NCBI GenBank assembly: GCA_051313645.2
Contig: JBNRSN020000014.1
Span: 142,600,001-142,664,000, forward strand
DNA: 64,000 nt
Direction of reading: 5' to 3'
DNA from: Centroscyllium fabricii
Lineage: Eukaryota
Below, one piece after another: positions 1 to 64,000 of the stretch (its first letter is position 1; every line of letters begins with the position of its first letter). The notes beneath the pieces were generated by a model. It did no database searches, had not been told where the DNA came from, and saw nothing but the letters and a program-made list of their open reading frames with translations. A program made the position numbers and the translations under genes.

Positions 1-5
1 ACTAA

Positions 6-784
6 GGGGGGGATTTTCATGTCCCCGTGAGGCGGGGTTTTCGGCGGCCCGGCCGGCAAAATAGAGGAACCGGCAGGTCAAGCCATTGTATCCCCGCCGC
101 TTTCTCATTTTCCCCCACCCAGATTCCCCGCCCCGAAACCTGCCCGCCGGCGGGGATGGGTTGTCACCTCGTTAAGGGTCCTTAATTGGCATCTTTAATG
201 CCATTTTAAGGGCCCTCAGCCATTTTGCCCTGTTTCCCGCCCTCACCCCGTCACCTTAAACCCCACTGGGTGAAATCCAGCGGGAGCACAGCGCTGGTTA
301 TAACTTTCTCCTTCAAGGTGTGAAGGACATGCTGCCAAATGCTTGGCATGCCTCCAGCACCTTAGAGGAGTAAGTAACTCACTCCGCTGTGACTGCAGCA
401 GCTGTGAGCAGAAACTGAGAAATCTCAGTTCTGAACATTTCCGCACAGCCGCTGCGAGCTGTCAAGAATTCTGAGCCCGCACGCCCACCTGTCAGTCACC
501 AGCACTTGACTGTTCCCATTGGTTCCACTCCACTGTGATGTCACAGTGGAGTGTTTCCATGGGAACTGTCAACAACCAGTGCTGGAACTGTCAATCAAAC
601 TGCTCGCAGCCCCGATGAAGCCCGACTCGATTGACCTAATTACCTCCCGCTGCCGCCGGCGTGGATTTAACAACCTAATTAAACTAAAATTGCGTGGCCT
701 TCCCAGCTGTTTGGGCAGGCGAGGCCGGAGGCGGCCCAGACCAAACCCCGCCGGGTTCCCGCCCTTCTGGCGAAATCCCCCCCC
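6..784. mobile_element. PIF/Harbinger-like non-autonomous TIR element
   Basis: Termini GGGGGGGATTTTC ... GAAATCCCCCCC; GC-rich interior; CR1 sequence resumes after it. Confidence 0.55.
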
Positions 785-3690
785 ATAGATTCTAGATTTA
801 GGTAAGGCCGACTTCAACGGGATGATGCAGACTGTCCACAGTAAACTGGGCAAATCTGTTAATGGGTAAAACGACAGAAGATCAGTGAGAGATGTTTGAA
901 AAAGAATTTAATGTGATACAGAACCAGTTTATACCCCTGAGGGGCAAGAGCTCTATTTGCCAAAAAGAATCAGCCATGGACGACTAAAGAAGTAAGGGAC
1001 AGCATAAAACTAAAAGAAAAAGCATACAAAAATGCAAAATGGGAAAGATACTGAGAACATCAAAGGGTCACAAAACAGATAGTAAGAACTTCAAATAGGG
1101 AGTATGAGAAGAAACCTGTAAGGGATATCTTAAAGAAACGACAAGACTTTTTACAATTACATTAGGAAAAAGAGGGTAGTCAGGAGCAATGCTGGCCCCT
1201 TAAAAACTGAACATGATGATATTGTCAGTGAGAATAAGGAAATGGTGGACATGTTGAATAATTACTTTGCGTCAGTAATTACAGTAGAAGAGGATAGCAT
1301 GCCGGAAATCCTAAGGAAACTAATATTGAATCGGGGACAGGGACTCAATAAAATTAACCCAAGTAAATTGACCTTTGGAGAGGGTGCAGAGGAGATTCAC
1401 CAGGATGTTACCTGGGCTGGAGCGCTTCAGCTATGAAGAAAGACTGGACAGGCTAGGGTTGTTTTCCTTGGAGCAGAGAAGGCTGAGGGGGAACCTGACT
1501 GAGGTGTACAAAATTATGAGGGGCATAGATAGGGTAAATAAAAAGGAACTTTTCCCCTTGGTAGAGGGCTCAATAACAAGGGGGCATAGTTTCTAAGTAA
1601 GGGGCGGGAGGTTTAGAGGGGATTTGAGGAAGAACTTTTTCACCCAGTGTGTGGTTGGAATCTGGAACTCACGGCCTGAAAGGGTGGTGGAGGCAGGAAC
1701 CCTCACAACATTCAAGAAGCATTTAGATGAGCACTTGAAATGCCATAGCATACAAGGCTACGGACCAAATGCAGGAATATGTGATTAGAATAGACAGGGC
1801 TCGATGGCCGGCACGGACACAGTGGGCTGAAGTGCCTCTTTCTGTGCTGTAAAACTCTATTGCCGCGTAATTGACGCCTTAACGCTGTTGGTGTGGCGCC
1901 GAAAATGGGCGCTACCGGTTTTAGCGCCGGGCGCTAAATTCACCCAGTGATTAGCGCCGGCGCTAATTGTTAGCGTGCGCTAATTTGCGATTGGCAATCG
2001 TCGTGCATATCCGGGTGCAACGCCCGCTCGCCAGGCTGCACCCGAAATTCGCCTTTGCGCCAGTCCCCCAGGCGCAGCGCTGCCAGCGCCAGCTTTGCCA
2101 AGCGCTGCTGAGGGTCTGAGTAGCCGCTGCAGCGCTGCTAAAAGGGCGACACTCCCTTTCCTCGGTAGCCTCTTCGACCCGAGATCGGCCAGTAGCTGCG
2201 GGAGGGGGGTCGGGCGACCCGAGATCGGGCAGATGCTGAGGAGGGTCGGGCGGCCCGAGATCGGGCAGATGCTGAGGGGGGTCAGGCGAGATCGGGCAGA
2301 TGCTGAGGGGGGTCGGGCGGGGCGAGATTGGGCAGATGCTGAGTGGGGTTGGGCGAGATCAGGCAGATGCTGAGGGGGGTCGGGCGGGGCGAGATCGGGG
2401 AGATGCTGAGGAGGGTCGGGTGAGATCGGGGAGCTGATGAGGGGGGTCGGGTGAGATCGGGGAGATGATGAGGGAGGGGTGCCGACACATCATGCAATGT
2501 TTCTCCTACCCCTTTAAGACCTTTCCGGCTCCAGAGTTCATGGGAAAGCAAGGCGTTGCGCCCGCGATCGGTAATTAGTGCCAAAAAATTGGCCGGCTGG
2601 ATCTCGTGCAACACCTGATTTAGCGCCAAAATCGGCAAGGCCGGCGCTAAAGTGAATATTGGGCGCTTCGGCGCTAATTTAGCGCTGGCGCTAATTTTTG
2701 CGCAGCGCCAATTTTAGCGCCCCAATTCGTGCGCTCGCGAATTTCGCGCCCTATGACTCTAAGGAAATAATGGCACTAAAGAGTGACAAATCCCCAGGAC
2801 CAGATGGTTTCCATCCCAGGGTTTTAAAAGAAGTAGGTGAGCACATTGCAGATGTCCTAACTATAATCATCCAAAGTTCTCTAGATTCAGGAACTGTTCC
2901 TTTTAGATTGGAAATTTGTGCATCTCACTCTGCCATTTAAGAATGGTGAGAGAGGGAAACCAGGGAATTATAGACCAGTTAGCCTCGGCTGTTGTTGGGA
3001 AATTGCTCGTCTATAATTAAGGATAGGGTGACTGAACACCTCACATTTTCAGTTGATCAGAGAGAGCCAGCATGATTTTGTGAAAGGTAGGTCATGCCTG
3101 ACAAACCTGATTGAATTTTTTGTAGCGGTGACTGAAGTAGTGGACAGGACAATGTCTATGGATGTTATTTATATGGACTTCCAGCAGACATTTGGTAAAG
3201 TTCCACATAAGAGACTCTTAGCTAAGGTAGAAGCCCACGGAATTGAGGGCAAATTATTGACCTGGTTAGGAAATTGGCTGAGCAGCGGGAGACAGAGAGA
3301 AGGGATAATGGGTAGGTTCTCAAATTGGGAGGTTGCGACTAGTGGTGTCCTGCAGGAATCTGTGTTGGGGCCTCAACTATTCACAATGTTTATTGACAAC
3401 TTAGATGATGGCATAGAAAGTCATGTATCCAAATTTGCTGATGACACAAAGATAGGTGGCATTATGGGCAGTGTCGATGAAAGCGTAAAATTTCAAAGGG
3501 ATATTGATAGATTAAGTGAATGGACAAAACTGTGGCAAATGGATTTCAATGTAAGCAAATCTAAGGTCATCCACTTTGGACGTAGCAAGGATAGAACGGG
3601 GTACTTTCTAAATGGTGAAAAGCTAAAAACAGTGGATGTCCAAAGAAACTTGGGGGTTCAGGTACATAGATCATTAAAATGTCATGAACG
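785..3690 (+). mobile_element. Decayed CR1 LINE ORF2, interrupted by a second CR1 3' end (~1372-1860) and a Harbinger-like element (~1861-2751)
   Basis: KSPGPDGFHPRVLKE, SQHDFVKGRSCLTNL, YMDFQQTFGKVPH and SKFADDTK reverse-transcriptase motifs; ERVQRRFTRMLPGL C-terminal motif. Confidence 0.88.
1861..2751. mobile_element. Harbinger-like MITE (left end degenerate) with an internal ~33-bp tandem repeat at ~2205-2470
   Basis: Right terminus GAATTTCGCGCCC; TAT on both flanks; many TAGCGCC/GGCGCTA motifs; repeat unit GAGATCGGGCAGATGCTGAGGGGGGTCGGGCGG. Confidence 0.55.
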
Positions 3691-6160
3691 ATTACATAGG
3701 ATATACGGCACAGAAATAGGCCATTCGGCCCAACCTGTCCGTGCTGGCATTTATGCTCCACACGAGCCTCCTCCTGTCTTTCCTCATCTAAATTTATCAG
3801 CATAACCCTCGATTCCCTTTTCCCTCATATGCTTGTCTAGCCTCCCCTTAAATGCATCTATATTATTCGCTTCAACCACTCCCTGTGGTAGCGAGTTCCA
3901 CATTCTCACCACTCTTTGGGTAAAGAAGTTTCTTCTGAATTCCCTATTCGATTTCTTGGTGACTATCTTATATCGATGGCCTCTAGTTATGCTCTTTCCC
4001 ACAAGTGGAAACATTCTCTGTATCCACTCTTATCAAATTTTTTCATAATTTTAAAGACCTCTATTAGGTCACCCCTCAGCTTTCCTTTTTCAAGAGAAAA
4101 GAGACCCAGCCTGTTCATCCATTCCTAATATGTATACCCTCGCATTTGTGGTATCATCCTTGTAAATCTTCTTTGCGCCCTCTCCAGAGCCTCTATCATT
4201 TTTATAACATGGCGACCAGAACTGAACGCAGTACTCCAAGTGTGTTCTAACCAAGGTTCGATTCGGGTTTAGCATAACTTCCCTACTTTTCAATTCTATA
4301 CCTCTAGAAATAAACCCTAGTGCTTGGTTTGCCTTTTTTATGGTCATGCTAACCTGTGGCGCAACTTTGTGATTTGTGTATTTGTACTCTGAGATCCCCT
4401 TGTTCCTCTACCCCACCTAGACTCGCACCCTCCAAGTGATAAGTGACCTCCCTGTTCTTCCTACTAAAATGTAGTACCTCACATTTATCTGTGTTGAATT
4501 TAATTTGCCAATTATATGCCCATTCTGCAAGTTTATTAATGGCCTCCTGTGATTTGTTGCAGTCCTCCTCAGTATTGACTATCTCTCTTCTCCCCCCCCC
4601 CCCCCCCCCCCCAATTTGGTGTCACCCGCAAATTTAGAAATTGTGTTTTTGATACCCAAGTCTAAATCATTGATGTAAATTGTGAACAGCAGTGGTCCCG
4701 GCACTGATCCTTATAGAACACTAGTACCTGTACCCACTTTCTGCCACTGTGAATAGCTACCCTTTACTCCTACTCTCTGCTTTCTGTCCTGAAGCCAGCC
4801 ATCCATTCTGCTATTTGTCCTCTGACTCCGCATTCTCTGACCTTGTTCATCAGTCTATTATGGGGTACCTTATCGAAGGCCTTTTGGAAATCCAGTAAAT
4901 TACATCTGCTGCATTACCATTGTCTACTCTCTCTGTTACCTCTTCACAAAATTCAATAAGTTTGGTCAAGCAGGATTTTTTCACTTTTGAAATCCATGCT
5001 GACTATTCATTATTATATTTTTGGTTTCTAGATGTTCTTCTATTTTCTCCATTATTTTTCCTGACTGGTCTATAATTCCCTGGAAATGTTCAATCCCCCT
5101 TCTTAAATATTGGTATTATGTTAGCTATCCACCAGTCCTCTGGCACTGCACCTTCTTCTAACGGATTATTAAATATGCGTAGTAATGTCTCTTCCCTAGA
5201 TTCTTTTAAAATGCACGGATGCAATCCATCCAGACTGGGGTTTTATCCTCTTTGAATTTGATTAGTTGATTTAATATATCCCCCTTTTTATATTAAATGC
5301 TCTTATCTCATTACTAATCTCATCATTCAATGTCATATCCACCTGTTCTATCTCCCTGGTAAATGCTGAAGCAAAATAATTATGGAATATTTCTGCCATC
5401 TCTCTATCGTTACTTGTAGTATTATCCTGACTATCCCTTAATGGCCCTATTCCCAGTCCAACCTTCCTTTTTTATTGATGTGCCTGTAAAATATTTAACT
5501 ATTTCGTTTTATCTTCGTTGAGAATTTAATTTCATAGTTCCTCTTTGCCTCCCTAATTTTTCTTTATTTCTCTCCTAATCTTTTTGTATTCTCTCTTATC
5601 ATGCACTCCCCTGCTTTCTATGTACTCAATGTATGCCTCTTTCCTTTTCCTCAACTGTTCCTTTATGTCTTTATTCATCCATGGAGTCTCATTATTGTTT
5701 AGTCTGTCCTTTCTTTCAGTGGAATATATTTTCCTGCATTCTGTTGAACACTTTTAAATGTTTCCCATTGCTGTTGTACACTGTTTTTTGCCAATGTTGT
5801 TGCCCATTCATTGCACCAAGTTCTATTCTCAGCCCCCTAAAATCAGCTTTTCTATTAACCTGGTTTTCATCATACTTATATCCTTCTCAATTATCATTGT
5901 TGTAAGAATGAAACTTACATGATATGAACTTAAGGTAAGCTTTAATGAACTTATAACTGTGATACATACAAGAGAGGTCTTCACCATGCCTCTTACTAAA
6001 TCATACTGAGTAGCCCAGTATTTATACTGGGCTAATTACAGGAAGTGACATCATACAAAGTTCATAGGTCCCCAGAAGTGATGTAAGCAAAAACTCCAAG
6101 CTAGAAGCTGTTCTGTATTACCACAATCATCTTAAAGCGTATGATATTATGGTACAGAAA
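3691..6160 (-). mobile_element. Decayed CR1 LINE ORF2 and 3' tail
   Basis: Minus-strand ORFs with [17 protein letters not shown] and [15 protein letters not shown]. Confidence 0.88.
5898..6125 (-). mobile_element. Solo LTR inserted in CR1
   Basis: TGTTGTAA ... TTACCACA termini; 5-bp TSD ATCAT (5893-5897 and 6126-6130); TATAAATA and ATTAAA on the minus strand. Confidence 0.75.
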
Positions 6161-6549
6161 ATGATCAAAAAGGCTTTATATCTAGAAAGGCATATGGGGC
6201 AAAGATGGCTATATTGAGTTCAGTCAGAGATCAGCCATGAGCTCATTGAATAGACTCGAGGGGCTAAATGGGTTGAGGACTCTCACTCACAGTTACTGTC
6301 ACTTGTGGCACCGCAGCTGGGGAGCACCAGCACACTGCGCGTTTTTTTTTAATGATTGCTTGAATACGAATAAATTAATAATTTTATGACTCTCCCAATG
6401 GCTCAGCTGATTTAAGGCAGTGAGGAACTGTGCTATATATGGCAGGAAGGTCCCAGGTTCAATCCTTTGGCTATGTTGTTGGCTAATCTCAGCTGGAGCA
6501 GAAGTCCGGGTGCTCCAATGTCCTGCACGCCACTGGGATAGGGATAACA

Positions 6550-7535
6550 ACAACAACTTGTATTTATATCGCGCTTTTAATGCAGTAAAATGTCCTCAGA
6601 TGCTTCACTGTAATGTTTTAAAACAAATTTTGATACAAAGCCACATAAGGAGAAATTAGGGCAGATGACCAAAAGCTTGGTCAAAGGGGTAGGTTTTAAG
6701 GAGTGTTTTAAAGGAGGTAGCGAGGGGGAGAGATTTAGGGAAGGAATTTCAGAGCTTAGGGTCTAGGCAACAGAAGGCACGACCACCAATGGTTGAGTGA
6801 TTATAATCAGGGACGCTCAAGAGGGCAGAATTAGAGGAGCGCAGATATCTCGGGGGTGGGGGGGGGGGGGCGCGGTTGTGGGGCTGGAGGAGATTACAGA
6901 GATGGGGGATGGGCGAGGCCATGGAGGGATTTGAAAACGAGGATGAGAATTTTAAAATTGAGGCATTGCTTAATTGGGAGCCAATGGAGGTCAGCGAGCA
7001 CAGGGGACTTGGTACGAGTTAGGACACGGGCAGCAGCGTTCTGGATGACCAAGTTTATGCATGGTGGAACATGGGAGGCCGGCCAGGAGTGCGTTGGTAT
7101 AATCCAGTCTAGAGATAACAAAGGCTTGGATGAGGATTTCAGCAGCAAATGAACTGAAGGGGGGCGGAGTCAGGTGATGTTTCGGGGGTGGAAATAGGTG
7201 GTCTTGGTGATGGCGCGGATATGTGGTCAGAACCTCCTCTCGGGGTCAAATATGACACCAAGGTTGCGAACAGTCTGGTTCAGCCCCAGACAGTTGCCAG
7301 GGAGAGGGATGGAGTCGGTGGCTAGGGAACTGAGTTTGTGGCAGTGACCGAAGGGGTTGAGAGGTGGCGGTGAGGCAGAGCTGGGTGTCGTCAGCGTACA
7401 TATGGAAACTGACGCTGTGCTTTCAGATGATCTCGCTGAGGGGCAGCATGCAGATGAGAAATAGGTGGGGGACACCAGAGACAGTGGTGCGGGAGCAGGA
7501 AGAAGAGCCATTATGGGTAATTCTCTGGCTACAAT
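6550..7535 (-). mobile_element. L2 LINE 3' fragment
   Basis: IQNAAARVLTRTK..PVLADLHWLPIKQCLNFKILILVFKSLHG and VRNLGVIFD motifs. Confidence 0.85.
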
Positions 7536-7539
7536 TAGA

Positions 7540-7870
7540 TATGATGTGGAGGTGCCGGTGTTGGACTGCGGTGGACAATTGTAAGAAGTCACACAACACC
7601 AGGTTATAGTCCAACAGTTTTATTTGAAATCACAAGCTTTCGGAGCGCTGCTCCTTCATCAGGTGAAGTGAAGAGATTCATTTAAACACAGCATATATAG
7701 AGGGAGAGAACAATGTAGTCTCTCCAACTGTTCAACATCACACCTCAGCTGGGAGACATCAAAGGTGTTCTAACATATCAGTCAGCCTGAGATCAATGAG
7801 GTACAGTCACCTTTGTGACTGCACCTCATTGATCTCAGGCTGACTGGTATGTTAGAACACCTTTAACATC
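7540..7870. mobile_element. Penelope-like element terminal remnant with hammerhead motif and fold-back hairpin
   Basis: Same terminal sequence as the 9187 and 18296 elements; ~55-bp inverted arms at ~7755-7865. Confidence 0.65.
7630..7666 (-). ncRNA. Minimal type I hammerhead ribozyme motif
   Basis: Minus strand reads TCAC-CTGATGA-AGGAGCAGCGCTCC-GAAA-GCTT-GTGA. Confidence 0.7.
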
Positions 7871-8050
7871 TAGAAACATAGAAGATAGGAGCAGGAGTAG
7901 GCCATTCGGCCCTTTGAGACTGCTCCGCCATTCAATGAGATCATGGCTGATCATCCAAACTGCCTGCTTTTAACAAGGTAAGTGGTGAATTAATTTAAAT
8001 GTAAAAAAATTTCCACAAGCTTATTATTTTTAAATACTTCAAAGAAAGAA

Positions 8051-8357
8051 TGGGCGGCACGGTGGCATAGTGGTTAGCACTGTTGCCTCAGCGCCAGGGG
8101 TCCGGGTTCAAATCCGGCCTCGGGTGACTATCTGTGTGGAGTTTGCACATTCTCCCCGTGTCTGCGTGGGTTTCCTCCGGGTGCTCCGGTTTCCTCCCAC
8201 AGTCCAAAGATGTGTGGGTTAGGTTGATTGGCCAGGAGAAATTGACCCTTAGTGTTAGGGGGATTAAATATGTGGGGTTATGGGGATGGGGTGGGATATG
8301 TGTCGGTGCAGGCTCGATGGGCCGAAATGGCCTCTATCTGCACTGTAGGGATTCTAT
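8051..8357 (+). mobile_element. HE1-type tRNA-derived V-SINE
   Basis: tRNA-like head with A/B boxes (TGGCATAGTGG, GGTTCAAATCC); V-core GTGGAGTTTGCACATTCTCCCCGTGTCTGCGTGGGTTTCC. Confidence 0.85.
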
Positions 8358-8789
8358 GAAAGGTAAGTTTATTTTTAGCCCCGTTAGAAAATATAATTAA
8401 TTATTTCAAAAATTTAAATTATTGTTTAAAATAGTTATTTCATGTAATTTCTAGTTATTTTTAAAATGTGATTCAAAAAAAAAATTTATTTGAAGTTTCA
8501 GTAATGTTTTGGGGCTTGTAGTATTCATAATTCTGACAACACTTTCTGTCAAACTTATGAATGAAGCATTCTCTGCTCCCATTGGCTCTCCGTGGCCCAC
8601 GTGATCCCAGGGGATGCATCGCACTAACTGCGCCCCTGGGACACACGAGCACTGCGCGCCGGCAGTTGGAGGCGGCCCATGAACGGAATTCCACACGGAC
8701 CCACAGCTCAACGGCCGGCGCGCAAGGTAAGTGCAGGTTGGAGGCTTACACCCACGGGAAGCCTCTGACCCGAATTTCTGGGCCAATCT

Positions 8790-9040
8790 GTTTTAGTAAT
8801 GTTGGTTGAGGGATAAATATTGGCAACGCCACTGCACTTCTTTGAATAGTGCCACGGGATCTTTTACGTCCACCTGAGCGGGCAGACTCTGTTTAACGTC
8901 TCATCCGAAAGATGGCACCTCTGACAGTGCAGCATTCCCTCAGTACTGCACTGAGAGTGTCAGCCTAGATTATGTTCTCTGGAGTGGGACTTGAACCCAG
9001 CACCTTTTGACTGAGGGGAGAGTTCTATAGCTGACACAGA
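8790..9040 (-). mobile_element. SacSINE1/Deu-type SINE fragment
   Basis: GATCTTTTACGTCCACCTGAG and CAGCATTCCCTCAGTACTGCACT blocks that recur across the window. Confidence 0.65.
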
Positions 9041-9186
9041 AGAAGTCAGGTTGGGCTCAGTGACTGTTGCTGGACTCTGCTTGTGCACGTGAGCACCTTC
9101 AGTGAGGACAGGGCTCGTTTGTGATGCTCCAAGCAGTTAACTTGCTTCCTTGACGCTCGCTGACTAGAGTGGACAAGATACAAGAG

Positions 9187-9496
9187 CCATGATGTGGAGG
9201 TGCCGGTGTTGGACTGGGGTGGACAAATGCAAGAAGTCACACAACACCAGGTTATAGTCCAACAGTTTTATTTTAAATCACAAGCTTTCGGAGCTTCTGC
9301 CCCTTCGTCGGGTGAAAGAGAAGCTGACTTAAAGAACGCACATATGGGAGGAGTAGTGGAGTTCTCCCGGGTGTCCTCCCATATGTGCGTTCTTTAAGTC
9401 AGCTTCTCTTTCACCTGACGAAGGGGCAGAAGCTCCGAAAGCTTGTGATCTAAAATAAAACTGTTGGACTATAACCTGGTGTTGTGTGACTTCTTG
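9187..9496. mobile_element. Palindromic Penelope-derived insertion with a hammerhead motif in each arm
   Basis: ~125-bp inverted arms (~9228-9351 and ~9375-9498); duplication CAAGATACAAGAG at 9174-9186 and 9497-9509. Confidence 0.75.
9411..9448 (+). ncRNA. Minimal type I hammerhead ribozyme motif
   Basis: TCAC-CTGACGA-AGGGGCAGAAGCTCC-GAAA-GCTT-GTGA. Confidence 0.7.
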
Positions 9497-10466
9497 CAAG
9501 ATACAAGAGAGCAGCTGGTGTTCATAGAACGTTACCTCAGGAAAAATCAGCACTTCTTGGAAAGGAGGAAAGAAATTTGCTGGAAAAGAGCAAAAAAATG
9601 AATTCTAACGTCACTCTTGCTTTCCTTTGTAGTGTTCGACCACCTGGGGCTGCAGCACCAGTTTTCAGTAATAAGAATTATTAATGCCACTGATCTGACA
9701 GATATTCAACTTTGATATGCAAATTTTGAATAGATTCAGTCTGCCTCATTTGCAGCAAAAAGGCTTCACACATGGTGCTGTGTGTTGGGTTCTTAGTGTA
9801 CTGGTCTGACCCAGAGTGCGCTTCATTTACATATGTTAACAGCTTCAGGTGTAAGTGGATTTTCAAAGTAATGCTTTTGTGATTAGTGCCCTTTCACTTT
9901 CCTTATAATTAAGTACAGCAGCTGCTCACCATTGTGTTAAGCTCTGGAAACAGCCCAACAGAGAGGCTGCATCACTTGTTTTGAAATAAATTGTATTTTA
10001 ATATGAATGTAACTGTCAAAGCAACAAAAGCTGGGATCAGGAGCTCATGAGAAGCGAGAATGGGCTGGATCGAGCTAGTATTTCATTTGTGAAGCGCGAG
10101 GAGTGCGTTCCTAGTATGTGTAGGTGTAAGGCCATTTAAGTGCACACATAAGTACACTCAGCGGGTATGGGTATATGTAGGCACTAAGTACACATGGTAA
10201 GAATAGGTTTAGGGTATGTATATGCAATGCAAGTGCAGTCATGGTAAAGGTAGGTTTAGGGTGCATGTTTGTGGTGGGAATGCATTGTTAACAGGAATAG
10301 GTATAGGGTTATGTGTAAGCAATGGAAGCATGTTCATGGTAGTAATAGGTATTGGGTACATGTACCCAGTAGAAGTGTGCGCATGGTAGGTGGAGGGTAT
10401 GTGTACACAGTGGAATACAGTGCTAGCAAGAAAGAAAGAACGAGCTGAATTTGTATAGGACCTTTC

Positions 10467-10876
10467 ACGGCACGGTGGCATAGTGGTTAGCACTGTTGCC
10501 TTACAGCACTTGAGACCCGGGTTCAAATCCAGCCTCGGGTACGATCTGTGTGGAGTTTGCACATTCTCCCCGTGTCTGCGTGGGTTTCCTCCGGGTGCTC
10601 CGGTTTCCTCCCACAGTCCAAAGATGTGCGGGTCAGGTTGATTGGCCAGGATAAATTGACCCTTAGTGTTAGGGGGATTGAATATGTGGGGTTACGGGGA
10701 TAGGGTGGGACATGTGTCGGTGCAGGCTCGATAGGGATCGAGGGATATGGGGAGAAGGCAGGGACAGGGTACTGGGTTTGGATGATCAGCCATGATCTAA
10801 TTCTAATTGAATGGCGGAGCAGGCTCGAAGGGCCGAATGGCCTACTCCTGCTCCTATCTTCTATGTTTCTATGTTT
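10467..10876 (+). mobile_element. HE1-type V-SINE with CR1-derived tail
   Basis: tRNA head, V-core and tail GGCCGAATGGCCTACTCCTGCTCCTATCTTCTATGTTTCTATG. Confidence 0.85.
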
Positions 10877-10879
10877 CAC

Positions 10880-11290
10880 GACCTAATGATGTCCCCAAAG
10901 CACTTTACAGCCAATGAAGTACTTTTAAGTGCAGTCACTGTTATAATGCAGGAAACGGGGCAGCCAATTTGCACACAGCAAGGTCCCACAAACAGCAATG
11001 AGATGCACGACCAGTTAATCTACTTTATTTGTGATGTTGGTTGAGGCATAAATATTGGCCAGGACTCCCGGGAGAACTCCACTACTCCTCTTCAAAATAG
11101 TACCACAGGATCATTTGCGTCCACCTGAGAGGGCCTCGGTTTAAGATCTCATCTGCAAGACCGTGCAGCACTCTCAGTACTACCCTGAAGTGTCAGCCTG
11201 GATTATGTGCTCAAGTGTCTGGAGTGGGGCTTGAACCCACAACCGCTGACTCAGACGCATGAGTGCTACCACTGAACCACGGCTGGCACC
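10880..11290 (-). mobile_element. SacSINE1/Deu-type SINE
   Basis: Recurrent blocks GCAGCCAATTTGCACACAGCAAG, AATATTGGCCAGGA and GTGTCAGCCT. Confidence 0.65.
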
Positions 11291-11382
11291 TACCTAGGTT
11301 GCTCTGGTTGATACCATTTGGGAGACCTTAGCCCTCGCGCATGGTCTGGCATCACTGCAGCAGCAGGAGCCCCCTATACCCT

Positions 11383-12151
11383 AATACAACAGCAAAATAC
11401 TGTGGATGCTGGAAATCTGAAATAACAACAGAACATGTTGGAAACTCTCAGCCGGCCAGGCAGCATCCGCGGAGAGAGAAACAGAGTTAACGTTTCAGGT
11501 CTGGGACCCTACATCAGATCTAGAAAAAGCTGGAGATGTAACAGGTATTAAGCAGATGCAGAATCTCCGGGTCACCCTTACAGACTGAACGGAGGTGTTC
11601 CACAAAGCTCAGTCTGCGTTTGGTCTCCCCAATGTAGAGGAGATGATGTGGAACACCTCCGTTCAGTCCGTAAGGGTGACTCTGAGCTTCCGGTCGCCTG
11701 TCACTTTAATTCTCCGCTTCACTCCCACTCTGATCTCTCTGTCCTCGGCCTCTTACACTGTTCCACTGAAACTCAGCGTAAGCTCGAGGAACAGCACCTC
11801 ATGTTTTGATTAGGCACTTTACAGCCTTCTGGAGTCAACATTGAGTTCAACAATTTCAAAGTATAACCCCTGCTCCCATTTTTCATGCTGTATGAGTTTT
11901 GCCATCCCCATTTGCAACATTTTATCTTTCCTGCCTCTTACCTTAGCACAGCATGTCCCTTCAATTCCTTCCTCGCCCCCCCCCCCCCCCCCCCCCCCCC
12001 CCTCTGTCTCTGCATCTGCTTAATATCTGTTACATCTCCAGCTTTTTCCAGTTCTGATGAAGAGTCCCAGACCAGAAACGTTAACTCTGTTTCTCTCTCC
12101 ACGGATGCTGCCTGGCCGGCTGAGTGTTTCCAGCATTTTCTGTTGTTATTC
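11383..12151 (+). mobile_element. Truncated Penelope-like retroelement with inverted terminal region
   Basis: 13-bp TSD CCCCCTATACCCT (11370-11382 and 12152-12164). C-terminal remnant [37 protein letters not shown]. Inverted copies at ~11410-11561 and ~12008-12150. Confidence 0.8.
12050..12086 (+). ncRNA. Minimal type I hammerhead ribozyme motif
   Basis: AGTT-CTGATGA-AGAGTCCCAGACCA-GAAA-CGTT-AACT; stem II imperfect. Confidence 0.62.
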
Positions 12152-12269
12152 CCCCCTATACCCTGGTACTTGGCTGCTGCTTCCAGTGCCACGTGGCTGC
12201 CACTGCAGCTGATATTTCAATCTGGATTGGCTTCGCAACATTGGCCTGGTTCCAAGTAACTATCTGAGA

Positions 12270-13700
12270 TTTCTTTCATAATCATATATTAGTCATTCCA
12301 ATCATTCCACAGCAAAACCTTGAACTGTGAGAGTACGTACAACCTTATTTCTTACACCTCCCAACCATGAGTGATATTCTAGTCGTACTTCAGCTAACTG
12401 ACCAAGTGAGACCGTGGATGCGATGTTGCCTACTCTCTATGTACTGGTGATTCCACACTAGGTGTTGTCATACTAGTGGTGATGTACGCCCTGAATCACT
12501 CTTGCTTTAGTGTGTTCCATTCACTGAGACTGGGCATATCAATGCCATCATATTCCTTGCATCGAGTAGTGTTGAATACCCAATGGTATTAGTCTCATGC
12601 CTCATTACTGGATTTGGTCTCCCTAAATGGGACCTGGGTCTTAGTATGGTTGTTGAGGATGAAAGAGTGGTGCTACCCGTAAAAAAATGGTAGTAAGCTG
12701 ATTTTTGTACCAGATGATTAGTATATATCATAGAACAACATATCCAAAATCCGCAAAATCCGCTCTGGGGAAAATTTTTAATGAGCGTTGGAATATTTTG
12801 CATATTTTTGTATCGAAAATGTCAAAGGTAAGATTTTTATTTGACTTTGGGGGTTAAGTCACCTTCATTAAAGAAAATACAAAGACTTAGTAGTTAAAAA
12901 TTATTTTTAAAAATGGCAGGGGCGATGACTGGAACCTAAATAAAATTCATAAAAGCCCCAAAAATGCATTTTACGCATGAAATACCATAACTACAACGGA
13001 TCTAAAACCACCATATCTTCTCGACCCAGAGTAAATTATAGAAGAATTAGAAGAATTTATAGTGATTTAGATAAGTACAAAATTAAATTATTTGACCCCT
13101 ACACCTTTTCAAAGGCACTAAAAATCTCATCTTGGATAATATTTTTTCCACAAAGAACATTTTAGCGGATTTTGGATATGTTGTTTTATGGCACATTCTG
13201 CTCATCTGGTGCAAAAATCAGCTTACTACCATTTTTTTCCCGGTCAAAATGCGCAACGACCATGCTATCTGCATTCATCCTCGCTGTGTCTCACTTTGTT
13301 ACAGTTGGAACACCCGAAATCTCTGGCATCATCGCTTATGGGGTCCTATTCTACAATTTTCTATCCTTTAATTATTGGGGCTGTGAACGCATACCTGCCC
13401 AAACTATTGTCAAACTAGTTGGTAGAATCTGATCGCCCATTCAATCACCAGGGCTCTGATACATCTGAGATCATAACGTGATCAGTTTGTTTGTTAACTG
13501 TGTCACTCCTGGCCCAACAAACATATCCTTAGAACATCTGAAATCACTTCAAGAAATCGATTCTTTAACGTCCGTTGACACAGACCTTTATAATTGGTTA
13601 TATTTTCCCTGTCTGGTACAATTTTCAAATATGACTAATTGTCTAAGTACCATAAGCATCTTATCTTTTTTGCTTCTATGCTTCAGGAATTAACTCATAA
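12270..13700 (-). mobile_element. Highly decayed Gypsy-type gag/protease region, split by a TIR element
   Basis: CCHC knuckle CSNCNKVRHSEDEC at 13271-13312. Protease-like PVSVNGTH*SKSDSGRTSPLV*QHLV...RIHG with DSG at ~12489-12497. Many stop codons. Confidence 0.62.
12676..13243. mobile_element. AT-rich MITE-like element with ~100-bp imperfect TIRs
   Basis: AAAAAAATGGTAGTAAGCTGATTTTTGTACCAGATGA at ~12681 is the reverse complement of ~13202-13238; the similarity extends to ACAACATATCCAAAATCCGC. Confidence 0.72.
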
Positions 13701-14602
13701 GAAATAAGAATAGCATGTTTCACAGTTTGATAACCCACATGGTCCTTGTTGCTGTTTTTCTACAAGGTCAAATTGAAATTTTTAGGGGTATTCAGAATTT
13801 TTTTTATTTAACCATTAACAAACGGAACAGAGTGAATCCTGTTCTGTTTGCTTGTCAGTCCCCCTCACTCCTGCAGTCAATGAATTTCAAGGTATTTCCT
13901 TCATGGGCTCTGGTATCAGTGGATCTGTCACTGCAGTTCCCAACAGGAGCCATGGTAACCCTGCCCACTCACATCGTGGTTTCCGAACACTTTGCCTGGC
14001 GCTCTGCTTCCTGATCTCCAACAGCTGGTGATAGTTTATCGGCTATTTTAAAATCATTAGAGATGGAAAATCAGTTCAGCAGGACTCAGATTTTGTCTAA
14101 ACTTTTTGAAGCTGTGTTTACGTATTGTCAAACAGCACCCACTATGCTCGATTGGTAGAGCTGTACCACAGTCTTAAGTTGGAGGGGAGTGAAAGATAAT
14201 GCAGCATATTCAGCAGCATTGTTGTGTCCCTCCCCATGCCAGTCTCCACATATTTACAGAAAGAAATGCAGGAAATGGTGAGCAGCAATGCTGCACCAGT
14301 AAACAGCACCCCCCCATCCACTCCGCTCCAACAGCCCAGGATTTCCATGTTAAACAGCACAAACCTAGCAACTATGGTAAAGAAAAGATTTAAACGAACG
14401 CTTGAGTAATTGACAGAGTGGTCAATGGATTCGATGATTTGTTTATTTTTTGTGGGCAGCCAAAGCTCGGCTAGAGCTGCGACTGGGACATGAAGGAGGT
14501 GATGGGAATTCAGAATGTTTCTGTTTGAAAAGACAGTTAATTAAAAAATAAAAAGCCGAAGCTTTTCTATCTTTGGATCCTTGTTGACAAACATCAGGCT
14601 AG

Positions 14603-14802
14603 NNNNNNNNNNNNNNNNNNNNNNNNNNNNNNNNNNNNNNNNNNNNNNNNNNNNNNNNNNNNNNNNNNNNNNNNNNNNNNNNNNNNNNNNNNNNNNNNNN
14701 NNNNNNNNNNNNNNNNNNNNNNNNNNNNNNNNNNNNNNNNNNNNNNNNNNNNNNNNNNNNNNNNNNNNNNNNNNNNNNNNNNNNNNNNNNNNNNNNNNNN
14801 NN
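14603..14802. other. Assembly gap (200 N)
   Basis: Run of n characters. Confidence 0.99.
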
Positions 14803-16353
14803 CTTTTCTCCAAGGCAAACAACCCCAGCCTGTCCAGCCTTTCCTCGTAGCATAGGTCCGCCAGACCAGGTATCATCCTGGTAAACCTTCTCTGCACCCT
14901 CTCCAGGGCAGCCACATCCTTCCTGTAGTGCGGTGACCAGAACTGCACACAGTACTCCAGCTGAGGTCTCACCAGTGTGTTATACAGGTTTAACATTACC
15001 TCCCTACTTTTGTATACTATGCCCTGGTTAATAAAGGCGAGGATTCCGTATGCCTTCTTAACCACCTTGTTAACGTGTCCAGCAACCTTCAGGGAGCTGT
15101 GCACCTGTACCCCCAGGTCCCTCTGCTCCTTGGTCCTATTTAACGTTTTGTTGTTCATGGTATATTCCCTTACCCCATTTGGTCTACCGAATTGAATGAC
15201 CTCGCATTTCTCTGGGTTGAACTCCATTTGCCATTTTTCTGCCCAATTAACCATTATATCTATATCCTCCTGAAGCCCCTTACTATCCTCATCGTTGTTT
15301 ACCACCCTTCCGATTTTCGTATCATCAGCGAATTTGCTGATTGTACCCCCTACTCCCATATCCAAATCGTTGATGTATACTAGAAACAGTAAGGGTCCCA
15401 AAACCGATCCTTGGGGACGCCACTGGTTACTGGTTTCCAGTCACAGAAGCAGCCCTCTACCATTACCCTTTGTCTCCTATCCCCCAGCCAGTTTTCGATC
15501 CACTGTGCCAAGTTACCCTGTATCCCGTGCGCTCTAACCTTTGTTATTAGTCTCCTATGTGGGACTTTATCAAAAGCTTTGCTAAAGTCCATATATACTA
15601 CGTCCACAGTACTCCCTTCATCCACCCTCTTTGTTACTTCCTCGAAGAATTCCAACAGATTGGTCAGGCACGACTTACCTTTGACGAAGCCATGCTGACT
15701 GTCTCTTATTAGACCTTGGTTGTCCAAATGCGAACTGATTTTATCCCTCAGAATTTTTTCCATTACTTTCCCCACTACAGATGTAAGACTGATTGGCCTG
15801 TAGTTGCCCGTTTGTCCCTACTACCCTTTTTAAACAAGGGTACTACATTAGCCGTTCTCCAGTCCTCAGGCACATCCCCTGACGCGAGAGAGGTCCTGAA
15901 GATTTGAGACAGGGGGCCCGCAAGCTCCTCCCTGGCCTCGAACAGCAGCCTGGGGAACATTGCGTCCGGCCCTGGTGATTTGTCCACCTTTAAGCCTCCC
16001 AAGATTTCTAGAACTTCTTCCCTTGTAATGGTAATATCCTCAATTACCCCCCCTACACTCTGTCCGATTTCGATGTCGGTATCGTCCCTCTCTCTTGTGA
16101 ATACTGAAGAGAAGAATTCATTTAGTACCTCCCCCACCTCCTCGGGCTCGACGCACAGCTTTCCGCTATCGTCTTTTATGGGCCCCACCCTTTCCCTCGT
16201 GATCCTTTTGTTTTTTATATAACTATAAAATGCCTTAGGGTTATCCTTGATTTTACTGGCCATTGTAATCTCATGACCTCTCTTGGCTTTTCTTATCTCC
16301 TTCTTTAAATCCCCCCTATATTTCTTATACTCCCCTAGTGCCTCCTCAGTTTT
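14803..16353 (-). mobile_element. CR1 LINE ORF2 (RT domain) in PLD6 intron 1
   Basis: ORFs 15775..16263, 15380..15775 and 14541..15401 with [32 protein letters not shown] and SKFADDTK; few frameshifts. Confidence 0.93.
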
Positions 16354-16374
16354 TAGCCGTTTATATTCGTTAAA

Positions 16375-17005
16375 GTGTCGCGCGGAGGCGGAGCGTTCAG
16401 TCGATAGAAGTTTGGAGGTGGGGTCTGGAGGCTGAGGGTTGGCCGACGGCCTATTTCACTCACCAGCTTTCCTGAGCTTCCCAACCTGCGAGCCGGCCAA
16501 CGCCATGTAGTTGGAGTCGGTGACGACCCGGACCCGCACCCCGCGGCTATGCACCACCAGCACCGAGCCGCTGAGCTCCCAGCTGGAGATGCTGAAGACG
16601 CAGACGTCGAGCGAGCGGCGAGCGCTGAGCAGCAGGCGGGCCAGGCTGCTGAGCGCGCTCTCCTGGTGCGGCAGGCCGCAGTCACAGCGGCCCGGCGCCA
16701 ACAGCGGCCGCAAGCACGTCAGCGGCGCCGGGAAGAAGAGCACCCGCGGCCGTCGCTCGCGAAGCCGCTCGAGGTAGCGGAGCAGCTGGTAGAGACCCTC
16801 GGCTGCGAGAGAGAGGCCGGCCAGCGCCACCAGGCCTCGCCACACCGACACGGTCGGGGAGATCATGGCGCCGCCTTCACCCAGCGAAAACCCACCCGCG
16901 TGCTGCGCGCCAAATGCAGCCTCGCGTTCGCGACGTCTTGACGTAAAATGCGTCAATCGCGGCGTTCACCGTGTCGACGTTAATTGCGTCAACTGCCCGC
17001 CACAT
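16375..17005 (-). promoter_or_regulatory. CpG island / PLD6 promoter with CRE-like and MYB-like motifs
   Basis: Very CpG-dense compared with the flanks. TTGACGTAA at 16938, two TGCGTCAA motifs at 16949 and 16985, and CAACTGCC at 16990-16997. Confidence 0.7.
16464..16866 (-). CDS. PLD6: PLD6 (mitochondrial cardiolipin hydrolase / Zucchini) coding exon 1
   Basis: GGCGGCGCC-ATG context at 16866. N-terminal hydrophobic anchor, then VLFFP..TC..CDCGLPH (CCCH zinc motif), SARRSLDVCVF and RGVRVRVVTDSNYMALAGSQVGKLRKAG. A GTGAGT donor at 16463 follows at the KAG| intron position known for PLD6. The HKD-encoding exon 2 was not found. Confidence 0.93.
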
Positions 17006-17356
17006 TTAAAAGGCAATAAGGGAGGCGCAGGTGAGAGGCTTCCTCATAAATGGTTCTCATTGCCAAGGGCTGTCTTAGTGGGCCTGTGCTCTCTGGAGTT
17101 TAGACGAATGAGAGATGAGCTCATTGAAACAGATAAGAATCTGAGGGGGATTGAAAGGGTACTGTGCACAATTTTGGTCTACCCTGAGGATATACAGCAC
17201 TTGCCTTTAGTAGGAGTGCAATAAATGTTCACTAGATTGATTGATGGGATAGGGGGGCTGGGGCTGGGATGGGGGGGAGATGGGATGGGATGGTGGGCGG
17301 GCATTGTCCCATGAGGAGCTATTGAGTAGACTAAGCCCATACTACCTGGAGTTTAG

Positions 17357-17720
17357 AAACAGAAGATAGGAGCAGGAGCCTGCTCCTCCATTCAATGAGA
17401 TCATGGCTGATCATCCAAACCCAGAACACCGCCGTCGCCCTCTCCCTCTCCCCATATCCCTCGATCCCTATCTGCACCAACACATATCCCACCCTATCCC
17501 CATAACCCCGACATATTTAATCCCCCTAACACTAAGGGTCAATTTATCCTGGCCAATCAACCTAACCCGCACATCTTTGGACTGTGGGAGGAAACCGGAG
17601 CACCCGGAGGAAACCCACGCAGACACGGGGAGAATGTGCAAACTCCACACAGATAGTCACCCGAGGCCGGATTTGAACCCGGGTCTCCAGAGCTGTGAGG
17701 CAACCGTGCTAACCACCGTG
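17357..17720 (-). mobile_element. HE1-type V-SINE within CR1 3' remnants (~17080-18130)
   Basis: Reverse-complement V-core and tRNA head. Confidence 0.8.
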
Positions 17721-18295
17721 AAGAATGAGAGGTGCTCTTATTGAAATGTATAAAATTCTTAAGGGATTTGACAGGGTAGATTACGGTGTCCCCTGCCTGG
17801 AGAGTCTAGTACGGGGGGGGGGGGGGGGGGGAGGGGAGGGGAGAAGGAATAATCTCAGGATAAGGGGTCGACTGTTTATGACTGAGATGGGGAGGAGTTT
17901 CTTCACTCGGGGTTGTAAATCTTTGGAATTATCTACCCCAAAGTGCTCTGAATGCTCAGTTGTTAAGTATATTCAAGGCTGAGGTAGATTTTTGGACTCG
18001 TGGGGAATCAGGGGATATGAGGATCGGGAGGGAAAGTGGAGTTCAGGTTGAAGACCAACCATGATCTTATTAAATGGCGGAGCAGGCTTGAGGGGCCCTA
18101 TAGCCTACTCATGCTCCTAATTCTTATGTAAAAGATGTTTAAAAAATGGAAATGTATTTTTAATTTTCAGGTACCTTTGGCTATTACTTTTCTCCTTGTG
18201 TTACTGGCTTTTGATGGATATGTCTACCTTTTTTTCTTTTTGGGTGTTTCCTTCACCCTCTCCAGTACTTTTCTTCATTAGCCTTAGTTGCTGTT

Positions 18296-18490
18296 GTAAG
18301 AAGTCACACAACACCAGGTTATAGTCCAACAGTTTTATTTCAAATCACAAGCTTTCGGAGCGCTGCTCCTTCGTCAGGTGAAGCAGCGCTCCGAAAGCTT
18401 GTGATTTCAAATAAAACTGTTGGACTGTAACCTGGTGTTGTGTGACTTCTTACATTTGTCCACCCCAGTCCAACACCGGCACCTCCACAT
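18296..18490. mobile_element. Fold-back Penelope terminal remnant with hammerhead motif (minus strand 18345-18381)
   Basis: 13-bp TSD CTTAGTTGCTGTT (18283-18295 and 18491-18503). Minus strand reads TCAC-CTGACGA-AGGAGCAGCGCTCC-GAAA-GCTT-GTGA. Confidence 0.78.
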
Positions 18491-18526
18491 CTTAGTTGCT
18501 GTTAGCATCATACACAAAACCGAGGA

Positions 18527-18918
18527 TACATAGAAACTAGAAGCAGGAGTAGGCCATTCGGCCCTTCGAGCCTGCTCCGCCATTCAATGAGATCATGGCT
18601 GATCATCCAAACCCAGTACCCCACCCCTGCCCCTCCCCATATCCCTCGATCCCTATCGAGCCTGCACCGACACATCCCACCCTATCCCCGTAACCCCACA
18701 CATTTCAATCCCCCTAACACTAAGGGTGAATTTTATCCTGGCCAATCAACCTAACCCGCACATCTTTGGACTGTGGGAGGAAACCGGAGCACCCGGAGGA
18801 AACCCACGCAGACACGGGGAGAATGAGCAAACTCCACACAGATAGTACCCGAGGCTGGATTTGAACCCGGGTCTCCAGTGCTGTAAGGCAACAGTGCTAA
18901 CCACTGTGCCGCCGTGCC
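18527..18918 (-). mobile_element. HE1-type V-SINE
   Basis: Reverse-complement head, V-core and CR1-type tail. Confidence 0.85.
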
Positions 18919-19429
18919 CCCCTGGGGGTTATGAATTGGGGTTATGAATTTAACATGCAAGTGAAATGAAAGAGGTGTTTGTGAGGAGCCAATACATGCA
19001 GATGGAACAAATACTGAGGTGTTCTCATCACACCCATCGCTACTCGGGCACCTGTACCTGGATGTGCCAGAGGAGTCCTTGTCTTCCCTGCCTCATCTTC
19101 AGAAGACAAGTGAAGGCAGAAGACAAGTTATGGCAGGGAAGAGTTGTACTATCTGCTGCCGAATAATGTGCACACCGTTGGATCTCTTCCTATAGAAGCA
19201 AAAATCATTATAGCATGAAGCTTCATGCCAACACAATCTTCCAAGCCAGCCGGAGGAGACATCTGCCACGTCAGGCAGGCTATAATGCAATTACTAAGCA
19301 GGCACTCAGTCAATTGCACTTCAGTGAGGTCCTGCAAACTGCGTGAATGAGCAATTAATCTGCTTTTCTTTGGTAGTGTAGGTTGAGGGAGAAAAATGTT
19401 GGCCAGGACACCAGGAGAATGCGCTACTC

Positions 19430-20000
19430 CTCTCTCCTGGTCACTAAACACCTCCTCTCTGGTTAAGAAGGCCCAACAGCACCTGTACTTCCTAAGGAAG
19501 CTGAAGAAAGCCAGGCTGTCATCCGGCAACCTCTCCAACTTCTACCGCTGCATCACTGTCTGGTATGGTAATTGCACTATCTCGGACCGGAAAACCCTGC
19601 AGCGGGTAGTCAAAACTGCCCAACGGATCACCGGTACACAGCTACCGTCAATGGAAAGCAACTACCTCAAACGCTGCTTACGGAGGTCTCTGAACATTAT
19701 TAAAGACCCCACACACCCCAGCCACAGTCTGTTCGCCCCCCTGCCCTCCGGGAGACGCTACAGATCAATTCGCACCCGCACGACTAGATTTCAGAACAGC
19801 TTCTTCCCCAGGGCTGTCAGCCTCCTGAACTCTAAAAAGAAACTCCGGTACCTGCACGCCTGATAATGTACTTTACTGTATGCAATTTGCATGTAATTTA
19901 TTTATTTTATTTGCACTACTCTCGGGAGAGTCGAGTCTTCGTCTCGTTGTATTGTACTAGTACTCTGCAATGACAATAAAACTTGAATTGAATTGAATTG
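19430..20000 (+). mobile_element. Rex1/Babar LINE 3' fragment
   Basis: [53 protein letters not shown]; AATAAA followed by an (AATTG)n tail. Confidence 0.85.
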
Positions 20001-20269
20001 CATAGGACCCGGAGATCTTTCATGTCTACCTGAACAGATGAATGGGGCCCTCAGATTAACATCTCAGCTGAAAGACGGCACCTCTGACATTACAGCACTC
20101 CCTCAGTACTGCGGTGAAGTGTCAGCTTAGATTATGTACTCAAATCCTGGCGTGGGACTTCAATTTACAACATTCTGATCTCTGAAGAGAGTGGTACCAA
20201 CTGTACCAAGATGACGTGTTTGCTGGAGACAATTCATCTGAGATGAGCTGAACAGTACACTGCATGTAG

Positions 20270-20444
20270 GCCCTGGAGATGGAGCACGCGGTGTCCGCCG
20301 GTGCGCTTGAGGCTTTTCGCGACCGGTGGGCGCCGCGGGGACTGGAGTGCATCATCAACCCGGAAAATAAAATTTTAATTTAAGTTGTTAAGTTTTATTT
20401 CAAGTTTTATTAATTTACAGATGTGTTTAAGATCGTACTAAAAG
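20270..20444 (+). mobile_element. Tx1-like LINE 3' tip
   Basis: 16-bp TSD AGTACACTGCATGTAG; similar to the reverse complement of ~25330-25440. Confidence 0.65.
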
Positions 20445-21025
20445 AGTACACTGCATGTAGCCTCACAGGTCGAAGAAAACTGAATCTAAATTCAAGCAAT
20501 CTTAGCAGAAGCTACCACACAAATTCAGTTATTGTGAAATTGTATTTATTGAGAACTCTAAGTATTACAACAAAAGGACTAACAGCATAACAGAATATTA
20601 GATTATACACAGGTATATGAACAAATCATGCACTGAAAACACAGGATCACACTGGTATATCGTAATATGGAGGGGAACCAGAATCCACGACACTACAAAA
20701 AAAGGGAAGTATTCTACACCGAGCTGAGGTTACCATGACATGCATTAACAGATTGCCGTAAAAAGCCAATCCTCTCCCACCCAACACTTGTTACCAGCAC
20801 TACCCATTCCAGTATCCTACCCATCAGACTAACCCACCTGTGTCCATATTCAAAGCAAATGTCCCCCGACCTTTGTTTCCATGGCTCAGCTCTTGCTGAT
20901 GTGTATGAAGTGGCAGCAGTGGATAATATTTGAGTTCATACCATTTGAGTGTATTTGACTTTGCGCTTGCTTAATTCTGGAGGCTGCTGGTTGTTGCTTA
21001 CACTGAAAATTTATACAAATTGTCC

Positions 21026-22265
21026 AGGATGTTTGTGTGACTGGAACCCTGTGTCTAGTGGGGTACCGCAGGGATCGGTGCTGGGTCCCTTGCTGTTTGT
21101 AGTCTACATTAATGATTTGGATATGAAAATTGGTGGGGTGGTAAATAGCGAGGAGGGAATCCTCAGTCTGCAGGACGATATAGATAGAAACATAGAAGAT
21201 AGGAGCAGGAGTAGGCCATTCGGCCCTTCGAGCCTGCTCCGCCATTCAGTGAGATCATGGCTGATCATCCAAACCCAGCACCCTGTCCCTGCCCTCTCCC
21301 CATATCCCTCGATCCCTATCGAGCCTGCACCGACACATATCCCACCCTATCCTCGCAACCCCACACATTCAATCCCCCTAACACTAAGGATCAATTTAAT
21401 CATGGCCAATCAACTTAACCCGCACATCTTTGGACTGGATTGGTCAGATGGGCGGAACAGTGGCAAATGGAATTTAACCCTGAAAAGTGTGAGGTGATGC
21501 ATTTTGAAAGACTATCAAGGCAAGGGAATACATAATGAATGGTAGGACCCTAGGAAAGACAGAGGATCAGAGGGACCTTGGTGTGCATGTACATAGTTCC
21601 CTGAAGGCAGCAGGACAGGTGGATAAGGTGGTTAAAAAGGCATATGGGATACTTGCCTTCATTAGCCGAGGCATAAAGAGCAGGGAGGTTATGATGGAGC
21701 TGTACAAAACGCTGGTAAGGCCACAGCTGGAGTACTGTGTACAGTTCTGGTCACCACACTATAGGAAGGATGTGATTGCTTTGGAGAGGGTGCAGAGGAG
21801 ATTCACCAGGATGTTACCTGGGCTGGAGCGCTTCAGCTATGAAGAAAGACTGGACAGGCTGGGGTTGTTTTCCTTAGGACAGAGAAGGCTGAGGGGGGAC
21901 CTGATTGAGGTGTACAAAATTATGAGGGGCATAGATAGGGTAAATAGAAAGGAACTTTTTTCCTTAGTAGAGGGGTCAATAACCAGGGGGCATAGTTTCA
22001 AGATAAGGGGCAGGCAGTTTAGAGGGGATTTGAGGAGGAACTTTTTCACCCAGAGGGTGGTTGGAATCTGGAACTCACTGCCTGAAAGGGTGGTGGAGGC
22101 AGGAACCCTCACAACATTCAAGAAGCATTTAGATGAGCACTTGAAATGCCATAGCATACAAGGCTACGGACCAAGTGCTGGAAAATGAGATTAGAATAGA
22201 CAGGGCTCGATGGCCGGCGCGGACACGATGGGCCGAAGGGCCTCTTTCTGTGCTGTATAACTCTG
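21026..22265 (+). mobile_element. CR1 LINE ORF2 3' part, interrupted by a partial V-SINE (~21185-21436, minus)
   Basis: [14 protein letters not shown]; ORF 21535..22188 is the CR1 C-terminus. Confidence 0.9.
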
Positions 22266-22340
22266 ACAAATGAAACATGCCGGTCAAAGCTACATCTATT
22301 TTGGCAGTTGTTTTCTGTGTTAGAGAAGAAAGCAGAAATA

Positions 22341-22662
22341 CAGGTACACAATCCCTTATCCGAGATCCGCGGGACCGGACAGGTCTCGGTTTTCGGGATT
22401 TCTCAGTTTTTAGATTTTGCCCAGTGCGCATGCGCAGATCACATGCGCATTGCCATGTTTGCGGCCCAGTTCGCAGTCGGGGAATGGCATATCGGCCGTT
22501 TATTTCCTCAGCACGGCATCAACAGCATGAACTCGATGTAAAAACATATTTTTTCTGCTGCAGCTGGTCACTTCCTTCAATTTATTTAAGAAAAAAAATG
22601 GTTATTTTGGCGCAACTCGGGATCTCGGTTTTTGGAGTTGCGGATAAAGGATTGTGTACTTG
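22341..22662. mobile_element. Tc1/mariner (Tigger/pogo-like) MITE
   Basis: TIR CAGGTACACAATCCCTTATCCG ... CGGATAAAGGATTGTGTACTTG, preceded by TA. Confidence 0.72.
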
Positions 22663-22699
22663 TTTTTATATAGTACTTACCCTGACCTCTGGACGTCTC

Positions 22700-23080
22700 G
22701 ATGCGTTTTACGGCCAATTAAGTACTTTTTGAAGTGTCATTGTTGTAATGTTGGAAACAGGGCAGCCAATTTGCACACAGCAAGCTCCCAAACAGCAATG
22801 TGATGATGACCAGAGAATCCATTTTAGTGGTGTTGGTTGAAGGATAAATATTGGCCAGGACTCCTTTGCTCCTCTTCAACATGGTGCCATGGGATCTTTT
22901 AAATCTACCCGAGGGACGACTGGGCCTCTGTTTAACGCCTCATTCAAAAGATGGCACCTCCGACAGTGCAGTGCTCCCTCAGTACTGCACTGGAGTGTCA
23001 GCCTAGATTTGTGTGTGCTCCGGAATGGTCCTTGAATCCACAACCTTCTAAAGGTGAGAGTGCGACCATTGAGCCACACC
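22700..23080 (-). mobile_element. SacSINE1/Deu-type SINE
   Basis: Same recurrent blocks as 10880-11290 and 41290-41730. Confidence 0.65.
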
Positions 23081-23520
23081 CGACACCAGTGGGACAAGTG
23101 GCTCTGATTATGTTGTTGGTGTGAGGAGCTGACCCGAACTGTGCTGCGCTGTTAGAGGGAGGTGCCTACACTGGCTTATTATCAGTGGAAGACATTGAGA
23201 TGGAGATGTGATTCTGGCTGGGCTATTAATGGGACTTGGCTGTTGTGTGAGTGTGGGACAAAAGCCCAAACAGTTTCCTGCTGGGAAAGCAAGAAATTTG
23301 AAATATGGCCCACCCAGAGTCATTCCTGTGCGCTCTCCAGCTGCGATGAGGTGTACAGGAATGGTAATTATAGAATGATACAGCACAGGAGGCCATTCAG
23401 CCTGTCCTGGCCCTTTGAAAGAGCTACCAAGTACTCCCACTCCCCTGCTCTTTCCCCATAGCCCTGCAATTTTTTTCCCCTTCAAGTATAAGAAGTTTCA
23501 CTCCTTATTCTCACTAAAAG

Positions 23521-23830
23521 GGGCGGCACGGTGGCATAGTGGTTAGCACTGTTGCCTTACAGCACTGGAGACCCGGGTTCAAATCCAGCCTCGGGTACTA
23601 TCTGTGTGGAGTTTGCACATTCTCCCCGTGTCTGCGTGGGTTTCCTCCGGGTGCTCCGGTTTCCTCCCACAGTCCAAAGATGTGCGGGTTAGGTTGATTG
23701 GCCAGGATAAATTGACCCTTAGTGTTAGGGGGATTAAATAGGTCGGGGTTGCAGGGATGGGGTGGGATATGTGTCGGTGCAGGCTCGATGGGCCGAAATG
23801 GCCTCTATCTGCACTGTAGGGATTCTATGA
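23521..23830 (+). mobile_element. HE1-type V-SINE
   Basis: GGGCGGCACGGTGGCATAGTGG head and V-core. Confidence 0.88.
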
Positions 23831-25259
23831 AAATTCCATCTGGGTAGCAGCAAGTCTACACATTAAATCTCAGATGTGTGGGACTGGGAGTAAGATAGAC
23901 ATTCATTGTTGATCTTTGACCAGAATTTTTTTTTAAAATTTTTTAAGTGGAATTTTAAAAAAAATACAATCTTTTCGTCCCTTAGTTAACCGAGCGTTAA
24001 AGAAAAACCGGGGTCAAATTTAACCGCTGCAGTGTTTGCAATTATTGGTATGATTTATTTACTGATCATTTTATTTGCTCCCACTGTTTAATAAAGAGCA
24101 AGACCTGGCTAATTTGGAATTTCAGAAATAAACACTTGCAAACGCCAGCTGGCACGAGCTGGGAGCGCAGGCCCAGGTGGGTAGCCCAGGCTAATGTGGA
24201 AATGCCAGCAAGCCCGGGCTGGGAGCCCAGACTAATGTGGTCTTCGCCGTTTTCCGTCAGGGCGGAGTGGAACTGAACTCTGGCAAGAATTGGGTATTGT
24301 TCAAATAGCAGAATTGATGTCTGTTCCTCGGAAGTGCTCATGCAATGCACTAGTGCTTGTACCATAGGCAATATCCTGAGTGCATTTTCACCTGTCTAAT
24401 AGGCTCATACAGCATAGGAGGCGGCCATTTGGCCATTGTGCCTGTGGCAGCTCTTTGAGAGAGCTATCCAATTAGTCTCACTCCCCCGCTCTTTCCCCAT
24501 AACCTTGCAAATAAGTATAAATCAAATTCCCTTTTGAAAGTTACTATTGAATCTATTTCCACCCCCCTTTCAGATCATAACTCGCTGCGTTTAAAAAAAT
24601 ATATAATCCTCACCTCCCCTCTGGTTCTTTGTCTCCTTGAAAGTAGTTCCTTTCTGCTTTCCCCACCCCATGGTGACCTCTGCAGAGCAGAAGCTTTTAA
24701 CAGCAGATTTTTAAAAGTTATTTAAGATAACCTGAAATGTCCAACTTTACAATTGGGAGGGGGAGGGCAACTGCACAAGAGTAAAAACTGCAAATCTGTG
24801 CACCAACAGCTTACAAAGTGCCAAGGGCGTTCAGTGCAAATGACAGTATCAGTTCTACAAGGTCACTTGTGTAAACTGGAAGGAAACAATACCTCTTGGC
24901 ATCTGGACTCCACCTGCTGTTGATTTTAATAGAATGCTTCCATTTAAACATTTCTGAAGTAAAAAATCCTTTGCCACATATTAGTCAGTTCAGTCTCTTT
25001 TGTGTCTGTTCTTTTGCAGACGGTTCCTCTCTGACAACAGTTACTGAGCAATATTAACATTCTCGGGAACGGCTCCTCAGTTCATCTCCTTTAGTACTTT
25101 AGTCTCGGTTTAACGTCACAGGGCATATCCTTCTCAGACCATATATCCTATTGTTAATGATCTGGTATCATATTAGTCAAGTGGTTATTTATGTACCTTA
25201 AATTAGTTACCAAATAGTGATTTACCCCAATAGAAAACTGATGAGAGAACACAGATGTA

Positions 25260-25839
25260 CTCTTTCTGATGGGGTGATTAAACAAATGGACTGTAACTAA
25301 AATAACTTTAAATAAACTTAACAAATTAAATTAAAATTTAGTTGGCCGGGGTGATGATGCACTCCAGTCCCCACGGCGCCCACTGGTCGCAGAAGGACTT
25401 AAGCGTGCCGGCGGACACCGCGTGTTTCAACTCCAGGGCTTCCCGGGCGCAAATGTGACCGTGGAAGAGAGGCAGGCAGTCAGGCCGAACTAACCCCTCG
25501 ACCACCCGCTGCCTGGACTAGTTAGTGGCAACTTTGGCCAGGCCCAGGAGCTGTCCAATGAGGAGGTCCTCCGATCTGCCCGCTCCCCTCCACACCGGGT
25601 GACCGAAGATCAGGAGCGTGGGACTGCAGTGCAGCCAAAAAAATCGAGGAGCAGCTCCTTCAAATAATGGAAGAGAGGCTGCAACCTCTCACCTTCCATA
25701 TATACATGAAAAACAGACTCCTCCAGGCCACAGAAAAGGCAGGCGGCCTGGGAGTCTGTGAACTTGTTTAAAACTTTATTGCACGGGACTGCTCTGCACA
25801 ACACCCTCCAGGCCAAGTCCCCAATAGATAAAGGGTACG
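25260..25839 (-). mobile_element. Tx1-like LINE 3' fragment flanked by ~215-bp direct repeats
   Basis: WRVLCRAVPCNKVL..CLFCGLEESVFHVYME..RLQPLF (zinc-knuckle region). Direct repeats at 25046-25259 and 25840-26055. Confidence 0.75.
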
Positions 25840-26410
25840 GAGCAATATTAACATTCTCGGGAACGGCTCCTCAGTTCATCTCCTTTAGTACTTTAGCCTC
25901 GGTTTAACGTCGCAGGGCATATCCTGCTCAGACCATATATCCTATTCTTAATGATCTGGTATCAAATTAGTCAAGTGGTTATTTATTTACCTTAAATTAG
26001 TTACCAAATAGTGATTTACCCCAATAGAAAGCAGTGATGAGAGAACACAGGTGTAACCAGCAGACTTTGAACAGTAAACTCCCTCCTCCACTCCCCTTCC
26101 ATCAAAATATTAATGAGTAATCAAGTGATTACAATCAATCACATCAGATGAAATGGGAAACTGCCAGGTGAAAATTATATACTTTAATTTTTTTTTAATC
26201 TGTAAATCGCAAGGACCATCTCAGATCTTGGTAAATCCACTCCAAACCCTAGATGTTGGGCATTAATTCCCCCCACCCCCAATTATGTAGTAATAAAAGT
26301 CCAAGTCCTTATTGCACTGCTCACACCCTGCTAATAGCTGTACAATACAACAAGCATGTCTCTGCACAACAGGCTCGCTCTACCCATTTAGAGTTCTCTG
26401 TGCAAGATCC

Positions 26411-26643
26411 TTGTGGGCATGACCCCTGCCTTGTGGGCATGAGGGCTTGTGACTTTTACCCCTGCCTTGTGGGCATATGGACTTGTGACTTTGACCCCTG
26501 CCTCGTAGGCAGGAGGGCTTGAAACTTTGACCCCTACCTTGTGGACATTGGGGCTTGGGAGTTTGCCGCGGCTCAAGCGCGGTAATGTGGGGTTTTATTT
26601 TGTTTTGTAAATAATGGTGTTTTTCTATTTGGTTTTAAATAAA
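26411..26643 (+). mobile_element. Short retroposed insert with ~37-bp tandem units
   Basis: 21-bp TSD AGAGTTCTCTGTGCAAGATCC (26390-26410 and 26644-26664); AATAAA at the 3' end. Confidence 0.68.
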
Positions 26644-27118
26644 AGAGTTCTCTGTGCAAGATCCCTGTTAATTGGAAGTACATTAGCTGGAGAGAGTGGC
26701 TTTCCTTCTGCAACTCTTCCAGGTGAAATCACCTGCCCTGCTCGCAGCAGTGCTTGGTCGTAATGGCACTTGACAAACCATGTGACGTCACACGAATCCA
26801 AATGGAACTGGATAGGTTGGGAGTGAGGGGCAGGGATAGGGTCCCCCTGCAGCTGTGAGCGTTTTGAAGTTCTGGAGTACGATCACTATCAGAATAGATC
26901 CAGACCTCGTAAAGACGAGAAGTCACACAGCATCAGCAGCTTGGATTCCTTTCCCAAATTAAAATTAAATGTAATGAGCACAGTCCCTGTGCTTTGTTGT
27001 GTTTTGATCCTGGATCTCTAGCTGTTATACTGTGCAGTTACGGAAGTTGTATGGATAGATGGTTCCCAGTTTTTCCACCAATGGCTGTGCATTCCTGAGC
27101 TTAGTTCTTGTTGATTTT

Positions 27119-27302
27119 CTATTTTTGTTTTGGTGCGGCCATTAGTGCTATAATTTCCTTGTAGTCCTTCACAAACTCTCTCAGCGGGTTCATGTACAGG
27201 TTCACATTCTCTTCCATCCATTCCTCCACGGTGTCGGGGAAGTAAATCTTTTCCATCTGCGTGCGGAAGTTTCCCAAGTACTCTTCCCACTGCTTATGAA
27301 CT
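27119..27302 (-). CDS. HEXD: HEXD-like last coding exon: [60 protein letters not shown]
   Basis: Acceptor ttacag; PDxVEEWxEEN motif; TAG at 27119-27121. Confidence 0.92.
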
Positions 27303-30300
27303 CTGTAAAATGTGTTTAGTTACATTTACCATGTCGCATAATAAATACTGCTCTATAAGTACAAGCAGACCCTGCACCAATACAGACTGCTCTATAAGCA
27401 CAAGCAGACCCTGCACCAATACAGACTGCTCTATAAGCACAAGCAGACCCTGCACCAATACAGACTGCTCTATAAGCACAAGCAGACCCTGCACCAATAC
27501 AGACTGCTCTATAAGCACAAGCAGACCCTGCACCAATACAGACTGCTCCAACAGAGTGCTGTCAGATTTCAATAATAAGCCCTGAGCTAACACAGACTGC
27601 ACTAGCACACCTGTACTGATGAACCCTCAACGAACGTCAACTGCACTGACACATAATGAGCCAATAACCCTGCGCCATCATGCACTTCAATGACGCATAA
27701 TCGACTACACTGACAAACCCTGAGCTAACCTAGACTGCACTAGCAGACCCAGCACTGAAGAAACTGAGCTAATACAGACTACTAGCAGACCTTGACAAGA
27801 TACAAACTGAGCTAATACCTCCTGCACTAGCAGACATAGAAACATAGAAGATAGGAGCAGGAGTAGGCCATTCGGCCCTTCGAGCCTGCTCCGCCATTCA
27901 ATGAGATCATGGCTGATCATCCAAACCCAGTACCCTGTCCCTGCCTTGTCCCCATATCGCTCGATCCCTATCGAACCTGCACCGACACATATCCCACCCG
28001 ATCCCCGTAACCCCACATATTTAATTCCCCTAACACTAAGGGCTAATTTATCATGGCCAATCAACCTAACCCGCACATCTTTGGACTGTGGGAGGAAACC
28101 GGAGCACCCGGAGGAAACCCACGCAGACACGGGGAGAATATGCAAACTCCACACAGATAGTACCCGCGGCTGGATTTGAACCCGGGTCTCTAGTGCTGTA
28201 AGGCAACAGTGCTAACCACTATGCCACCGTGCCGCCCCAGACACTAGGACACTTGCACTAATACAGGTGTACAACCCCTTATCCGCAATTCCGAAAATCA
28301 AAAAGCTCTGAAAACTGAAAGTTTTTTTCTGGAGCGGACAACGCTTGACCCACACAGGTGTGAGTAGTCATTTGTGTCTCAGTGCTGCTACCAGTCACAC
28401 GTGCTTCTGCTGCTCTCTGATATTTTTTGTGATTTTGAGTTTAATTTCACTGTGAAAATAGCAAAATTCCGAAATCAGAAACACATCTGGTCCCAAGGGT
28501 TTCGAATAAGGGGTTGTGCACCTGTCGAGATTGCACTGGCACAGACTACTCTGTCACGACCTGTGCTGACACAGACTGCTCAAGAACACTTTGCATCAAA
28601 TCAGACTGTGCTGCTGGTACATCTGCTACTGCTATTTCTCTGAATATTGATGAACATTTTACTCTGCTTATTAAGAGCATGTCCTTTGTATAAAACCGAT
28701 AAATGCACTGCTCCTACTCGAATACCACCAATTGTGCCTCATTCCAGACCTCTTTGGGTGATAAGGACAAAGGATCCCTCACTGACCACAGACAGAGATG
28801 GTAAAGCTTTTATACAAAGCCAAATCAGAGGTGATTGTCCATCAAATATGGGATTCAAGACAGGTCTCAAACAAGTGGCAGAGATTGTGGGCCAACTCTG
28901 GTTTGCACATCAACAGGACTGAGAAAATGAAGATCATTTTTATTGTGAGAATAATTAATAGGGAATAATTAATAGACAAAAGAAGTTAAAATAAAAAAAT
29001 AACATTTTGATTCTTATTTGGTGTTCTGCTCCGCCATTCAATTAAATTGACCGGTAAGCCTGACATTGGTAGTGGGGAAAATGCTCGAGTCCATTATAAA
29101 AGATGTAACAGCAGAGCACTTGGAAAGCAGTGACAAGATCGGACAAAGTCAACATGGATTTACAAAAGGTAAATCGTGCTTGACTAATCTACTGGAGTTT
29201 TTTGAGGATGTAATCGATAGAATAGATAAGGGAGAACTAGTGGATGTGGTGTATTTGGACTTTCAGAAGGCTTTCGATAAGGTCCCGCATAAGAGATTAG
29301 CGTGCAAAGTTGAGGCATATGGGATTGGGGGCAAGGTATTGACTTGGATAGAGAACTGGTTGGCAGACAGGAAGCAAAGAGTTGAAATAAAGAGGTCTTT
29401 TTCCAAGTGGCAGGCAGTGACTAGTGGGGTACCGCAGGGATCGGTCCTAGGACCCCAGCTGTTCACAATATATATTAATGATCTGGACGAGGGAACTAGA
29501 TGTATTATCTCCAAATTTGCAGATGACACAAAGCTGGGTGGGAGGGTATGCGGTGAGGAGGATGTCGTGAAACTTCAGTATGATTTGGACAGGTTGGGCA
29601 GAAACATGGCAAATGTACTATAATGTGGATAAATGTGAGGTTATCTACTTTGGTGGCAAAAACAGGAAAGCAGATTATTATTTGAATGGCAATAGATTTG
29701 GAGAAGGGGGAAGTGCCAAGAGACCTGGGTGTTCTTGTGCACCAGTCACTGAAGGTAAGCATACAGGTGCAGCAGGTGGTTAAGAAGGCAAATGGTATGT
29801 TGGCCTTCGTAGCGAGAGGATTCGAGTACAGGAATAAGGATGTCCTGCTGCAGCTGTACAGGACCTTGGTGAGACCACATCTTGAGTATTGTGTGCAGTT
29901 TTGGTTCCCTTATCTGAGGAAGGATGTTCTTGCCATGGAAGGAGTGCAGCAAAGATTCACCAAGCTGATACCTGGGATGGCAGGAATGACTTAGGAGAGA
30001 TTGTGTCGATTGGGCTTGTACTCACTGGAGTTTAGAAGATTGAGAGGGGATCTCATCGAAACCTATAAAATTCTGTCAGGCCTGGACAGACTAGATGCGG
30101 GAAGGTTGTTCCCGATGGTCGGGGAGTCCAGAAGCAGGGGTCACAGTCTAAGGATAAGGGGTAGGCCATTTAGGACTGAGATGAGGAATTTCTTCACCCA
30201 GAGAGTGGTGAACCTGTGGAATTCTCTACCACAGAGGGCGGTGGAGGCCAATTCATTCAATATATTCAAGAAGGAGTTGGATATATTCCCTAAGGCTAAA

Positions 30301-33300
30301 GGGATATGAGGAGAAGGCAGGGACAGGGTACTGAGTTTGGATGATCAGCCATGATCCCATTGAATGGCGGAGCAGGCTCGAGGGGCCGAATGGCCGACTC
30401 CTGCTCCGATCTTCTTTGTTTCTATGATTGATCGGCACCTCAACTCCATTTTCCTGCCTTTGCTCCATATCCATTGATCCCCTAACCTAACAAAAATCAA
30501 TCGATTTCAGTCTTGAAAGCTCCAGTTGACTCCCAGCATCACAGCCTTTTGCGAGAGAGAGAGTTCCAAATTTCCACGACCCTGTGTGTGAAAAAGTGCT
30601 TCCTGATTTCGCTCCTATCTGGCCTTGCTTTAATTCTAAGATTATGTCCCATCGTTCTTGATTTCCCCACCAGAGGAAATAGTTTCTCTGTATGTACCCT
30701 ATCAAATATTTAACATTTTAAACACCTCTAATTCGATAGCAATAAATCTACTCGCAGTGATAGAGTAGCTTTATTACTGTATTAATGTGTGTTTCAGTGT
30801 CGCAGTGCATGAGCACTGAATTCAAATTTATTACATGAAGGGGGAGACGTCTGTCAGTGTCCTGCAGTCAACAGCAGTCAAAGGGTTCAGGTTGCGTTGC
30901 CAACACTGGTTGGATAGATTTCTGGAGGTGTCATCGCAGGACCTTCTGCCTCCAGCTTCCCCACCCCCACACTCCTGCCATTGGTCGTGCAACACGTCCA
31001 TACTCGCCTTGCCTTCCCACGTCAATTGGAAAGCGAATATACCCGATTGGATGATTCTTCATCGTCAGTCAAACAGCCTTCCCCCCCCCCCCCCCCAATG
31101 TCTGATCTCTCTATAACTAATGAGCAAAAGTGTTCAAAGAATTCTTTTTTGAAAAAACATTTTTTTATTGCCTGTATAATTTTCCTCCTGTGTGGCTCAC
31201 AGCAGTTTCCTGGAGATTAGTCTTTAATTCCTGAAGACTCCAGGACAATCTTGGAGGGTTTTCAACCCTAGATTCAGGGCAACTACCAATACAGGTCCAG
31301 CACCGTTAATCCGGACACCGTTAATCCGGAAACTTCAGTCGTCCGGAACGAATCTGCCTGACTGGTCTGCGCATGCGCAAAATGGCCACCGCGCTTGGCT
31401 GCGCATGCCCGGGCCTCTGCCCGACTGGTCTGCGCATGCGCAAAATGGCCGCCACGCTTGGCTGCGCATGCCCGGGCCTCTCCCTGAACGATTGATGTTT
31501 CGGCGAGCGCATGCACAGACCATTCAAAATGGCCGCCGGCATGCGCCGGATTAACGTTGGTCCTGTACAAGTTAAACAGGTTGTTGTGAACTCACCTGAG
31601 TACATCAGTGCCAAAATGCTCCATGTTCCGAGGATTTCCAAACCGGTGTTTCCTGTTGTAATGATTGAACCACCCTTTGATCTCACTGTTTAAACAGAGC
31701 ACAAATTCAAATAAAATACATTGAATCAGCTGTTCATGGAAAACTCTTAAACCCGAAAAAATACTGCGATACCGTACAAGTGCTCAATATCAGAATTGAT
31801 TTTCTCGATGGCGCTGCCTCCGAATCACCACACTGTCCTCACTGTGGCACATTCCAATGAGTCCTCCACCAGATTTTGGCAGCAGTTCACCACTGGAGGA
31901 TCAGGGCGCCCATGGGTCTAACGAGTGGTGCTCAGGGTTAAATGCGCCGTTCCAGCAAATTCTGGGTCATGTATCTCTGTTACACAGTGGATTGGGGGCT
32001 GCAACTGTGGAAAGGATAGCGGTAATAGATCAAGAGGCAGCTAAATAATGAGGTGGAGGGGTGGATCATCAGACACCTGTACAGGTGTTACAATCCATCT
32101 GTACTGAGGCTGCAGAGTATGGACTGAACTAATCAACCTTCAGAGAGGTGAAGATATAGATAGAGACATGGCGATAAAGGGAGGCAGATAGAGCGATACA
32201 AACGGCTTTATAGGGGGATGAAAAACCATGAGCAAAGAGGGGCTAGTGTGTGGACAAACTCCATTTTGCTGGTTCCGGCCCGACTAACTAATTCCCTGGC
32301 CAAGCTGAAACGATGAAACATTCTGATCATTGAGTAGTAAGCATCAAACCTTTTAATCAATACGAGAGCTCATTGCACTGGGAGCATTCAGCACAGGCAA
32401 GGGAGATTATAAGGATTTATTTCACTCAAAGGAGTTATTTAAAATTATGAAGGGACAGGACAGAGTAAATGGAAACCAATGGTTTCCAGTGATTGAAGGG
32501 TCTAGAATTAAGGGAACATAGATACAAGATTAAATGTAAGAAGCTGTAGGACAAAGAGCAGGAGAGTTATTTCAAAAAATACAAACAAACAGAGGGTTGT
32601 GAGGCAGTCAGTGATTGAAGCAGAGACTGTGTCACCATTTAAGAATAGGTTAGATAGGTGGTTCAAGGAAAGGGGAATAAAGGGATGTGGGAACAAAGTG
32701 GACACATGGGATCAGAACTGCTGCTCGTGTGGAGAATAAATACCAACACGGGCTGGTTGGGCTGAACAGCCCATTTCTGTGCTGTACTTTCTACGGAATA
32801 GATTACCACAAGAGTCTATTGAAGCAGAGTTAATCACAACGTTTGAAAGAGAATTAGATGAGGATTTGAAGTAAAATACTTGATGCACAATCAGTCAAAG
32901 GTTCGATGCAACCGAGGCTTTTATTGACTTAGAACGGTTGCTACAGGTCTAGGCGATCTTCAGAGTCAAAGTGAAAGCACAAGGGTGTGCAAGCACATTT
33001 ATACCCAGGTTGTGGGCGGAGCCTGGAGAGGAAGCTAAGAAGCGGAGTCCTCCCAGACAAGTCCTCCCAGTCAAGACAAGGAGTCACAACTATACATACA
33101 GACACAGTAATTACAAGGAGGGGACACAAGGGGGAGACACTATACAATATATACAATATGGTGGTTTACCACAATACTAAAGAACAAGGAAATGGGATTG
33201 AGGAGAGCTAGCACAATTGCACAGTCACAACAGGCCAAACGGTCTCCTCCTGTACTGACATTTCTATGAACCTGTACGCCTCACCTGTTACTTTCCAGAA

Positions 33301-36300
33301 CCCGCGTTACATCAGATTTCAGATTTTGATAAATCCAATGAACCATTTGATAAATCTCAGCCCCTGCAAATGTGCCGGCTCCTTCACTGTGGAGAATGAT
33401 GAGCAGACACAAGAATTAGCAACAACCGAGCAGTTCAGAGTGTTTCAACAGCGTTCTACAAACAATAAAAGGGCACACGCACCGTTTGGTAACACAGGGC
33501 GCAACAAAACCGCTTGCCTGGGGCAAGCAAAATGCGCCATCAGGCAAGCAAAAGAAAATCGCACTTGCCCGACCGGGCAAGTGCGATGTGCGGACATGAC
33601 CAGAGTTGCCGGGTCTGGCAATAGCGCTGAGGGTGCAGGGCGCGACAAAACCGCTTGCCCGATTCCCCGGGGCAAGCAAAATGCGCTGTCGGGTAGCAGA
33701 AGAAAATCTCACTTGCCCGACCGGGCAAGCAATGTGCGGACATGACCCGAGTTGCCGGGTCCGGCAATAGCGTCGAGGGTGTGTGCACGCAGCCAGGCGG
33801 CGAGCGCCGATGGAGAGGCTACAGGGCGCGACAAAACCACGAGGCCACGGGAACAGGTGGTTGGATCCCGCCCTGGAGGCGGCTGCGGATGAGCAGGGCG
33901 CGCTTCGGCCGATGGGTTCTGAACTCTGCCCCGCCCGAGCTCGGCCAATCACAGCCCAGCAGTTTTCTCGCGCTCCGGCGGTTTTGAAGCGCTGCACCCT
34001 GCCCGTGCTCGGCCAATCATAGCTTGCTCCGGCTGCCCGTCCGCCACAGCAGCTCGAACCGAGCAGGAAAGAGAGGGCGATAGTAAAATACTGCAGGTGC
34101 TGGAAATCCAAAATAACAACAGAAAATGCTGGAAAAACTCAGCAGGCCAAGCAGCATCGATGGAGAGAAATATAGAGTCGATAGAAAAATATAAAAGCCC
34201 CGCTTCGTCCTGCCCCCAACCACCACCTCATTAAAAGGAGAAAACCACAAAGGCTGCAAAAAAGAACTGAGAAAAAGATGAACAGATGGTGAGTGAAGGA
34301 AATAACAACAAAAAAGGCTGGAGAAAGTCAGCAGGCCAGGCAGCATCGGTGGAGAGAGAAGCAGAGTTGACGTTTCAGCTCGATGACCTTTTAAAAAAAA
34401 AATCGACTTGGTGAATGAAGGGACTGGGATGAGGTGACAGCGAACTTCCTCTCGGACACGGACACCCAGAGACCGAATCCTGGGACACTGACACCCAGAG
34501 ACAGTGACCAGGGCGCGACAAAACTGCTTGCCCGCTCGATGATCGAGGCCACGGGAATGGGTGGGTGGATCCCGCCCTGGAGGCGGGTGCGGATTGGCAG
34601 GCGGGGCCGGGTGGCGCGTCGGCGATTGGAGGAGACGGCGTGTCAATCAGGGGACGGGGCAGCAGTCGGATTAGGTGGAGTGGGCTGGTGGCGCGCAGCA
34701 AGAGTGGGTCGGTGCCGTCGACCCGCTGAGGGGGGAGAGAAAAAACCGGAGCGGCTGCTGGACGAAGGTAGGCGGGGAGAGAGAGAGAGTGAGGGGGCCT
34801 GCGGAGGCTTCACAGAAAGTTTGGTAAATGAGGGAAGAATGTTCAGAGTAGAGAGAGAGACCCTGGCAGAGAGGGGCAGAAACCGGGCCAGTGCAACTAA
34901 AGGCACAATCACAATCTATGGCTTTATATTGAAGCATTTTAATAAAAATGTAAAATCTTTATTTATTTCTTTAAACATTTCAGGCAAGTGAAATTTGTGT
35001 TTGGGCAAGTGTTTTAGAAATCCACTTGCCCAATAGGGCAAGTGAAAAAAATTTTTTTTGTAGCACCCTGGGGTGTGCGAGCGCCGATGGAGAGGCTGCC
35101 CGAGATTCCCCGCCGCGGGTCAGTTGCTCATTCAGCCAGGCGCTGCTGTCGAATGGCGGGCCCCGGTTGCACCTCCCCAAGCGGACAGTGGATGAGGTGA
35201 GCCGCCTTTTGCTTCTCTCTCAGCGCATCTGTACCATGTGTTAATGGCATTAAATACTGTGCAAATTGCAGTCGTTCATTTCTGATTGCTGGTGCTTATG
35301 ATTGTATAAAATGTGTGTTTTATCATTTCTTGGGGGGCAAGGTTTTCAGAGTGCCTGTCTGTGGTGGGAATTCATCTCGGACAGCAACGTCTGTGTATAT
35401 TCGTACCAGGATAATTGGCTTATAAGAGAGGAATCCCTGAGGTCTGTGCATTGGTGTTAACGTGTTTAGCTTGCTATAAGAGTTGGACAATGTATCATCT
35501 TTTAGAATCAATGAGAGAACAGGAAGGACAGGATTTTGTCAATCTCTGCAGCAGTTACTGGTAACTGAGCTGTGATCAGATTCTAGTTCAGAACAGGAGA
35601 TTGTTAACTGACAGAAATGGGGGCTCAACTAATGTCAGGACTCCGAGATGGCCGTCACCTGTACAGGCGCAGCTTTCTTTGTCGTCATGTCTGTGGTTAA
35701 TAAGGTGATTATTGACACTAAGAGCACCCTCACTAATGGAGGACTGAGAGCTGTGGACGGTGGGGCTGGGCGGCGCGGCGGGGATTGGAGGAGACGGTGT
35801 GTCAATCAGGGGACGGGGCAGCAGTCGGGTTAGGTGGAGCGGGCCGGTGGCGCGCGGCAAGAGTGGGTCGGTGCCGTCGACCCGCTGAGGGGGGAGAGAA
35901 AAAACCGGAGCAGCTTCTGAGAAGAAAAAACCCCAACAATTTAAAGCAAGGGAGTTGACTTCAGGGCACAGAAACACAGAAGATAGGAGCAGGAGTAGGC
36001 CATTCGGCCCTTCAAGCCTGCTCCGCCATTCAATGAGATCATGGCTAATCATCCAAACCCAGCACCCTGTCCCTGCCTTGTCCCCATATCCCTCGATCCC
36101 TATCGAATCTGCACCGACACATATCCCACCCTATCCCCGTAACCCCACATATTCAATCCCCCTAACACTAAGGGTCAATTTATCCTGGCCAATCAACCTA
36201 ACCCGCACATCTTTGGACTGTGGGAGGAAACCGGAGCACCCGGAGGAAACCCACGCAGACACGGGGAGAATGTGCAAACTCCACACAGATAGTCACCCGA

Positions 36301-39300
36301 GGCTGGACTTGAACCCGGGTCTCCAGTGCTGTGAGGTAACAGTGCTGACCACTATGCCACCGTGCCGCCCAAGTTTGGGCTGGATAGCTAGCCCGCGTCC
36401 AGATGTGCTGCACGGTGTGCACAGCTGGTGAGAAGCTGCCTGGAAGAGCTTTGCAGTTTAGCTTGTGGTTTCCCGCCCATTAATCTGTGATCAGTGCCAT
36501 CCATCCTTCCTGCGGACCTGCCTTACAGAGCACCGTTCGATCAATTATAAAATCTTTATAACTACTCCTCAGAGGGGGGAAATATATATATAAAAGAATG
36601 GTGGGGGAAATGGAAGTGAAGGAGAAGCCGAGACCCAGTCCCGACTATTTAATGCAGCTGTTGAACGACAAGAAGCTGACGTCGAGCCTGCCCAACTTTT
36701 GCGGCATCTTCATGCACCTGGAGCGGCTGCTGGATGAAGGTAGGCGGGGAGAGAGTGAGGGAGCCCGCGGCATGCAGAGGCTTCACAAAGTTTGGTAAAT
36801 GAGGGAAGAATGTTCAGAGCAGAGAGAGAGACCCTGGCAGAGAGGGGAAGAAACCGGGCCAATGCAACTAAAGGCACAATCACAATCTATAGCTTTACAC
36901 TGAAGCATTTTAATAAAAATGTAAAATCTTTATTTATTTCTTTAAACATTTTGGGCAAGTGAAATTTGTGTTCGGGCAAGTGTTTTAGAAATCCAAAGTG
37001 ATTTTTTTTTTTTTGTAGCACCCTGTAACAGCACAGCGCTACATTGCGAGAGAAAAATGGAAGTAAGTTAGCAAACGCGTGTCGAATGTCTTGTGAACGT
37101 GACATTTAAGTTGCTTTTATATTGTGCAAGATCCGTGCTAGCACCGATGTCTCCTGATGCTGGGTCTCGAGCAGCCATCTGCAACCCAGTAGGTAAACCT
37201 GGTCGAGATTTCCAAAGGCTGGCAGCCAGGAAGACCCTGGCCTTAGCAAATCCAGCAAGATTACCTGTGGGCTGCAGCCAGCGACCTACACCCAGCGTCG
37301 GGAACTGGTGCTGATAGCATGGGATTCACAAACCATAAATGCAGCTGTTAGTAACCAGGTTTAACTAGTGGAAGGATATTAAGTTCAGAAAGTATATTTA
37401 TCGAACAGTTTTGAAACATCAGAGACAGAATAGAACACACCAAGGACTTGTAAATCTCCACATCACTTCCGTTCCCTTTTCAATTTGCTTCCCTTCTCTT
37501 CCAGTTGGGGAGTGCACTATTCACCACCCCAGCAATGGTCCTAAAGCACCCCTAAGGGCATTAGACCACCCCTCAACAACCTGTATATATCACCTTTAAC
37601 GCAGAAAAATATCCCAAGGTGCTTCATAGTTGAGGATCAAACCAGAGCAAGAGGGAAACCAAAGACATGATCAAAGAGGTAGGTTTTAAACAGGCTTTTA
37701 AAAGTGGGGTGAGCAAGGTGAAAGGGTTTAAAAGGAGAGTTTTGGAGTGTAGGGGCAAGATGGCCGACAGTGTGACCACTGGGGGCAGTGGTAAGGACGC
37801 ACAGTAGACCAGAGTTAGAAGAGTAGAGGGTGCCATCAGGGACTTGAGGCTGGAGGAGCTTGTAGAGGTTGGGAGTGACTTGTAGATGAGGATGAGAATT
37901 TTGAAGTTGTGCTGAGAGATGGGCAACCAATGAAGCTTGACAAGAACAGAGAACATAAGTGACAGGTCTTGTGCGATAGGATGCAGGTAGACGAGTTCTG
38001 GATCGCTTGGAGTTTGTGTCGGCTGGATCTTGGGAGGCTGGCGGACGGTCCTGAATGTGACAAAAAGCATTGAGGAGGGTTTGAGTAGTAGTGGGGCGAG
38101 GTAGGAATGGAGACAGAAGGCAGAAGTTACTGGTCTTGGTGACAACTTAGATTTGGGTTTCGGGACTTTTTCTATGTTAACGACGGCATATAAATGCAAG
38201 TTGTCATTGGGTTTGAAGCTCAGCCCAGAGTCAAGCATAATGTGTATCGCTGGATTGCCTCGAGTGGGCATCCACTGGTAGACGATGGAATCAGATGAAG
38301 GGCTTCTGGCCGAGGTGAAAAAGGGTCACATCAGTATTGTCAATGTTGACACACAAGAAATTCTGGCTTATCCAGGACACCTCTACCCCACACATCTTCC
38401 GCATGCCTAGCCTTAATTCCCACGCCCCCGCCTCTGCTTCAGGTCACAAACCCCTGCTCAACTGCTTATTGTGATGTCGGAGCCTATTTCTATTCATGAC
38501 CCCCCCAAAAGCAGAATTTCAGAAAAGATGATTTACCTCACATTGTTTTCTAGGTCGATATTTTTAAATCCCAAAATCTGCTGTGAATTGGTTTTTGCCT
38601 GATGTGTAAAAGAACCTGTGGAAGCAAATGGAAAAAATGTCGGAGAAAGATAGTCACACTGCAGGGGCTCCATTTCTCACCAATAAAAACTCATTCAGGT
38701 GTAAAGGGAGCTTTACTCTGCATCTAACGTGTGCTGTACCTGTCCTAGGAGTGTTTGACAATGTAGAGGGAGCTGTTCTCCAGCACCAACATAAAATGTG
38801 TCAAAAAAAAGTGATCTTTTGCTCAGTGTGACTGGTATTAAATAAATTGTAGGGTTCTTGCTTTAACAAGGGTCTCAGTTTTCGGTGACATCTCAGGGGT
38901 CAGGTACTGCATCAGCATGATACGCAATGTACAGATGTGTTTGACAAGGGTTCTCTGTAGCAGAACATAAAGACAAGTTGCACCAATGAATATTACGCTG
39001 CAGGTATGTGGGAAGACAATCTATATTAAATGGAGAAAGGGAGGGAGTACTGTATGAAATATATACAGTATAGTGAGCAGGAGCAGTGTACAAGATGTAC
39101 ACGGTCAACTGTAGCTCAGTGGGTAGCACCCTCGCCTCAGTCAGAAGAACATAACATAACATAAGAAATAGGAGCAGGAGTCAGCCAATCGGCCCCTCGA
39201 GCCTGCTCCGCCATTCAACAAGGTCATGGCTGATCTGATCCGAACCTCAATTTTACTTTTACTCTCCATCCCGCCCAAACCCATGTGATCACCCGGGAGA

Positions 39301-42300
39301 GGCGAAAAACCAGATTAAAAAACCCAGTGTCCAATTTGGGAGAAAAAATCTGGGAAATTCCTCTCTGACCCATCTACACGATCGAAAACTGGTCCAGGAG
39401 ATCACATGGCCGATCTGAACCTAGCCTCACGTCCACTTACCTGCCCGCTCACCATAACCCCTAATTCCCTTTACTTCCAGGAAACTGTCTATCTCTGTTT
39501 TAAATTTATTCAATGTAGCAGCTTCCACAGCTCTCTGGGGCAGCAAATTCCACAGCCCCACCACCCTCTGAGTGAAGAAGTTTCTCTTTATCTCAGTTTT
39601 GAAATGGCAGCCCCTTATTTTAAGATTATGCCCTCTAGTCCTAGTTTCATCCACCATTGGGAACATCCTCACCGCATCCACCTGATCAAGCCCTCTCACA
39701 ATCTTATATGTTTCAATAAGATCGCCTCTCATTCTTCTGAACTCCCATGAGTAGAGGGCCAATCTACTCAACCTCTCGTCATATGTCAGCCCCCTCATCC
39801 CCGGACTTCAGCACATAAATCTAGGCTGACTCTCCAGTGCAGTACTGAGGGAGCGCCGCACTGTTGGAGGTGCTGTCTTTCGGGTGAGACGTTAAACCGA
39901 GGCCCCGTCTGCTCTCTCAGGTGGACGTAAAAGATCCCATGGCACTATTTCGCAGAAGAGATGGGGAGTTATCCCCAGTGTCCTGGCCAATATTTATCCC
40001 TCAACCAACATAACCAAAAAAATTATCTGCTTTCATCACATTGCTGTTTGTGGGACCTTGCTGTGCACAAATTGGCTGCCGCGTTTCCCACATTTCAACA
40101 GTGACTCCACTTCAAAAGTACTTCATTGGCTGTAAAGCACTTTGAGAAGTCCGGTGGTCATGAAAGGCGCTGTAGAAATGTAAGTCTTTTTCTTTCTATA
40201 TTGTCACGGTATAGTGGGCAGGAACAGTGTACAAGATTTACACTATATTGTCACGGTATAGTGGGCAGGAGCAGTGTACAAGATGTACGACAAATCAGCA
40301 TGGTACGTCAAGTGACACAGGATACGAGAGTCTGTTTCTCGAAGGGAACTCACCATGAGTTATAGTTTGCATGCAGACCACCAGGGATGGGATTGCAACT
40401 GGCAGCAGTTCACATAGAGTCGAGAAATGATCGTACCTGAGGAAGAGATGTAGAAGCAGCATAACATTTTCTGGAATGTCTTTCCAATTGACAACATTTT
40501 AGCAGCATTGAAGGCCACAGCCTTCCTGGTCCCATTCTCACAGAAGTCACTCAGTTGCACACCGATGGCTCTAAGGTTGCCTATCCTAGCAAGAAATGCT
40601 GTCCTACAGGTGTCATCTGAATACCTTGCCACTGTGCTGGTCAATCTACAAGTCCTTAAAGGGACACTGAAGAACACAAGTAGATCTGGTTTCACTATTC
40701 TGACATTAGAACTTCTAATCCAATTTCAATAATGTTGAGAATCAGTAAATTGCAGAAAATATCTCACCTTTGCCAGCCCGTTAATGCCAACCCTTGGAAG
40801 TGAAGGGATGGGAACTTTGAGATGGATTTAATAACCTGTAGCCACCGCAGGTGATTCTCCAGGTGGAACTTGATCGGGGTCCAACCCTGGCTAACACCTG
40901 TCGCCCCTTTGAAGGCACTTGCAAACCAGACGCTCCTGAATCCACTGTCCATGTACTTGGCAAGGAATGACTCTAAAAACCAAAAGGTTCTTATTTAAAA
41001 ATAAAGGGTCTGATTAAAGTCATCATAATTATCTTAAATGATCCTCAGCCGCAAGACAGTCAAAAGGAAAAGGAAGATTCAACTGAGCACGGCTTCTTCT
41101 TACCTACTTGGTCAGTGTTAAATTCTGGATGATAGAACCACACCATTGGGGCAATGTATTCCGTTATACCGGATTCTGAGGAGAGAACAGTCCAGAAGAT
41201 CAATCAAGCTGCCAAATACAGTGTGTTCCAGGTCTCAGCAGATTGGAAAGGTATCTAGAACATTAACTATCGCTGCAGCAACTGCAGAAAAAGAATGTGC
41301 ATTTCTATAGCATCTTTCATGGCCTCAGGACATCCCAAAGTGTTTTACAGCCAATTAAGTACTTTTTGAAGTGTAGTCGCTGTTGCAGGAAATGTGGCAG
41401 CAAAATTGCACACAAGGTCCCACAAACAACAATGAGATAATGACCAGATAATCTGTTTTTAGTCATGTTGGTTTAGGGATAGATATGGGCCAGGACACGA
41501 GGGATAACTTCTCTGCTCTTCTTCAAATAGTGCCATGGGATCTTTATGCCCACACGAGAGGGCAGAATTGGTTTTAAGTCTCATCCGAAAGACAGCACCT
41601 CCGACAGTGCAGCACTCCCTCAGTACTGCACTGGCATGTCAGCCTAGACTTTGTGCTCAAGTCTCTGGAGTGGAAACTGAACCCATGAACTTCTGACTTA
41701 GGCAAGAGTGCTCCTACTGAGCCGTGGCTGATATGGCACAAGGACAGATAAGTGCACGAGAAAGCCACAGTGCCGTCAGGGAACACAGGACTGTGTGAAA
41801 GCAGCTACATAGATTGGTTACATACCAAATCATTATTGGAGTCTCAGTTTCTTCATAGACTGGGACACTGACAAACACAAAGTATTCGCTTAATTCACAG
41901 CAGCGGAAGAGGGAATTAAGAGACAACACACAAACCCAAATGCAAATAATCTGTTCTGCTCTGCATTGTACTGTGCAGTGACCGATGATTGCCACCTCCT
42001 CCACATCCCCCCTCCTCCTCCACCCCCCCCCCCTCAAAAAGAAATGGCTAGGATCAAACAGACCATATGCAGATTTACTGAAGGGAGCTCTGGCTACCAA
42101 GATGGGCTCCAGCTACACACCCAATACTCTGATGAAAGTTCATTGACCTGAAACGATTACTCTCTTTCTCTCTCTACAGATGCTGCCCGAGTATTACCAG
42201 CATTTTCTGTTTCTATTTCACCCAATACACTGGCTGTGAAGGCGATCCATTCTTATCAGAAATATTACTGCGCCCCAAACAACCCTTCCAGTCTCTGGTC

Positions 42301-44427
42301 ACAGAGATCACTCAGGACTTCAGGACGGGCCTGTACTTCCAGAGCATCTCCATCACGGCCCCTGCGGGAGGCTAGCAAGCTTAATCTTGGGATTTTCCAC
42401 TCTCTGTCCTGTGACTGTTTGAACGAATTCTTTCCACTCTCTGTCCTGTGACTGCTTGAACCGACTCTCTCCACTCTCTGTCCTGTGTCTGTTTGAACCG
42501 ACTCTCTCCCCTCTCTGTCCTGTGACTGTTTGAACGAATTCTCTCCACTCTACTGTCGTGTGTCTGTTTGAACGAACTCTCTCCACTCTCTGCCCTGTGT
42601 CTGTTTGAACAGACTCTCTCCGCTCGCTGTCCTGTGACTGCTTGAACCGACTCTCTCCACTCTCTGTCCTGTGTCTGTTTGAACGAATTCTCTCCACTCT
42701 CTGCCCTGTGTCTGTTTGAACGGACTCTCTCCAATTCAATTCAATTCAATTCAAGTTTTATTGTCATTGCAGAGTACTAGTACAATACAACGAGACGAAG
42801 ACTCGACTCTCCCGAGAGTAGTGTAGACAAAAGAAATAAATTACATAAATAAATTGCATACAGTAAAGTTCATTATCAGGCGTGCAGGTACCGGAGTTTC
42901 TTTTTAGAGTTCAGGAGGCGGACAGCCCTGGGGAAGAAGCTGTTCTGAAATCTAGTCGTGCGGGTGCAAATTGCTCTGTAGCGTCTCCCGGAGGGCAGAG
43001 GGGCGAACAGACTGTGGCTGGGGTGTGTGGGGTCTTTTATAATGTTCATAGACCTCCGTAAGCAGCGTTTGAGGTAGATGCTTTCCACTGACGGTAGCTG
43101 TTCTGTTCTGTGTCTCCACTCTCTGTTCTGTGTCTGTTTGAACCGACTCTCCACTCTCTGCCCTGTGTCTGTTTGAACCGATTCTCTCCACTCTCTGCCC
43201 TGTGTCTGTTTGAACCGATTCTCTGCACTCTCTGTTCTGTGACTGTTTGAACTGACTCTCCACTCTGTCCTGTGTCTGTTTGAACTGACTCTGTGGTTTA
43301 TAGTTTTTAAGGTCTCTGTGGTAAACCAGGGCCCTTAAATATAACATTTAATTATAATGTAATTGGTGCGATTGATTTGATTTAATTTAATTTGAATTAA
43401 TTAAAGGGTACGTCATGGCAGGAGAGTCTGGCCCCGTAGTGTGCTCCTCCTGCGCTATGTGGGAAATCAGGAATACTTCTTGTGTCCCTGACAACCATGT
43501 GTGCAGGAAGTGTGTCCAGCTGCAGCTACTGGCAGACTGCATTGTGGCGCTGGAGCTACGATTGGATAGATACTGGAGCATTCACGATGCTGAGGACGTC
43601 GTGGATATCACGTTTAAGCAGTTGGTCACACCGCAGGCAAAGGTTGGACAGGCAGAAAGGGAAGGGGTGACTAACAGACAGAGTAGTAGGCACAGACAGG
43701 TAGTGCAGGGGACCCCTGTGGATGGCTTATCAGAGGAAGGCAGCAGCAGCCAACTTCCTGGCACCAGGGGTGGCTCTGCTGCACAGGACGGGAGGAAAAA
43801 GAGGGGTAGAGCTATAGTGATAGGAGATTCTATTGTAAGGGGAATAGACAGGCGTTTCTGCAGCCGCAAACGAGACTCCAGGATGGTATGATGCCTTCCT
43901 GGTACAAGGGTCAAGGATGTCTCAGAGCGGCTGCAGAACATTTTGGAAGGGGAGAGTGAACAGCCAGTTGTCATCGTGCATATAGGTACCAACGATATAG
44001 GTAAAAACTGGGATGAGGACCTAAAAGCTGAATACAGGGACTTACGAGGTAAATTAAAAAAATAGGACCTCAAAAGGTAGTAATCTCAAGATTGCTACCA
44101 GCAGTGTTGGCCGTGAGCGCGCTAAATGAGCGCGCGTTCACGAGCGCGTTCACATTTTCGTGAACGCTGAACGAGCGCGCTCTTTCCCAGCAGCCTGAGC
44201 GAAAACGTGAGCGTCGCTCGTTTTGGAGGGAGTGAGCGGCGCTCTTCACGAGTCTGAATCGCTGCTGCTTGGGTCGGCGTCTCCAAGCCATCGGGACGGT
44301 AAGTGTCTCTGTCTGCACTGAATGCTCTGCGGGGCAAAATCTCTCTCTCTCTCTCTCTCTGTCTGCACAGTGCTCTGCGGGGCAAAATCTCTCTCTCTCT
44401 CTCTGTCTGCACAGTGCTCTGCGGGGC

Positions 44428-44466
<39 letters not shown>

Positions 44467-47400
44467 GCACAGTGCTCTGCGGGGCAAAATCTCTCTCTCT
44501 CTCTCTGTCTGCACAGTGCTCTGCGGGGCAAAATCTCTCTCTCTCTCTCTCTGTCTGCACAGTGCTCTGCGGGGCAAAATCTCTCTCTCTCTCTCTGTCT
44601 GCACAGTGCTCTGCGGGGCAAAATCTCTCTCTCTCTCTCTGTCTGCACAGTGCTCTGCGGGGCAAAATCTCTCTCTCTGTCTGCACAGTGCTCTGCGGGG
44701 CAAAATCTCTCTCTCTCTCTCTCTGTCTGTACAGTGCTCTGCGGGGCAAAATCTCTCTCTCTCTCTCTGTCTGCACAGTGCTCTGCGGGGCAAAATCTCT
44801 CTCTCTCTCTGTCTGCACAGTGCTCTGCGGGGCAAAATCTCTCTCTCTCTGTCTGCACAGTGCTCTGCGGGGCAAAATCTCTCTCTCTCTCCTTTTTAGA
44901 AAGATAGGAGCAGGAGTAGGCCATTCAGCCCTTCAAGCCTGCTCCACCATTCAATGAGATCATGGCTGATCATCCAAACCCTGTAACCCGCCCCTGCCCT
45001 CTCCCCATATCCCTCGATCCCGCACCGACACATATCCCACCCTATTCCCATATATTCAATCTCCCTAACACTAAGGGTAAATTTATCCTGGCCAATCAAC
45101 CTAACCCTGCACATCTTTGGACTGTGGGAGGAAACCGGAGCACCCGGAGGAAACCCACGCAGACACGGGGAGAATGTGCAAACTCCACACAGATAGTACC
45201 CAAGGCTGGATTTGAACCCGGGTCTCCAGTGCTGTGAGACAGCAGTGCTAAGCACTGTGCCACCGTGCCGCCCTATATACTCAGCCTGTGTATATGCATA
45301 CAGACAGTTCTCTATATCGGATATTTGTTCCTCCTGCTTCATAATTTGCATTGAGGATGTTCTATTGAAAAATAATAGCTCGGGGCAGCGCATTAGAAGA
45401 AAAGAAAAAAAAAACGAACTTTGAACTAGTTCATTTTTGAGCTGCGAACTTAAGTTCAAAATTCAAAATTATGAACTATGAACGTGAACTAGTTCATTTT
45501 AAAATGATTGAACTGAACTTTGAGCTAGCTCTTGTTAAGTGTGAACTTTCCCAACACTGGCTACCAGTGCCACGTGCTAGTCAGAGTAGAAATAGAAGCT
45601 TTTAAATGTCAGCAAAAAATAACAAAAAGATTGATTAGGAAAGGGTAGATAGATTATGAAAGTAAATTAGCAAAAAATATAAAAACAGATAGCAAGAGTT
45701 TCTATAGTTACATAAAAAGAAAAAGGATGGCTAAAGTAAATGTTGGTCCTTTCGAGGATGAGACCGGGAAATTAATGGTAGGTGACATGGAGATGGCAAA
45801 AGCGCTGAACAAATATTTTGTATCAGTCTTTACAGTAGAGGACACTCAAAATATCCCAACATTGGATAAACAGGTGGCTCTAGGGGGGGGAGGAGCTAAT
45901 TACGATTAAAGTCACTAAGGAGGTGGTACTCGGGAAAATTATGGGACTTAAGGAGGATAAATCCCCTGGACCTGATGGCTTACATCCTAGGGTCTTGAAG
46001 GAAGTGGCGGTAGGGATTGTGGATGCGTTAATAATTTTTCAAAACTCTCTGGACTCGGCAAAGGTTCCGGCAGATTGGAAAACTGCTAACGTAACGCCTT
46101 TATTTTAAAAGGGTAATAGACAGAAGGCTGGAAATTATAGACCAGTTAGCCTAACATCTGTGGTTGGCAAAATGTTAGAATCTATTATTAAGGAAACAGT
46201 AACAGGGCATTTGGATAAACACCATTTAATAGGACAAAGTCAGCATGGTTTTACAAAGGGGAAGTCATGTTTGACAAATTTGCTAGAGTTCTTTGAGGAC
46301 ATAACATATAGGGTGGATAAAGGGGAACCAGTGGAGGTGGTGTATTTGGACTTCCAAAAGGCATTTGCCAAGGTGCCCCACAGAAGATTATTACTCAAGA
46401 TAAAAAATCACGGGGTTGGGGGTAATATTCTGGCATGGGTGGAGGATTGGCTTTCTAACAGAAAACAGAGAGTTGGGATCAATGGTTCGTTCTCAGACTG
46501 GCAATCAGTCACTAGTGGTGTTCCGCAAGGGTCGGTGCTGGGACCCCCAACTCTTTACAATCTATATTAACGATTTGGAAGAAGGGACCAAGTGCAACAT
46601 ATCAAAGTTTGCAGATGACACAAAGATGGGAGGGAGGGTGATGAATGAGGAGGACATTAAAAACCTGCAAAAGGACATAGATAGGCTAAGTGAGTGGGCA
46701 GAGATTTGGCAGATGGAGTATAATACTGGAAAATGTGAAGTTATGCACTTTGGCAGGAAAAATAATAGAGCGAGTTATTATCTAAATGGAAAGAAACTGG
46801 AAAGTACTTCAGTGCAAAGGGATCTGGGGGTCCTGGTGCAGGAAACACAAAAAGTTAATATGCAGGTGCAGCAGGTGGTAAGGAAGGCCAACGGAATGTT
46901 GGCTTTTATTGCTAAGGGGATTGAGTATAAAAGCAGGGAGGTCTTGCTGCAGTTGTACAGGGTATTGGTGAGACCACACCTGGAATACTGCGTGCAGTTC
47001 TGGTGTCCATATTTAAGAAAGGACATACTTGCTCTCGAGGCAGTGCAGAGAAGGTTCACTAGGTTAATTCCGGGGATGAGGGGGCTAACATATGACGGGA
47101 GGCTGAGTAGATTGGGCCTCGACTCATTGGAGTTCAGAAGAATGAGAGGCGATCTTATTGAAACATATAAGATTGTGAGAGGGCTTGATCGGGTGGATGC
47201 GGTGAGGATGTTCCCAATGGTGGGTGAAACTAGGACTAGGGGGCAAATCTTAAAATAAGGGGCTGCCATTTCAAAACTGAGATGAGGAGAAACCGCTTCA
47301 CTCAGAGGGTGGTGGGGCTGTGAAATTTGCTGCCCCAGAGAGCTGTGGAAGCTACTACGTTGAATAAATTTAAAACAGAGATAGACAGTTTCCTGGAATT

Positions 47401-50400
47401 AAAGGGAATTAAGGGTTATGGTGAGCGGGCAGGTAAGTGGACGTGAGGCTAGGTTCAGATCGGCCATGTGATCTCCTGGACCAGTTTTCGGTCGCCTAGA
47501 TGGGTTGGAGAGGAATTTTCCTGATTTTTTCTCCCAAATTGGCTACTGGGTTTTTTATCTGGTTTTTCGCCTCTCCCAGGTGATCACATGGGTTTGGGCG
47601 GGGTGGAGAGTAAAAATAAAATTGAGGTTAGGATCAGATCAGCCATGATCTTGTTGAATGGCGGAGCAGGCTCGAGGGGCCGATTGGCCTACTCCTGCTC
47701 CTATTTCTTATGTTCTTATGATATTTCAGATGAATACGTGGCTAGAGGAATGGTGCAAGGGGGAGGGATTCAAATTCCTGGGACACTGGAACCGGTTCTG
47801 GGGGAGGTGGGACCAGTACAAACCGGACGGTTTGCACGTGGGCAGGGCTAGGACCGATGTCCTAGGGTGAGTGTTTGCTAGTGCTCTGGGGAGGGTTTAA
47901 ACTAAAATGGCAGGGGGTTGGGAACCTGAGTAGGGGGGCAGATGAAAGGGAAACAAGGACAAAAGCAAAAGATAGGAAGGAGAAAAACCAAAAGTGGCAG
48001 TCAGAGAAATCAACGGTTTAAATCAAACATGGCCACAGTTAACAATAATTCTAATAGGTCTAAGAGCCTTAAAACAAGCCTGAAGGCTTTGTGTCTTAAT
48101 GCGAGGAGCATTCGTAATAAGGTGGATGAATTAGCTGCGCAAATAGAGGTAAACGAATATGATTTGATTGGGATTACGGAAACATGGTTCCAGAGTGGCC
48201 ACGGCTGGGAACTCAACATCAATATTCAGGAAAGATAGGCAAAAAGGAAAGGGAGGTGGGGTAGCATTGATGGTTAAATAGGGGATTAACACAATAGCAA
48301 GGAAGGATATTAGCTCTGATGATGTGGAATCTGTATGGGTAGAGCTAAGAAATACCAAGGGGCAGAAAACGTTAGTGGGAGTGTTATATAGACCTCCAAA
48401 CAGCAATGCGGAGGTTGGAGATGGCATTAAAAGGAAAATTAGAGAAGTGTGCAATAAGGGCACAGCAGTCATCATGGGTGACTTTAATCTACATATAGAT
48501 TGGGCTAACCAAATTAGTAACAATACTGTGAAGGAGGAATTCCTGGAATGTTTAAGGGATGGTTTCCTGGACCAATATGTCGAGGAACCAACCAGAGATC
48601 AGGCCACCTTAAACTGGGTATTATGTAATGAGAAAGGATTAATTAACAATCTTGTTGTACAAGGCCCCTTGGGTCGGAGTGATCATAATACGATCGAATT
48701 CTTCATTAAGATGGAGAATGAAATAGTTGACTCAGAGACTAGGGTCCTGAATTTAAATAAAGGAAACTACGATGGTCTGAGGCACAAGTTGGGTAGGATT
48801 GATTGGGGAATGTCACTCAAAGGGTTGATGGTGGATAGGCAATGGCAAACATTCAAAGATCGCATGGATGAACTACAGAATTTGTTCATCCCAGTTTGGC
48901 CTAAAAAATTTTTAAAAGGAGCCTCAACCGTGGCTAACAAGAAAAATTAGGGATAGCATAAGATCTAAAGAAAGGACATATAAATTGGCCAGAAAAAAAG
49001 CAGTAAACCTGAGGATTGGGAGCAGTTTAGGATTCAGCAAAGGAGGACAAAGGGATTAATTAAGAAGGAAAAAATAGAATGAGAATAAGCTTGCAGATAA
49101 CAAACACTGACTGTAAAAGCTTTTATAGATATGTGAAGAGAAAAAGATTGATGAAGTCAAGCGTAGGTAACTTGCAGTCAGAATCAGGGGAATTTATAAT
49201 GGGGAAGAAATGGCAGACCAATTAAATACATATTTTGGTTCTGTCTTCACAAAGGAGGACACAAATAACCTCCCAGAGATGTCGGGGAACATTGGGTCTG
49301 ATGAAAGGGAGGAACTGAAAGAAATCAGTATTTGTAGGGAAATAGTGTTAGGGAAATTGACGGGATTGAAGGCCACTAAATCCCCAGGGCCTGATAATCG
49401 ACATCCTAGGGTACTTAAGGAAGTGGCCCTAGAAATAGTAGATGCATTGCTGATCATCTTCTAACATTCGATGGAATCTGGAACAGTACACATGGATTGG
49501 AGGGTAGCTAATGTTACCCCACTATTCAAAAAAGGAGGTAGAGAGAAAACAGGGAATTACAGACCGGTAAACCTGACATTGGTAGTGGGGAAAATGCTAG
49601 AGTCCATTATAAAAGATGTAATAGCAGAACACTTGGAAAACAGTGACGGGATCGGACAAAGTCAACATGGATTTACAAAAGGTAAATTGTGCTTGACTAA
49701 TCTACTGGCATTTTTTGAGGATGTAACTGGTAAAATAGATAAGGGAGAACCAGTGGATGTGGTGTATTTGGACTTTCAGAAGGCTTTCGATAAGGTCCCG
49801 CGTAAGAGATTAGCGTGTAAAGTTAAGGCACATCGGATTGGATGCAAGGTATTGACTTGGATGCAGAACTGGTTGTGAGTGGAGGCAAGGTATTGACTTG
49901 GATAGAGAACTGGTTGGCAGACAGAAAGCAAAGAGTTGGAATAAACGATTCGTTTTCCGATTGGCAGGCAGCGACTAGTGGGGTACCGCAGGGATCGGTC
50001 CTTGAACCCCAGCTATTCACAATATATATGATCTAGACAAGGGAACTAGATGTCATATTTCCAAGTTTGCAGATGACACAAAGCTGGGTGGGCGTGTGTG
50101 CTGTCAGGAGGATGCTGAGAAACCCCAGGATGATTTGGACAGATTGGGTGATTGGGTAGAAGCATGGCAGATGCAATATAACGTGGATAAATGTGAGGTT
50201 ATCCACTTTGGTGGCAAAAACAGGAAGGCAAATTATTGTCTTAATGGCAATAGATTGAGAGAAGGGGAAGTGCAGCGAGACCTGGGTGTCCTTATGCACC
50301 AGTCGCTGAAGGTAAGCATGCAGGTGCAGCAGGCGGTTAAGGCGGCAAATGGTATGTTGGCCTTCGTAGCGAGAGGGTTTGAGTACATGAGGAAGGATAT

Positions 50401-53400
50401 CTTGCTGCAGTTGTACAGGGCCTTGGTGAGACCACATCTTGAGTATTGTGTGCAGGTTTGGTCACCTTATCTGAGGAAGGATGTTTTTGCCATGGAAGGA
50501 GTTCAGCGAAGATTCACCAGGCTGATACCTGGGATGGCAGAAATGACATACGAGGAGAGATTGGGTCGACTGGGCTTATACTCGCTGGAGTTTAGAAGAA
50601 TGAGAGGGGATCTCATTGAAACTTATAAAATTCTGACAGGACTGGACAGACTAGATGCAGGAAGGATGTTCCCAATGGTCGGTGAGTCCAGGACCAGGGG
50701 GTCACACATTTAGGACAGAAATGAGGAGGAATTTCCTCACCCAGAGAGTGGTGAACCTGTGGAATTCTCTGCCACAGAAGGCGGTAGAGGCCAATTCATT
50801 AAATATATTCAAGAAGGAGTTGGATATATTTCTTAAGGCTAAAGGGATCAAGGGGTATGGGGAGAAAGCAGGGACAGGGTACTGAATTTGGCTGATCAGC
50901 CATGATCGCATTGAATGGCAGAGCAGGCTCAAGGGGCCGAATGGCCTACTCCTGCTCTTATCGTCTATGTTTCTATTCTTTGAGGAGAGCAACCTGCGTG
51001 CCTGCTGTCCACAGTAAGTCAAGTCACCCAAGGGAGGCACGGTGGCACAGTGGTTAGCACTGTTGTCTCAGCACTGGAGACCCGGGTTCAAATCCAGCCT
51101 CGGGTACCATCTGTGTGGAGTTTGCGCATTCTCCCCGTGTCTGCATGGGTTTCCTCCGGGTGCTCCGGTTTCCTCCCACAGTCCAAAGATGTGCGGGTTA
51201 GGTTGATTGGCCAGGATAAATTGACCCTTAGTGTTAGGGGGATTGAATGTGTGGGGTTACGGGGATAGAGTGGGATATGTGTCGATGCAGGCTCGATAGG
51301 GATCGAGGGATATGGGATGATCAGCCATGATCTCATTGAATGGCGGAGCAGGCTCGAAGGGCCGAATGGCCTACTCCTGCTCCTAGTTTCTATGTTTCTA
51401 TCCTAGCTGGCCCATGTGTCAAGTCCAGGCCAATATTTATCCCTCAGCCAACATCGCTAAAAAAAAACAGATTATCTGGTCATGACCTCATTGCTGTTTG
51501 TGGGATCTTGCTGTGCACAAATTGACTGCCATGTTTCCTACGTTACAACAGTGACTGCACTTCAAAAGTACTCCATTGGCTGTAAAGTGCGTTGGGATGT
51601 CTAGAGGCCGTAAAAGGCGCTATCTAAATGCAAGCACTTTATGTGTCTAGAATGCGACTAACCTCGCCCCATCCTGGCATCAACCAAGAGGATACAGTTT
51701 TTAATTCCTTTTTACCATTGATCTTCAGAGTTTCTTTCAATAGAGTGGACAGACTGCAGACCTGTGACTTTGGTAGCAATTTTCAGGACAGGTACCACAG
51801 AATAATTTAAAAACTACAAAATCCCCATCACTTCCATTGAGCATGCGGTCCGAAAAGACTCACCACGTATTTTTTCTTCACTAATCTTCCGCATCATGTC
51901 ATCCCATATCAAAAGCTTAAGCCCAGGATACTTGTTGACCACAAAACTCCCAACTTCCTTAATGTGGTCCAAGAACATCTTTCCAATGTCCCCTCGTTGT
52001 TCACTGATCCACTGTTTAGATTCGGCACTTTCTCCAAGATGAAAAACCTTCAGAAAGTAACCAGGAAGAAAGTTTTATAAAATACACTATCACCGGCTAC
52101 TCAAGGACTCCACTATCCAACCTCAGTGTTGGAGCAAATGGCATCAAACCCCAGCACAAAGCGCTCTCAATAGACTTCATCACAACCGAGCAACTCCAGG
52201 TTTATCAGTTAACAGCAGGAGAATATAATTAAATACAAATTTCAGCTTCCCCTCATTAAATTTTCAAGGATCCTCCCATTCATTATAAAGATTCCCCAAA
52301 GAACACGGCTGCTGTTCCTGGATCTGATGCAATGTTTGTGGTGGATGATGATTTGCAAATGATCTTCGTCTACCTTGCAATCTAAATGTTTACGAAAACA
52401 GAACAATTCAGACAATTACACTTGAACTGCACTTGGTTGGCAGCTGAAGTACTTTGAAACCATCCCTGCCAGAAGCACTGGGAGACCAACCTCCTGCCAA
52501 AAATCACCGGGAGACCAACCTCCTGCCAAAAATCACCGGGAGACCAAACTGCTGCCAAAATCACCAGGAGACCAAACTCCTGCTAAAAATCACCAGGAGA
52601 CCAAACTCCTGCCAAAATCACCAGGAGACAAAACTCCTGCTAAAAATCACCAGGAGACCAAACTCCTGCCAAAAATCACCGGGAGACCAACCTCCTGCCA
52701 AAAATCACCGGGAGACCAACCTCCTGCCAAAAATCACCAGGAGACCAAACTGCTGCCAAAATCACCAGGAGACCAAACTCCTGCCAAAATCACCGGGAGC
52801 CTCTCATTGGTCAGTGTTCATCTTGACGTGAAGCTGAATCCACTCTCCATTGACAGTAAATGTGTTGTATTAATGGCGAACAGAATCTGACTAAACAAAT
52901 ATTAATGATTTATAAATCTAGCCAATATGACAGTCGGTTAGAGATGAGCAATGAAGAAAGCATAACTGCGGTGAACGTCCCATCGATCATTTAAGGGGAT
53001 TTCTTGCTCCATTTCACCGTGTGTGTGTGTGTGTGTGTGTGTGTCCTCACTCTCCTTTCACACTCACTGTTTCTCCTGATATAAACAGGATCAGATCAGA
53101 TCATTATTCTACAAGGCCAATAATCACTTCAAAACTCCAACTCATCCAGGAGCGCCGCTGATCATATGCTACTTCACATGCCCTGTCCGTGTCAACCTCC
53201 ACTGGCTCCTTGTCCGCACCCACCCGCCTCCCCCCACAGTACGTTGACTTTTTTTCTGCTCCTGCTTATGTCTGTTCCCCTCACACTTTGTGAAGCTCCG
53301 TCCTTAAAGCCATTACTATATATTATTGCAAGCTATTGCTTGAGGTTTGATGTAAACACTCCAATGACAAACATTTACTGCACATGCGATATACTAAAGA

Positions 53401-56400
53401 CAATGGATGCAGTTAACACCACAGCACCGCCGTCATGTATCTTTTACTTAATGTTCATTACTGTACATACCTCATCAGCTCCTATGTGGAGCCAGGCAGA
53501 TTTGCTGTGTTTGTCGAGTACTTGGGAGAGCATCTCCTTCACCAGATTCAGAGAGTCGGGCAAATGGGGATTCAGACTATTGGGGTATCGCTCCACCTCT
53601 CTGAGGTGCCGATGTTTGTCATGCTTGAGAACAAACTGTTGGAGAAACAAAACTACAGTTAAAACAACAATAACAGACTCACACAATAGCAAAATACTGC
53701 GGATGCTGGAAATCTGAAATAACAGCAGAAAATGCTGGAAACAGGCCAGGCAGCATCCGTGGAGAGAGAAACAGAGTTAACGTTTCCGGTCTGGGACCCT
53801 TCATCAGAACTGGAAAAAGCTGGAGATGTAACGGATATTAAGCAGGTGCAGAGACAGGGAGGGGAGGAAGGAATTGAAGGAACATTCTGTGCTAAGGTAA
53901 GAGGCAAGAAAGATAAAATGTTGCAAATGGGGATGGCAAAAATCAAACAGCATGAAAAATGGGAGCATAGGATATAGAGAGGTCAGAGTGGGAGTGAAGC
54001 GGAGAGTTAAAGTGACAGGCAACCAGAAGCTCTGTCACTTTAATTCTCCGCTTCACTCCCACTCTGCTCCCTGTGTCCTCGGCCTCTTACATTGTTCCAA
54101 TGAAGCTCAACGTAAGCTCGAGGAACAGCACCTCATCTTTCGCAATAAGGAGCTCCTGGGTTCGAATCCTGCTTGGCCCAGGACCTCTCTGCGTGGAGTT
54201 TGCATGTTCTCCCCGTGTTCGTGTGGGTTTCCTCCGGGTACTCCGGTTTCCTCCCACCACCCAAAGACATGCAGGTTAGGTGAATTGGAGATACTAAAAA
54301 AATTGCCCATGAGTATGTGTGTGAGATATAGTTTTTGGAGTTGGGGGTGTCGGGGGATATGGGGAGAGGGTAGGAGGGGGGTGCTGGGTTTGGATGATCA
54401 GCCATGATCTCATCAAAAATGGCGGAGCAGGCTCGAATGGCCGACTCCTGCTCCTATCTTCTGTGTTTCGATTAGGCACTTTACAGCCTTCTGGACTCAA
54501 CACGGAGTTCAACAATTTCAGACAATAACCCCTGCTCTCATTTTTCATTCTGTATGATTTTGCCATCCCCATTTGCAACATTTTATCTCTACTGCCTCTT
54601 ACCTTAGCACAGAATATTCCTTCAATTCCTTCCGCCCCTCCCTCTCTCTGCACCTGCTTAATATCAATAACACAGCCTACCAGTTGTCATTTACTGGCCA
54701 GGAAGTAAAGCTAATAAAATCAAGTCATTTGCTCATATCCAAGAGTACTGAGTATTGATGTGGAAGCTGGAAACTAAAAGTAATTTAGGAGTCAATGGTT
54801 AATCAAATTTATGAGTGACAGACCTGCTTATAGTAATAAACTCCCCTAACTAATGAAATTGCTGGTAGCAGAGGGACTAAAGGAAGGTAGAGCTTCCACG
54901 GTTATTTGGTTACGTTATACTGTACTAGCAGGAAGCTTCCCCACAACATTGTGGTCTAGGATTCTGTCCTATGGGAGAGAGAGAAAAATCAGAGCAACAC
55001 CTGAACTTTCAATGGGGTGTTCGCCAGGAACCCACAATGTCTTGAGCCCCGTTCTTGCATTCGTTTCAATTCCTTTGATCAAAGGAGGCACCTCTGCACA
55101 AAGCTTTACCTCATGGCTAGAATGAGTTGAAATTGATACCATTGCAATTATACCCTTCAATTCAAGTTCACTTATCTCAAATGATCTGATAATTCACATT
55201 TTTTCTGGCACTAAATTCCCACTTAGTTGTGTCAATTACATTGTTCAATTCAAAATACTGGACAATTCCAATGTTTTTAAATAGCAGAAAATTACTGAAT
55301 TATCAGGGAGTAGATTGTTGTGAAATACACTCTATGCGATTGCACAGTGGGTTACACTATCTGATGCCGTACTGAATAATACAGATCAGAACCTTCATCG
55401 TCGCTGGGTCAAAATCCTGGAACTCCCTTATCCAACAGCACTGTGGGAGTACCTTCACCACACGGACTGCAGCGGTTCAAGAAGGCAGCTCACCACCACC
55501 TTCTCAAGGGCAATTAGGGATGGGCAATAAATGCTGGCCTTGCCAGCAACGCCCACATCCCATAAACAAAATTTAAAAAACCCTCCCAGGTGTGATCCCT
55601 GGTTTGTGCAGATTTACCAGATCTCAGTTTGACAGCATTGGGGGAATTTTACAATTTACTTCAGTGTCTCTAGGTTAGGGAATGAGAAAAAAATAATCAG
55701 CCAAGGTTCCTGCTCCCGACCACGATCCAGCGACCTGTGTTGAGTGTACGTGGATGTCGGGTGTGGACAGGCATGGGCGTGGGCACCTGCCTGGGTTCAA
55801 AACACAAAAACAATAATTTGAGCAAGGTATTGGAGGGCAGCTGGTTCCCCGAACTGTACCACAGCATGGAGTCAGTTCCTTCTGGAGGGGAAGGGGGTTA
55901 AGTAGAAAATTTTAAAAAACATAGAAACGTTACGCTAAATACCGGATCTGGTTACCGGTGTGCGAGGTCCATCAAATGGAGCTGTAGTCTGCTAAACCGT
56001 CAATGTGCTCCTACATCACACAAAACCGTAACAAAACACTTGTAATCCAGCACATGTCCCACTGCCATGTAGATAAAAACGTAAAAAGTGGTCCCGTATT
56101 CTGCTACTCGCTGACAGTCCCATTGCAACGTGAGTTCAGCCAGGCTCCTCATTACATAAGAACTTAAGAAATAGGAGCAGGAGTAGGCCAATCGGCCCCT
56201 CGAGCCTGCTCCGCCATTCAATAAGATCATGGCTGATCTGATCCTAACCACCAATCTACTATCACAGAACCATCTCCTGAATCTAACAGAATTAGACACA
56301 CGAAATAGGAGCAGGATCAGGCTACATGGTCCCTGGGCCCGCTCCACTACCCACAGGGCCAGAACCGATCTGAACCTAGACTCATGTCCAAATTCCTGTC

Positions 56401-59400
56401 CGCTCCCCGTAACCCTTAATCCCTTTTACTTCTAGGAAACTGTCTATTTCTGTTTTAAATTTATGTAATGATGTAGCTTCTACAGCTTTTTGGGGCAGCA
56501 TGAGTGAAGTAGTTTCTCCTCATCTCCGTTTTGAAAGAGCAGCCCCTTATTCTAAGATAATGCCCCCTAGTTGTTGTTACACCCATCATTGGGAACATCC
56601 TCCCTGCCTCCACCCGATCCAACCCCTTCACAATCTTATATGTTTCAATAAAATCACCCCTCATTCTTCTGAACTCCAATGAGTAGAGTCCCAATCTACT
56701 CAACCTCTCCTCATATGTCCAACCCCTCATCCCTGGGATTAACCGAGTGAACCTTCTTTGTACTGACTCGAGAGCAAGTATGTCCTTTCTTAAGTATGGA
56801 CACCAAAACTGTATGCAGTATTCCAGGTGCGGTCTCGCCAATACCCTGTACAACTGAAGCAATACTTCCCTATTTTTATATTCTAGCCCCCTAGCAATGA
56901 AAGCCAACATTCCATTGGCCTTCTTGATCACTTGCTGCACCTGCATACTAACCTTCTGAGTTTCGTGCACCAGGACCCCCAGATCCCCGGGGATAGGGTG
57001 GGATATGTGTTGATGCAGGCTCGATAGGGATCGAGGGATATGGGAAGAGGGCAGGGGCGGGATACTGGGTTTGGATGCTCAGCCATGATCTCATTGAATG
57101 GCGGAGCAGGCTCGAATGGCCTACTCCTGCTCCTAGTTTCTATGATCCCTTTGTACTACAGTACTTTCCAGTTTCTTGCCATTAAGATAATATCCCGCTC
57201 TACGATTTTTCCTGCCAAAGTGCATAACCTCACACTTTCCAGTATTGTATTCCATCTGCCAAATCTCTGCCCACTTACATAGCCTGTCTATGTCCCCTTG
57301 CAGGTTTTTTATATCCTCCTCACTCACTACTTTCCCTCCCATATTAGTATCATCTACAAACTTTGATATGTTACACTCGGTCCCCTCCTCCAAATCGTTA
57401 ATATAGATTGTAAAGAGTTGGGGACCCAGCACGGACGCCTGGGGAACACCACTAGTTACCGATTGCCAGTCTGAGAATGAACCATTTATCCCAACTCTCT
57501 GCCTTCTGTTAGATAGCCAATCCTCTATCCATGCCAGAATATTACCCCCAATTCCATGATTTTTTATTTTAAGGAATAATCTTTTGTGTGGCACCTCGTC
57601 AAATGCCTTTTGAAAGTCTAAATACACTACGTCCACTGGTTCCCCTTTATCCACCCTATATGTTACTTCCTCAAAGAACTCCAACAAATTTGTCAAACAA
57701 GACTTCCCCTTCATAAAACCATGCTGACTTTGTCCTATTAAATTATGTTTATCCAAATGTCCTGTTACTGTCTCCTTAATAATGGACTCCAAAATTTTAC
57801 CCACGACAGATGTTAGGCTAACTGGTCTATAGTTTCCAGCCTTCTGTCTACTGCCCTTTTTAAATAAGGGTGTTACAATAGCAGTTTTCCGTCTGCCGGG
57901 ACTTTTGCTGAGTCCAGGGAATTTTGGAAAATTATTACCAATGCATCCACAATCACTACCGCCACTTACCTCAAGACCCTAGGATGTAAGTCATCAGGTC
58001 CAGGTGATTTATCCGCCTTGAGCCCCATTATTTTACAGAGTACCACTTCCTTAGTGATTTTGATCATGTTTAGCTCCTCCCCCCCCCCCCCCCCCACCCA
58101 CCAAAAGTCCAGTGTTGAGATATTCTTAGTGGCCTCTACTGTAAAGACTGATACAAAATATTCATTTAGTGTTTTTGCCATCTCCATATTTCCCACCATT
58201 AATTTCCCGGTCTCATCCTCTAAGGGACCTACATTTACTTTAGCCACCCTTTTTCTTTTTATATAACTATAGAAACTCTTACTATCTGTTTTTATATTTT
58301 TTGCTCATTTACTTTCATAATCTATCTTCCCTTTCTTAAATCAATCTTTTTGTTGTTTTTTGCTGTCTTTTAAATTTTTCCCAATCCTCCATCCTCCCAC
58401 TAGATTTGGCTACATGCCCTTGTTTTTTGTTGAATACTATCCTTAATTTCTTTACTTAGCCACGGATGGCTGTCTTTTCTTTTACACCCTTTTCTTCTCA
58501 GTGGAATATTTTTTTTTTGGAAGCAGTAAAGTAACTCCTTAAATGTACACCACTGATTCATGTATCGTCTTACCCTTTAATCTGTTTTCCCAATCCACTC
58601 TAATCAATTCCTCTCTCATACTCATAATTAACCGATTGATTAAGTGTGTAGTCTCCTTTATTCAAGCTTAGCATGCTTGTTTGAGATCCAACCTTCTCAC
58701 CCTCTAATTGAATATGGAATTCAAGCATGTTATGGTCACTCATTCCAAGGGGACCCGAGGGACCAGCCAATGACACCCCACCGACGAACATGGAAGAGCA
58801 ACTTCAAAGTACTGTAGCAACAAACTGCATGACTAGGAGAGTGCCAGTCAACCTGGAGATTAAAACGGAAATTGCAAACGCAGAAATAAAAACAGAAAAT
58901 ACCCTGTACTGGAAAGGGTAAAGCGGCTCGGCGAGTGGAAAGAGGTATGTTGATGTTTTGGATGGAAACCAAAACCAGGCAGGGTTCTGATGAAGGGTCC
59001 CACTCGGAACATTAACCCGTTTTCTCTTTCACATGGCCTCAAACCGGTGTATTTTCTGCATGTCTTGTTCTTCAGGGACTAAAACACAGCCTGACGGAAG
59101 TCTATTCGGAGGCAGAGTGGCCTGCGCCCTCGCGTTCTCTCTCTCTCGCATACACACACACTCATTGACCTTACCTCCATGTGCCCAAAGGTTTGAATTA
59201 AGGGAATAATCTCCAGGTTACTGCTCTCAGCCAACTGTTGGATCGTGTCGATATCAGCAGAACTGCATGGTGAAAACAAAATGGAATCAACGCAAATGTA
59301 CAACAACTACACACATTACACAGATTCCAGAGGTACAGTGTATAAAGAATAATGGATGCCATGTAACACACTCCCAGTCCCAGGTATTCATTATTCTAGA

Positions 59401-60381
59401 AATAAACCATCTAAACCCCTTGATTAGAGTCCTACCTGTAATTCACCTCCAGGTATCCATTATTAGAACCATAGAAGATAGGAGCAGGAGTAGGCCATTT
59501 GGCCCTTCGAGCCTGCTCCACCATTCAATGAGATCATGGCTGATCATCCAAACCCAGTACCTGCCTTGTCCCCATATCCCTCTCGAGCCTGCACCGACAC
59601 ATATCCCACCCTATCCCCGTAACCCCACATATTCAATCCACCCAACACTAAGGGTCAATTTATCATGGCCAATCAACCTAACCCGCACATCTTTGGACTA
59701 TTCTTACTGCCTGTAACTTAAACTCCCGGATATCTTGCTGTTCTATAACTAAACCATCTAAACCTATTGATAAGATCAGCCTGTAACTAACTCCTCCGTG
59801 TCCATTATTGGCCTCAGCACCCTGTGCTAGGGAGCCCCGGAGCAGGGGTGGGGGAAGGGAACAGAGGAAAACGGCCAGGATTCCCACTCATGCTCATGAC
59901 CAAGTGACCCCTACTGGAAAGTGTGCGTGTAAATGTCAGGCAAGGAAAGGTTTGGTTGATGTCTTCAACAGTCAAATAGCCTGCTAACACTCACTGTCCA
60001 GGGTCATTCGGGAGAACGGGTATTTAGGGGGGTACTGGAGCGCGGCTGGGACCTGTGGAACTGCAGCCCAGCAAGAGTCAATGCCGTCAGCAGAGAGGAG
60101 GGACAACCCTGTGTACCGATTGCAGTGCAGTGATACTGAGTGGAGCACCGTAACAGGAGTAAAACAGGCACCTCATGAAACTTTGCGATAGAAGAACACA
60201 CACTGTAGTTTGGAATAATCATATTATCAGGAGCTGATGGAGCAAGGCCAGCAGCTCTCACCGGGTCCTACCTGAATGCATAGGTGGACTTGAGGATTTC
60301 AAGACCGTCATGGTAAGGAAAGGTATCCTCATATTCCATTAATATACCATTGACCCCGATGCTGGATAGAAGGGGAAAGAT
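27119..60381 (-). CDS. HEXD: Hexosaminidase D-like (GH20) gene; 11 coding exons in the window, first coding exon not found (probably beyond 64000)
   Basis: Exons 60272-60381, 59175-59262, 53471-53635, 51864-52047, 41104-41175, 40768-40972, 40354-40436, 38537-38615, 33285-33386, 31596-31685 and 27119-27302 have AG acceptors and GT donors. They join in one frame (1362 nt = 453 aa + TAG). Motifs seen: [29 protein letters not shown], catalytic [39 protein letters not shown]. May be a paralog rather than the ortholog of human HEXD. Confidence 0.93.
27345..27548. repeat. 39-bp minisatellite, ~5 copies, with degenerate copies extending to ~27830
   Basis: Unit TACAGACTGCTCTATAAGCACAAGCAGACCCTGCACCAA. 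Confidence 0.92.
27835..28237 (-). mobile_element. HE1-type V-SINE
   Basis: Full reverse-complement head, core and tail. Confidence 0.88.
28264..28524. mobile_element. Tigger/pogo-like MITE
   Basis: TIR CAGGTGTACAACCCCTTATCCG ... CGAATAAGGGGTTGTGCACCTG; related to 22341-22662. Confidence 0.7.
29048..30428 (+). mobile_element. CR1 LINE ORF2 RT and 3' tail
   Basis: ORF 29066..29623 with [28 protein letters not shown] and SKFADDTK. Confidence 0.92.
31292..31565. mobile_element. Tc1/mariner-type MITE with a ~58-bp internal duplication
   Basis: TA|CAGGTCCAGCACCGTTAATCCGG ... CCGGATTAACGTTGGTCCTG|TA. Confidence 0.72.
31596..31685 (-). CDS. HEXD: HEXD-like exon (90 nt): [29 protein letters not shown]
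   Basis: Acceptor aaacag, donor gtgagt; GWFxxY motif. Confidence 0.88.
32881..33173 (-). mobile_element. Solo LTR
   Basis: TGATGCAC ... TTTACCACA termini; 5-bp TSD ATACT (32876-32880 and 33174-33178); TATAAAT and AATAAA on the minus strand. Confidence 0.8.
33285..33386 (-). CDS. HEXD: HEXD-like exon (102 nt): [33 protein letters not shown]
   Basis: Acceptor ccacag, donor gtgagg; resembles the HEXD EGAGSFPGS segment. Confidence 0.88.
33636..35070 (+). mobile_element. Same-family hAT5-like element nested in the outer copy, with a deleted QKI fragment
   Basis: TIRs CAGGGCGCGACAAAA ... TTTTGTAGCACCCTG; 5-bp TSD GGGTG (33631-33635 and 35071-35075). QKI exon end GAGCGGCTGCTGGACGAAG|GTAGG at 34749-34772. 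Confidence 0.85.
35968..36370 (-). mobile_element. HE1-type V-SINE inserted in the captured QKI 5' region
   Basis: Reverse-complement head, V-core and tail, lying between the QKI promoter-like block and the ATG. Confidence 0.85.
36598..36739 (+). pseudogene. QKI: Transposon-captured copy of QKI (Quaking) coding exon 1 (QUA1 region), followed by its GT donor
   Basis: [47 protein letters not shown] matches the QKI N-terminus. Homology stops at nt 142, followed by GTAGGC. No further QKI exons were seen, and the exon sits inside a TIR element. Confidence 0.88.
37580..38380 (-). mobile_element. Old L2 LINE fragment
   Basis: KLQAIQNS and [24 protein letters not shown] motifs. Confidence 0.75.
38537..38615 (-). 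CDS. HEXD: HEXD-like exon (79 nt): [26 protein letters not shown]
   Basis: Acceptor ccacag, donor gtaaat; phase-compatible with flanking exons. Confidence 0.85.
39148..39804 (-). mobile_element. CR1 LINE 3' end inserted in a Deu-type SINE (~39105-39147 and 39805-40195, plus)
   Basis: ORF 39427..39798 is the CR1 C-terminus; the long 3' UTR matches 47400-47720. Confidence 0.85.
40354..40436 (-). CDS. HEXD: HEXD-like exon (83 nt): [27 protein letters not shown]
   Basis: Acceptor cctcag, donor gtgagt; YDHxSxLCELLP motif. Confidence 0.93.
40768..40972 (-). CDS. HEXD: HEXD-like exon (205 nt): [25 protein letters not shown]...GLALTGWQR
   Basis: Acceptor ttttag, donor gtgaga; ASAFKGATG and LTGWQR motifs (ORF 40764..40952). 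Confidence 0.94.
41104..41175 (-). CDS. HEXD: HEXD-like exon (72 nt): [23 protein letters not shown]
   Basis: Acceptor cctcag, donor gtaaga; in phase with neighbouring exons; PxxWxY motif. Confidence 0.9.
41290..41730 (-). mobile_element. SacSINE1/Deu-type SINE
   Basis: Recurrent SINE blocks. Confidence 0.65.
42395..43292. repeat. ~39-bp minisatellite split by a Rex1 insertion
   Basis: Unit CTCTCCACTCTCTGTCCTGTGTCTGTTTGAACCGACT at ~42395-42732 and ~43100-43292. Confidence 0.9.
42733..43102 (-). mobile_element. Rex1/Babar LINE 3' fragment
   Basis: Near-identical to 19635-20000 in reverse; (CAATT)n tail. Confidence 0.85.
44303..44891. repeat. Compound minisatellite: constant 28-bp unit plus variable (CT)n, ~13 copies
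   Basis: GTCTGCACAGTGCTCTGCGGGGCAAAAT followed by (CT)n of differing length. Confidence 0.93.
44897..45273 (-). mobile_element. HE1-type V-SINE
   Basis: Reverse-complement head, core and tail. Confidence 0.85.
45597..47720 (+). mobile_element. 5'-truncated CR1 LINE nested in the ORF1 of another CR1
   Basis: ORFs 46160..46570 and 46416..47258 with RT motifs; tail TTCTTATGTTCTTATG. Confidence 0.9.
51031..51400 (+). mobile_element. HE1-type V-SINE, followed by a Deu-type SINE 3' part (~51420-51640)
   Basis: tRNA head, V-core and tail. Confidence 0.85.
51864..52047 (-). CDS. HEXD: HEXD-like exon (184 nt): [13 protein letters not shown]...[17 protein letters not shown]
   Basis: Acceptor ctgaag, donor gtgagt; WDDM motif. 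Confidence 0.92.
52480..52798. repeat. 28-29-bp minisatellite, ~11 copies
   Basis: Unit GGGAGACCAACCTCCTGCCAAAAATCACC with variants. Confidence 0.92.
53019..53044. repeat. (GT)n microsatellite
   Basis: Run of gt dinucleotides. Confidence 0.9.
53471..53635 (-). CDS. HEXD: HEXD-like exon (165 nt) with catalytic HIGADE
   Basis: [55 protein letters not shown]; acceptor caacag, donor gtatgt. Confidence 0.94.
53685..54665. mobile_element. Inverted Penelope-like remnant with a hammerhead (minus strand 53775-53811), interrupted by a V-SINE variant (~54142-54469)
   Basis: [22 protein letters not shown]|[16 protein letters not shown]. Minus strand reads AGTT-CTGATGA-AGGGTCCCAGACCG-GAAA-CGTT-AACT. 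Confidence 0.78.
56153..58760 (-). mobile_element. CR1 LINE ORF2, decayed, with a SINE tail at ~56988-57144
   Basis: ORFs 57133..57804 and 56461..56970 with RT motifs; MSDHNMLEF endonuclease end. Confidence 0.9.
59175..59262 (-). CDS. HEXD: HEXD-like exon (88 nt): [29 protein letters not shown]
   Basis: Acceptor atgcag, donor gtaagg; IPLxQTFGHME motif, also visible in ORF 59079..59306. Confidence 0.93.
59468..59699 (-). mobile_element. Partial HE1-type V-SINE
   Basis: Tail and part of the core in reverse complement. Confidence 0.78.
60272..60381 (-). CDS. HEXD: HEXD-like exon (110 nt): [36 protein letters not shown]
   Basis: Acceptor tttcag and donor gtagga on the minus strand; GH20 HEXD motif EYEDxFPY. 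Confidence 0.92.
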
Positions 60382-60622
60382 CTGAAACAAAGAGTAGAAT
60401 GTTTACACCTAGGCTGCATCTGTACAAATTCTCTTTCAGGAAGAAATCCACACATTGACTGGTGTCTTTTGTGTATCCTCCACTTAACCTGAGGACACAG
60501 ATTTAAGGTGATTGGCAAAAGAACCAGACGCGACATGAGGAAAAGCTTTTTTACGCAACAAGTGGTTAGAATTTCGAATGCACTGCCTGAAGGGTGTTGG
60601 AAACAGATTCAATAGTAGCTTT

Positions 60623-61782
60623 TGATGCACTATCAATAACCTCAAAAGACTAGAAGTTATGAGAATAAACGATAGGCTTTTATTCGCTAAGAAGGAGCAG
60701 ACCTTTCTGCTGAGTGACTGGTCCAAGACTGAAGGGGGGATTGGGGAACAGTCACCCTTATACCTGGGTCCAGGGGAGGAGCCACAGGCGGGGCCAGCAG
60801 GGGCATGTCCAGACAGGTTACATGCAGTGAACTATAATACATTGGGCCCTGTCTTCCTGTGGCCTGATTGCTGCGGGTGCGTGCAGATTTGCACCCGTCC
60901 GAGATTTTTTTTTTTTTTATCTGCTGGACTTCCTGTGTGAAATGTCAATTTTTTTTCGTGCGGAGGGGTCTGTTTTTTTTTCGTGCGTAGTGCTTTGTGC
61001 GTTGGTCGGGTGCAGGACACGCCCCGAGGTCGGCTTTTTGAGACCACGCCCCCACAGAACGCACAGATCAAGTGTTCAACTAAAGAAAAGATCAGGTTAG
61101 GAACAACTTTTTCTTTGTTTTTTTTAAGTTTGTAGGAAGCTGGTCTTACAGCTTGTAAATTTGATGGTTTATATATTTTTTGGTGATAGTTAAAAAAATC
61201 GGCGATTTCAACGCGATGCCAGCTGAGAGCTGTGAGCGGAGAGCTGTGAGCGGGTTGAAATCACCGATTTTTGAACTATCACCAAAAAATATATAAACCA
61301 TCAGATTTACAAGCTGTAAGACCAGCTTCCTACAAACTTAAATCTGAGATCGCGTTCAAATTCCCGATTTTTTTAACTATCACCAAAATATATATAAACC
61401 TTCACATTTACAAGCTGTAAGACCACAAACAAATATCTCCAAAGGAATAATTTTAAAAAAAACTTTAAACCTGTTTTTTTCACTTTTCAAACCTGCCTGC
61501 ACTCTGTTACGACTCCTTTTTACATGGGCAGAAAAATGGCGGCTTCCCCACGTTGTACACCTGAATTTTGAGCAGCAGAGTACAGGAAGTCTGCAGCTCA
61601 AAGTGCTTCGTGGGGAGGAAGCTGAAGCCCCTTGCCCATCAGCACAGGAAGTTCACGTTTCTGGTAAGCACCTGAGCTGCCTCCCCACGAAGCATTTCTG
61701 ACCCCCCTTCGTGGGGGGGGCAGCTCTTCTGGAGCACAGGAAGACAGGGCCCAATATATACACAATACAGTGCTTTACCACA
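60623..61782 (-). mobile_element. Solo LTR (related to 32881-33173) inside a CR1 tail, itself interrupted by a TIR element
   Basis: TGATGCAC ... TTTACCACA termini; CR1 tail sequence continues on both sides; TSD imperfect. Confidence 0.65.
60844..61752. mobile_element. Harbinger-like MITE with an internal ~90-bp-arm palindrome
   Basis: 18-bp TIR GGGCCCTGTCTTCCTGTG ... CACAGGAAGACAGGGCCC; inverted arms at ~61125-61212 and ~61252-61340. Confidence 0.75.
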
Positions 61783-62065
61783 TTTTTCAAAAGAGAATGA
61801 GATAAATACTTGGAGAAAAAAATTGCAGGGATATGGGGATAGAGCGGGGGGAGTGGGACAAGCTGGATTGCTCTTCAAAAGAGCTGTCGCCGACTCGATG
61901 GGCCAAATGGCCTCCTGTGCTGCACTATTCTATGATTATTTGCCCCACCATTGGCGGCCGTCCCCTCAGCTGTCTGTACCCCAAACTCTGGAATTCCCTC
62001 CCGAAACCTCTCTACCTCCTTTAAGACGCTCCTTAATACCTACTTCTTTTACCAAGCTTTCGGTG

Positions 62066-64000
62066 AAAGAGCGCCCAGAGCGGGAGCAGCGGCACAAAGA
62101 GCGCCCAGAGCGGGAGCAGCACAGGAAGTAGTGGACCTGATGGGAGCACAGCGAGAGCTAGCAGTTAAAAGGAGCAGTCCCGAGCGGCAGCAACTCAACA
62201 GAGGCAGTTTTTGAAAAAGACGTCAGAGTAAAAAAAGTGACATCGGCACAAGGGAAGGAGTTGATTGGTGAGTAGCTGGTGAGTGTTTTTTGTTAAGTTT
62301 TAAGTTTATTTCTACTGGGTTAGTTCTTAGTCTATTAAATAGAGGCCGGGCAGCTCAGTCCTGTGGAGTGTACATTCTGGGCCATGTGGAAAGTCCTGGA
62401 TGCTTTGCGTAGCCTGGACGACCACATGCGTGGGAAGTGTCGCCAGCTACAGTAACTTGAGCTCCGGGTTTCGGAGCTTGAGCGGTGGCTGGAGTCATTG
62501 CAGTGCATCCGCGAGGCTGAGAATTACGTGGATAGCACGTTTCTAGAGGTGGTCACCCCGCAGCTTAAGAGTATGTAGGCAGAGAGGGAATGGGTGACTG
62601 CCAGACAGAATAGGAGGACCAGGCAGGTAGTGCTGGAGTCCCTGGAGTGCATCGCGCTCTCCAACTAGTATTCTGTTCTGAGTACCGGTGAGGGCTATGG
62701 TTCCTCTGGGGAGTGCAGCCAGAAGCAAGTCCACGGCACCATGGAGGGCTCAGCTGCATGGGGGGAAAGGAAAAAAAGAGTGGATGAGCAACAGTGGTAA
62801 GAGATTCAATAGTTAGGGGAGCAGACAGGTGTTTCTGTGGCCGTAGACGTGACTCCAGAATGGTATGTTGCCTCCCTGGTGCCAGGGTCAAGGATGTCAT
62901 TGAGCGGCTGCAGGACACTGAGGGGGGAGGGTGAACAGCCAGAGGTCGTTGTCCATATCGGTACCAACGACATAGGCAGAAAGAGGGATGAGGTCCTGCA
63001 CGCAGAATTTAGGGAGCTAGGAGAGAGATTAAAATGTAGGACCTCAAAAGGTAGTAATCTCCGGATTACTCCCGGTGCCCCATGCTAGTGAGTACAGGAA
63101 TAGGAGGATAGAACAGATGAATGCGTGGCTGGCGAGATGGTGCAGGAAGGAGGGCTTTAGATTCCTGAGGCATTGGGACCGTTTCTGGGGAAGGTGGGAC
63201 CTGTACAAGCTGGACGGGTTACACCTCAGCAGAGCCGGGACCAATATTCTCATGGGGAGGTTTGTTAGTGCTGATGGGGAGAGTTTAAACTAGCTTAGCA
63301 GGGGGATGGGCACCAGCATATAAGAGTAGAAAAGAGGAATAAGGTGCATAAAAGAGCGATTGTGTGGGATAGTACGAGAGAAGAAAGTAGTACTAGAAGC
63401 AGAGTTAGCACCATTTTGGATAGGAACAGACTAAGAAAGACTACAAAAAATTCAAAAATGGGTTTCGAATGCATGTATGTAAACGCACAAAGTGTGGTGA
63501 ATAAGGTTGGTGAGTTACAAGCACAATTAGCCATGTGGCAATATGATGTGGCAATAACGGAAACGTGGCTTAAAAACGGTGAGGACTGGGTACTTAATAT
63601 TCAAGGGTACATGGTGTTCAGAAAATATAGGGAAGGAATATGGGGTGGCAGTGCTGATTAAGGAAGACATTGTAGTGTTGGAAAGGGAGGATGTTCTTGA
63701 GGAGACAAGGACAGAATCCATTTGGTTAGAGTGGAGGAGAAAAAGGGGTATGGATCATGCTATTGGGGGTATTCTATAGGCCTCCAAATAGTGAGAAGAG
63801 CAAATCTGCAGGGAAATCGCAGAGATAGGCAAGAGCTATAGAGTGGTAATATTGGGGGACTTTACTTACCCAAATATCGATTGGGAGAATGCTAGGATAA
63901 AGGGAAAGGAGAGGGAGGAATTTCTGAAATGTGCTCAGGAGAATTTCCTTGACCAATATGTTCTTGGCCCAACTAGGAAGGAGGCATTGCTGGATCTGGT
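62066..64000 (+). mobile_element. CR1 LINE 5' UTR, decayed ORF1 and start of ORF2, running off the window
   Basis: [42 protein letters not shown] and AITETWL motifs. Confidence 0.88.

What the first reader, a model, noticed from the sequence alone, without database searches (positions are those of the whole stretch)
33495..37025. Pack-type hAT5-like transposon that has captured the promoter region, 5'UTR and exon 1 of QKI (Quaking)
Seen: a 3.5-kb element with CAGGG..ACAAAA TIRs and an exact 5-bp TSD (TAACA), with no recognisable transposase. It contains a GC/CCAAT-rich block (~35760-35915), a putative 5'UTR, an open QKI exon 1 (36598-36739) ending exactly at a GT donor, and downstream non-coding sequence. 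Established: QKI exon 1 encodes most of the QUA1 dimerisation region, and hAT5-group elements make 5-bp TSDs. Inference: the retained donor and upstream sequence point to capture at the DNA level rather than retrocopying. The TSD implies the element moved with its cargo, like plant Pack-MULEs. I know of no description of such an element in sharks, but cannot check the literature here.
Basis: partly seen in the sequence, partly recalled or inferred. Interest (0 to 1): 0.9.

Follow-up and report, generated by a model that had tools for sequence, protein, structure and literature searches.

The report
Transposon mass-copied a shark gene's start
In this shark-type genome a cut-and-paste transposon without its own enzyme carries the promoter region, first exon and splice donor of the quaking-A gene, likely picked up once as DNA, and has spread the exon end to about 740 places and the promoter block to over 2,300; gene capture by such transposons is known in animals but was reported in only a few copies, and the copies here appear to decay without selection.

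Summary
The 3,531-bp element has 15-bp TIRs and an exact TAACA duplication. Its cargo aligns to the true gene (G000:C834, exons 1-6 in order) from the CCAAT/GC promoter through exon 1 into about 32 nt of intron 1, so capture was at the DNA level. Exact-match counts: 742 for an 18-mer at the exon end (estimate about 1,200 copies), 2,328 for a promoter 18-mer, 3,077 for the left terminus; controls 0. Fifteen exon-bearing copies have fifteen different exact target duplications. Corrections: the donor is quaking-A (the fish-specific paralogue), not the orthologue of human QKI; duplications are 5, 6 or 7 bp (23/8/10 of 83) and no transposase was found, so 'hAT5' is unproven; this copy is a nested composite with extra fillers and a SINE-like insertion. 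Copies decay neutrally (109 N:26 S; 7 of 25 frameshifted). The family differs from today's gene at 5 synonymous and 0 amino-acid sites, with AT-to-GC-biased changes in the gene's 5' region: most likely fast local evolution of the gene. Verdict: an animal Pack-TIR of unusually high copy number; new variant of a known kind.

The parts
33490..33494 (+). left target-site duplication TAACA
33495..33635 (+). outer left terminus: 15-bp TIR and subterminal CTTGCCC repeats
   Evidence: a 24-nt pattern of it has 3,077 exact genomic matches, control 0
33636..33781 (+). tandem second copy of the left terminus (84% alike)
33822..35070 (+). nested inner member of the same family (own left and right termini), bounded by a 21-bp duplication (33800-33820 = 35077-35097), not by a 5-bp one
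   Evidence: (L008 runs through without it)
33900..34079 (+). filler with two CCAAT boxes, shared by many copies, source not found
34451..34508 (+). 29-bp minisatellite (2 units here, dozens in other copies)
34509..34534 (+). internal copy of the left TIR, a fixed feature of one subfamily
34578..34769 (+). quaking-A promoter block joined directly to the last 20 nt of exon 1 and the GT donor: UTR and most of the exon lost between two GGAGCGGCT repeats
   Evidence: the join is in 11 of 30 left-terminus loci
35098..35760 (+). filler of unknown source shared by a subfamily (40 of 40 scored hits 91-100% alike)
35770..35940 (+). captured quaking-A promoter / 5' region (gene -245 to -89 from the ATG, 78% alike)
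   Evidence: an 18-mer of it has 2,328 exact genomic matches, control 0
35967..36371 (+). common SINE-like repeat inserted into this copy only
   Evidence: many window copies; absent from the other family members
36372..36535 (+). larger part of a ~185-bp insert that marks subfamily II; not in the gene's UTR, source not found
36536..36597 (+). captured 5'UTR of quaking-A
36598..36739 (+). captured coding exon 1 of quaking-A (47 codons, STAR dimerisation region), still open in this copy
36740..36770 (+). GT donor and start of intron 1, matching the gene to +173; weaker likeness to the gene's intron repeat may run to about 36860
   Evidence: GT kept in 109 of 120 copies
36876..37025 (+). right terminus shared with cargo-free sister elements; TIR at 37011-37025
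37026..37030 (+). right target-site duplication TAACA

Best explanation
This is a copy of a non-autonomous terminal-inverted-repeat transposon family that carries about 0.5-0.6 kb of the quaking-A gene (promoter, 5'UTR, exon 1, donor), likely copied in once by template switching during DNA repair or replication and then likely spread by a transposase, probably of the hAT type, supplied from elsewhere. Shown: the cargo is genomic sequence with intron and promoter; the same ends surround unrelated fillers in sister subfamilies; copies sit on many contigs with different 5-7-bp duplications; the exon has decayed neutrally since amplification. Inferred: the repair-based capture, the hAT enzyme, and that the extra distance between family and gene arose on the gene's side (GC-biased substitution near a chromosome end). 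The cargo is most likely a passenger; the family has scattered thousands of promoter blocks and about a thousand exon-donor cassettes whose activity is untested.
For: True gene with exons 1-6 in order on C834 and no family TIR within the 29.7 kb around its exon 1. Element aligns to gene -72..+173 (84%) and -245..-89 (78%), and to about -465 in 3 of 4 subfamily-I copies tested (scores 61-65 against shuffle maxima 31-33). Counts 742, 2,328, 3,077 exact, controls 0; 30 of the first 30 exon-end hits show the exon/intron junction, 22 with a right TIR within 1.5 kb. 15 of 31 exon-bearing elements have exact duplications, all different. All 77 copies aligned share a state at up to five sites that differ from the gene (59-77 of 77 per site): one capture. 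Neutral decay: 109 N:26 S against 112:29 sites, 7 of 25 frameshifted. Repair scars: doubled termini, 21-bp duplication, deletion between 9-bp repeats. Gene-side bias: 15 AT-to-GC against 3 GC-to-AT differences (P 0.0075; 3.5 expected); common repeats near the gene are more diverged than elsewhere (median 85% of 12 against 89% of 133, P 0.01).
Against: No transposase-coding partner was found: 0 of 20 hAT loci examined (of 150 listed) were bounded by these ends, and two internal segments led only to more short elements. Duplication length is mixed, and 42 of 83 elements have no exact duplication (19 have none even at one mismatch). Five synonymous differences from the gene exceed the 1.3 expected from the copies' 4.5% divergence (P 0.010) and three of them are G/C exchanges that GC bias does not explain. 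The direction of the changes has no outgroup. The DNA-selected set gave pN/pS 0.71 and the protein-selected set 0.17 (the latter is chosen for protein likeness). Breakpoints could not be fixed to the base, so microhomology at capture is not shown.
Confidence: 0.8

Rival explanations
1. Same Pack element, but the cargo came from a working quaking-A gene of a different, closely related shark lineage (horizontal transfer or introgression) or from a since-lost duplicate, so the element arrived with a foreign exon.
For: 5 synonymous and 0 amino-acid differences between family and gene; P 0.004 for that split if the cargo had drifted neutrally as long as the gene; 5'-region distance 14% (27 of 189 columns) against 6% among copies (22 of 27 copies); the gene's intron start has since become a 5-kb repeat.
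Against: Cargo and host gene share Val7 with Ser14, absent from all 42 cartilaginous-fish quaking-A N-termini printed, so the donor is in or very near the host lineage. The excess non-coding distance is all AT-to-GC (15 against 3.5 expected; other classes 12 against 7.9). No second quaking-A with exons 2-5 exists in the assembly.
Confidence: 0.1
2. The cargo is not a passenger: the captured promoter helps the element spread or drives chimeric transcripts, or the exon yields a dimerisation-only peptide that acts on Quaking proteins.
For: The promoter block outnumbers the exon about threefold and survives in the exon-deleted subfamily with its donor; GT kept in 109 of 120. In bats, Helitrons with promoters and first exons reach the highest copy numbers (PMC4224331, passages).
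Against: Exon substitutions are neutral and 7 of 25 copies are frameshifted. Cargo-free sister subfamilies also reach high numbers (150 of 150 and 40 of 40 scored hits). In the window copy a SINE-like repeat and an insert separate promoter from exon, and the frame stops 19 codons past the donor.
Confidence: 0.07
3. A retrocopy of quaking mRNA landed in a transposon, or the window holds the real gene or a segmental duplicate.
For: Only the presence of an open exon with UTR.
Against: The match crosses the exon/intron border and covers the promoter; exon 2 never follows; the real gene is on C834 and the tetrapod-type paralogue on C1044; flanks are unrelated between copies.
Confidence: 0.01

Closest known systems
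Multicopy Pack-TIRs of metazoans, e.g. Pack-hAT-N8_XT of Xenopus tropicalis (Tan et al. 2021, PMC8277862; abstract, passages, sections 7 and 9, supplement search)
   Same: Host genomic sequence between the TIRs of a non-autonomous element, parent copy free of the element, different TSDs, GC-rich 5' region captured; hAT is the commonest carrier there (208 of 370).
   Different: Only 4 (1.4%) were multicopy, the examples described having 3-4 copies; elephant shark had 0 and QKI is not in the 12 supplementary files searched. Here about 740 exact exon-end matches and over 2,300 promoter matches.
HelibatN3 and other gene-capturing Helitrons of Myotis bats (Thomas et al. 2014, PMC4224331; passages)
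   Same: Promoter, 5'UTR, first exon and part of the first intron (NUBPL) amplified to a thousand copies in a vertebrate; sequential capture of further pieces.
   Different: Rolling-circle element without TIRs; this one has TIRs and 5-7-bp duplications.
hAT5, hAT6 and hAT7 groups (as described in PMC12730594; passages)
   Same: CAG start of the TIR (recalled as hAT-typical), short TIR with subterminal repeats, duplications of 5, 6 or 7 bp rather than 8.
   Different: Those groups are defined by transposase and one TSD length each; here one set of ends shows all three lengths and no transposase is in hand.
Plant Pack-MULE / Pack-TYPE elements (search listings only; otherwise recalled)
   Same: Non-autonomous element with gene fragments, several fillers, bias to GC-rich 5' ends.
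   Different: Plant elements, long TIRs and 8-11-bp TSDs for MULEs (recalled); vertebrate host here.

Membership tests
Pack-TIR (multicopy) | TIRs at both ends | tested here: met
Pack-TIR (multicopy) | internal sequence matches a host locus that is itself not inside the element | tested here: met
Pack-TIR (multicopy) | DNA-level duplicate, not a retrocopy | tested here: met
   promoter and intron start present
Pack-TIR (multicopy) | several sites with different TSDs and the same cargo | tested here: met
   15 different exact duplications among 31 exon-bearing elements
Pack-TIR (multicopy) | same TIR element without the cargo | tested here: met
   sister elements share both ends and lack quaking sequence
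Pack-TIR (multicopy) | empty orthologous site in an outgroup | not tested
   no related genome is held and no reads were laid
Pack-TIR (multicopy) | microhomology at capture breakpoints | tested here: inconclusive
   both ends fade into repeats that have since changed in the gene
hAT5 | 5-bp TSD | tested here: inconclusive
   5 bp is commonest (23) but 6 bp (8) and 7 bp (10) occur among 83 elements
hAT5 | hAT transposase of the hAT5 lineage in an autonomous partner with these ends | tested here: inconclusive
   0 of 20 hAT loci examined, of 150 listed, are bounded by these ends
canonical hAT | 8-bp TSD | tested here: not met
   0 exact 8-bp duplications among 83 elements
known Repbase/Dfam family | match of the termini to a curated consensus | not testable with these tools
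   no repeat library is offered
orthologue of human QKI (as donor) | tetrapod-type exon 1 and exon 2 sequence | tested here: not met
   the donor gene's exon 2 is 47 of 48 like shark quaking-A; the tetrapod-type exon 2 is on C1044; synteny and a tree were not tested

The most novel reading that the evidence does not exclude
Mass copying of a developmental gene's promoter put the gene in conflict with the host's transposon silencing, as proposed for maize (10.1101/777037, search listing only), and the real quaking-A promoter and exon were driven to change away from their thousands of copies, which would explain 5 silent, 0 amino-acid and many GC-ward differences; or the cargo is a foreign shark's exon brought in by the element. 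Either would be a first for a vertebrate cut-and-paste element as far as my searches reach.
Probability: 0.12. Interest if true: 0.88.

Novelty: new variant of a known kind. Interest (0 to 1): 0.62.

Why it matters
The one animal-wide survey found TIR-transposon gene capture to be almost always single-copy, and none in the only cartilaginous fish it covered. This family shows plant-like or bat-Helitron-like amplification by a TIR element in a shark, two to three orders of magnitude above the multicopy cases described. It gives about a thousand neutral replicas of an old allele of a conserved exon and promoter, which makes two questions testable: how fast and in which direction a CpG-rich promoter evolves, and whether capture harms or reshapes the donor gene in a vertebrate. 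It also warns annotators: a Quaking protein search returns the parent exon among a hundred near-equal decoys. One family with 5, 6 and 7-bp duplications bears on grouping hAT elements by TSD length.

Tried and rejected
Autonomous partner: PF05699 search and 20 loci, none bounded by the family's ends; L158 holds a family member beside, not around, a hAT remnant. Two internal segments of sister elements were followed and gave only short elements. A 42-codon open stretch of a sister subfamily has no protein homologue (weak negative). The other fillers do not match the roughly 74 kb held around quaking-A; their sources stay unknown. The candidate numbers 1,823 and 6,816 are not copy numbers and were not used. 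A first copy estimate of about 600 from a 25-mer (110 matches, present in 9 of 52 copies) was superseded by the 18-mer count. A first non-coding distance of 34 of 173 columns fell to 27 of 189 with a larger set; 5 of 27 copies over 13% diverged were dropped for the 6.0% figure (9.4% with them). DNA of other sharks' quaking-A genes, the empty site and expression remain open. A KH-domain search did not locate the gene. The bacterial promoter scan does not apply. Not in print as far as searched: searches returned no paper on this element or on Pack elements in sharks; the library lacks most subscription papers and Repbase Reports, and shark genome papers' repeat supplements were not seen.
Full report
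Observation. The element runs from 33495 to 37025 between two TAACA, with ends 13 of 15 alike. The 47-codon frame at 36598-36739 hits Pfam STAR_dimer and ends at a GT. No other quaking exon lies in the window. The copy is composite: a doubled left terminus, a nested inner member at 33822-35070 bounded by a 21-bp duplication, an internal TIR copy, a 29-bp minisatellite and a SINE-like insertion at 35967-36371. The inner member carries the same promoter block joined to the last 20 nt of the exon, the rest lost between two GGAGCGGCT repeats.

The donor gene. A shark quaking-A protein found placed exons 1-6 in order on the minus strand of G000:C834, within 2.4 Mb of the contig end. Its exon 2 is 47 of 48 like shark quaking-A, whereas a tetrapod-type exon 2 lies on C1044. 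Published work treats qkia as a paralogue lost in tetrapods, with a role in muscle in zebrafish (PMC4699748 and PMC11457510, passages); my assignment rests on sequence and database names, not on synteny. The element matches the gene at -72..+173 (84%) and -245..-89 (78%) from the ATG, that is UTR, exon, donor and about 32 nt of intron. An unplaced contig with an identical exon (L037) shows a promoter with 12 ATTGG boxes in -560..-200; subfamily-I copies match it up to about -465 (3 of 4 tested). No family TIR lies in the 29.7 kb around the gene's exon 1. A retrocopy could not hold promoter and intron.

The family. A 409-nt query returned 40 of 40 scored hits at 93-100% on many contigs. Exact whole-genome counts, each with control 0: left terminus 3,077 (10 or so of the first 30 are internal copies), exon-end 18-mer 742, mid-exon 25-mer 110, promoter 18-mer 2,328. 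These include the gene itself and perhaps a few unrelated genes. All 30 first exon-end hits show the exon/intron junction, 25 hold most of the exon and 22 a right TIR within 1.5 kb. By hand from the lists, 12 of 20 25-mer hits also hold the 18-mer, giving about 1,200 exon-end copies; 52 of 129 held promoter blocks hold their 18-mer, giving roughly 5,800 blocks. Both are rough estimates. Of 74 aligned copies 42 carry a ~185-bp insert in the UTR (subfamily II, over-sampled by the window query) and 32 do not. Sister subfamilies share both ends but hold other fillers, one with a LINE 3' end.

Mobility. Among the 249 loci held, 83 distinct elements had both outer ends. Exact duplications: 23 of 5 bp, 8 of 6 bp, 10 of 7 bp, none of 8 or 9; 42 had none exact, 64 had one at up to one mismatch; mismatched pairs gave 19 of 6,806. 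Of 31 exon-bearing elements 15 had exact duplications, all different. So the cargo moved with the ends many times. hAT5, hAT6 and hAT7 are defined by transposase and one length each (PMC12730594, passages); no partner was found among 20 of 150 listed hAT loci. 'hAT-like, 5-7-bp duplication' is as far as the evidence goes.

Selection. In 25 copies chosen only by the 18-mer, mean divergence from each column's commonest letter is 4.5%, with 109 non-synonymous to 26 synonymous changes against 112:29 sites and 7 frameshifts. Other sets gave pN/pS 0.71 (29 copies), 2.4 (25), 1.2 (7) and 0.17 (16 chosen by protein likeness); shared changes are not independent. The exon is a passenger on average; single co-opted copies are not excluded.

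An oddity. The family differs from today's gene at five exon positions, all synonymous, none amino-acid changing; 1.3 are expected from the copies' age (P 0.010). The 5' region differs at 27 of 189 columns against 6.0% among copies. A long neutral stay in the element would have brought amino-acid changes (P 0.004). Cargo and gene share Val7 with Ser14, found in none of 42 other cartilaginous-fish N-termini, so the donor is of the host's lineage or very near it. The non-coding excess is AT-to-GC in the gene (15 against 3), nearby repeats are more diverged than elsewhere, and the intron start is now a long repeat. Fast, GC-biased change of the gene is the simplest reading; without an outgroup the direction is inferred, and a foreign donor or escape from silencing stay open.

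Mechanism. Shown: ends, duplications, genomic cargo, one shared founder state, neutral decay, repair-like scars. Inferred: capture by template switching, as proposed for Pack-TIRs (PMC8277862, sections 7 and 9), amplification by a transposase in trans, later deletion and further fillers.

Comparison. Pack-TIRs are known in animals: 370 in 100 genomes, four multicopy, none in elephant shark. Bat Helitrons amplified a promoter-to-first-intron piece to a thousand copies. An unchecked note of this scan reports a pogo-type element with a BAZ1A exon in over a hundred copies in another shark, which suggests the pattern recurs and lowers the uniqueness of this case. My searches found no description of this family; Repbase and Dfam could not be searched. 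Verdict: real, well supported, a new variant of a known kind; interest 0.62.

Noticed in passing
window 16459-16965 (-): Open exon with a PLD-like domain (PLDc_2, E 1e-5, below cut-off); looks like the first exon of PLD6/MitoPLD (name recalled, not tested). The element lies about 16.5 kb upstream of it.
   Followed up: partly
G000:C834 quaking-A intron 1 (L031/L032): The intron starts with about 5 kb of GA-rich minisatellite; the element's sequence after the intron match resembles its unit weakly (score 47 against shuffle maximum 36) and may preserve the older state.
   Followed up: partly
window 33900-34079: Filler with GC box, two CCAAT boxes and a GGCGG...TTTGAA stretch like a cell-cycle CDE/CHR element (motif recalled): possibly a second captured promoter; parent not found.
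   Followed up: partly
L053:855-980 and L200-L219: Sister subfamily with the same ends carries an open 42-codon stretch (150 of 150 scored hits 88-100% alike; no homologue) and, in many copies, the same LINE 3' end.
   Followed up: partly
L143 and four other places: A young hAT family with open frames of up to 871 aa and identical scores; its ends differ from this family's.
   Followed up: no
L081, L092, L093: Some copies have tandem duplications of the first ~45 nt of the exon.
   Followed up: no
Runs of four coded organisms (A-D) and one fish gut metagenome hold 0.24-0.48 of the stretch's words; none was laid, so spread of the family among species is only a hint.
   Followed up: no
window 31353-31538: 63-bp tandem repeat with CTGCGCATGCGCA palindromes, similar to the filler of family member L051.
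   Followed up: no
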